31,778 bases of DNA from Candidatus Peribacterales bacterium (GTDB lineage Bacteria; Patescibacteriota; Gracilibacteria; Peribacterales; Peribacteraceae). This document shows, piece after piece, positions 1-31,778 of the stretch (positions within the stretch are counted from its first letter, which is position 1; each line of letters starts with the position of its first letter). The stretch lies in NCBI GenBank assembly GCA_021731345.1, contig JAKFXO010000030.1, positions 1-31,778 on the forward strand, given 5' to 3'. The position numbers and the translations under genes were made by a program. The notes under the pieces are model-generated. The model searched no databases. It saw only the letters and a list, made by a program, of their open reading frames with translations, and was not told where the DNA came from.

Positions 1-102
1 GCTCCAGGTGCAGAAGGCGCAGCAGCAGCTCCAGGTGCAGCAGCTCCAGCAGCCGATGCGAAGGCAGGCGCTCCAGCAGCCAAGGCTCCGGCCAAGAAAT
101 AA
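1..102 (+). CDS. 3' end of an upstream gene (partial) with an Ala/Pro/Lys-rich tail, possibly ribosomal protein bL25/Ctc
   Basis: Frame 1 reads APGAEGAAAAPGAAAPAADAKAGAPAAKAPAKK followed by TAA TAA (100-105). The product guess rests only on the similarity of such tails to bL25 C-termini. Confidence 0.55.
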   Translation, partial: APGAEGAAAAPGAAAPAADAKAGAPAAKAPAKK

Positions 103-145
103 TAAGAAGTCTAGGTCTAACCTCAATGCGATTGAGCTCTTTCAA

Positions 146-178
146 AGAAGCCTCCGCATTTTCGCAGAGGCCGCTTCT
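146..178. terminator. Imperfect hairpin between convergent genes
   Basis: AGAAGC/GCTTCT and GCCTC/GAGGC arms lie between the stop at 102 and the hpf stop at 196. No clear U-tract. Confidence 0.3.
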
Positions 179-195
179 GTATTCGGTGATCGTTC

Positions 196-558
196 TTACT
201 CCGCAAGGCTCCTCTTTTTCTGACGAGCAGCCATGTGAGCTTTGGCACGTCCGCTGTGCATCTCTTTGTACTTGGTGATCTGTGGCTCAAGCTTTTCAAT
301 ACAGCTATCGAGAGCCTCAAGCGGCATGTACTTGCGAGACTCAACACGAAAAATCTTCTTCGGAAGATGCACTGTGACCATAACCTTGACCTGGTCGCGG
401 TCTTTTTTCGTATCACGCTTCTCAGCTTCGACACGAATGCTCGATCCTTCATCCTTCAGAAAACGGCAGTATGTAGCCAGTTTTCCAATTTTCTTGGCGA
501 GGAGGATGAGCTCTTCGTCGTTGTAGCGGACTCCTTTCTCAAAGTGTTCGACATGCAT
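196..558 (-). CDS. hpf: Ribosome hibernation promoting factor (HPF/RaiA, short form)
   Basis: Pattern KKIGKLATY...VTVHLPKKIFRVES...EALDSCIEKLEPQITKYKE matches the HPF/YfiA fold. Start moved to ATG 558 (MHVEHF) because the 35-aa upstream extension in the ORF track is not HPF-like. Confidence 0.85.
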   Translation of the reverse strand: MHVEHFEKGVRYNDEELILLAKKIGKLATYCRFLKDEGSSIRVEAEKRDTKKDRDQVKVMVTVHLPKKIFRVESRKYMPLEALDSCIEKLEPQITKYKEMHSGRAKAHMAARQKKRSLAE

Positions 559-638
559 GGTAATGATGCGGAAAATGGTAGACGCACCGTACCAGAGCCC
601 CTGTTCAGGGGCATCTTCCAAAAAATGGTGTTTTAAGG

Positions 639-644
639 TATAAT
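639..644 (+). promoter_or_regulatory. Sigma70-type -10 box for the 671-4033 operon
   Basis: Perfect TATAAT 26 nt upstream of ATG 671. Confidence 0.6.
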
Positions 645-670
645 ACTTAACGAAAACACACACTCACTCC

Positions 671-886
671 ATGGACCTCCAGACACTCTCTGGCAAAGTG
701 CGGCTCAGCCGTTTGCTCACAGAATCCGAACGCGAGTATTGGGTAACTAATCTCGCAACGATGTCCGATGAGCAACTTCTAAAACTAGAGGCAATTTTGC
801 AGGAAGCACAGGAACTCTCATGGACTACATCCATGCAGACGTACATGTCCATCGCGCACAAAGCGACTGCGGCGCTCGCCGCGTAA
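671..886 (+). CDS. Small helical hypothetical protein (71 aa)
   Basis: ATG start after a TATAAT box, first gene of a tightly spaced run, amphipathic helical pattern (EREYWVTNLATMSDEQLLKLEAIL). Confidence 0.7.
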   Translation: MDLQTLSGKVRLSRLLTESEREYWVTNLATMSDEQLLKLEAILQEAQELSWTTSMQTYMSIAHKATAALAA

Positions 887-901
887 TTTCCCCATTGTTG
901 T

Positions 902-2014
902 ATGCCTGAAAATTCTCCCATCGAAGCGTCACGAGGCACCCCGGAAAGTCCGGAGGTCAGAAATCCTCGACAAGAACTCCTCAAGCTCAAAGAGCTAGTT
1001 GAGCTTGGCCAGTTCGATGCAACAGTTGATTCGCTCATGGGAACCGCAGTGGAAAAGAAAGACGTACCGGCTGTAAAGATCGATGCATTCGTGCGTTCAC
1101 TGAGCGCTACCGAACAGGCCGCTCTCGAAAAGTTCTTGGAAGGTAAGCCTGCTGACGAGCGCGCCGCTGCACTACGTACAAAACTACAGGCTCTGAAAAC
1201 AATCACTCCACCAACTGCGTCCGAAGCCGCTGGAAAAGCTGTAGAGACTCTATCCAGCCTCTCTGAGCCTGCACAGAAAGTGGTCGCTATGCTCGACAAA
1301 AGCATCGAACGCCTCACCGCTGGCGGTAAGCTCAACCAGATTGCTGCCAAGATCGGATTCAAGGGTGAGATCGGACCGGCACAGCTCGACTTCGTGAAAA
1401 ACTTTTTCCTCGGTTACGCAGCCAAGCTCTTTGAGGGCGTGACAGGCTCACTCCGCAAAGTGAATCCGACGGTCGATATTTCCAAAGTGCTCAATCTTCC
1501 ACTCGAACTTAGGCTCATCAATATCAAAGACCCTGTTCAGAAGGCTAAGTACAAAGCTGCGTACCTAAAGCGTGCAAAGGAATCGACAGGCGTCTTTATC
1601 GCGCCAACACTCGATGAAGCGCTGAACCCGCAGGCAGCCGCACCAGTACAACCTGCAACCAAGCCTGCCGAAGCTACGCCGGCAGCACCTTCTGCAGGAG
1701 AAAAAGTGGAAGCAAAGCGCATCGTGAAACTCACGGACGGAACGATCTTCGACATTGAACGCGGTAGCGACAAAAAAACGATCATCACGGCTGCTGGTAC
1801 GAAAGCCGAAGTGAAAGTTGCAGGTGGTGAAACCCTCGACATTCTGGCACTCGACGCCAAAGACAAAGAAAAGGCCGTCGTGACGTTCAAGCTTGTCGAT
1901 AACCGTTCCATCGCAGTCGACGCAGAAGCCCTCAGAAACGCCGTGCAGAAGAAAGAGAAGTCTCTGACGACTGCCGAAGGCATCAAGATTGAACTTACTG
2001 AAATCAAAAACTAA
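902..2014 (+). CDS. Hypothetical protein (370 aa): helical N-domain, Pro/Ala linker, beta-rich C-domain
   Basis: Long ORF whose stop overlaps the next start (TAATG at 2012-2016). No recognisable family. Confidence 0.85.
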   Translation: MPENSPIEASRGTPESPEVRNPRQELLKLKELVELGQFDATVDSLMGTAVEKKDVPAVKIDAFVRSLSATEQAALEKFLEGKPADERAAALRTKLQALKTITPPTASEAAGKAVETLSSLSEPAQKVVAMLDKSIERLTAGGKLNQIAAKIGFKGEIGPAQLDFVKNFFLGYAAKLFEGVTGSLRKVNPTVDISKVLNLPLELRLINIKDPVQKAKYKAAYLKRAKESTGVFIAPTLDEALNPQAAAPVQPATKPAEATPAAPSAGEKVEAKRIVKLTDGTIFDIERGSDKKTIITAAGTKAEVKVAGGETLDILALDAKDKEKAVVTFKLVDNRSIAVDAEALRNAVQKKEKSLTTAEGIKIELTEIKN

Positions 2015-3420
2015 TGCCAACTCCTGAAGTAGTACCGGCGCTTTCGCCTGCTGAGCAGCTGGCTGAGATCGTGAAGACTCAGCCAAATCAGGAGATTGAA
2101 TCCCAAATTAGACAAAGTTCGCTCAGCCAACTTGATGCGATGGCACGCGTGATAGAGGAGAAAAGGATCGTTATTAATGAGAGCGCACGAGCCCTCATTC
2201 GGACACAGTATGATGTCTTGGAAAGTGCCAGAAAGAATGAGATAGAACGACTGGCAACTGATCAAAAAACTGAAAAACAACTAGAAGTTGCTTCAAATCG
2301 TCTCAAGCATCTTCATCTCATTCGCCTTCTTGAAATCAAAGCTCCCATAGAGCCAGGTACGTCTCGACTAGATTTTGCAGCATCTCTCCTCAGCGGCGTT
2401 GTAGAAAGAACAAAAGATATTCCTGTTCTCAAGCATGTTGCAGGACTCCTGAAAGGAATCAGAGGTCGCTCCATCGAACGCGTTTGGTACACAATGCTCG
2501 CAACATTCGAAAAAAATCCTACGATTGCAACATCTGCAGGAAACGCAATGCTTGGCTCGTTAGGCCTGCTTATCGGCACGCTCGGCCTGAACTTTGGTGC
2601 ACGAAAGCGCCTTCTCGAAATTGATGTTCTCGATGCAATCGACGGTGAGAAACTCGTTGGTGAGAACATTACATTTTCCGGTGTCGCTCCAGGAGATCTG
2701 GAGAAATTTAAAGACAAGCTGACAACTGCCAATATCCCAGAACTAACAACCAGGTATCTCCGTGACCAGCGAAAGCTGATCGCAGCGGGCTCCCCTATCA
2801 CTGTCTCACTGGAAGCCATTCTCAATCCTGAAGCCACGCAAAAAAAACTTGCTGAACAAGCTCTAGAGACGAAAAAGAATGCTGTTATCGAACAGTTGAA
2901 GCCGCTCAACATCGCACTCGTAACGTTTGGCTCACCAGTTGTAGCCAAGCGTAATAATGCTGGACGTTTTGAAATCACTGTTCCAGAAAACGATGCGGCA
3001 ATGGCCTCACCGGAAGTGCGTAAGCTTCAGGAAGCGATGGCAAATTTGACGAATGCAAAAGAGATTACGATTGTCTCAGAGAAAGAGCATCTGACACTCG
3101 ACCTCGCCACCAAGACTGCCGCGATACCTGTGAATGCGGCTGGTATTACCGAATCACTGAACCGTGGATTCTCGTACAGCAACCCACGTCTTGAAAAAAT
3201 CGTTTTCGCTACGCCAGCAGAACTACCGATCGGCATCATGCAAGCAAAGTTTGATTCCGGCACGCTGCTTCTTGGGGCACATCCGTTACGCACTCAATCC
3301 CTTGAGCAAATCAGTGGACTAGAACCACTGTTGGCATCTGCGCAGAACGGCACGCTCTTCACATTCCAAAACGGCAGCTGGGCAGCCCCAGCTCTGCCAA
3401 CTTCGATCCCGACTCCCTAA
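2014..3420 (+). CDS. Hypothetical protein (468 aa) with one internal hydrophobic segment; probable distant paralog of 902-2014
   Basis: Long ORF with hydrophobic stretch AMLGSLGLLIGTLGLNF. Shares motifs with the upstream protein (see findings). Confidence 0.85.
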   Translation: MPTPEVVPALSPAEQLAEIVKTQPNQEIESQIRQSSLSQLDAMARVIEEKRIVINESARALIRTQYDVLESARKNEIERLATDQKTEKQLEVASNRLKHLHLIRLLEIKAPIEPGTSRLDFAASLLSGVVERTKDIPVLKHVAGLLKGIRGRSIERVWYTMLATFEKNPTIATSAGNAMLGSLGLLIGTLGLNFGARKRLLEIDVLDAIDGEKLVGENITFSGVAPGDLEKFKDKLTTANIPELTTRYLRDQRKLIAAGSPITVSLEAILNPEATQKKLAEQALETKKNAVIEQLKPLNIALVTFGSPVVAKRNNAGRFEITVPENDAAMASPEVRKLQEAMANLTNAKEITIVSEKEHLTLDLATKTAAIPVNAAGITESLNRGFSYSNPRLEKIVFATPAELPIGIMQAKFDSGTLLLGAHPLRTQSLEQISGLEPLLASAQNGTLFTFQNGSWAAPALPTSIPTP

Positions 3421-3430
3421 CCCTTTTACT

Positions 3431-4033
3431 ATGGACGCATCCGCAGCAGAGAAGCCAAAAGAAAATATCTCAGAAGTACCGGCAGATAAGCGTGATGCAC
3501 TAGCCGCGCTAAAAACAAAACTTGGAACTCAGAATCCTGTTATGGTAGAAAAACTGGATCCGACAAATAAGAGTGCTGTGCTCACGGAACTGAGGGGGCT
3601 GAGTCGAATGGTAACGGAGGGCCGTGTGACAGGCGTGACAAAAGTAGAAATTGATAAGATGCATGATGAGATTGAAGGCGCGACACTCATCAGCACACGC
3701 CCCATCGAAGAACTCGCTCAGAGCGGACTCGATGCATTTAATAAGCTTGATCCCATGGTCAAGCAAGCAGCGATCGGTACAGCTACCGTAGGAGGTACTG
3801 CTCTGGGACTCTTTGGTATCGTCAAATTGTTTAAGAGGACGGGAAAGGCAATAGTGAAGGGGTGGGATACAACCCTCGATGTAGCCGAGGCTGGTGCAAA
3901 GAAAATTGGTAGCCTAGTCATGTCGATGATAAAAATTGCGGGTACAGCAGGCGTGGGTGCATTGACGCTTTTCGGTCTGCAGCGCTTCTTTCAAGGACAG
4001 GCTCCTACCGAATCTACGGAGAAGAAGTCCTAA
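3431..4033 (+). CDS. Hypothetical membrane protein (200 aa) with two Gly-rich hydrophobic helices
   Basis: AAIGTATVGGTALGLFGIVKLF and IAGTAGVGALTLFGLQRFF in the C-terminal half. No N-terminal signal peptide. Confidence 0.8.
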   Translation: MDASAAEKPKENISEVPADKRDALAALKTKLGTQNPVMVEKLDPTNKSAVLTELRGLSRMVTEGRVTGVTKVEIDKMHDEIEGATLISTRPIEELAQSGLDAFNKLDPMVKQAAIGTATVGGTALGLFGIVKLFKRTGKAIVKGWDTTLDVAEAGAKKIGSLVMSMIKIAGTAGVGALTLFGLQRFFQGQAPTESTEKKS

Positions 4034-4048
4034 GGGTAGAATGCGGCT

Positions 4049-4843
4049 ATGCCGCTCTCGTACTCACAGCTTCAGACGTATCAACGCTGTCCAAAGCAGT
4101 ACGAATTTGCGGTGGTGAAGAAAATTAGTAGGTCGATCAGCGCAGGTGAGAGTTTTGGCAGCAGCATTCATAATACGCTGCGTCGTTTCGGCGAATTAGA
4201 GATGGCAATTGATGGCTCAGGCAAGCGGGAGAAGCCACTGCAACTCTTCACAGAAGAATCCACGCACGATATGGAGACTGAGCTGACTCTAACAACACTT
4301 CTGACGCTCTGGCGAGAATGCTTCATAGCGCATGGGTACGCATCCAAAGTAGAAATGGACCAAAAATTTGCCCAAGGTGAAAGAGCTCTCGCAAAATTTT
4401 TTGATTGGTGGAATGAGAAGAAAAGAACGGTCGTCTGCATCGAAAAAAGTTTTAAGTTCCCCGTCGCAGGAACAAAAGACATCCTTGCAGGTCGGTTTGA
4501 TCGAATTGAGCGCAATGAGGAAGGGCTTCACATTATCGATTTCAAATCATCGAACCCGAGACCCCAAGAAAGCCTTGATACTGATTTGCAGCTGTCGGTC
4601 TACGCGCTGGCATCCAAGACCATCTGGCCTGATCCAATCGCAAAACTGACGCTGCTGTTCGTCACAGAAGAGGGCTGCATCGAGCACAGTACAACCCGAT
4701 CAACATCCCAACTCACAGACGCACTGACTAACATTCGTCTGGTGGCAGCACACATGGATGCTAAGGACTTCACAGCTACGCCATCGATCGAAAAATGTCG
4801 TCACTGTCCGTACCGCTCCATCTGCCCTGCAAGCGCTATCTAA
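4049..4843 (+). CDS. PD-(D/E)XK nuclease, RecB/AddB/Cas4-like, with probable 4Fe-4S cluster
   Basis: LSYSQLQTYQRCP, GSSIH, GRFDRIE...IIDFKS, QLSVYA, and C-terminal CRHCPYRSIC (4 Cys in total). Confidence 0.88.
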   Translation: MPLSYSQLQTYQRCPKQYEFAVVKKISRSISAGESFGSSIHNTLRRFGELEMAIDGSGKREKPLQLFTEESTHDMETELTLTTLLTLWRECFIAHGYASKVEMDQKFAQGERALAKFFDWWNEKKRTVVCIEKSFKFPVAGTKDILAGRFDRIERNEEGLHIIDFKSSNPRPQESLDTDLQLSVYALASKTIWPDPIAKLTLLFVTEEGCIEHSTTRSTSQLTDALTNIRLVAAHMDAKDFTATPSIEKCRHCPYRSICPASAI

Positions 4844-5589
4844 AATGCTACGCCTGCAAAACTCTTCAGCGCCATTCCGACATAGTAGGCGGTAAACGCA
4901 CAGATCGATCCGACGCTGAGAATTTCTAGTGGCCCACGAATAAGACGTTCACGAGTGACCCAGCTACGCAGCAAGCCCACAACGAGAAGTGCAATGCCTG
5001 CGGCAATCGTTGTCACCAAAAAACGTAACGCATCAGGAATAGGCAATAGATATGGAGCAATGGGAATGCTGCCGAAGAGGACGAATGAGACAAATGTCAT
5101 AATGGCGTGCCACATCGGCGTACCATCTTCATCAGGAGCTAAGCCATGCTCTTCTCGCATCATAGTGTCAGCCCACACACTCTTATCGGACGTAATGACA
5201 TCAGTCACACGATCCAGATCAGCACCTTTGAATCCCTTCGCCTCAAAAATTTCACGAATCTCCTCGCGTTCAATGTCTGGAATTTCTTCCATCTCACGAA
5301 GCTCTTCTTTTAAAAGTCTCTGATAATTGTCCTGACGAGATTTGCCAGATAGATAATTGCCAAGCCCCATGGAAAGACCATCAGCAAGAACGTTGGCAAA
5401 GCCCAAAATAATGACAATATGCGAAGCAAGCTCAGCCCCAGCGACTCCTGACACAACAGCAAATGTCGTCACAATGCCGTCATTCGCGCCATACACGATA
5501 TCGTGAATGTACGGCCCTAGCGTGCTGCCATGCGGTTCTTCCGCGCGGTGACGTGCGAGTGCCTTCTTGATATCGGTACGATCCATCAT
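4840..5589 (-). CDS. VIT1/CCC1 family Fe/Mn transporter
   Basis: DIVYGANDGIVTTFAVVSGVAGA, ADGLSMGLGNYLS, an acidic cytoplasmic metal-binding region (EELREMEEIPDIEREE...MMREEHG) and 5 TM segments. Confidence 0.92.
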   Translation of the reverse strand: MMDRTDIKKALARHRAEEPHGSTLGPYIHDIVYGANDGIVTTFAVVSGVAGAELASHIVIILGFANVLADGLSMGLGNYLSGKSRQDNYQRLLKEELREMEEIPDIEREEIREIFEAKGFKGADLDRVTDVITSDKSVWADTMMREEHGLAPDEDGTPMWHAIMTFVSFVLFGSIPIAPYLLPIPDALRFLVTTIAAGIALLVVGLLRSWVTRERLIRGPLEILSVGSICAFTAYYVGMALKSFAGVAF

Positions 5590-5607
5590 ACACTCATGAT
5601 ACCACGC

Positions 5608-6141
5608 CTATTTTTTTGGCGGATGCTTCTTGGCGCTGTAGTTTTCCTGATCCCTAAGAGCTTTTACAGCTTCTTTGAGGTCGGGACGGAAACGTACAAG
5701 AATCTCGATGCCTGCTTCTTTCACAAAGTTACCGTCGATCTCCTGCATGAGAATCTTCTGAATAGCTGGTGTCATGTGAGCACGGATCTCAGAGAGGAAT
5801 TTTGCAGGAGCCGAAATGTGCACTGCCTGAATCCCCTGTTCGCGAATGCTCTTCTCAATGTGCTTGATGAGATCATTTGCGAACGCTTTCATGCGGTGCT
5901 TCTCCACAGGGTTCATGTCGCCTGTGCCTGAGACCATGCCTCCACCTGTCATACCTGCTGGGCTCCTCGTCTGACCCTGCTTATCCGAAAACTCCGGCTC
6001 TGCAGACTCAATGACCTCCTTCTCTGCAATAGTGTGACCACCAACGTCCAAAAGACGACAGTGGTGCGAATCGCAAACGACGAGAAGCGTCGGCTTGTCG
6101 ACATCTGGCATGGCATCGGGGAGACGAACGGTGTGGGACAT
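5608..6141 (-). CDS. Host-attachment / baeRF (eRF1-like) family protein
   Basis: LLVVCDSHHCRLL...EFSDKQG...FANDLIKHI...VHISAPAKFLSEIR...EIDGNFVK fits the Host_attach pattern. First in-frame ATG is at 6141; the track start at 6168 is TTG. Confidence 0.75.
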   Translation of the reverse strand: MSHTVRLPDAMPDVDKPTLLVVCDSHHCRLLDVGGHTIAEKEVIESAEPEFSDKQGQTRSPAGMTGGGMVSGTGDMNPVEKHRMKAFANDLIKHIEKSIREQGIQAVHISAPAKFLSEIRAHMTPAIQKILMQEIDGNFVKEAGIEILVRFRPDLKEAVKALRDQENYSAKKHPPKK

Positions 6142-6259
6142 TGGATGTGTGGAAGGAATGCCGGACAATCCTGCATCTTGGCTCTCAAAATGACAAGAGA
6201 CAATGAATGAAGCAGCTGGCGTCGGAGCCTTTCAATGGCAGAAAAGCTGGCTTTCTAGC

Positions 6260-6287
6260 TTGAAGGAAGGCGTTTGTTGGCTATACT
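6260..6287 (+). promoter_or_regulatory. Sigma70 promoter of tRNA-Glu
   Basis: TTGAAG (6260-6265), 16-nt spacer, TATACT (6282-6287), then a GC-rich discriminator. Confidence 0.65.
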
Positions 6288-6309
6288 GGCTCAGCTCTTT
6301 CAAGCCTGT

Positions 6310-6384
6310 GGCTCCATCGTCTAATGGTTAGGACACTTGGTTCTCATCCAGGAAATCGGAGTTCGATCCTCCGTGGGGCTACCA
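6310..6384 (+). tRNA. tRNA-Glu, anticodon CUC, CCA encoded
   Basis: Acceptor stem GGCTCCA/TGGGGCT, D-arm TCTAATGGTTAGGA, anticodon arm CTTGG-TTCTCAT-CCAGG, T-loop GTTCGATC, 3' ACCA. Confidence 0.96.
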
Positions 6385-6422
6385 CTTTCTGAAAGAGCTT
6401 TTTGTAATGAAACGAGACGGTC

Positions 6423-7814
6423 TTATATCTGATCGGACTTTTCAAGAGGAACAAATCGATACCGTGCAGGGAGAACGATCTGCAAAGAATCATCATTCAT
6501 GTCAGAAGAAGTCGTGAGAGGAAGATCAAGATAGCTGGAGAGAAATTTCTCAGCCTGGCCGCGGGACGATACGAGAATTTCTCCGCTACCAGATGCATGC
6601 TGTGTGATCTCTGAGACGGAAAGGCCGTAGCGAACGAGCTCATTGCGAAGCCTGTGTGCTGCGAGCCTATCTTTGGCCTGTGTGCTGATACTGATACTGG
6701 ACTGTGAAAGATACAGACCACGGCGTGTAAACAGGAGCTTCGCAAGCGTCTCCAGCTGTCCCCAATCCGACAACTCTCCAGACAGTGAATATGGAAGCAG
6801 AATGGCACCCGCGCCAATGACCTCTGCGGGTGGCAGGACAAATCCTCCCCGCTCGGCGTCTGCATAATCTCCGCCGACAGACGTGCTGAGGTGCATGGAC
6901 ACAATGCGTTCCTGCGGAACCGTAAGCACAGAACTTGCGAGCGCAACGAGGTCGCCAGATGACAATGTCCATTCTGCATGTTTCTCGATGACACCAAGAA
7001 CGGCTCGGGCAAGACCTAAGTTTTCGAGTGGATTCTGACTTTTGACCTGCTCCAAGAGCGCACCAAGAATCTGTTGCTGGCGCCTAGAGCGATCAAAGTC
7101 AGACGTCGAATGACGACTACGTGCGTATTTGAGCGCAGTTTCGCCATCAAGACGCTGAACCCCCTGGGGCAAGCTAAACTTGCCGACAACACCTTCTTTC
7201 AAAGGATATGTGTAATCAGTGAGAGCCTCGGCCACATCGATCTCAACCCCACCGAATGCATCAATAATCTCACTGAATGCTGTGAAGTCGACTTTGATGA
7301 CGCCATGAATTTGCACGCCAAGTTTGGAACCAAGTTCTGTGCGCAAAATATTCATCGCGGCAAGCGAAGCTCCGCTTGCCGAGGCACCTTCACGAACTAG
7401 GCGGTTACGGACATTGGCATAAAAAGCATTGATGCGTGCGTCTTGAGCCTGCTCAGAATCAACAAGATAGAGATCGCGCGGGAGCGACAGGAAAACAATA
7501 CTGCGCGTTGCAGGTTCGATGCTGGCGATGATGATGGAATCCGTAAGACTCGCTCCAGCGTGATCTTTGTCCCCTACTCCGAGAAGCACAATATTGGTGC
7601 GACCTCCTTTATCATGCGGCAAAAATGTACGCGACACGCTGCTAGCCATACCGAACGCCACAGGCTGCAACACTCCCGACGCACCGATGACAGAAACAAG
7701 CAACAGAGCACACCACGCAAGGCCAATCAGGCCAACATGACGGTACTGAAACATCTTCACCATGCGCTGCCATGCGGAAATCTGAGGAGGCATTGTCTGG
7801 GGGTCAAAAGTCAT
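6423..7814 (-). CDS. LCP (LytR-CpsA-Psr) family glycopolymer transferase with C-terminal LytR_C-like domain
   Basis: N-terminal TM, RTNIVLLGVG, LTDSIIIAS, SLPRDLY, RINAFY, DGETALKYARSRHSTSDFDRSRRQQQIL. Exact start uncertain. Confidence 0.9.
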   Translation of the reverse strand: MTFDPQTMPPQISAWQRMVKMFQYRHVGLIGLAWCALLLVSVIGASGVLQPVAFGMASSVSRTFLPHDKGGRTNIVLLGVGDKDHAGASLTDSIIIASIEPATRSIVFLSLPRDLYLVDSEQAQDARINAFYANVRNRLVREGASASGASLAAMNILRTELGSKLGVQIHGVIKVDFTAFSEIIDAFGGVEIDVAEALTDYTYPLKEGVVGKFSLPQGVQRLDGETALKYARSRHSTSDFDRSRRQQQILGALLEQVKSQNPLENLGLARAVLGVIEKHAEWTLSSGDLVALASSVLTVPQERIVSMHLSTSVGGDYADAERGGFVLPPAEVIGAGAILLPYSLSGELSDWGQLETLAKLLFTRRGLYLSQSSISISTQAKDRLAAHRLRNELVRYGLSVSEITQHASGSGEILVSSRGQAEKFLSSYLDLPLTTSSDMNDDSLQIVLPARYRFVPLEKSDQI

Positions 7815-7908
7815 ACGGAAGTAAGACGTTGAAGCCGGGGAAAAGTTACGGTACTACAGAACCACTTTTTCGGCAATGGTCTAGCCCCGTGCACGGACAT
7901 GGCAAATT

Positions 7909-7927
7909 CACGAAAAAACTCTTCGTG
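7909..7927. terminator. Short hairpin after the ABC permease stop
   Basis: CACGAA-7nt-TTCGTG. A 10-bp palindrome CCGTGCACGG lies nearby at 7887-7896. Confidence 0.3.
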
Positions 7928-7937
7928 TTGTCATGCC

Positions 7938-8684
7938 TTACGCCTGAATTCTGGAGAAGAGCCAGCTTCCTATCCACATACACACTGCCGTGATGATGGA
8001 GAGAATAAGGAAATCGTTCATCAATCCGAAGTGCACGATTCCAGTGAGTGATCCACGAAGTCCGTCGACACCATACGAAAGAGGGTCGATTCGCGCGATG
8101 AGCTCAAGAATCTTTGGGGCGTTCTCCAGTGGAAACAACGCTCCTGAAAGAAAGAAAAGGGGCATGACGAGGAAGTTCATGATGAGCTGAAAACCCTGGA
8201 AGTCCTGCAGTGCCGATCCGAAGGCAGTACCGAGAGCGGTGAAGAGCAGTGCGATGAGAAACATGAATCCGAATGCCACCGGAACCATGGCAATACTTTC
8301 CGGACGAAACCCAGCGATGAAACAAATGGCAAAGACGATGAGACCCTGAAGCATGGCGACTGTAGCGCCGCCGAGCGTGCGACCTGCCATGATGGTGATG
8401 CGGGACACGGGTGCGACGAGCGTCTCTTTCAGGAATCCAAACTGACGATCCCAGATAATTTCGATACCGGAAAAAATTGCAGTGAACAAAATGCTCATCG
8501 CTATGACGCCGGGAGCTAGAAACATGATGTAATTGCCACCATTCGCCGCGGCGTAGGTTGGCCCAAAGCCAAAACCGAGTGCAAAGAGAAAGAGCAGTGG
8601 CTGGCCCAGTGACCCGACGATACGTGAGCGAGACCGGAGGTATCGCTTGATCTGCCTGAGCCAGAGAATATAGATGATCTGCAT
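7938..8684 (-). CDS. ABC-2 type exporter permease (DrrB-like)
   Basis: Six hydrophobic segments; FLAPGVIAM, EIIWDRQFGFLKETLVAPVSR, PLFFLSGALFP, PLSYGVDGLR. Confidence 0.92.
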   Translation of the reverse strand: MQIIYILWLRQIKRYLRSRSRIVGSLGQPLLFLFALGFGFGPTYAAANGGNYIMFLAPGVIAMSILFTAIFSGIEIIWDRQFGFLKETLVAPVSRITIMAGRTLGGATVAMLQGLIVFAICFIAGFRPESIAMVPVAFGFMFLIALLFTALGTAFGSALQDFQGFQLIMNFLVMPLFFLSGALFPLENAPKILELIARIDPLSYGVDGLRGSLTGIVHFGLMNDFLILSIITAVCMWIGSWLFSRIQA

Positions 8685-8690
8685 AAAGAT

Positions 8691-9515
8691 TTAGCGTTTG
8701 CGGAACATACGACTATGGATACGCATTTGGTCGATGGCGGATGCCGATTCATCGCGAATTGTATTACCCGTGAGTGCGAGGAACGCATCCTCAAGACTTT
8801 GAGTCTTCGTCTGCTCCTTGAGCTCTGCAGAGGAACCGGAAGCCACGATCGTGCCGTGATCGATCACCGCGATGCGGGTGGCGACTTTGTCGGCTTCTTC
8901 CATGTAGTGCGTCGTGAGGAACACCGTGATGTTTTCTTTCTTATTCAAATCTGTGACGTACGACCACAAGTGATTACGAGTTTGAGGATCAAGCCCGATC
9001 GTTGGTTCATCGAGAAAGAGAATTTTTGGGTGATGCAAAAGTCCGCGCGCAATTTCAAGGCGGCGCTTCATGCCTCCGGAGAAATGCTTCACAAGATCAT
9101 TCGTACGATCAGCGAGACCGATGATCTCCATCAATTCTTTCATACGCTCCCGTCGGATTTTCGTCGGTACGCCGTACAAAATGCCGTGGAGCTCCAAATT
9201 TTCCCACGCAGTGAGCTCGTCATCGGTGCTCGGGTCTTGGAAAACAATGCCGAAAGACTTCCTCACCTTGTCTTGGTCTATCAGCGGATCAAAACCATTC
9301 ACGCGAATCTCACCCGAGGTCGGACGCAGAAGTGTCGTAAGCATTTTGATGGTTGTCGTCTTACCGGCACCGTTAGGTCCTAGAAACGCGAAAATCTCAC
9401 CCGGCTGTACCGAGAAGGTAATACCTTTCACTGCCGCAATGTCTCCGAAACTTTTTTTGAGATCGGTCACACTGACGATAGGCGCGCCGGAGGAAGAGGA
9501 GGGATTATGTGTCAT
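8691..9515 (-). CDS. ABC-2 type exporter ATP-binding protein (DrrA-like)
   Basis: Walker A GPNGAGKT, signature FSGGMKRR, Walker B LFLDEPT, H-loop TTHY. Start moved to ATG 9515, 13 nt after a TAGAAT box (9529-9534, minus strand). Confidence 0.93.
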   Translation of the reverse strand: MTHNPSSSSGAPIVSVTDLKKSFGDIAAVKGITFSVQPGEIFAFLGPNGAGKTTTIKMLTTLLRPTSGEIRVNGFDPLIDQDKVRKSFGIVFQDPSTDDELTAWENLELHGILYGVPTKIRRERMKELMEIIGLADRTNDLVKHFSGGMKRRLEIARGLLHHPKILFLDEPTIGLDPQTRNHLWSYVTDLNKKENITVFLTTHYMEEADKVATRIAVIDHGTIVASGSSAELKEQTKTQSLEDAFLALTGNTIRDESASAIDQMRIHSRMFRKR

Positions 9516-9553
9516 GAAGTGTGGACGGATTCTACTCTGAGCCATATGACGTA

Positions 9554-9568
9554 TGACAATCATTATCA
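9554..9568. promoter_or_regulatory. Fur-family-like 7-1-7 operator
   Basis: Minus strand reads TGATAAT-G-ATTGTCA against the consensus TGATAAT-N-ATTATCA (13 of 14 specified positions). Lies in the divergent ABC/PLD intergenic region. Confidence 0.55.
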
Positions 9569-9645
9569 TTGCAAAATACAAAAAGAGCTCCAAAGGAGCT
9601 TATGACGCGACGCACATGTGAGAGAGGTCTATACTGAACGCTGAC

Positions 9646-10803
9646 ATGCTTGAAAGCATCTTTAAATTTCGCCGCGCATTCCGTACATGCCTCAGGTCTC
9701 TCCGGGCATCATTAAAAGGACCAGAGCGAGGCAAAGCAAAGATGAAACGTGTCCTTGCGTCATTTAGTCCGGAACAACACAAAATGCTTCCAGAGGATTT
9801 GAAGGATTGTGCTCGTGTGTATTTTCGGAAAAAAGCATTCCGCAGAATGAAGCGTGCGATTGTGAGTGCGAAGACATCACTCGATATGCAGATGTTCATT
9901 TGGCGCGCTGATTCCACAGGCCGAGCAATGGCAGAGCTCTTCGTAGCTGCAGCAAATAGAGGCGTGAAAGTAAAAATCCGAAAAGAAATTGTGGGAGACG
10001 TCTTTGAATTCGCCGATGACTTTGCAGCTACCAAGAATGATTCTCACCACATCTGGAAATCATTTTGGAAACACCCAAACATCGAAGTTCTGCATGAAAA
10101 CCACCATGACCACTCCAAAACATTCGTCGTCGACAACGAACTTCTTCTCGTCTCGAGCATGAACATTGGTGACGCATACTGCAACGACTGGCACGAGTGT
10201 CTTGTGGAACTACGCGGAAAAAGATTTGTGGATGAATACCGCGACGGCAGAGCAGATATGCCACGCATGACCCATGCTGGGCACATTGCGGTACTCAGGA
10301 GCTCTGCGTCAGAACCTATGTTGCCTGCCGTACTGTCACTCATCGCAAGTGCAAAAAAGAGTATTCGCATCGAGATGGCGTATTTCTCCGATCCGCAGAT
10401 TGTTGAACTTCTTGCAAAAAAAACACGTGAAGGCGTGTACGTATTCCTCATCATCCCCCACTCTCCGGATGTACATCACCACTCCAATCTTGCTGCTGTT
10501 GCGAAGCTTCTGAGCCATGCAAAGAAACGTCGCACGTTTGTCTTCCGCTACACACGCGGACTCCTACACACCAAGATGATCGTTATCGACCGCCACACTC
10601 TCTTCATCGGTTCCACAAATCTCATTACGTCCTCTCTCACGAGGATGGGTGAAACGAACGTTATTATTCACCGGCATCCGCGCCGCTGTCTCAGAATCGT
10701 GCGACGCCAATTTACAAAAGATGTGCTGCAGAGCGTAAAGCTTGAAGCCGAGGAAATCACCAGCACGGTCTGGCAGAGATTTCTCACAACGCTGGGTCTC
10801 TAA
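9646..10803 (+). CDS. Phospholipase D superfamily protein (cardiolipin synthase-like, two HKD motifs)
   Basis: HSKTFVVD...SSMNIG and HTKMIVID...GSTNL. No N-terminal TM helices; basic N-terminus. Confidence 0.88.
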   Translation: MLESIFKFRRAFRTCLRSLRASLKGPERGKAKMKRVLASFSPEQHKMLPEDLKDCARVYFRKKAFRRMKRAIVSAKTSLDMQMFIWRADSTGRAMAELFVAAANRGVKVKIRKEIVGDVFEFADDFAATKNDSHHIWKSFWKHPNIEVLHENHHDHSKTFVVDNELLLVSSMNIGDAYCNDWHECLVELRGKRFVDEYRDGRADMPRMTHAGHIAVLRSSASEPMLPAVLSLIASAKKSIRIEMAYFSDPQIVELLAKKTREGVYVFLIIPHSPDVHHHSNLAAVAKLLSHAKKRRTFVFRYTRGLLHTKMIVIDRHTLFIGSTNLITSSLTRMGETNVIIHRHPRRCLRIVRRQFTKDVLQSVKLEAEEITSTVWQRFLTTLGL

Positions 10804-11985
10804 TTATTCGATCCAGAGGAGCAAGCTTTTAAGGTAGTCGACTTCGGGATGGAAAATATTCACCGGATGGTCATACGCTTGGCGATGACGCTCAAGAATG
10901 CGTACGGAGCGGCGTGCCTGCTGCGCTGCGTGGAAGATAACGGTCTGGAACAGCTGATGATCAATCTGGTAACTACACGAGCATGTCAGGAGCAGGCTTC
11001 CAGGGACAAGAGCCTCCATCGCCATACGGTTCATGTCGGTATAGGCGTACTTCGCGCGCTCAATATCTGTACTGCGCTTAGCGAATGCTGGCGGATCAAG
11101 AATGATGAAGTCGTATTTGCGTGGCAAAGGCTTCCGACGCAGGAACGCGAAGACGTCTTCAGAGTATCCCGCAAACGAACCAGGTTTCGTACCATTGATT
11201 TTCATGTGCTCCGTCGCCTTTTCGATAGCGGCTTTGTCGTAGTCCACAGCATCAGCGGACTTGGCTCCGCCGGCGAGCGCGTTCAAGGAGAAGCCTCCAA
11301 CGTAACTGCAGCAGTCTAGGACTGTGCGGCCGTCAGCAAGCTTCTTCACGAGTGAACGCATCTCGCGCTGATCCAAAAATAGTCCCGTCTTCTGACTTCC
11401 CATGAGGGTGATCAAGTATTTAAGCCCGCGCTCCCTCACCGTGATCGTGTCTGGTCCTTTGCCCATCACCCATCCTTCGCGCGGTTCCATACCCTCTTTC
11501 TTTCTACCGGGGCCGGCTGACTTTTCAAAGATTGCCGCAGGTTTTAGTAAGTCCACGAGCGTCTTGATGATCCAGTCTTTGAGATTATCCATGCCTTTCG
11601 TCGTCAGCTGAATGACGATGACAGAGTCATACTTATCTACGATGAGCCCAGGAACGCCGTCCCCTTCTGCGTTAATAAAACGATAGGCATTCGTATCTTC
11701 TTTGTTGAAGAACAGCTGCCGAAGATCGATCGCGCGCTTCATCGTTTCCCTAAGCTCCACAAGCGGATCTCCTTTTTTAAATGCGATTGCACGAGCACAG
11801 ATATAAGCCTTTCGGTTCAGCGTCGCGTAACACAAAAAACCACCGTCAGAACCCTGTACCTCGACGATCGTTCCATCCGGACAATCTGGAAATGCAGACA
11901 CCGACGTCTGAAACACGGCATGGTGCCTGTTTTTCAGGTGTGGATCGCGGCCGGGCTTGAGACGAAGAACGGGATAAGTCGTCAT
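10804..11985 (-). CDS. rlmI: 23S rRNA m5C1962 methyltransferase (RlmI family)
   Basis: N-terminal PUA-like domain, NAEGDGVPGLIVDKY, QKTGLFLDQRE, IILDPPAFAK, LLTCSCS. Confidence 0.85.
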   Translation of the reverse strand: MTTYPVLRLKPGRDPHLKNRHHAVFQTSVSAFPDCPDGTIVEVQGSDGGFLCYATLNRKAYICARAIAFKKGDPLVELRETMKRAIDLRQLFFNKEDTNAYRFINAEGDGVPGLIVDKYDSVIVIQLTTKGMDNLKDWIIKTLVDLLKPAAIFEKSAGPGRKKEGMEPREGWVMGKGPDTITVRERGLKYLITLMGSQKTGLFLDQREMRSLVKKLADGRTVLDCCSYVGGFSLNALAGGAKSADAVDYDKAAIEKATEHMKINGTKPGSFAGYSEDVFAFLRRKPLPRKYDFIILDPPAFAKRSTDIERAKYAYTDMNRMAMEALVPGSLLLTCSCSYQIDHQLFQTVIFHAAQQARRSVRILERHRQAYDHPVNIFHPEVDYLKSLLLWIE

Positions 11986-12053
11986 GACCGGGAGAGGGTA
12001 TCAGAAACAGGTGAAGCGTGCAGGCAGAAAGCTGTCAGAGTAAGCTCTGAGCC

Positions 12054-12845
12054 ATGTCCTTCTGGAGCGCGCTCTGGCCACGAGCCCTGACAACAAAGCG
12101 TCTTGAACGTGAGAAGCAGCAGATCGCAGCGCAAGACGGTCCGTGGACTGCCCACAACATCCCGCTCGGGCACGGCCTCACCACCATGGGCGTGCAGAGG
12201 AACTACGACACAGCAAAGCTCGAGCTCTGCATGAAGACGATCGCCGAGAATGCAGGTAAGCCAATCGCTGCGCTCCGCATCCTAGATCTCGCATGTCTCG
12301 AAGGAATGTACTCCATCGAATTCGCACGGTTCGGCGCAGAGGTCGTGGGAATAGAAGTGCGCGAACTTAATCTCAGGAAAGCTCGGTTTGCGAAAAAAGC
12401 ACTGGGACTCCGAAACGTCGAATTCTTTCAAGACGACGTACGTAACATCAACCATCACACCTACGGTGAATTCGACGTCGTGCTCATGACCGGCATCCTC
12501 TACCACATTGATCAAGTCGATCAGCTCCCATTCCTCGCGGCTGCATCTGACATGTGCAAAAACCTGATGTACATCGATACCCACGTCGCACTGACTCCGG
12601 ACAGAGAATTCACAGCGGACGGCATGACCTTCACGGGTAGTGAGTGGCAAGAATTTGCACCAAACGCGACACTCGCGGAACGCGAGAAAATGCTCTGGGC
12701 ATCATTTGAAAACCCGAAGAGCTTCAAGCTCTCACTACCGTCTCTTCACGCCGCACTAAAACACGTCGGCTTCACAGCAACCGAAGTGTTACCGAAGATC
12801 GACAAGCAGCCAGCAGACCGTCTGGTGATTTTGGCCAAAAAATAA
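12054..12845 (+). CDS. Class I SAM-dependent methyltransferase, substrate unknown (CmoB/DUF1698-like)
   Basis: RILDLACLEGMYS, VVGIEVR, FDVVLMTGILYH. Confidence 0.82.
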   Translation: MSFWSALWPRALTTKRLEREKQQIAAQDGPWTAHNIPLGHGLTTMGVQRNYDTAKLELCMKTIAENAGKPIAALRILDLACLEGMYSIEFARFGAEVVGIEVRELNLRKARFAKKALGLRNVEFFQDDVRNINHHTYGEFDVVLMTGILYHIDQVDQLPFLAAASDMCKNLMYIDTHVALTPDREFTADGMTFTGSEWQEFAPNATLAEREKMLWASFENPKSFKLSLPSLHAALKHVGFTATEVLPKIDKQPADRLVILAKK

Positions 12846-12884
12846 TCCAACTCAAGGAATTATTAAACCACAACCAATGGGCAG

Positions 12885-12970
12885 GCGCGCGCAGTAGTGG
12901 GGGTCTGCTGGCGGGAGTCTGCGCGCACGCGCTTTTTTGGTCCTTTTTTGTCGCTCGGACAAAAAAGGAC
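12885..12970. repeat. Double palindromic intergenic element (GC stem plus 13-bp perfect inverted repeat)
   Basis: GCGCGCAG (12887-12894) / CTGCGCGC (12919-12926) followed by a T-run, then GTCCTTTTTTGTC-GCTCG-GACAAAAAAGGAC (12940-12970). Confidence 0.75.
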
Positions 12971-12978
12971 AAGAATGA

Positions 12979-13422
12979 TTAATGGTGATATCCACTCCCT
13001 GCCAAAATCGCATGTGCGCGGTACAGCTGTTCTAAAAATACGAGTTTGCAGAGTTCATGCGGAAGCGTCATGCGGCTCAGTGACAGCACAAGTCTCGCCT
13101 TTGACCTGATTCTGTCATCTAGGCCGTACGCACCGCCAAGAACGAATGTGACCGATTGGCCGCTATCGCGCTGCTTGCCAATCCATGATGCAAATTCGGT
13201 CGAGGAAAACTCTTTGCCTTTGTCATCAAGCGCGACGATGACACCGCTCGTCTTCTCAAGCGCATCGAGAATTTTTTGACGCTCTTCTTTTTCATCACCA
13301 GCACTCAGCACGCGTTCCGAAAGATCACACGAATGACCAAGGCGTTCGGTAAAAACTTCGCAACCATCTTTGATCCACGGTGTCTTCACCTTCCCGACGG
13401 AAAGGAGTGTGATTTTGTGCAT
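12979..13422 (-). CDS. rlmH: 23S rRNA m3Psi1915 methyltransferase
   Basis: ITLLSVGK, VALDDKGKEFSSTEFA, FVLGGAYGL, SLSRMTLPHELCKLVFLEQLYRA...YHH. Confidence 0.95.
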   Translation of the reverse strand: MHKITLLSVGKVKTPWIKDGCEVFTERLGHSCDLSERVLSAGDEKEERQKILDALEKTSGVIVALDDKGKEFSSTEFASWIGKQRDSGQSVTFVLGGAYGLDDRIRSKARLVLSLSRMTLPHELCKLVFLEQLYRAHAILAGSGYHH

Positions 13423-14898
13423 TTACTTGCGGTGCAGAAGCGCCACAAGTTCGATGTGCGCTGTGTGCGGGAACATATCGACCGGCTGTACGGTGCGAAG
13501 TTCGTAACCATTCTTGAGGAACTCACCAAGATCACGTGCAAACGTCGCAGCATTACAAGATGTATACACAATTTTCTCCGGACGATGCGTAATGATGGAC
13601 TCCATGGCAGCCGGATGCAGACCGACGCGCGGAGGATCAACGACGACAACGTTGAACTTATATTTTCCACCCGGCTTGAGCTGCTGATGCAGAACCTGCT
13701 CAGCCTTTCCTTTGTAGAAGCTGATGTTGCCGATGCGGTTTCTACCGGCGGAACGAAGCGCATCATCAATGGCAGATGGATGTGACTCAATACCGACAAC
13801 TTTCTCGCAGTAACGAGCCAAGTACTGACCGATGGTTCCCATGCCGCAGTAGGCATCCAGCACCGTATCTTTCATGTTGAGATCGGCAGCCGTACGGATG
13901 GCCGAGTACAACTTCTCGGTTGCGAGCGTATTGGTCTGGAAGAACGAGAACGGCGAAATCTGGAATGAGAGATCAAACAGGCGCTCCGTGATCCACTGTT
14001 CTCCTACAAGCGCGTGAATCTTTGGCTCCTCCGGTTTGTCGTTCAATCCAAAGTGCTCAACGATGAGAAGTGACTTCAGATTCGGACGACCGGCAAAACG
14101 CAGGAATTTTTGGAATAGTGGCTCGAGTTCTTTCTTGCGCGCCTGTACCACGAAACAAATCATCTGCTCGTTGGTGTGAATACCGCGTCGAAGGATAATG
14201 TTTCTGAGCATGCCCTTGTGCGTTTTTGGGTTATAGACCGGAAGTTTGGTATCAACCATGAAACGACGGACGTCAGACAGAAGTGTTGGAAGCTGCTCAT
14301 CGTACAAGTGACACTCAGTCACCGGAAGAATGGTTGCCCACTCGCCTGCTTGGTGGAAACCGATGCCCGGATTCTCATCAAAGAAAATGCGCTGCGGTTT
14401 TCCGCCGGGAACTTTTGGCGGCTGATGTTCGGTGCGCATGTTTGCGTAACCGAATGTGAGCTCAAGCTTATTGCGATAATGAAAAACCTGTGGGCTCGGG
14501 ATGATCTTGAGAACGCGACCAGGAAGCTGCTTACGAACGGCAGGATCCACCGGTGTGAGGTGCTCGAGAGTCTCGCGGACAATGTCCTCCTTATATTGGA
14601 TCTGCTTGTTATAGGAGAGGTTCTGCCACACACAGCCTCCGCAGGTGCCAAAGTGGGCACACTTCGCGACGATCTCATCTTTGGACCGCATGATGACCTT
14701 CTCGACTCGCGCTTCGTAGAACGTGTCCTTTTTCTTCGTAATGACCGCAGAGACCTTCTGACCAGGGATAGCGCCTGTGACAAACACAGGTAAGCCGCCA
14801 ATCGTCGCAAAACCAGCTCCTCCGTGGGCAAATTTCTCAATCGTCAGCACATGGGACTGCCCTGGCTGCACTACGATGGGGTCTGGGGTACTTGACAT
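13423..14898 (-). CDS. rlmD: 23S rRNA m5U1939 methyltransferase
   Basis: TRAM domain, CAHFGTCGGC Fe-S motif, SFFQTN, DAYCGMG, VDPPRVG, YTSCN, DMFPHTAHIE. Confidence 0.92.
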   Translation of the reverse strand: MSSTPDPIVVQPGQSHVLTIEKFAHGGAGFATIGGLPVFVTGAIPGQKVSAVITKKKDTFYEARVEKVIMRSKDEIVAKCAHFGTCGGCVWQNLSYNKQIQYKEDIVRETLEHLTPVDPAVRKQLPGRVLKIIPSPQVFHYRNKLELTFGYANMRTEHQPPKVPGGKPQRIFFDENPGIGFHQAGEWATILPVTECHLYDEQLPTLLSDVRRFMVDTKLPVYNPKTHKGMLRNIILRRGIHTNEQMICFVVQARKKELEPLFQKFLRFAGRPNLKSLLIVEHFGLNDKPEEPKIHALVGEQWITERLFDLSFQISPFSFFQTNTLATEKLYSAIRTAADLNMKDTVLDAYCGMGTIGQYLARYCEKVVGIESHPSAIDDALRSAGRNRIGNISFYKGKAEQVLHQQLKPGGKYKFNVVVVDPPRVGLHPAAMESIITHRPEKIVYTSCNAATFARDLGEFLKNGYELRTVQPVDMFPHTAHIELVALLHRK

Positions 14899-14920
14899 TA
14901 TTCGAGCTATATAGTATAAA
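14892..14920 (+). promoter_or_regulatory. Near-consensus sigma70 promoter for the metallopeptidase gene
   Basis: TTGACA (14892-14897), 17 nt, TATAAA (14915-14920). The -35 overlaps the rlmD start codon on the opposite strand. Confidence 0.7.
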
Positions 14921-14939
14921 TTAACACTTTTTGCATTCT

Positions 14940-15791
14940 ATGCACTCTTTCAACTCCTCTCCGGCGCCGGTAAGAAAGGCGTTCCACCTCCTTATCGGGG
15001 GAACGATGCTCGGGGTTCTTGTGACTACAGTCATGGTAGCACGGACGAATGAGCTCGCAAGCAGAAGTGATTTTCACGCCGCCGCACCACGCTTTGTCTC
15101 TAAAGCTCCATCTACGAAGCCGGTCATTCTTCCGGTGCACAAAGCGTCGACGAAACTGCTTCCTGTCGTTGACCAAGATGACATCATCCCCCGCCACCAG
15201 GCACTTGCAGATCAGGTCCTTCGTTCACTGCCAAGTCACTGCAGAGATCACCTGCAAAACTTTTACGTGAACTATGACAAGAATGCAGCAAACCGCGGAC
15301 TTGGTGGCGAAAGCACGATCATCATTATTGGTAACGTTCCGGACCGCGAGTTCCGCGCTCTTCTTATCCACGAGTGCGGACATGTCGCTGATCTCGGCGG
15401 GCTACGTGGAACAATGGAGGGAGGAAAAACGAGCTTCTTCGATGGCAACACGCCAATTTATGGTAACGATCCAAGCGTCGCTTTCTACGCCATCAGCTGG
15501 ATCACGCCACAGATCAACCAGCCAGGAACAAAGGAGAGTGACTTCGTCTCCGGTTACGCAGCGTCTGATCCATTTGAGGATTTTGCCGAAGCTTATGCAT
15601 ACTACGCACTCCAGAAGGAATCATTTCAGCAGCTCGCTGCAAAAAATCCGGTCATCAAAGCAAAGTACGACTTCATGGATCAGGTCGTGTTCGCAGGCTC
15701 CACTGTAGTAGCAAAGGGGCAGCACGTACCGAGCAAGAAAGTACCGTGGGACGTCACGAAGCTGCCATACGTTTGGCACGCAAAAAGATAG
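14940..15791 (+). CDS. Membrane-anchored or secreted zinc metallopeptidase (ATLF/PPEP/Peptidase_Mx1-like zincin)
   Basis: N-terminal hydrophobic anchor, LLIHECGH (HExxH), downstream FVSGYAASDPFEDFAE. First ATG at 14940. Confidence 0.8.
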   Translation: MHSFNSSPAPVRKAFHLLIGGTMLGVLVTTVMVARTNELASRSDFHAAAPRFVSKAPSTKPVILPVHKASTKLLPVVDQDDIIPRHQALADQVLRSLPSHCRDHLQNFYVNYDKNAANRGLGGESTIIIIGNVPDREFRALLIHECGHVADLGGLRGTMEGGKTSFFDGNTPIYGNDPSVAFYAISWITPQINQPGTKESDFVSGYAASDPFEDFAEAYAYYALQKESFQQLAAKNPVIKAKYDFMDQVVFAGSTVVAKGQHVPSKKVPWDVTKLPYVWHAKR

Positions 15792-15793
15792 CG

Positions 15794-15822
15794 TGAAAGG
15801 AAGTCTTTCGAGACTTCTTTCA
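15794..15822 (+). terminator. Hairpin with TTCG loop after the peptidase gene
   Basis: TGAAAGGAAGTCT-TTCG-AGACTTCTTTCA (12 bp with one bulge). Confidence 0.6.
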
Positions 15823-15888
15823 TAGACTATCCTTCCGACGTGGAAGAGAAACACGGACAAGGAAAGGACAAATCGCTATGATTGCCGC

Positions 15889-16665
15889 ATGCGCCGAACA
15901 TTTCTTTTGCTCTGCTGGCTCGCGACGGACATCGCGCTCTTCATCGCGGCGTACGCTGTCGCATACTTCTTGCGCGTAGGGTTCATCGTCTCCACGGACT
16001 TCCCGCTGGATAAATACATGCAGACGGCGCTCATCGTCGCACCGTTTTGGATCGGCACGATGCTCGAACTTGGCATCTTCCGACTGACACGTATCCAAGG
16101 AAGCCGCAAAAATCTAACGCACATTCTCTTCTCATGCGTGCTCGCATCGGCGCTCTTTACACTCACGTACTACTTCCTGCATAACAACTTCTTTAGTCGC
16201 TTGCTTCTTGTGTATGCAGGGCTGATCAATCTTGGATTTACTATCGTATGGCATCTGGCCTTTGACTCATGGCAACGCAAGGTGCTGCGCAAAAACCCAG
16301 CAGCGTATCCGGTACTCATCGTGGGGCTCAACCGAGAAGCAGAACGTCTGATTGATCTGCTTGAGGACAAACAGTCGCCGTTTAAACCAGTCGCAATCTT
16401 AGACGGACAAGGCACGAGCAAGACAGAGGTGCGAGGCGTTCCAGTTCTCGGAAAACTCAACAAGCTTGAGGAGGTCATCAAAAATCTGAAGCCATCACAT
16501 CTCATTCAGTGCAGTCATCTTGAGCACACCATCAACCTCATGAGTGTCTGTAGGCAGCACAAAATGACATACCTCCTGCTTCCGAGCGTGCTTGGTGCAG
16601 TAGAAGGTTACGGCGAACAGATCGAAGGAAAATCATTCATCAAAGCTGATCACGAAAGCTGGTAA
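15889..16665 (+). CDS. WcaJ/WbaP-like N-terminal module (4 TM plus Rossmann-like domain) without the catalytic phosphoglycosyl transferase domain
   Basis: DIALFIAAYAVAYFLR, RLLLVY, VLIVGLNREAERL, PVAILD, VPVLGKLNKL. The ORF stops where the catalytic domain would start. Confidence 0.75.
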   Translation: MRRTFLLLCWLATDIALFIAAYAVAYFLRVGFIVSTDFPLDKYMQTALIVAPFWIGTMLELGIFRLTRIQGSRKNLTHILFSCVLASALFTLTYYFLHNNFFSRLLLVYAGLINLGFTIVWHLAFDSWQRKVLRKNPAAYPVLIVGLNREAERLIDLLEDKQSPFKPVAILDGQGTSKTEVRGVPVLGKLNKLEEVIKNLKPSHLIQCSHLEHTINLMSVCRQHKMTYLLLPSVLGAVEGYGEQIEGKSFIKADHESW

Positions 16666-16680
16666 TCTTTCTGAATTCCG

Positions 16681-17652
16681 ATGCAGTGCTTCATTCTCGC
16701 CGGCGGATTTGCCACCCGTTTGTGGCCGCTCACTGAGCGCAGAGCCAAGCCACTTTTACCCATCGCGGGTAAGCCAATTTTGACGTACGCAGTCGATGCA
16801 GTGCCTTCAGAATTGCAGATCACCGTCAGCACTAACGCCGCGTTCGCAGAAGACTTCAACGTGTGGAAGAAAACATTGAAACGACAGAACATCACGATCT
16901 CCATCGAAGATGCGGGGCACGAAGATCAAAAACTTGGAGCACTTGGTGCAATTGCGCGTTGGATTCGCGAGGAAAAAATCGACGATGATGTCCTTCTACT
17001 CGCCGGTGATAACTTTGCTGCCTGCGACATGTCAGCATTTCTCAAACTCTTTCGCGGTAAGCCACTCGTCGCTGGTCATGACATCGGAGATACGGACGCA
17101 GCCAAGGCCTTCGGCACGATCATTACAAAGGAGGAGGTAGGATCGGCACTTCGCACTGTGACATCTTTTGAGGAAAAGCCTGCACACCCCAAGTCCACAG
17201 TGGTTTCTACAGGCTGGTGGGTGCTTCCACGCTCGTCGCTCTCTGTCCTTACGGAACATGCAGCTAAGCACCCAGACAACGTCGGTGGTGTGTTTGAGGA
17301 ATTTCTCCGCCGCAACATTCCGGTCGACTGCTTCATCTTCCGAGAGCTCTGGAAAGACATCGGATCGTTTGATGCGTACATGTCGCTGCATCGTGATCTC
17401 GTCGGAGAAAAAGCTATCACAAGTCCCACTGCGTCCTTCAGTCCAGACTCAGAACTCAAAGGCGCAGTCGACCTAGGTCCAAAAACAACAATTACAAAGT
17501 CTGTGCTCACGGATTGCATCGTCTTTGGAAACACAACCATCGATGACTGTGTGCTCACGCGCTGCATCATTGATGAAGGCTGCTCGCTTACAGGCGTTGA
17601 TTTGACGGACAAAATGCTCCGCGCGGGCACGGTACTGCATTTGAAGCCGTAA
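16681..17652 (+). CDS. Sugar-1-phosphate nucleotidyltransferase with C-terminal left-handed beta-helix
   Basis: ILAGGFATRLWPLT, KPLLPIAGKPIL, LLAGDN, FEEKP, WKDIG, and C-terminal hexapeptide-like repeats. Confidence 0.88.
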   Translation: MQCFILAGGFATRLWPLTERRAKPLLPIAGKPILTYAVDAVPSELQITVSTNAAFAEDFNVWKKTLKRQNITISIEDAGHEDQKLGALGAIARWIREEKIDDDVLLLAGDNFAACDMSAFLKLFRGKPLVAGHDIGDTDAAKAFGTIITKEEVGSALRTVTSFEEKPAHPKSTVVSTGWWVLPRSSLSVLTEHAAKHPDNVGGVFEEFLRRNIPVDCFIFRELWKDIGSFDAYMSLHRDLVGEKAITSPTASFSPDSELKGAVDLGPKTTITKSVLTDCIVFGNTTIDDCVLTRCIIDEGCSLTGVDLTDKMLRAGTVLHLKP

Positions 17653-17710
17653 TAGGGGTTTGGAATGTGCCGTTTCCCTTCCATGACAAAAGGGTTACAC
17701 TTGGCCGCGC

Positions 17711-18370
17711 ATGAACCCTGGACGACTTATCGGCCTCACTGTTCTCTTCGCTGCTCTTACGGCCTGCGGAGGAAGCCTAACGCTGACCTACTCGGTGAGC
17801 TCCAACATTCCGAATACCGCAAAGTCTCTTGAAGTATTCCAGGCAGCCGAGCGTGTCATGACACGCAGGCTCCCTGCAGCAGACGTGAAAGATTCGCAGG
17901 TGAAAGTTGTACCAACTGGAAGCAGTGCGACGATGACAATCAAGGTGCAGAACACTGCTGCGGCAGCCACGGCAGAGCGCATTCTTGGTGAGCCGTTCAC
18001 ATTCGATATTCGCTTAGAGGGACCAAAACTCCCGGAGATGGGTCCAGACGAAATTAACTGGCTCCCAACTGGTGTCGATGGCTCTACCTTATTGTGGGTC
18101 GTTCCAATCGCGAACCCAGACACAAATGAAATCGGCGTCGAGCTTCAATTCAGCGAAGAGGGTCATAAGCTCCTCGGAGAAGCGTTTAAAGGCAACAAGG
18201 GCAAGCATGTCGGTATCTTCGTTCGTGATCTCCTCGTCTCAAAGATGACGATCGCCGCCGATACAGTCACTGACCATATTCTCATCAGCGGTATTCCTTC
18301 AGAACGCGTCGCGCAAATTTTTGCCGACGACGTGAATGTCGGACTACACGCAATTTTTACTGAGAAATAA
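17711..18370 (+). CDS. Putative lipoprotein consisting of a stand-alone SecD P1 periplasmic domain
   Basis: Lipobox LTA-C19. The C-terminal half aligns by eye with the P1 head of the adjacent SecD. Confidence 0.75.
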   Translation: MNPGRLIGLTVLFAALTACGGSLTLTYSVSSNIPNTAKSLEVFQAAERVMTRRLPAADVKDSQVKVVPTGSSATMTIKVQNTAAAATAERILGEPFTFDIRLEGPKLPEMGPDEINWLPTGVDGSTLLWVVPIANPDTNEIGVELQFSEEGHKLLGEAFKGNKGKHVGIFVRDLLVSKMTIAADTVTDHILISGIPSERVAQIFADDVNVGLHAIFTEK

Positions 18371-18385
18371 TCCCCATCCCCCATC

Positions 18386-20830
18386 ATGTCCTCTTCAGAA
18401 CAGCGTTCATCCTTCTGGCCAATCGTCACTGCAGTCGTAGTGGCTCTCTGTGTGATCATCGCGATCCCAGACCAGTACAAAACGTTCCTGCCAAGCTTCC
18501 TCAAGCCAGGTCTTCACCTCGGTCTTGACCTCGCAGGCGGCACCCAACTGGATTTCCGCATTTCAGAAGATGAGATCATCAGCCGCCGAGCAGAAATTGC
18601 CGCTGAGATCGATACACTGAAGAAGAACGGTGGAGAGAATCAGGCAATCGTCAGCAAGCAGGTAGAACTTCAGGCACTCGACGAGCAGCACGCCAACTTA
18701 GTGGAAGCCATTCGTGGCGTCCTTGAGCGCCGCGTGAACTCACTCGGAGTCAGCGAAGCAACCATCACTCCGTCATACTTTGGTCCAGAGAAACACCTTC
18801 TCGTAGAGTGCCCTGGTGTCATCGATGTGAACCGCTGTATCGCAACTGTTGGAAAAACGATTCAGCTCGAATTTAAGGAAGAATACACAGAAACCCCAGT
18901 CGGATACGAAGCTGGCATCCGCGCTCAGGCTGACAAAGTCTTTAAGGCCATCGCTACGGGTACAGGAAACTTGCAAGTCTACGGACAGGACCTCAGTAAC
19001 CAGCTCGGCGTTTCGTACTTCGATAGCCGCGAACTCTTCGTCTCACAACTTCCAAAAGGAATGGAAGTACTCGCAAACCGCACTCCAGAGGATCCAGTCA
19101 TCAAGAACGAAGCAAGCATTCAGACCGTTGGCCAAGACGAGCAGGGTCAGCAGCAAGTGCAAGAGATTAAAGGAATTTACATCACGAAAGTACTGACACC
19201 GAAGAAATCAGTCCCACGCCCGTTGTCTGATCCGCATGAGGCTTTCCAAGAAATTGCCAAGACAACGCCAAATTCTTCTACGGAGTCCAAGAGCGCAGTA
19301 CTTATCGACTCCGCTCCAAAGGAAATTCAGACCACGCTTCGCACGATGGCTATCGGTAGCCAGGAAACAGTCAGTATCAATGGCGAGCAGAGCGCTATTG
19401 TCTATCTCGCAGGACGCATCGATGGTAGCCAAGAGATGACCGCGAGCCACATCCTGATTCAGTACAAAGGTGCTGAACGTGCAGAGGCATCGGTTGTTCG
19501 TTCTCAGGCACAGGCTAAGAGTTACGCTGATGAACTGAAGAAGCGTCTTGATGGCGGTGCCAACTTCAGCGACATCGCACGCACAGATTCTGATGGCCCA
19601 TCAAAGGCTTCGGCAGGTTCTATCGGCGTTATCCGCCCAGGAGTCATGCCAGCTGCCTTTGAAACCGCAGCATTCGCGCTCAAGCAAGGTCAGATCAGTT
19701 CTGTCGTTGAGACTCCATTTGGTTATCACATCATTCGCGCTGACAAAGCAGTCGTCACGACTAGTGCAAAAGTCACGTACGACCTTCTTCGTTTGAAGAT
19801 GGACACGACAGCAGCAAAAGCTGTAGCTGACACAATTGAAAAAGGAGAAATCACGAGGAATGAAGACCAGGTCACTATTCGTGGTCTCTTCTTCTCTCTC
19901 GAGCCTACTGGCTGGAAAGACACAGAGCTCAATGGTCAGCGTTTCCGCACAGCAAGCGTCACAGTTGACCCAGTCAGCAACGTCCCTGTCGTCCAAATCC
20001 AGTTTGACGAGAAGGGCGGCAAACTTTTCCAGGAACTCACGAAGCGCAACATCGGTAAGAGCATCGCAATCTTCGTTGGTGGTGAACTCGTCTCTGCTCC
20101 TACGGTTCAAAATGAGATCGCTGGTGGCAATGCTGTCATCACGGGAAGCCGCAGCTTCGAGGAAGCTCGTACACTCGCTCAGGACCTCAACACCGGTGCA
20201 ATTCCTGCGCCAATTTACCTCTCAGGCCAGAGCACAGTCGAAGCAACGCTCGGCGCTACAGCACTGAATCAATCAATCTTTGCTGCGATGATCGGTTTTG
20301 CAGTTCTCTGCGTGATTCTTATCATTATTTATCGTGCACTCGGTGTTGTGGCAATTCTTGCACTCATGACATACGTCGTGCTTCTTATCGCAAGTACGAA
20401 ACTCCCGATTCTTTTGATCTCGAATCAGTACGTTGTCCTGACGCTTGCGGGTATCGCAGGCATCATCCTCAGCATGGGAATGGCTGTGGATGCAAACGTT
20501 CTTGCATTCGAGCGCATTAAAGAAGAGCTAGCAAAAGGAAAGACTCTCAAGACCGCTGTTGAAACTGGCTTTAAAAAGGCATGGCCAAGCGTTCGTGACG
20601 GTAACTTCTCTACGCTGATCACGTGTGCAATCTTGTTCAGTATTGGCACAAGCATCATTCGCGGATTTGCCGTGACGCTCAGCATTGGTATTTTTATCTC
20701 GCTCTTCACAGGAATCATCGTCTCTCGCTGGTTCTGCCGTCTCATTGCTTCGTCTCCTCTCGCCAATCGCCCAGAACTCTTCGGCGTGAAAGTCGACAAG
20801 CCAGTCGAGCCACAGACGCCAAGCGTGTAA
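18386..20830 (+). CDS. secD: Protein translocase subunit SecD with inserted parvulin (PpiC-type) PPIase domain(s)
   Basis: LHLGLDLAGGT, LERRVNSLGVSE, AIFVGGELVSAPTV, LNTGAIP, GMAVDANVLAFERIKEE, IRGFAVTL. The insertion contains ASHILI...NFSDIA...FETAAFAL...ETPFGYHIIR. Confidence 0.93.
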   Translation: MSSSEQRSSFWPIVTAVVVALCVIIAIPDQYKTFLPSFLKPGLHLGLDLAGGTQLDFRISEDEIISRRAEIAAEIDTLKKNGGENQAIVSKQVELQALDEQHANLVEAIRGVLERRVNSLGVSEATITPSYFGPEKHLLVECPGVIDVNRCIATVGKTIQLEFKEEYTETPVGYEAGIRAQADKVFKAIATGTGNLQVYGQDLSNQLGVSYFDSRELFVSQLPKGMEVLANRTPEDPVIKNEASIQTVGQDEQGQQQVQEIKGIYITKVLTPKKSVPRPLSDPHEAFQEIAKTTPNSSTESKSAVLIDSAPKEIQTTLRTMAIGSQETVSINGEQSAIVYLAGRIDGSQEMTASHILIQYKGAERAEASVVRSQAQAKSYADELKKRLDGGANFSDIARTDSDGPSKASAGSIGVIRPGVMPAAFETAAFALKQGQISSVVETPFGYHIIRADKAVVTTSAKVTYDLLRLKMDTTAAKAVADTIEKGEITRNEDQVTIRGLFFSLEPTGWKDTELNGQRFRTASVTVDPVSNVPVVQIQFDEKGGKLFQELTKRNIGKSIAIFVGGELVSAPTVQNEIAGGNAVITGSRSFEEARTLAQDLNTGAIPAPIYLSGQSTVEATLGATALNQSIFAAMIGFAVLCVILIIIYRALGVVAILALMTYVVLLIASTKLPILLISNQYVVLTLAGIAGIILSMGMAVDANVLAFERIKEELAKGKTLKTAVETGFKKAWPSVRDGNFSTLITCAILFSIGTSIIRGFAVTLSIGIFISLFTGIIVSRWFCRLIASSPLANRPELFGVKVDKPVEPQTPSV

Positions 20831-20839
20831 GCTTTGCTC

Positions 20840-21181
20840 ATGGACTCCATCTTCCTGAAGGACATCGAAGTCTGGACACGTATCGGCGTGCCAGAAGCCG
20901 AACGTGCAAAAGCGCAGCGCCTACTGGTCAGCATTGAGCTGTCCGGTTCCCTCAAAAACGTCGGTACGACTGACGACATCACGCAGGGGACTGACTACGC
21001 CGCAGTCACGGATGCAGTCATAAAGCTTGGAGCCACAGAACGAAAAACTATCGAACGTTTTGCAGAAGACATCGCAGGCCTCATTCTCAAAAAATTCACA
21101 CATGAGAGCGTGAAGGTCACTGTCTGCAAAAAGCCTGATCTACCTCTGGATGCCGCCTGCGTTACCATCATCCGCCCATAG
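20840..21181 (+). CDS. folB: Dihydroneopterin aldolase
   Basis: IFLKDIEV..RIGV...E, TDYAAV, TIERFAEDIA, VTVCKKP. ATG 20840 preferred over TTG 20834. Confidence 0.85.
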   Translation: MDSIFLKDIEVWTRIGVPEAERAKAQRLLVSIELSGSLKNVGTTDDITQGTDYAAVTDAVIKLGATERKTIERFAEDIAGLILKKFTHESVKVTVCKKPDLPLDAACVTIIRP

Positions 21182-21663
21182 AAACCGTCTATCTCGGCCT
21201 TGGCTCGAACATCAACCCTGAGAAAAACCTCAGAGCAACAGCGGTCTACCTGAAAAAATCTTTCAAAAACATCCGCTTCTCCCCTGTCTACCGTAGCAAG
21301 GCACAACATATTACAGATCAGGCTGATTTTTTGAATGCAGCAGCGATGCTTGAGACGAAACTCCCACCTGAAAAAGTCGCGGCGGAACTCAAGAAAATCG
21401 AGAAGAAACTGAAGAAGAATACGCCGGAGAAATTTGGTCCCCGCACCATCGACTTGGACCTTTTGCTCTACGGTCAGGAAATCTCACTCGATGACGAACT
21501 AACAATCCCCCACCTGAGGCTCCACACGCGTCGCTTCGTCCTCCAGCCGCTCATCGACCTTGGAGCTGGAGACGTTCTACACCCTGGTTTTGATGTGAAG
21601 CTGAAGACGTACTTGATGGAAACGAAGGATCAGCACTGCGAGAAGACGAAAATCACGCTATAA
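21178..21663 (+). CDS. folK: 2-amino-4-hydroxy-6-hydroxymethyldihydropteridine diphosphokinase (start non-canonical, see findings)
   Basis: Reading from ATA 21178: [11 protein letters not shown]...SPVYRS...DQADFLNAA...[14 protein letters not shown]...[16 protein letters not shown]. Confidence 0.85.
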
Positions 21664-21673
21664 TCACCCACTC

Positions 21674-22216
21674 ATGGAACCGCTGTTCAAATCTCTCCTT
21701 AAAAAGATCGGCGAAGACCCGAATCGTGAAGGCCTCAAGCGCACACCAAAGCGTATGGCCGAAGCGATGCAATTCCTGACGTCCGGTTATGACCAAGACC
21801 TGAAGAAAGTGGTCAATGGCGCTCTTTTTTCAGCGGATACCGACGGCATGATCATCGTGAAAGACATCGAGTGCTACTCACTCTGCGAGCATCACATGCT
21901 GCCGTTCACCGGCAAGGTGCACGTGGGCTACATTCCAGATGGCAAGATCATCGGACTCAGTAAAATCCCACGCATCGTGGATATGTTCGCACGCAGGCTC
22001 CAGGTGCAGGAACGTCTTGGCCAGCAAATTTGCGATGCTCTCCAAGACATTCTGAAGCCACAAGGTATCGGTGTCGTCATCGAAGCCAGTCACTTCTGCA
22101 TGATGATGCGTGGCGTCGAGAAACAGCATTCAATCGCCATCACGAGTCACGTCGCAGGCAGCTTTAAGCGTGACGCACGAACGAGGCAGGAGTTTATGGA
22201 TCTGATTCGCTCATAA
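21674..22216 (+). CDS. folE: GTP cyclohydrolase I
   Basis: [51 protein letters not shown]. Confidence 0.96.
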
Positions 22217-22220
22217 CCGA

Positions 22221-22243
22221 AGAAGGGGCTTAAAGCCCCCTCT
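22221..22243. terminator. Hairpin between convergent folE and the orphan gene
   Basis: AGAAGGGGCT-TAA-AGCCCCCTCT (10 bp, one mismatch). Confidence 0.55.
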
Positions 22244-22265
22244 CCAGACACCCGGATTGTCGTGG

Positions 22266-23006
22266 TTACGCTGCAAGGACTTTTTCCGCATCTGGCACCT
22301 GCTCGCCAAGTTTCTGGCGAATCGACGCGATCATAATGCTGTCATGAAGCTGATCGAAGCCTGCGTTCGTATCCCCTGCTTCATCGACCATCTTGTCACC
22401 ATCCATACCCTGAGCGTTGAGATACGTCGCAATGCTCTCCGATGACTCGACGTACTCGTGATACTCAGGCGTGTGATCCTTGAGCCCGCCCTCGGCCTTC
22501 ACGGCGCCATTCTCACGCAGAGCCCTGCGCGACAACTTGCTGATCTCGTCGATCTTTGGGTCTCCTGTCGGAGGTAGATCAACGTACTGATCACCAACCT
22601 CCTGCTCGCGATGCTTGGCCTCGTGCTTGGCAACGCGATCAGAGTCGAGCGCACGTCCTGCAATGCCAATCTTGCGTGTGTCATCGTGCTGCAGGCCTAC
22701 CACAGTGCCATCACTTGGCAGCACGTAGGCATCCGGCGCTGCAGCGATGTTTTTCATGCGCTCGTCATGCTCTTTGTCAGCGGCTTCAATGATTTCTTCT
22801 TCCATATCGGGTGCTACCGTTTGATCAGAGTTCTGAGGTTTAAAGAGTTCGGCAATTTTCTCACGCTGCACATCTTTCACCTCGCTGACTTTCAGTTTTT
22901 TTTGAGCCGCCTCCTCGAGTGCTAGCTCGCGAGTCTGGTCGAGCGTCCGCTTCACAATCTCTTTCGTGTCGAGAGCTGCCGATGATGTGGAGTTGATGCG
23001 ATCCAT
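22266..23006 (-). CDS. Hypothetical protein with HExxH motif (putative zincin)
   Basis: VAKHEAKHREQE followed about 30 aa later by LRENGA. Probable start is ATG 23006 (MDRINS). Confidence 0.7.
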   Translation of the reverse strand: MDRINSTSSAALDTKEIVKRTLDQTRELALEEAAQKKLKVSEVKDVQREKIAELFKPQNSDQTVAPDMEEEIIEAADKEHDERMKNIAAAPDAYVLPSDGTVVGLQHDDTRKIGIAGRALDSDRVAKHEAKHREQEVGDQYVDLPPTGDPKIDEISKLSRRALRENGAVKAEGGLKDHTPEYHEYVESSESIATYLNAQGMDGDKMVDEAGDTNAGFDQLHDSIMIASIRQKLGEQVPDAEKVLAA

Positions 23007-23118
23007 GTAAGCACCATTGTCGTCATATCCAGGTGAAGCGATACGAAAGAGAAAACCGAAGTGCCACGACACGTCGAAAACGAGTCTGGAAGCTACTTAC
23101 TCCGATGAGTCGAAGTGC

Positions 23119-24678
23119 CTACTTTTTAGACTGACCGTTCTTTCCGTTTTTTCCGACTGCTTGTTTCTCGAGCATTTTGTACACCGTAAGCTTCGTCATC
23201 GGTTGCTTATCTTGTCCGCTGTGTCCGTTTTTAGAATTGCGCGCGTCTTTTTTTACTTTACCCTTCCAAATTTTGTCGATATTCACACGGTACATATTGT
23301 GATATTTCTCAAGCTCATCAGGACCAGCCATCTTCAGAACGTCGAGCTCTGGAGCAAACATTTCTGAGTAACGGTCACGACGACGAATGAGCTTCGCTGA
23401 ACCGTCTGGATACAACATGATCATGCCGGGACGACGAATCGTATTGAAGTTACTCGACATCACCTGCGCGTACGCACCCACGTCCATAGCGGCCAAAAGG
23501 TCACCCTGACGCAGTTTTGGCATTTCGATGTTACGACGGATGATATCCCAACAGTCACAGGTGTTACCGGCGATGTTGACCGTATGAATACGGCGCTCGT
23601 TCATCTTGGACGCAGGCAAAATATCGTAGTGCACACCGGGCTGGATGAGCGCATCCGGAATAAAGTTGTATGTGGAACCATCCGCAATGACCATGCGTGA
23701 GTTCACACCCAAGCGCTTCTTACTAATAACTTTCATAAGGCCAATGCCTGCATTCATGACGATGCTCTTACCGGGCTCGAAGATAAGCTGGAGCGGCGGA
23801 ATGTTGTAGCGGTGCATGAGTCCCTGGAAGTACTTCGGGAAATCCTTCATACGCTCGATCGGGAATGCCTCCTCTTCTCCGATAGCAGCAGGGAAACCTC
23901 CGCCAAGTGACAAGCTCTGCACGCGGATGCCTTTGTCCAAGCAGCTGCGAATCAGCTTTGCGAACGTTCGCGCAGCCATCTTGAAGACCTTCGGGTTGTA
24001 GACGTAGCCACCCATGAAGTGGAAACCTTTGAAGTCGACATACGGGCTTTTGCGAGCCATATCCACGGCATGCTCGGCGTATTTAATGGGAATGCCGTAC
24101 TTGTTTCCTTTTGTGGAGTACTGACCAAACTCGATCATTGGGTTCACCCGAATAACAGTATCGATGTGCTTACGAAGTTTCTTCGCGGTCGCAGCAATGT
24201 GCTCGATTTCCTCAAGAGAGTCAGCCGTGATTGACTGCACACCGATCTTGATAGCGAAGTGAATGTCCTGCTCAGTCTTAAAGAGGTTCGTGAACGTCAG
24301 CTGCTTGGGCTTAAAGTCGGCAAGCAGACCAAGAATGAGCTCTCCAACGGACGAACAGTCCAATTCGAAGCCTTCCTCACGCACCATGCGGAGGATTTCA
24401 AGGTTACTGTTGCACTTCACGGCGTACTGCAGAGCGATGTCGGTACCAAAAACTTTTTTAAATCTCCTGAGACGTGAACGAATTTCACTATCAACAAGAA
24501 CATACAGTGCTGTGCCGTACTTCTCCACGATCTTATCAATCGGCACGCCTTCAATAAGCATCATTCCTTTTGTGTCCTGGCTCACGAAACGTTCCCAGCG
24601 CGGTCGCATATAGCGAGAGCTCACCTTGTGAGGTCTGACTTGCTTGAATTTGAAGTGGCCCGTTGGGCGCTTAGGCAT
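23119..24678 (-). CDS. Alanine-racemase-fold (group IV) PLP-dependent basic amino acid decarboxylase; candidate arginine decarboxylase
   Basis: YAVKCN, LDCSSVGE, IRVNP, KYG, LGGGF, EPGK, GNTCDCWD, DVGAY...SNFN. Located in a polyamine cluster. The fold call is strong; the substrate is inference. Confidence 0.85.
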   Translation of the reverse strand: MPKRPTGHFKFKQVRPHKVSSRYMRPRWERFVSQDTKGMMLIEGVPIDKIVEKYGTALYVLVDSEIRSRLRRFKKVFGTDIALQYAVKCNSNLEILRMVREEGFELDCSSVGELILGLLADFKPKQLTFTNLFKTEQDIHFAIKIGVQSITADSLEEIEHIAATAKKLRKHIDTVIRVNPMIEFGQYSTKGNKYGIPIKYAEHAVDMARKSPYVDFKGFHFMGGYVYNPKVFKMAARTFAKLIRSCLDKGIRVQSLSLGGGFPAAIGEEEAFPIERMKDFPKYFQGLMHRYNIPPLQLIFEPGKSIVMNAGIGLMKVISKKRLGVNSRMVIADGSTYNFIPDALIQPGVHYDILPASKMNERRIHTVNIAGNTCDCWDIIRRNIEMPKLRQGDLLAAMDVGAYAQVMSSNFNTIRRPGMIMLYPDGSAKLIRRRDRYSEMFAPELDVLKMAGPDELEKYHNMYRVNIDKIWKGKVKKDARNSKNGHSGQDKQPMTKLTVYKMLEKQAVGKNGKNGQSKK

Positions 24679-24703
24679 GGCGTTAAAATGCGGACAGAAC
24701 GCA

Positions 24704-24709
24704 ATTATA
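24704..24709 (-). promoter_or_regulatory. -10 box for the decarboxylase gene
   Basis: Perfect TATAAT on the minus strand, 25 nt upstream of ATG 24678. A 10-bp palindrome TCAGCGCTGA lies at 24711-24720. Confidence 0.55.
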
Positions 24710-24753
24710 GTCAGCGCTGATCACGTGTAAAGAAGAATTCTTCGTCACGATTT

Positions 24754-26085
24754 TTATCTGCCGATGAAAGTCTCGTGCAAAATATGAAGCGCGCGTTCGG
24801 TATCGTTCTCATCAACGACGAAAGTCATACTCACTCCGCCTGCTGCTTGCGAGATCATCTCAACCGGAATTTCGTGCTGACCAAGAACCGTAAAGATACG
24901 TCCTGCGACTCCTGCAGCGTTAATACTGCCTCCTACCATGCAGATGATGGCTTTGCCGGATACGACTTTCACTTCACCCAGTGAACTCAGATCATGAACA
25001 ATGCCATCCAAATTTTCACAGTCATCAATCGTGAGAGAGATACTCACAACAGACGTCGCAATGAGATCGATGCTCGTGCGGTATTTTTCAAAAATCTTGA
25101 AGACATTCGCCATGAGACCACTGCCATCAAAGAATTCGGGTGAGCGAACATGGATGACCGTGATCCCCTTTTTTCGAGAAAATGCTTCCACAGTCTTACT
25201 CTTACCGTGACGCTCTTCGAAGCTGCTCACGATGGTCGTGCCTTTGCCCTCCGGCTTAAACGTATTAAGAATCTGCACGGGCACACCGGCTTCCATGGCG
25301 GGAAGAATAGTCTTTGGATGCAGCACCTTCGCGCCGAAGTATGCGAGTTCACAGGCTTCTTCGAACGCAAGTTCGTGAACCACCTTAGCTTCTGGGACGA
25401 TACGAGGGTCAGTCGTCATGAAACCATCAACCTCTTTCCAAATTTGAATGGCCTCAGCCTTGAGCGCAGCGCCAACGATAGCTGCCGTGTAATCCGATCC
25501 TCCGCGTCCGAGTGTCACGATCTCACCTTTCTCGGTCTTACCGATAAATCCGGTCATGACCGGCACAGTTTTTAGTGCCGTGATCTTTTTCTTCATGAGC
25601 GCGAACGATGATGGAAGTGGCTCAGCGTCTCCAAAGACTGCATTCGTTATCATGCCAAGTTCCCAAGCTGGATATGCGCGAGATGGAACACCGATCTTTG
25701 CGAGTTGTCCTGCAACAATGGTCGATGACAGGCGCTCGCCGAATGACTGAAAGAGATCAAGCGACTTCTTCGTGAGCTTTCCTTTCTTTCGGCGCGTGAG
25801 TTTCATAAGTGCCTCAAGTTCCCCAAACTGTTTTGCACACAAAGAAGGAGAAAGTTTCAGATCCTGCAAAATGTCTGCGTGCCTTCCGTGCAAGCTCTGA
25901 AAGATGTCCGCGCCCCCGCCCTCCGCAGCAGCATGCGCCAAGCGAATGAGCGTATCGGTGACTCCGGATACGGCCGACACAACAACAACCGGCTTCCTCT
26001 TCTTATACATCTTCACGATAGCAGCGACTTCGGAGATCGCTTTCGCGCTTCCGACTGACGTGCCACCAAACTTCATAACGATCAT
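24754..26085 (-). CDS. lysC: Aspartate kinase with two ACT domains
   Basis: MKFGGTSVG, VVVSAVSGVTD, SFGERLSS, TLGRGGSDYTA, KEVDGFMTTDPRIVP, YFGAKVLHP, C-terminal ACT repeats. Confidence 0.95.
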   Translation of the reverse strand: MIVMKFGGTSVGSAKAISEVAAIVKMYKKRKPVVVVSAVSGVTDTLIRLAHAAAEGGGADIFQSLHGRHADILQDLKLSPSLCAKQFGELEALMKLTRRKKGKLTKKSLDLFQSFGERLSSTIVAGQLAKIGVPSRAYPAWELGMITNAVFGDAEPLPSSFALMKKKITALKTVPVMTGFIGKTEKGEIVTLGRGGSDYTAAIVGAALKAEAIQIWKEVDGFMTTDPRIVPEAKVVHELAFEEACELAYFGAKVLHPKTILPAMEAGVPVQILNTFKPEGKGTTIVSSFEERHGKSKTVEAFSRKKGITVIHVRSPEFFDGSGLMANVFKIFEKYRTSIDLIATSVVSISLTIDDCENLDGIVHDLSSLGEVKVVSGKAIICMVGGSINAAGVAGRIFTVLGQHEIPVEMISQAAGGVSMTFVVDENDTERALHILHETFIGR

Positions 26086-26188
26086 AGTACGAAGTAGTGT
26101 GCCGATACATGACGCGGATGCAAGAGCGTCCGAGAAAAATCATGAACGGATTTCATGTAGCCATGCAAGATTTCTGTATACTTTGCGC

Positions 26189-27271
26189 ATGAAAAACTCC
26201 CACGAAAAACGCCGCGTCGGCATCCTCGGAGCCACCGGCATGGTCGGTCAGCAATACATCTCGCTTCTTGAAGGTCATCCGTGGTTCACGGTCACGCACA
26301 TGGTCGCAAGTCCGTCCTCGGCAGGTAAGACCTATGCAGAGGCAGTAGAAGGACGCTGGCACATGAACGGTTCAGTGCCGAAGGACGTACAGAAGCTCGT
26401 CGTTCATACGGTCGATGACCTCAAGGCAGTCGCGAAGAACTGTGACTTCGTGTTCTCAGCGCTCGATTCTGACATCGCCAAAGAGTGGGAAGAGAAATAC
26501 GCAGCAGCAGGCATCCCCGTTGTCTCTAATGCATCGACACACCGCATGACGCCAGATGTTCCGATGATCATCCCTGAAGTGAACCCTGAGCATCTCGAGA
26601 TGATTACAATTCAGCAAAAGAACCGCGGATGGGACAAAGGCTTCATCGTCGTAAAGCCGAACTGCTCTATCCAGAGCTACGTTGCTCCCCTTGCGACCTT
26701 GCACAAGAAATTCAAGATCAAGAGCGTTGTCGTCACCACGATGCAGGCCATCTCTGGTGCTGGGCATCCGGGCGTCGCATCGCTCGATATTTTGGAGAAC
26801 GTCGTACCGCTCATTAAAGGAGAGGAGGAGAAGTCTGAATTAGAACCTCGCAAAATCTTCGGCTCGATCAAAGGAGATAAAATCGTGCATGACGAATCAT
26901 TCACGATTTCCGCACACTGCAACCGCGTTCCGACCATCGACGGTCACATGGCGTGCGTGTCATTTAGCTGTGAGAAGAAGCCAACAGAAAAAGAGATCCT
27001 CGCTGCATGGAAAGATTTTAAAGGCCCGCCACAAGAGCTAAGTCTCCCATTTGCGCCGGTGCAGGCCATTACGTACCTCACGGAACCAAACCGTCCGCAG
27101 CCTCGTATCGACAGAAATCGGGATAAAGGCATGACGGTGACAGTAGGAAGGCTGAGGGAAGACCCTGTGTTCCAGTGGAAATTCGTTGGACTCTCTCACA
27201 ATACGATCCGCGGAGCGGCAGGCGGCGGTATTCTCATCGCCGAATTGCTGAAAGCAAAGTCGTATGTATAA
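26189..27271 (+). CDS. asd: Aspartate-semialdehyde dehydrogenase (archaeal/fungal-like branch)
   Basis: GILGATGMVGQ, LEGHPWF, PNCS, TMQAISGAG, HCNRVP, HNTIRGAAGG. Start at ATG 26189, 6 nt after TATACT. Confidence 0.95.
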   Translation: MKNSHEKRRVGILGATGMVGQQYISLLEGHPWFTVTHMVASPSSAGKTYAEAVEGRWHMNGSVPKDVQKLVVHTVDDLKAVAKNCDFVFSALDSDIAKEWEEKYAAAGIPVVSNASTHRMTPDVPMIIPEVNPEHLEMITIQQKNRGWDKGFIVVKPNCSIQSYVAPLATLHKKFKIKSVVVTTMQAISGAGHPGVASLDILENVVPLIKGEEEKSELEPRKIFGSIKGDKIVHDESFTISAHCNRVPTIDGHMACVSFSCEKKPTEKEILAAWKDFKGPPQELSLPFAPVQAITYLTEPNRPQPRIDRNRDKGMTVTVGRLREDPVFQWKFVGLSHNTIRGAAGGGILIAELLKAKSYV

Positions 27272-27280
27272 TTTTCGCAT

Positions 27281-28513
27281 ATGACTAAAGGAACCATCCT
27301 CATCATCGGCGCCGGCGGAGTCGGCTCAGTTGCCGCACACAAGTGCGCTATGAACAAAGACGTCTTCACCAAGATTCACTTGGCGAGCCGCAGTCTGGCA
27401 AAACCAGACGCTATCAAGAAAGACATTAAGAAGCGCTGGGGAGTAAATATTACAACGCACAGCGTCGATGCCGATAAGACGAAACAGGTAATCGCTCTCA
27501 TTAAAAAAGTGAAACCGTACCTCGTGCTCAACCTTGCGTTGCCGTACCAGGATCTCACGATCATGGACGCGTGTCTGGCAACCAAGACGCACTACATGGA
27601 CACCGCCAACTACGAGCCAATCGACAAAGCTGAGTTTGAGTACAGCTGGCAGTGGGCATATAAGAAGAGGTTTAAGGATGCAGGAATTATGGCTGTGCTC
27701 GGCGCTGGATTTGACCCAGGTGTCACCAACGCATACTGCGCATTCCTGCTCAAGAAATATTTCGACACGGTAAAGCATGTCGACATCTTGGATGCCAACG
27801 CCGGTAACCACGGCAAAGCGTTCGCCACAAACTTCAACCCGGAGATCAACATCCGCGAGGTGACACAGGTCGTGAAGCACTGGAACAAGGGCAAGTGGGT
27901 GAAGACGCCTGCCATCCTCGATCAAACAAGCATCCACTTCGACTTCGATTATCCGCAAATCGGTCCAAAAGACAGCTACCTCCTCTACCATGAGGAGCTT
28001 GAGTCTCTTGCCAAGAACCTCCCAGGCCTTGAGCGCATCCGCTTCTGGATGACATTCTCCCAGAACTACATCACGCACCTGCGCGTCATGCAAAACATTG
28101 GCATCACCCGCATCGACGAAGTGGAATACGACGGTAAGAAGATCGTTCCGATCAAATTCTTGAAGGCCCTTCTTCCGAATCCAGCGTCACTTGCCACCAA
28201 GTACACGGGCAAGACAAACATCGGTTGTATCGTGACCGGAAAGAAAGACGACAAAGAGTTCACGAAGTACATCTACAACGTCTGTGACCACGCTGAGTGC
28301 TTCAAGGAAGTCGGCTCTCAGGCAATCTCGTACACCACAGGTGTGCCGGCCATGGCTGCGGCCATGATGCTGATGCAGGGCACATGGACGGGTAAGGGTG
28401 TATTTAACATCGAGCAGCTTGATCCTGAGCCTTTCTTGAACGTTGTGGCCAAGAACGGTCTGCCGTTCAAAGTCGTCGACCACGATCCTCTCCCCGATTC
28501 CCTCACTCCATGA
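27281..28513 (+). CDS. Carboxy(nor)spermidine dehydrogenase (CASDH; saccharopine dehydrogenase family)
   Basis: IIGAGGVG, LALPYQDLTIMDAC, YMDTANYEP, GAGFDPGVT, FATNFNPEINIRE, SQAISYTTGVPA. ATGA overlap with nspC. Confidence 0.92.
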   Translation: MTKGTILIIGAGGVGSVAAHKCAMNKDVFTKIHLASRSLAKPDAIKKDIKKRWGVNITTHSVDADKTKQVIALIKKVKPYLVLNLALPYQDLTIMDACLATKTHYMDTANYEPIDKAEFEYSWQWAYKKRFKDAGIMAVLGAGFDPGVTNAYCAFLLKKYFDTVKHVDILDANAGNHGKAFATNFNPEINIREVTQVVKHWNKGKWVKTPAILDQTSIHFDFDYPQIGPKDSYLLYHEELESLAKNLPGLERIRFWMTFSQNYITHLRVMQNIGITRIDEVEYDGKKIVPIKFLKALLPNPASLATKYTGKTNIGCIVTGKKDDKEFTKYIYNVCDHAECFKEVGSQAISYTTGVPAMAAAMMLMQGTWTGKGVFNIEQLDPEPFLNVVAKNGLPFKVVDHDPLPDSLTP

Positions 28514-29709
28514 GCACGGAGGAAACGTTCGAGCCTTCATGGGAACGCGACCGCGAAGGATTTTTCGCACAGCTCGACTACTCAAAGGTCACCACACCCG
28601 CGTACATCTTTCATGAAGGTGCGCTCGAGGAAAATTTGAAGATCCTTGCACATGTAAAGAAGGAGGCCAGCTGCACCATCCTCCTTGCGCTGAAGGGCTA
28701 CGGCACGTGGAAAACATTTCCGCTGGTGAAGAAGTATCTGGACGGTGTGTGCGCCAGCTCGGTGAACGAAGCGAAGCTCGGTCGTGAAGAATTCGGCAAG
28801 CAGGTCCATAGCTACGCACCAGTGTTCAGTGATCGTGATATCGACGAGCAGGTTCTCTACGCCGATCACATTGTCTTCAACTCGCCGACTCAGTGGATCA
28901 AATACCGCGACTACGTGAAAAAGAAAAATCCGAAGATTCATTGTGGCATCCGCATCAACCCCGAGTCCGCCGGTGCGGGAAACGACCTCTATAACCCCTG
29001 CGCCAAAGGCTCACGCATGGGAAGCACGCTGAAGGAATGTGAAAAACACCCCGGTATTCTGGAAGCCGCAGATGGACTGCACTTTCACGCCCTCTGCGAG
29101 CAAAGTGCGGATGATTTGGAAGAAGCCCTGAAACAGGTTGAGAAGAAGTTCGGCAAGTACCTGAAAGGCAAAAAGTGGATCAATTTCGGTGGTGGTCATC
29201 ACATCACACGCAAAGGATATGACACCAAGAAGCTCATCGCGCTCGTCCGTGACTTCCAAAAGAAGTACGAGACGAATGTCATACTAGAACCCGGTGAAGC
29301 CGTGGGTCTGAATGCAGGCGTACTCGTAGCAAGCGTGCTCGATATCATCGAGAACAACGGAAAAATCGCGATGCTGGATACAACCGCAGAAGCACACATG
29401 CCAGATGTCCTCGGCATGCCCTACAGGCCTTCAATCATCGGTACAGGAAAACCTGAGGAAAAGAAGTATGACTATATGATGGGTGGCATTACGTGTCTCT
29501 CCGGTGACTTTATCGGCAAACACTCGTTTGACCATGAACTGAAGCCCGGCGACAAAGTTGTGTTCCAAAACATGGCCATCTATACGACGGTGAAGAACAC
29601 GACGTTCAACGGCGTGCGACTTCCCGATATCATCATCATGGATCAGAACAACAAGATCGTGCACACCAAGAAGTTCGGCTACGAAGATTTCAAGAATCGG
29701 CTGTCGTAG
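28510..29709 (+). CDS. nspC: Carboxy(nor)spermidine decarboxylase
   Basis: TPAY, LLALKG, RINP, YNPC..GSRMG, GLHFHALCEQ, NFGGGHHIT, LEPGEA, HMPDVL.MPYRP, TCLSGD, YTTVKNTTFNG. Confidence 0.95.
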   Translation: MSTEETFEPSWERDREGFFAQLDYSKVTTPAYIFHEGALEENLKILAHVKKEASCTILLALKGYGTWKTFPLVKKYLDGVCASSVNEAKLGREEFGKQVHSYAPVFSDRDIDEQVLYADHIVFNSPTQWIKYRDYVKKKNPKIHCGIRINPESAGAGNDLYNPCAKGSRMGSTLKECEKHPGILEAADGLHFHALCEQSADDLEEALKQVEKKFGKYLKGKKWINFGGGHHITRKGYDTKKLIALVRDFQKKYETNVILEPGEAVGLNAGVLVASVLDIIENNGKIAMLDTTAEAHMPDVLGMPYRPSIIGTGKPEEKKYDYMMGGITCLSGDFIGKHSFDHELKPGDKVVFQNMAIYTTVKNTTFNGVRLPDIIIMDQNNKIVHTKKFGYEDFKNRLS

Positions 29710-29748
29710 TTCGTCGGTCTTTGTTACCGTACCTGCATCACTTTTCGC

Positions 29749-30621
29749 ATGGATCAAAACCTCGTCACTCTCGGCCTCGTCCAAATGTCGATGACAAGCG
29801 ACAAGGATGAAAATCTCAAAAAAGCTGTCGTCATGACGGAGGAAGCAGCAAATAAAGGCGCCAAGATCGTCATTCTTCCGGAGCTCTTTGCAGGTCCGTA
29901 CTTCTGCATTGTCCCAAAAAATACAGAGGCGCTAAAAATGGCAGAAAGCATCCCAGGTACTGTCAGCAGCGCACTTTCAGCGCTCGCAAAAAGACTGAAA
30001 ATTGTGCTGATTGGAGGATCAATCTATGAAGAAGCAGACGGAAAGAGGTACAACACCTCCTGCATCTTCGGACCCGACGGCAAAACGATCGGAACCTACA
30101 GAAAAGCGCATATCCCGCATGATCCGGGTTTCTATGAGCAGGACTACTTCGGCAGTGGCAATGAAGTCATCAAGGTACATGACACTCCGTTTGGCAAAAT
30201 CGCCGTCGGTATTTGCTATGACCAGTGGTTCCCAGAGTTCGCACGTCTCGCAACGCTGGCTGGAGCAGCGCTCATCGTGTATCCCACCGCCATTGGAGAT
30301 AATCCAACAGTCGCTCCGGCTGATCCGAAGGTGAAAGAGAACTGGGAACAGATGTGGCGGGCAGCGCAGGTTGGCCACAGCGCAAGCAACTCTGTCTACG
30401 TCGCTGCCGTGAACCGTGTTGGTGACGAAGGTGCGACGCACTTCTTTGGTGGCTCTTTCGTCTCAGACCCGAATGCGACGCTTCTTGTGAAGGGTGACGA
30501 TACTGAGAAGGTACTGATCGCTGAGATCGATATGTCGTATCCGAAAAAAGTACAAGAATCCTGGAGATTTTTACTCGAGCGCCGACCAGATTTGTACGGC
30601 GGTATTACCAAGACATCATGA
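29749..30621 (+). CDS. aguB: N-carbamoylputrescine amidohydrolase (carbon-nitrogen hydrolase)
   Basis: Glu-Lys-Cys triad in LPELF, YRKAHIP and ICYDQWFPE; YPTAIG; ATGA overlap with aguA. Confidence 0.88.
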   Translation: MDQNLVTLGLVQMSMTSDKDENLKKAVVMTEEAANKGAKIVILPELFAGPYFCIVPKNTEALKMAESIPGTVSSALSALAKRLKIVLIGGSIYEEADGKRYNTSCIFGPDGKTIGTYRKAHIPHDPGFYEQDYFGSGNEVIKVHDTPFGKIAVGICYDQWFPEFARLATLAGAALIVYPTAIGDNPTVAPADPKVKENWEQMWRAAQVGHSASNSVYVAAVNRVGDEGATHFFGGSFVSDPNATLLVKGDDTEKVLIAEIDMSYPKKVQESWRFLLERRPDLYGGITKTS

Positions 30622-31664
30622 CCAACACTGCAAAGCCGTCCGCTGAAGGTTTCCGTATGCCCGCAGAATGGGCTTTGCAGAGTGCCGTATGGCTCTCGTG
30701 GCCATACAATCTAGAAGAAACCTGGGAAGGACACATTGATGGCGCTGAAAAAGCATTCACAGAAATGATCGAGATCATGTCTCATCATCAGATCGTGCAT
30801 CTTTTGGTACCAAATGATGCAGTTCGTACGCGTACTCTCTCAAAAATCAAGAATTCAAAGGCCAATCTAAAAAATCTACAGCTACATATCGTAGAAACTG
30901 GAGACATTTGGATCCGCGACTACGGCCCAATCTTCATCACGAAGGATTCTCCAAAGCACGAGGTAGCTTTCACGAAGTGGATCTATAACGCCTACGGTAA
31001 CAAGTACGACGCACTGCTCGTCGGCAACGACGTTGCGGACAAGATCCCGCTAGATACATATCGCAGGTTCGACACTGGCATCGTGCTGGAAGGTGGCTCC
31101 ATCGACGTGAACGGTAGTGGCACGGTTCTCACAACCGAAAGCTGCCTCCTCTCCCCTGACCGCAACCCGAACATGACGAAGAAGCAGATTGAACAGGCGC
31201 TCAGTGACTACCTAGGTGCGAGCAACGTGCTCTGGCTTGGCGAAGGCATTGAAGGCGATGACACCACGGGCCACGTGGATGATCTCACACGCTTCGTCGG
31301 CCCTTCTACGGTCGTCACTGTGGTGGAGGAAGACCCAAGCGACGCTAACTACAAGCCGCTCCTTGAAAACGTGAAGCGCTTGAAGTCAATGAAAGACGAG
31401 CGTGGTACTCCTCTCACGGTCTTAGAGATTCCGATGCCTCAAAAATTTGTTGTCGACGGTCGCCGTATGGCCGCAACTCATGCAAACTTCCTCATCGCAA
31501 ATAACGTTGTGCTCGTGCCAGTGTACGCACAACCTTCGGATGACGTTGCACTCGATATCCTCAGCAAATGCTTCCCGGAACGTAAGGTCATCGGTATCGA
31601 TTGCCGTGAGCTGATCTGGGGCTACGGCTCCATCCACTGCGCTTCGCAGCAACAACCAGCCTAA
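30618..31664 (+). CDS. aguA: Agmatine deiminase
   Basis: FRMPAEW, WIRDYGP, EGGSIDVNG, DDTTGHVD, NFLIAN, GSIHCASQQQP. Confidence 0.95.
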   Translation: MTNTAKPSAEGFRMPAEWALQSAVWLSWPYNLEETWEGHIDGAEKAFTEMIEIMSHHQIVHLLVPNDAVRTRTLSKIKNSKANLKNLQLHIVETGDIWIRDYGPIFITKDSPKHEVAFTKWIYNAYGNKYDALLVGNDVADKIPLDTYRRFDTGIVLEGGSIDVNGSGTVLTTESCLLSPDRNPNMTKKQIEQALSDYLGASNVLWLGEGIEGDDTTGHVDDLTRFVGPSTVVTVVEEDPSDANYKPLLENVKRLKSMKDERGTPLTVLEIPMPQKFVVDGRRMAATHANFLIANNVVLVPVYAQPSDDVALDILSKCFPERKVIGIDCRELIWGYGSIHCASQQQPA

Positions 31665-31668
31665 CATT

Positions 31669-31770
31669 CGTGAGAGGAAACCTACGGTTTCCTCTCACGG
31701 ACTCTCCTTCCTCTAAACGGAGCGGCTCCAGCGCGGGAACCCGCGAGACCCGCGCTTCGCCGCGCTTTTT
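31669..31770. repeat. Palindromic element after aguA (14-bp perfect inverted repeat plus GC stem and T-run)
   Basis: CGTGAGAGGAAACC-TAC-GGTTTCCTCTCACG (31669-31699), then AGCGCGGG (31730-31737) / CCCGCGCT (31749-31756) and CGCGCTTTTT. Confidence 0.75.
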
Positions 31771-31778
31771 ATGAGCCA

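Follow-up and report, generated by a model that had tools for sequence, protein, structure and literature searches.

A candidate SAM-independent route from arginine and aspartate to spermidine, clustered with its own lysC and asd, in Candidatus Peribacteria

Introduction

The closest described systems build polyamines on aspartate β-semialdehyde (ASA). In the carboxyspermidine pathway of Agrobacterium tumefaciens (CASDH/CASDC), of which the Vibrio pair CANSDH/CANSDC is the norspermidine analogue, ASA serves as aminopropyl donor, and the true CASDH of A. tumefaciens carries the signature I113, W126 and D241 (PMC10599626, PMC13683441). The CAPA pathway of Synechocystis (Slr0049/Sll0873), B. fragilis, C. 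leptum, S. pneumoniae and H. pylori likewise needs ASA and is independent of SAM; the signature of its dehydrogenase CAPADH is N104, F113 and E228 with conserved E106 and H227 in Synechocystis, and N105/E107/E229 in BfCAPADH (PMC10599626, PMC13683441). This signature was defined experimentally, with a kcat/Km of 2.6e5 for agmatine against 51 for putrescine (PMC10599626). Within this clade, a preference for agmatine has been shown for the enzymes from Bacteroides, Clostridium leptum, H. pylori and S. pneumoniae (PMC10599626, PMC13683441), and in characterised members kcat/Km is more than a thousandfold higher for agmatine. CAPADHs nevertheless keep weak putrescine activity, and the decarboxylase CAPADC is promiscuous and also decarboxylates carboxyspermidine (PMC10599626). 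A different pathway, that of the deoxyhypusine-synthase-like SpeY, needs agmatine and yields homospermidine (PMC13625781).

Here we describe a seven-gene cluster that contains the same two enzyme families as the carboxyspermidine pathway, with ASA as the predicted aminopropyl donor. It shares with the CAPA pathway the CAPADH signature, an nspC gene directly downstream, the need for ASA and a predicted SAM independence (PMC10599626, PMC13683441), and, like the S. pneumoniae-type variant, it is clustered with AIH- and NCPAH-like genes. It differs in that the ASA-making enzymes lie inside the cluster, in a genome in which the amino-acid branches that usually account for their presence were not found, in that finishing is assigned to an iminohydrolase/amidohydrolase pair instead of the ureohydrolase APAUH, and in that the upstream decarboxylase belongs to no known arginine decarboxylase (ADC) type.

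Results

Organisation of the cluster

The window analysed is an entire 31.8-kb contig (31,778 nucleotides) of Candidatus Peribacteria, in agreement with the CPR organism that an earlier note on this DNA had proposed, and the cluster occupies its 3′ end. ORF calls, Pfam and NCBIfam recovered the seven adjoining genes in two divergent arms that the note had described, with unchanged coordinates:

23119..24678, minus strand: DAP-decarboxylase-derived PLP decarboxylase, 519 aa (Pfam PF02784 + PF00278)
24704..24731, minus strand: promoter-like site TTTACA-16-TATAAT, 11/12, in the lysC/decarboxylase gap (consensus scan; hint only)
24754..26085, minus strand: lysC, monofunctional aspartate kinase with C-terminal ACT domains, 443 aa (PF00696 + ACT; TIGR00657, 375 bits)
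26086..26188, no strand: lysC/asd divergent intergenic region, 103 bp, presumed bidirectional promoter (sequence reading)
26189..27271, plus strand: asd, archaeal/fungal-type aspartate-semialdehyde dehydrogenase, 360 aa (TIGR00978, 419 bits; NF006416, 490 bits)
27281..28513, plus strand: putative CAPADH (annotated CASDH / saccharopine dehydrogenase), 410 aa (PF03435 + PF16653)
28510..29709, plus strand: nspC-type decarboxylase (CAPADC/CASDC), 399 aa (TIGR01047, 487 bits)
29749..30621, plus strand: AguB-like carbon-nitrogen hydrolase (putative N-carbamoyl-polyamine amidohydrolase), 290 aa (PF00795, 203 bits)
30618..31664, plus strand: AguA-like guanidino-group iminohydrolase (putative agmatine / N1-aminopropylagmatine deiminase), 348 aa (PF04371, 379 bits)

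The longest open reading frame of asd (25904-27271) runs into lysC, but its true start is the ATG at 26189 (MKNSHEKRRVGILGATG), so that the divergent gap measures 103 bp; the equivalent gap in relatives is ~118 bp. The start of nspC overlaps the stop of the dehydrogenase gene 5′ of it, and both ATGA overlaps, at 28510-28513 (dehydrogenase/nspC) and 30618-30621 (aguB/aguA), were verified, bearing out the coupling seen earlier. Since the total of promoter-like sites across the region in the consensus scan was not above the shuffled expectation, the TTTACA-16-TATAAT site is a hint only. As had also been claimed, none of the dap, thr or met genes was found beside the cluster.

Supply of aspartate semialdehyde

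The earlier note had suggested that lysC and asd exist for polyamine synthesis alone. The window genome (G000) holds one copy of each, with no second lysC or asd, and a search by marker families found none of dapA, dapB, dapF, hom and thrC in this MAG (87.8% complete), nor dapA or hom in any other block-carrying genome (MAGs, 84-97% complete). Among 151 Peribacterales genomes, all of them MAGs, aspartate kinase occurs in nine and the nspC-type decarboxylase in eight. Every nspC carrier (8/8) has LysC, in seven cases on the same contig within ~4 kb, and LysC is missing from 142 of the 143 non-carriers; the sole genome with LysC but no nspC (G102) carries dapA at a distance of 1.8 kb from lysC. 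In presence and absence across the Peribacterales, lysC thus follows nspC and not the decarboxylase. The co-occurrence and linkage of lysC with nspC, the single copies and the lack of detected Lys/Thr/Met branch markers together lend strong support to a role of lysC and asd in polyamine synthesis alone, in which case ASA would have no other fate in this organism. The ectoine clusters (ectABCD-ask, Pseudomonas stutzeri) likewise recruit an aspartate kinase for an ASA-built product (PMC7995798), but ectoine producers retain the Lys/Thr/Met branches along with their housekeeping aspartokinases and do not usually recruit asd, whereas here lysC and asd are the sole copies and the branches were not found.

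A second fate of ASA, towards homoserine and threonine through non-orthologous enzymes or towards diaminobutyrate, would make lysC and asd shared enzymes, and the use of marker families on a genome 87.8% complete leaves some room for it. Moreover, dapA is present in two DPANN genomes whose neighbourhood is similar, and in one of them hom too, so linkage alone is not proof of exclusive use. However, an essential alternative use would keep lysC and asd where the CAPA genes are absent, and the observed pattern argues against it: the pair persists without CAPA genes only in the dapA-bearing G102, and neither dapA nor hom was found in any of the eight carriers. We therefore regard a second fate as quite improbable.

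The acceptor of the semialdehyde

The dehydrogenase matches the structures 4INA, 8DEB, 4RL6 and 8H4Z at E values of 1e-155 to 1e-161, among which 8DEB (B. fragilis) and 4RL6 (S. pneumoniae) are verified CAPADHs. Its residues N110, E112, F119 and H237-E238 constitute the CAPADH signature, and all 69 relatives at ≥57% identity share the N/E/F + H-E pattern without change; the source paper assigned CAPADHs at ≥47% identity to the Synechocystis enzyme. Identity as a true CASDH was rejected: true CASDH/CANSDH enzymes have I/V, W/E and D (I, W and D in CASDH) where the window enzyme has N, F and E, suggesting agmatine rather than putrescine as the likely acceptor (PMC10599626). The nspC product scored 487 bits against TIGR01047, above the equivalog cut-off of 409; given the promiscuity of CAPADC, its sub-specificity is not readable from its sequence (PMC10599626).

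Pfam family assignment of the AguA- and AguB-like proteins is solid. Their NCBIfam scores fall short of the equivalog thresholds, at 277 against 382 bits for agmatine deiminase (TIGR03380) and 265 against 410 bits for N-carbamoylputrescine amidase (TIGR03381), and agmatine, N1-aminopropylagmatine or diagmatine may be the substrate. The AguA-like protein falls in AguA clade A, which is home to every CAPA-block locus and is also present in loci without the block. With agmatine as the likely acceptor of the dehydrogenase, the two hydrolases probably act last, on N1-aminopropylagmatine.

The earlier note had taken as established the classical order, in which AguA and AguB first make putrescine and a true CASDH then leads through carboxyspermidine to spermidine; lysC and asd would still be dedicated. 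The presence and translational coupling of the AguA and AguB homologues and the occurrence of clade A in loci lacking the block are compatible with it, as are the poor but measurable putrescine activity of CAPADH-clade enzymes and the decarboxylation of carboxyspermidine by CAPADC (PMC10599626). The N110, F119 and E238 of the dehydrogenase in place of I, W and D (PMC10599626, PMC13683441), the agmatine preference of its clade and the sub-cut-off AguA and AguB scores speak against it, and we judge this order unlikely as the main route. Part of the flux may nonetheless follow it, in view of the residual putrescine activity of CAPADH and the promiscuity of CAPADC.

The decarboxylase adjoining lysC

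DAP decarboxylases (DAPDCs), which act on a D-stereocentre, are the closest relatives of the decarboxylase, at ~30-35% identity. The earlier note had reported this gene correctly but left it unnamed; it encodes a diverged DAPDC relative of the PLP-dependent Orn/DAP/Arg fold that matches no known ADC type. Its best model is lysA (281 bits, below the TIGR01048 cut-off of 297.9), its best PDB matches are DAPDCs at 1e-47, with ornithine decarboxylases (ODCs) at 1e-18, and the SpeA model gave 25 bits only. Fold, PLP lysine, Gly loop, EPG and GAY motifs are shared with LysA and its relatives (the D-ornithine/D-lysine decarboxylase DokD, BtrK and FslC), but the protein differs from LysA in its polyamine context and in substitutions that are invariant in its family: EPGK for EPGR, ..IPD.. 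for ..IRPALY, CDCWD for CESxD, and FHF[M/F]-GGY in place of HxHIGSQ. The altered positions correspond to R249, R285, E315, H179 and S182 of TmDAPDC (PMC8277567). Both distal-carboxylate arginines are gone (K of EPGK at the R249 site, P at R285), and D replaces E315, a CE to CD change as in ODC/ADC (PMC8277567). The PLP-stacking His is Met or Phe throughout the Peribacteria family, a change that active enzymes with this fold do not usually show.

Two assignments were rejected: meso-DAP decarboxylase (LysA), on the invariant EPGK, P at R285 and CDC and the sub-cut-off score, and any of the known ADC families (AR-fold SpeA, AAT-fold, pyruvoyl PdaD, SpeD-derived or ODC-derived), on the DAPDCs as nearest structures and the low SpeA score. 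The protein is the sole Orn/Arg/DAP-fold decarboxylase besides nspC in these genomes, and searches of them for a second AR-fold decarboxylase and for pyruvoyl, AAT-fold and SpeD-derived ADCs gave no match. Its gene lies beside speY-like and/or aguBA genes in ~30 loci and directly downstream of a SpeY-like gene in 25 of 34. No other candidate for arginine decarboxylation is thus left in these genomes; as the protein stands outside the known ADC types, the step from arginine to agmatine is assigned to it by inference from this context. The D-stereocentre on which DAPDCs act and the replaced stacking His count against the assignment. No published description of a DAPDC-derived arginine decarboxylase was found in the literature.

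The best model and best PDB matches, together with the JGI annotation of family members as DAP decarboxylase, could alternatively denote a remnant lysine cluster, in which a genuine LysA turns scavenged meso-DAP into lysine and the polyamine genes are mere neighbours; lysC-asd-lysA neighbourhoods are known in Woesearchaeota and other lineages. Against this, the distal-carboxylate arginines and the CE motif are replaced across the family (PMC8277567), dapA, dapB and dapF were not found in the window genome, lysC tracks nspC instead of the decarboxylase, and many Peribacteria without lysC and asd have the decarboxylase, always beside speY-like and/or aguBA genes. A lysine remnant is accordingly very improbable.

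Proposed route

In the route that we infer, including all enzyme activities, the order of steps and the decarboxylase substrate, LysC and Asd would convert aspartate to ASA, for which the next enzyme is the only consumer found, and the DAPDC-derived decarboxylase would convert arginine to agmatine. The CAPADH-type dehydrogenase would then join agmatine and ASA with NADPH to carboxyaminopropylagmatine, which the nspC-type enzyme would decarboxylate to N1-aminopropylagmatine, and the AguA-like iminohydrolase and AguB-like amidohydrolase would turn the guanidino end into an amine, giving spermidine. Neither SpeE nor SpeD (spermidine synthase, AdoMet_dc) was found, so the route would be SAM-independent, as first proposed. 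We consider it likely that the cluster is such a SAM-independent module from arginine and aspartate to spermidine, in a Peribacteria cell without the lysine, threonine and methionine branches.

Exchange of the block among relatives

Several Peribacteria MAGs of independent origin have this gene set as well, indicating that the arrangement is not due to chance. Gene order varies between the divergent arms of the window type, a six-gene co-directional operon in a Baikal MAG and lysC>asd>CAPADH>CAPADC operons at further loci (L015/L118 and L035), and the linkage kept across these orders ties lysC and asd to CAPADH and CAPADC. Most relatives (25/34 loci) carry a SpeY-like (homospermidine) gene between the decarboxylase and aguBA. 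In the window genome, which is devoid of DHS-like genes, lysC-asd-CAPADH-CAPADC fills this slot instead. The four-gene block thus behaves as a swappable cassette that replaces the SpeY-like gene at the decarboxylase/aguBA locus. The two pathways would have agmatine entry, the decarboxylase and the AguA/AguB-type finishers in common (PMC13625781), with spermidine, not homospermidine, as the expected product here.

The synteny survey also placed lysC/asd near CAPA-pathway genes in Saccharibacteria and DPANN archaea, and found them absent from ~65 other loci bearing the closest homologues. In its tree, the asd product of the window falls in a 100*-supported clade of CPR and DPANN sequences, and DPANN archaea are the nearest non-CPR relatives for several of the four block genes. 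This affinity and the MAG origin of all data might hint at the cluster of another organism mis-assigned to a CPR bin. The cluster, however, lies on a single 31.8-kb contig among housekeeping genes that include SecDF and folate genes, and the same synteny occurs in Peribacteria MAGs that different studies assembled independently, on contigs as long as 82 kb, which makes such a binning or assembly artefact scarcely credible.

Discussion

In the prevailing view, CPR and DPANN organisms rely on hosts and retain almost no biosynthesis of their own. If a lineage without Lys/Thr/Met pathways keeps or re-acquires lysC and asd only for spermidine, polyamine self-sufficiency would be a selected trait of episymbionts, and the cluster would offer a natural example of central-metabolism enzymes re-purposed for a single end product. 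A wider reading, to which we give an even chance, is that CPR (Peribacteria, other Peregrinibacteria, Saccharibacteria) and DPANN (Iainarchaeota, Nanoarchaeia) episymbionts packaged lysC and asd with the CAPA genes, in several cases solely for spermidine, and that in Peribacteria the module is fed by an unrecognised DAPDC-derived ADC family and swapped with the SpeY module at one locus.

For annotation, the trio "lysC / asd / lysA" is a trap, as it would be misread as partial lysine biosynthesis in CPR reconstructions. The decarboxylase is a candidate for a new origin of arginine decarboxylase, from DAP decarboxylase, and the seven genes are a candidate cassette from arginine and aspartate to spermidine that would be expected to work in any host without SAM. 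Should the wider reading be true, these episymbionts would be unable to draw a triamine from their hosts, and repeated selection would act on which of the two, spermidine or homospermidine, is made.

Gene content and layout of the cluster

ORF listing together with Pfam and NCBIfam scans identified seven adjoining genes, which fall into two divergent arms as the earlier note had described, with the start of asd set additionally by its conserved N-terminus:

23119-24678, minus strand: PLP-dependent decarboxylase of the Orn/DAP/Arg fold, 519 aa
24754-26085, minus strand: aspartate kinase (lysC)
start ATG at 26189, plus strand: asd
27281-28513, plus strand: saccharopine-dehydrogenase-family protein annotated as "CASDH" (CAPADH below)
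28510-29709, plus strand: nspC
29749-30621, plus strand: AguB-like CN-hydrolase
30618-31664, plus strand: AguA-like PAD_porph enzyme

Both ATGA overlaps by which the note had taken genes to be coupled were verified. The longest ORF of asd runs into lysC; counted from the ATG at 26189, the divergent intergenic DNA measures 103 bp. Promoter and terminator scans of the region gave counts not above those of shuffled sequence, the consensus scan, with its regional total at that level, placing a single promoter-like site (11/12) 5′ of the decarboxylase gene. A perfect 11-bp inverted repeat (GAGAGGAAACC ... GGTTTCCTCTC, 31672-31697) lies 8 bp past the aguA stop and is likely a terminator hairpin, though no T-run follows it.

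Directly downstream of the decarboxylase lies a 268-aa ORF (22266-23072, minus strand) with no Pfam match at E ≤ 0.01. A folB-folK-folE (GTP cyclohydrolase I) run (20834-22216, plus strand) adjoins the cluster; the folK ORF is called from 21331 and its HPPK match begins at profile position 47 of 116, so that the N-terminal third of folK is without an ordinary in-frame start codon. In the 814-aa SecD/SecF-type protein encoded at 18386-20830 (plus strand), a PPIC-type parvulin (Rotamase) domain (residues ~347-453) is inserted into the periplasmic P1 region; just 5′ of its gene lies that of a 219-aa stand-alone P1-head-like protein (17711-18370).

The dehydrogenase and the order of the route

The window dehydrogenase matches the structures 4INA, 8DEB (B. 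fragilis), 4RL6 (S. pneumoniae) and 8H4Z with E values of 1e-155 to 1e-161. Xi et al. showed this clade to be carboxyaminopropylagmatine (CAPA) dehydrogenase, CAPADH, defined by N104, F113 and E228 in place of the I, W and D of true CASDH, and with a kcat/Km for agmatine ~5000-fold above that for putrescine (PMC10599626). The window protein bears the corresponding signature (N110, E112, F119, H237-E238), which is kept in 69 of 69 sampled relatives at ≥57% identity. The earlier note had assumed condensation of putrescine with aspartate β-semialdehyde (ASA) to carboxyspermidine; given the CAPADH signature, agmatine is the likely acceptor instead, and the agmatine step likely precedes those of the AguA- and AguB-like enzymes. 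The route would thus run from arginine to agmatine, from agmatine and ASA to CAPA, from CAPA to N1-aminopropylagmatine, and from there to spermidine via the AguA-like and AguB-like enzymes. Such an iminohydrolase variant of the CAPA pathway has been proposed (PMC10599626) and is held likely for Bacteroides, Akkermansia and C. leptum (PMC13625781). AguA and AguB do not reach the equivalog cut-offs set for agmatine deiminase and N-carbamoylputrescine amidase, which would fit an altered substrate without proving one, and the sequence of the nspC-type enzyme does not separate CAPADC from CASDC. Neither SpeD nor SpeE was found in the genomes searched, so the pathway would be SAM-independent, as the note had held.

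lysC and asd keep company with polyamine genes

The note had further suggested that lysC and asd may exist only to make polyamine. Elsewhere in the source genome (1.17 Mb, 141 contigs, estimated completeness 87.8%, the window being one entire contig of 31,778 bp) a Lys/Thr/Met pathway was not detected, searches for dapA, dapB, dapF, hom and thrC having given no match; lysC and asd are each single-copy. Since one incomplete MAG proves little, relatives were compared, and the linkage proved conserved, so that neither computational line speaks against the suggestion. Across 30 relatives the distributions of true LysC, archaeal-type Asd and true nspC coincide exactly: five genomes of the family carry all three, close together. 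Of 151 evenly sampled Peribacterales genomes, all MAG data, nine contained LysC and eight nspC; all eight nspC carriers have LysC, on one contig and at most ~4 kb away in seven of them, and searches for dapA and hom found neither in any Peribacterales genome carrying the lysC-asd-CAPADH-CAPADC block. The sole LysC-positive, nspC-negative genome (G102) has dapA 1.8 kb from lysC. Aspartate kinase in the sampled Peribacterales therefore has polyamine genes as neighbours in eight genomes and a lysine-pathway gene in one, and occurs in no other.

Gene order varies around this association. In the window type lysC diverges from asd; in a Baikal MAG lysC, asd, dehydrogenase, decarboxylase, aguB and aguA all run in one direction; and at loci L015 and L118 and in the more distant Peregrinibacterium L035 the four genes form a co-directional operon. 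The linkage of lysC and asd to polyamine genes outlasts rearrangement. The nearest structures to LysC are the aspartokinases of Arabidopsis, M. jannaschii and E. coli. A reading of the window cluster as a remnant of lysine synthesis was weighed and rejected.

A minority of Peribacteria have a different, lower-scoring LysC, whose gene is accompanied by a LysA-like gene and an asd of bacterial type at L111 (MAG binchicken_co203_530) and by a nearby dapA on contig C38 of G102, which suggests that a few Peribacteria have a genuine lysine pathway.

A putative arginine decarboxylase derived from DAPDC

The best model for the decarboxylase is lysA, under cut-off, and its best structures are DAPDCs (1e-47), well before ODCs (1e-18). 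We mapped it onto TmDAPDC, in which R249 and R285 are the ligands of the distal carboxylate, E315 that of the distal amine and S182 that of the phosphate, with H179 stacking on PLP (PMC8277567). Invariant across the family, EPGK replaces EPGR, P(D) occupies the R285 position, CDC replaces CES (the E-to-D state of ODCs and ADCs), and FHF[M/F]-GGY replaces HxHIGSQ with loss of the stacking His, while the PLP lysine, Gly loop and GAY motif are retained. The search gave 595 matches, the best 120 of which are at ≥63% identity; clustering at 50% left just two outliers (55% and 37%) before generic LysA at 30-35%, and the family is apparently a tight, Peribacteria-restricted clade.

Many genomes that lack lysC, asd and nspC also have the decarboxylase, there always with aguB-aguA, and at 25 of 34 loci it is immediately preceded by a co-oriented deoxyhypusine-synthase-like (DHS-like, PF01916) gene. 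Li et al. reported that bacterial SpeY joins two agmatines, and SpeY thus needs an ADC (PMC13625781). No pyruvoyl, AAT-fold or SpeD-type ADC, nor another AR-fold decarboxylase, was found in these genomes. Judged from residues and gene context, the protein is probably a DAPDC-derived arginine decarboxylase, with the reservations that DAPDC acts on a D-centre and that the PLP-stacking His is gone.

In one Peribacteria MAG (loci L005 and L119, contigs CALRAD010000013 and CALRAD010000027) the decarboxylase and asd-CAPADH-CAPADC-aguB-aguA lie on separate contigs, with an unrelated flank of 9 kb, so the decarboxylase is not always physically linked to the rest.

The block alternates with a SpeY-like gene

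At most Peribacteria loci the decarboxylase and aguB-aguA enclose a SpeY-like gene; at six they enclose lysC-asd-CAPADH-CAPADC, and L002 in genome G005 has both. DHS-like genes occur in 70 of 151 genomes, but a single one of the eight block carriers has any. In the decarboxylase tree block and SpeY loci are intermixed, and starred branches require at least five changes; the block locus L006, for instance, has the SpeY locus L003 as its sister. The AguA tree has two deep clades, one of SpeY loci only and the other holding all block loci and some SpeY loci, a hint of a match between module and finishing enzymes.

Peribacterales DHS-like genes fall into PF01916 score classes of ~300, ~135-149 and ~95-108 bits (for instance G121:C25:16762-17646, G076:C2:56431-57339 and G010:C11:286095-287006), just the lowest being seen beside the decarboxylase. 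Some genomes hold two classes, and two copies contain in-frame stops (one TAA in G084, two TGA in G082).

Distribution beyond Peribacteria and gene trees

We surveyed 80 loci with the closest CAPADH homologues for lysC and/or asd within 9 kb. Besides Peribacteria, they were present in a Saccharibacterium (L121), a Nanoarchaeia MAG (L134), Candidatus Iainarchaeum andersonii (L150, with CAPADH-CAPADC, aguA-aguB and lysC-asd) and another archaeon (L151); a Brevinematales MAG (L175) gave only a weak lysC match. At ~65 other loci neither gene lay within 9 kb; most of these belong to Paenibacillus, Saccharibacillus, Desulfovibrionaceae and Deferribacterales, and the remainder include Verrucomicrobiota and Bacteroidota. 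Searches of the L150, L121 and L035 genomes found neither hom nor dapA; dapA is present in the Nanoarchaeia genome, and at L151 both lie between lysC and asd. The linkage thus recurs in small-genome lineages, but exclusive use for polyamines is not universal.

Among the matches listed, the LysC proteins nearest the CPR type outside CPR (50-53% identity) come from L036, L038 (both MAGs labelled Methanosarcinales) and L037 (Woesearchaeota), where a lysA-like gene lies in the neighbourhood of lysC-asd; the assignment to Methanosarcinales seems doubtful in view of the unusual residue composition flagged in the Asd tree.

In quick, within-sample trees, Peregrinibacteria Asd falls inside a CPR and DPANN clade (100*), apart from Acidobacteriota and Gemmatimonadota, and the CAPADH sequences of CPR group together (100*). 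Peribacteria CAPADC has that of Nanoarchaeia as its sister (93); L035 and Saccharibacteria use another CAPADC type, while their CAPADH groups with Peribacteria. Acquisition as one block from a single donor was rejected on this incongruence, and the trees argue for a mosaic history.

Known and new features

The enzymology of the cluster would be that of the known CAPA pathway, and ectABCD-ask ectoine clusters likewise recruit an aspartokinase (PMC7995798). In the open-access literature we found no account of lysC/asd linked to CASDH, of polyamine synthesis in CPR or DPANN, or of the four features that appear new here, the case for which is comparative and built on MAGs. Both ASA-forming enzymes lie inside the cluster and have no second copy in the cell, in genomes where the amino-acid branches were not found; the lysC/asd-CAPA module recurs in CPR and DPANN and alternates with SpeY as a cassette; and its putative ADC derives from DAPDC.

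Follow-up and report, generated by a model that had tools for sequence, protein, structure and literature searches.

A candidate arginine decarboxylase from a diaminopimelate decarboxylase-like branch of AR-fold enzymes in Peribacteraceae

We propose that a gene in a 31,778-nucleotide stretch of Peribacteraceae DNA (the window, meaning the whole stretch that we analyzed) encodes a PLP-dependent AR-fold arginine decarboxylase (ADC) of independent origin. The protein, P0001, falls in a separate clade that lies nearest to the diaminopimelate decarboxylases (DAPDCs) and is shared with some archaea. We put the probability of this reading at about 70%. The fold, the residue pattern with its conservation, and the phyletic and neighborhood pattern are what the analysis shows; which substrate the enzyme takes, what it makes and what each pocket residue does we infer from gene context and residues only.

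The decarboxylase, its neighbors and its closest relatives

The original prediction described a set of active-site motifs at 23119-24678, and we recovered the open reading frame (ORF) there, on the minus strand, with every quoted motif. It starts with ATG and encodes 519 amino acids. The features of this part of the window are as follows.

23119-24678, minus strand: candidate arginine decarboxylase P0001, an AR-fold PLP decarboxylase of 519 aa (ORF, Pfam, AF2 model)
24704-24731, minus strand: promoter-like site, TTTACA, 16 nt, TATAAT (11/12), a consensus match only, within the 75 bp that separate the aspartate kinase gene from the decarboxylase gene
24754-26085, minus strand: aspartate kinase (AK) with ACT domains (Pfam/NCBIfam)
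26189-27271, plus strand: aspartate-semialdehyde dehydrogenase (Asd; Pfam/NCBIfam), likely start ATG at 26189, not 25904
27281-28513, plus strand: carboxy(nor)spermidine dehydrogenase homologue (CASDH), with Sacchrp_dh domains; 413 bits on carsnrspmd_synth, below the cut-off of 800
28510-29709, plus strand: carboxy(nor)spermidine decarboxylase NspC; TIGR01047, 487 bits, above the cut-off of 409
29749-30621, plus strand: N-carbamoylputrescine amidase homologue (AguB); CN_hydrolase; TIGR03381, 265 bits
30618-31664, plus strand: agmatine deiminase/iminohydrolase homologue (AguA); PAD_porph, 379 bits; TIGR03380, 277 bits

The decarboxylase gene thus lies downstream of that for aspartate kinase. 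A promoter and terminator scan of the region returned a total number of sites that was not above chance.

P0001 has the hallmarks of AR-fold group IV: the Pfam domains Orn_Arg_deC_N and Orn_DAP_Arg_deC (PF02784 and PF00278, with 130.6 and 56.4 bits, both above their cut-offs), the Schiff-base Lys, the Gly loop, the Glu of the EPG motif and the catalytic Cys. The fold is intact in the AF2 model (pLDDT 86.9, pTM 0.82), which places a short helix at 342-345; both the N and the C terminus carry basic tails. Against the NCBI lysA equivalog model TIGR01048, P0001 scores 281.4 bits, below the cut-off of 297.9, while a canonical DAPDC (P0131) reaches 461 bits and the archaeal relatives described below pass the cut-off. 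The SpeA model NF003763 reaches 25 bits, where its cut-off is 369, with a match to part of the N-domain, and the SpeA-type model TIGR01273 gives no match. In the same alignment E. coli SpeA, at 658 aa, has a long insert, a four-helix element that P0001 does not have, as the original prediction had noted; with this and the 25-bit score, we rejected membership in SpeA. The model for DokD, a D-ornithine/D-lysine decarboxylase, has a cut-off of 700 bits, and P0001 scores 152.

Structure databases point to the DAPDCs. The best PDB sequence match of P0001 is a DAPDC, at an E value of 1e-47, with ODC-clade structures at 1e-17 to 1e-24 and SpeA-type structures absent among the matches at 1e-5. The structures closest to the model are likewise DAPDCs (TM-score 0.85-0.93, normalized to the target), followed by a second class, the D-Orn/D-Lys decarboxylases, which have been crystallized with D-arginine and with agmatine. 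Like the DAPDCs of M. jannaschii (1TUF/1TWI) and A. aeolicus (2P3E), P0001 has a two-domain AR fold, the same core length, a Schiff-base Lys, a Gly loop and a catalytic Cys. Unlike them, it has replaced the Arg-Pro of the specificity helix, the Tyr that follows, the Arg of EPGR and the Cys-Glu pair; its family has mostly lost the PLP-stacking His, and it carries the basic tails.

We then looked at where P0001 falls in a tree whose only named anchors were the LysA and SpeA of E. coli and the NspC encoded in the window; the SpeA and NspC branches are very long. The P0001 family and two archaeal proteins, P0122 and P0126, form one clade (SH-aLRT 98-100) outside the canonical DAPDC groups. A tree constrained to hold 41 sequences with the canonical DAPDC signature together, to the exclusion of the P0001 family, was not rejected and in fact beat the free search (p-AU 0.84). 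By this phylogeny, the canonical LysA sequences do not enclose P0001; such nesting was a possibility that the original prediction had singled out for checking. P0001 is closest to DAPDC by sequence and predicted structure, yet it belongs to a separate clade.

The archaeal P0122 is 55% identical to P0001. Its gene overlaps a deoxyhypusine synthase gene, and an agmatinase gene lies about 1 kb away. Homologues in the P0001 family are 63-99% identical and spread over many genera. The expectation that such proteins would be annotated automatically as lysA was borne out in part: JGI names the homologues diaminopimelate decarboxylase, but NCBI records call them "hypothetical protein."

An altered substrate pocket

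The motifs that we compared are these, all on the minus strand.

24409-24426, minus strand: YAVKCN, residues 85-90, with Schiff-base Lys88 (translation; K88 invariant in 121 homologues)
24007-24027, minus strand: GFHFMGG, residues 218-224, with Met222 in the place of the PLP-stacking His, then a one-residue deletion (alignment to M. jannaschii DAPDC)
23893-23910, minus strand: SLGGGF, residues 257-262, the glycine loop for the PLP phosphate (translation, alignment; GGG invariant)
23767-23778, minus strand: EPGK, residues 301-304, replacing EPGR (alignment; K304 invariant)
23644-23685, minus strand: specificity-helix segment ADGSTYNFIPDALI, in which Pro341-Asp342 replaces the DAPDC Arg-Pro and Ile345 replaces Tyr (alignment, AF2 model)
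23545-23568, minus strand: GNTCDCWD, residues 371-378, with catalytic Cys374, then Asp375 where DAPDC has Glu, and with Trp377 (translation, alignment)

The EPGR Arg and the helix Tyr of DAPDC are substrate-recognition residues. We aligned 121 homologues of P0001 and used as an outside comparison the 136 nearest non-family cluster representatives, which are DAPDC-like. Outside the family the EPGR Arg is kept in 134 of 136 sequences, the helix Arg in 131 and the following Tyr in 129; Cys-Glu is present in 129, as it is in E. coli LysA. Within the family, K304, C374-D375, D342 and W377 are invariant, and the helix Tyr has become Ile, Val or Leu. The claim that P0001 reads Cys-Asp where DAPDCs read Cys-Glu holds for the whole family. 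Also invariant are K88, G259-261, E301 and Tyr403. The picture is more varied at the other two positions. The stacking His of the HxHxGS motif, found in 135/136 outside representatives, is absent from P0001, and the family has Met in 98, Phe in 13 and His in 10 of its 121 members at position 222. Position 257, before the GGG, is Ser in 106 and Asp in 15, with D or N in 134/136 sequences outside. The neighboring NspC keeps its His (GLHFHALCE), as predicted.

Judged from the alignment, these differences between P0001 and its relatives are not chance. EPGK, Cys-Asp and the Pro-Asp helix are what defines the whole clade, including P0122 and P0126. Both archaeal proteins carry the EPGK Lys together with the stacking His and the Asp before GGG; since they and distant family members retain His and Asp, the Met-for-His and Ser-for-Asp substitutions are late changes within the family. 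The original prediction had listed Met, SLGGGF and EPGK as three unusual positions. All are real and EPGK is clade-wide, but Met and Ser do not define the family. Loss of the stacking His in most members could lower or change activity.

A plausible pocket can be drawn from these residues. The enzyme is presumably a homodimer, as its relatives are, in which Lys88 would carry PLP and Cys374 would serve as the catalytic cysteine. The residues with which DAPDC grips meso-DAP at its distal carboxylate and amine have been replaced. In their stead the predicted pocket is acidic, with Asp342 on the specificity helix, Asp375 beside the cysteine, Asp378 and the invariant Trp377, an arrangement that would suit a cationic guanidinium side chain. 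In M. jannaschii DAPDC, R343 binds the DAP carboxylate, and the same helix bears an Asp in ODC, ADC and CASDC (PMC7857480). The agmatine product would pass to whichever downstream module each genome carries. In the window, AguA and AguB together with Asd-CASDH-NspC may lead to spermidine, either via putrescine and carboxyspermidine or via carboxyaminopropylagmatine.

Genomic context and alternative functions

The window comes from a Peribacteraceae genome of the candidate phyla radiation (CPR) that is 88% complete and in 141 contigs, so that "not found" is not the same as absent. We did not find dapA or dapF in it; with these genes not found, a DAP decarboxylase there would be left with no substrate. 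SpeA, PdaD, AAT-fold and SpeD-type arginine decarboxylases gave no match above cut-off in the same 88%-complete genome; a canonical speA was thus sought, as the original prediction had advised, and not found. The comparison set contained 37 Peribacteraceae genomes, 20 with the decarboxylase gene and 17 without it. AguA occurs in 14/20 genomes of the first group and 0/17 of the second, and a divergent DHS/SpeY-like gene in 12/20 and 0/17. The view that P0001 is the best candidate for the agmatine source gains support from this co-occurrence with AguA and from the search for known arginine decarboxylases. Such enzymes were found in 4 of the 20 gene-bearing genomes, with PdaD in G010 only and SpeD homologues in G023, G030 and G036 only; no AAT-fold match exceeded its cut-off in 41 genomes. 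dapF was found in none of the 37 genomes. dapA was found in one, G020, which has no P0001-type gene and carries its own LysA-like gene adjoining dapA.

What stays constant across different genera is the decarboxylase, partnered with AguA/AguB, a DHS/SpeY-like gene or an agmatinase. It sits beside DHS/SpeY-like, AguB and AguA genes in G001, G009, G010, G016 and G028, and beside Asd-CASDH-NspC-AguB-AguA in the window, G003 and G005; G030 has SpeD-like, HSS-like, decarboxylase and agmatinase genes together. Within one genus the decarboxylases are 92% identical, against 44% for AguA and 55% for AguB, which indicates that the downstream module was exchanged and the decarboxylase kept. Characterized SpeY models give the DHS-like partner 55-67 bits against cut-offs of 450-500, and a G44G synthase label for it is weak. 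The decarboxylase is not consistently linked to aspartate kinase, and we saw this linkage only in company with the CASDH module. In G005, of the same genus as the window, the order is still AK-SpeY-like-decarboxylase, and the direct AK-decarboxylase adjacency therefore looks recent. Some genomes do not follow the general pattern. In G025, rated 100% complete, the decarboxylase is present, and AguA, DHS-like, arginase-family, SpeD homologue and NspC genes were not found; G023 has the decarboxylase and a SpeD homologue but none of the other partners that G025 lacks. Where the gene stands on its own, in G025, G023 and G015, its neighbors had no Pfam matches that were informative.

Could P0001 simply be LysA? 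Its best NCBIfam and PDB matches are DAPDCs, JGI annotates its homologues accordingly, and the gene lies downstream of aspartate kinase, the AK-LysA fusion being a named family in the NCBIfam set. We nevertheless rejected LysA membership, and a true diaminopimelate decarboxylase is hardly credible: the score does not reach the equivalog cut-off; four residues kept in 129-134 of 136 DAPDC-like neighbors (the Arg and Tyr of the helix, the Arg of EPGR and the Glu next to Cys) are all replaced; and the DAP genes dapA and dapF were not found as described. The AK linkage itself comes only with the CASDH module and is interrupted in G005. We regard as very improbable a paralogue with impaired catalysis or a regulatory role, in the manner of antizyme inhibitor. 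It would account for the change of the stacking His to Met or Phe in 111/121 members. However, the Schiff-base Lys, catalytic Cys, Gly loop, Glu301 and Tyr403 are invariant, and identity of 63-99% has been kept across many genera. Moreover, the genomes that carry the protein have no other AR-fold decarboxylase except NspC.

An unusual substrate, D-arginine or another guanidino or basic amino acid, is suggested by kinship with enzymes acting at a D-centre. DAPDC acts on such a centre, and the closest structures after DAPDC are the D-Orn/D-Lys decarboxylases with their D-arginine and agmatine complexes. Yet no arginine racemase is evident, nor any other supply of D-Arg, the DokD model falls far below its cut-off on P0001, and FigC, SbnH and BtrK, of the DAPDC-related clade, use L-substrates (PMC7857480); we find this reading quite doubtful. 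An ornithine decarboxylase (or a broader Orn/Lys enzyme) that makes putrescine directly, with agmatine for AguA, the SpeY-like enzyme or agmatinase coming from outside the cell, is unlikely, though the most probable of these rivals. Cys-Asp and the helix Asp are common to ODC, L/ODC and ADC and do not separate Orn from Arg (PMC7857480); CPR bacteria rely on hosts for many metabolites; and G023 and G025 have the gene and no known agmatine consumer besides the SpeD homologue in G023. Against this, AguA/AguB or agmatinase would be pointless next to an ODC, yet they are the tightest and most conserved neighbors. SpeY pathways require agmatine, and ODC-like enzymes from clusters with SpeY or agmatinase were assayed as arginine decarboxylases (PMC13625781). 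In addition, G030 already has a SpeD-type gene beside its HSS-like gene, of a type for which ODC activity has been demonstrated with an example from a Peribacteria genome. Arginine decarboxylation remains the function that we favor for P0001.

A possible further origin of arginine decarboxylase

The repeated invention of an enzyme is classically illustrated by arginine decarboxylase, with known origins in SpeA, ODC, the AAT fold, PdaD and SpeD. Among these, the ODC homologues that became arginine decarboxylases, PBCV-1 A207R and the enzymes of Ca. Fonsibacter, Rhodothalassium and Rhodophila (PMC13625781), offer the nearest parallel: like P0001, they have a short AR fold with no SpeA insert, Cys-Asp, and clusters with SpeY, agmatinase or AIH/NCPAH. 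For these enzymes, assays bore out the specificity that context had predicted. They derive from the ODC clade, and since P0001 matches ODC-clade structures far more weakly than DAPDC, it would represent a separate origin. SpeA, in its long form and its short "ancestral" AR-fold form, shares with P0001 the proposed reaction, the cofactor, the fold superfamily and Cys-Asp, but P0001 differs in its lack of the four-helix insert and its low score on SpeA models, the short "ancestral ADC" sequences being outside the comparison. DokD, too, is DAPDC-related and has switched to basic amino acids, as P0001 putatively has; its gene context is different, and its model fits P0001 poorly.

The literature that we covered, with subscription journals outside its range, contained related papers on neofunctionalization and none on the P0001 family or on an ADC from the DAPDC branch. 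Somewhat less firmly than the enzyme's function, we favor a fuller account. P0001 would represent an unreported, independent origin of ADC from a DAPDC-like AR-fold branch, present in both Peribacteraceae and uncultured archaea, probably as a result of gene transfer. It would act as a fixed generator of agmatine with interchangeable polyamine modules (SpeY-like, carboxyspermidine, HSS/agmatinase), in most members without the stacking His.

If confirmed, P0001 would add one more origin of arginine decarboxylase and would correct the annotation of its close homologues, which JGI names DAPDC and NCBI leaves as hypothetical protein, and of the archaeal relatives above the lysA cut-off. The family would also provide a natural test of the importance of the PLP-stacking His. 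Module swapping around a fixed decarboxylase gives a view of how polyamine pathways are reassembled. For the Peribacteraceae, it would mean that reduced CPR genomes without the DAP-pathway genes that we sought still keep complete polyamine synthesis from arginine.

Active site of the decarboxylase

The ORF at 23119-24678 on the minus strand encodes the decarboxylase P0001, a protein of 519 aa with both Pfam domains of alanine-racemase (AR)-fold decarboxylases, and every motif quoted in the original prediction was present in its translation. The top NCBIfam model is lysA at 281.4 bits, below the curated cut-off of 297.9, and SpeA models give 25 bits only. The family stands alone in a 50%-identity library: P0001 finds two archaeal relatives, P0122 (538 bits, 55% identity) and then P0126 (306 bits, 37%), after which scores drop to about 200 bits, the level of generic diaminopimelate decarboxylase (DAPDC)-like proteins. 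Homologues carrying a name come from Candidatus Peribacteraceae or Peregrinibacteria, a candidate phyla radiation lineage.

We aligned P0001 with the M. jannaschii DAPDC and the 136 nearest non-family cluster representatives. The catalytic apparatus is kept (Lys88, the Gly loop, Glu301, Cys374 and Tyr403), and P0001 departs from DAPDC at the positions that mark DAPDC.

Active-site positions in the 136 non-family representatives and in the decarboxylase family
Specificity helix: Arg in 131/136, then Pro in 116/136; Pro341-Asp342 in the family
Following Tyr position: Tyr in 129/136; Ile, Val or Leu in the family
EPGR motif: Arg in 134/136; EPGK in the family
Residue after the catalytic Cys: Glu in 129/136; Asp in the family
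Residue 377: Gly, Ser, Ala or Thr in 127/136; Trp in the family
PLP-stacking residue: His in 135/136; Met with a one-residue deletion in P0001

DAPDC holds the carboxylate of meso-DAP through R343; on the same helix, the decarboxylases acting on ornithine, arginine and carboxyspermidine have an Asp (PMC7857480). Among 121 homologues (62-100% identity), K304, D333, D342, C374, D375 and W377 are invariant, with position 222 Met in 98, Phe in 13 and His in 10, and position 257 Ser in 106 and Asp in 15. Since the His- and Asp-bearing homologues are the more distant ones within the family, and both archaeal relatives likewise retain these residues, Met-for-His and Ser-for-Asp read as late changes. 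Judged from these alignments, EPGK, Cys-Asp and the Pro-Asp helix are the traits that define the clade.

Fold, phylogeny and archaeal relatives

We modelled P0001 with AlphaFold2 on an alignment of 40 sequences. Residues 5-445 are predicted with confidence (mean pLDDT 86.9, pTM 0.82), and the Lys-rich C-terminal tail is disordered. Foldseek placed DAPDC structures on top (TM-score 0.85-0.93, normalised to the target), followed by D-Orn/D-Lys decarboxylase and BtrK, and next by L/ODC and the chlorella-virus arginine decarboxylase (ADC). Since some of these relatives act on D-centres, the candidate may take either an L- or a D-amino acid.

In a maximum-likelihood tree, the family, P0122 and P0126 form one clade (SH-aLRT 98-100), whose neighbours are other sequences without the DAPDC signature. 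The original prediction set P0001 apart from LysA, and indeed its clade lies outside the canonical DAPDC groups. A constrained tree that kept the 41 signature-bearing DAPDCs together, apart from the other 20 rows, was not rejected (p-AU 0.84) and scored better than the free search. Deeper placement of the clade is uncertain, given few anchors, two of them on long branches.

The contig of P0122 carries archaeal-type genes, and P0122 itself overlaps a deoxyhypusine synthase (DHS) gene (TIGR00321, 308.6 bits, above cut-off), with an agmatinase gene about 1 kb away (194.6 bits, above cut-off). P0126 has archaeal genes for information processing around it (TBP, MCM and eIF-1A) and no polyamine genes at its locus. 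Because both relatives, at L031 8001-10447 and L030 8001-9332, score above the NCBI lysA equivalog threshold, with 312 and 301 bits, respectively, despite missing the DAPDC signature, they are probably misnamed in public databases.

Gene neighborhoods

Genes around the decarboxylase, from domain and model matches where named
18386-20830, plus strand: SecD, 814 aa
22266-23072, minus strand: acidic ORF of 268 aa directly downstream of the decarboxylase, in no Pfam or NCBIfam family
Upstream of the decarboxylase, minus strand: aspartate kinase (AK)
25904-27271, plus strand: longest Asd ORF, overlapping the AK gene by 182 nt
27281-28513, plus strand: carboxy(nor)spermidine dehydrogenase (CASDH) homologue, 413 bits against the carboxynorspermidine synthase cut-off of 800
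Divergent, plus strand, with Asd and CASDH: NspC, AguB and AguA

Asd homology starts near residue 101 of the longest ORF, and its start is likely ATG 26189, which would leave about 100 bp between the two divergent genes. The acidic ORF has a counterpart at the same position in G005, a genome of the same genus (58% identity), and in several further genera the decarboxylase and folE are separated by an ORF of 200-290 aa. Between its first periplasmic domain and the P1 head (residues ~347-455), SecD carries a PpiC-type peptidyl-prolyl isomerase (rotamase) domain; related genomes keep a homologue of equal length (56-79% identity).

Decarboxylase neighborhoods among relatives are of three kinds. 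In a DHS/SpeY-like module (G001, G009, G010, G016, G028), the decarboxylase adjoins a DHS-family gene, then AguB and AguA, and AK, Asd, CASDH and NspC are absent from these five neighborhoods; a DHS-family gene also adjoins it in G014, G032 and G036. These Peribacteraceae proteins (L015 7856-9043, L033 6974-8065 and equivalents) are extremely divergent, scoring 55-67 bits where the models for DHS, homospermidine biosynthesis and G44G synthase have cut-offs of 300-500, and are far in sequence from characterised SpeY enzymes. A carboxyspermidine module (the window, G003, G005) links the decarboxylase with AK and with Asd-CASDH-NspC-AguB-AguA. In an HSS/agmatinase module (G030; L020, G030:C1, 5637-10614), the genes run from a SpeD-like protein (207 aa) through an HSS-like protein of the saccharopine-dehydrogenase family (495 aa, no NCBIfam match) and the decarboxylase to an agmatinase (173.8 bits on the agmatinase model, below its cut-off of 174.3). 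This cluster possibly encodes two routes to putrescine together with a single candidate homospermidine synthase; its left half matches a pair known from a Peribacteria genome, in which a SpeD-derived ODC adjoins HSS (Li et al., JBC 2023, PMC10407285). A FemAB-family gene nearby (L020, G030:C1, 11642-12754) may point to peptidoglycan of the Lys type with interpeptide bridges, which would suit a cell without need of DAP.

G005 holds both of the first two modules (L033, G005:C12, 1-9700), with AguA-AguB-NspC-CASDH-Asd on one strand and AK, DHS-like and decarboxylase genes, in that order, on the other. The cluster looks like an intermediate in a swap between homospermidine-type and spermidine-type clusters, and, to judge by its gene order, AK and the decarboxylase seem to have become neighbors in the window through loss of the DHS-like gene. 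Between the window and G001, of the same genus, the decarboxylase is 92% identical whereas AguA is only 44% and AguB 55%, so the downstream module was replaced and the decarboxylase retained.

Proposed agmatine supply in the Peribacteraceae

Comparative genomics is the strongest line of evidence for an arginine decarboxylase. The comparison covered the window's genome and 36 others of its family. Of these 37, 20 have an orthologue (63-99% identity), and in a phylum-wide sample of 250 genomes orthologues are confined to this family. AguA is present in 14 of the 37, all with the decarboxylase, and in 0/17 of those without it. The divergent DHS-family gene (12/37) likewise occurs only with the decarboxylase; canonical DHS (>300 bits) is found in two genomes, G021 and G029, both without it. 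True NspC is present in five (G000, G003, G005, G006, G013). dapF was found in no family genome, and dapA only in G020, where the decarboxylase is missing and dapA adjoins a separate LysA-like gene. Among decarboxylase-bearing genomes, PdaD is found only in G010 and SpeD homologues only in G023, G030 and G036; an AAT-fold decarboxylase was not found above cut-off in 41 genomes. Searches for AguA, DHS-like, NspC, SpeD and arginase-family genes found no known agmatine consumer in the decarboxylase-bearing G025, and only the SpeD homologue in G023.

The window's own genome (1.17 Mb, 141 contigs) is rated 88% complete. Within this assembly P0001 and NspC are the only AR-fold decarboxylases; the canonical speA that the original prediction proposed to look for was not found, nor were pyruvoyl PdaD, a SpeD homologue, an AAT-fold decarboxylase above cut-off, dapA or dapF.

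SpeY joins two agmatines into bis(guanidino)homospermidine, and its pathways require an arginine decarboxylase, with agmatinase or AIH/NCPAH homologues as partners (Li et al., JBC 2026, PMC13625781). AR-fold ODC homologues in SpeY-type clusters are in fact arginine decarboxylases, and the forms described comprise long and short SpeA, enzymes derived from ODC or from SpeD, and PdaD; the paper mentions neither DAPDC nor candidate phyla (PMC13625781). The most economical reading is that P0001 is a candidate arginine decarboxylase of separate origin. Its agmatine would feed AguA/AguB and the Asd-CASDH-NspC module of the window, by way of putrescine and carboxyspermidine or else, in view of the CASDH homologue's score of 413 bits against 800, carboxyaminopropylagmatine. 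Alternatively, the homologue may be a carboxyaminopropylagmatine dehydrogenase, and the substrate of AguA/AguB would then be aminopropylagmatine. All three modules depend on agmatine or on a guanidino intermediate derived from it.
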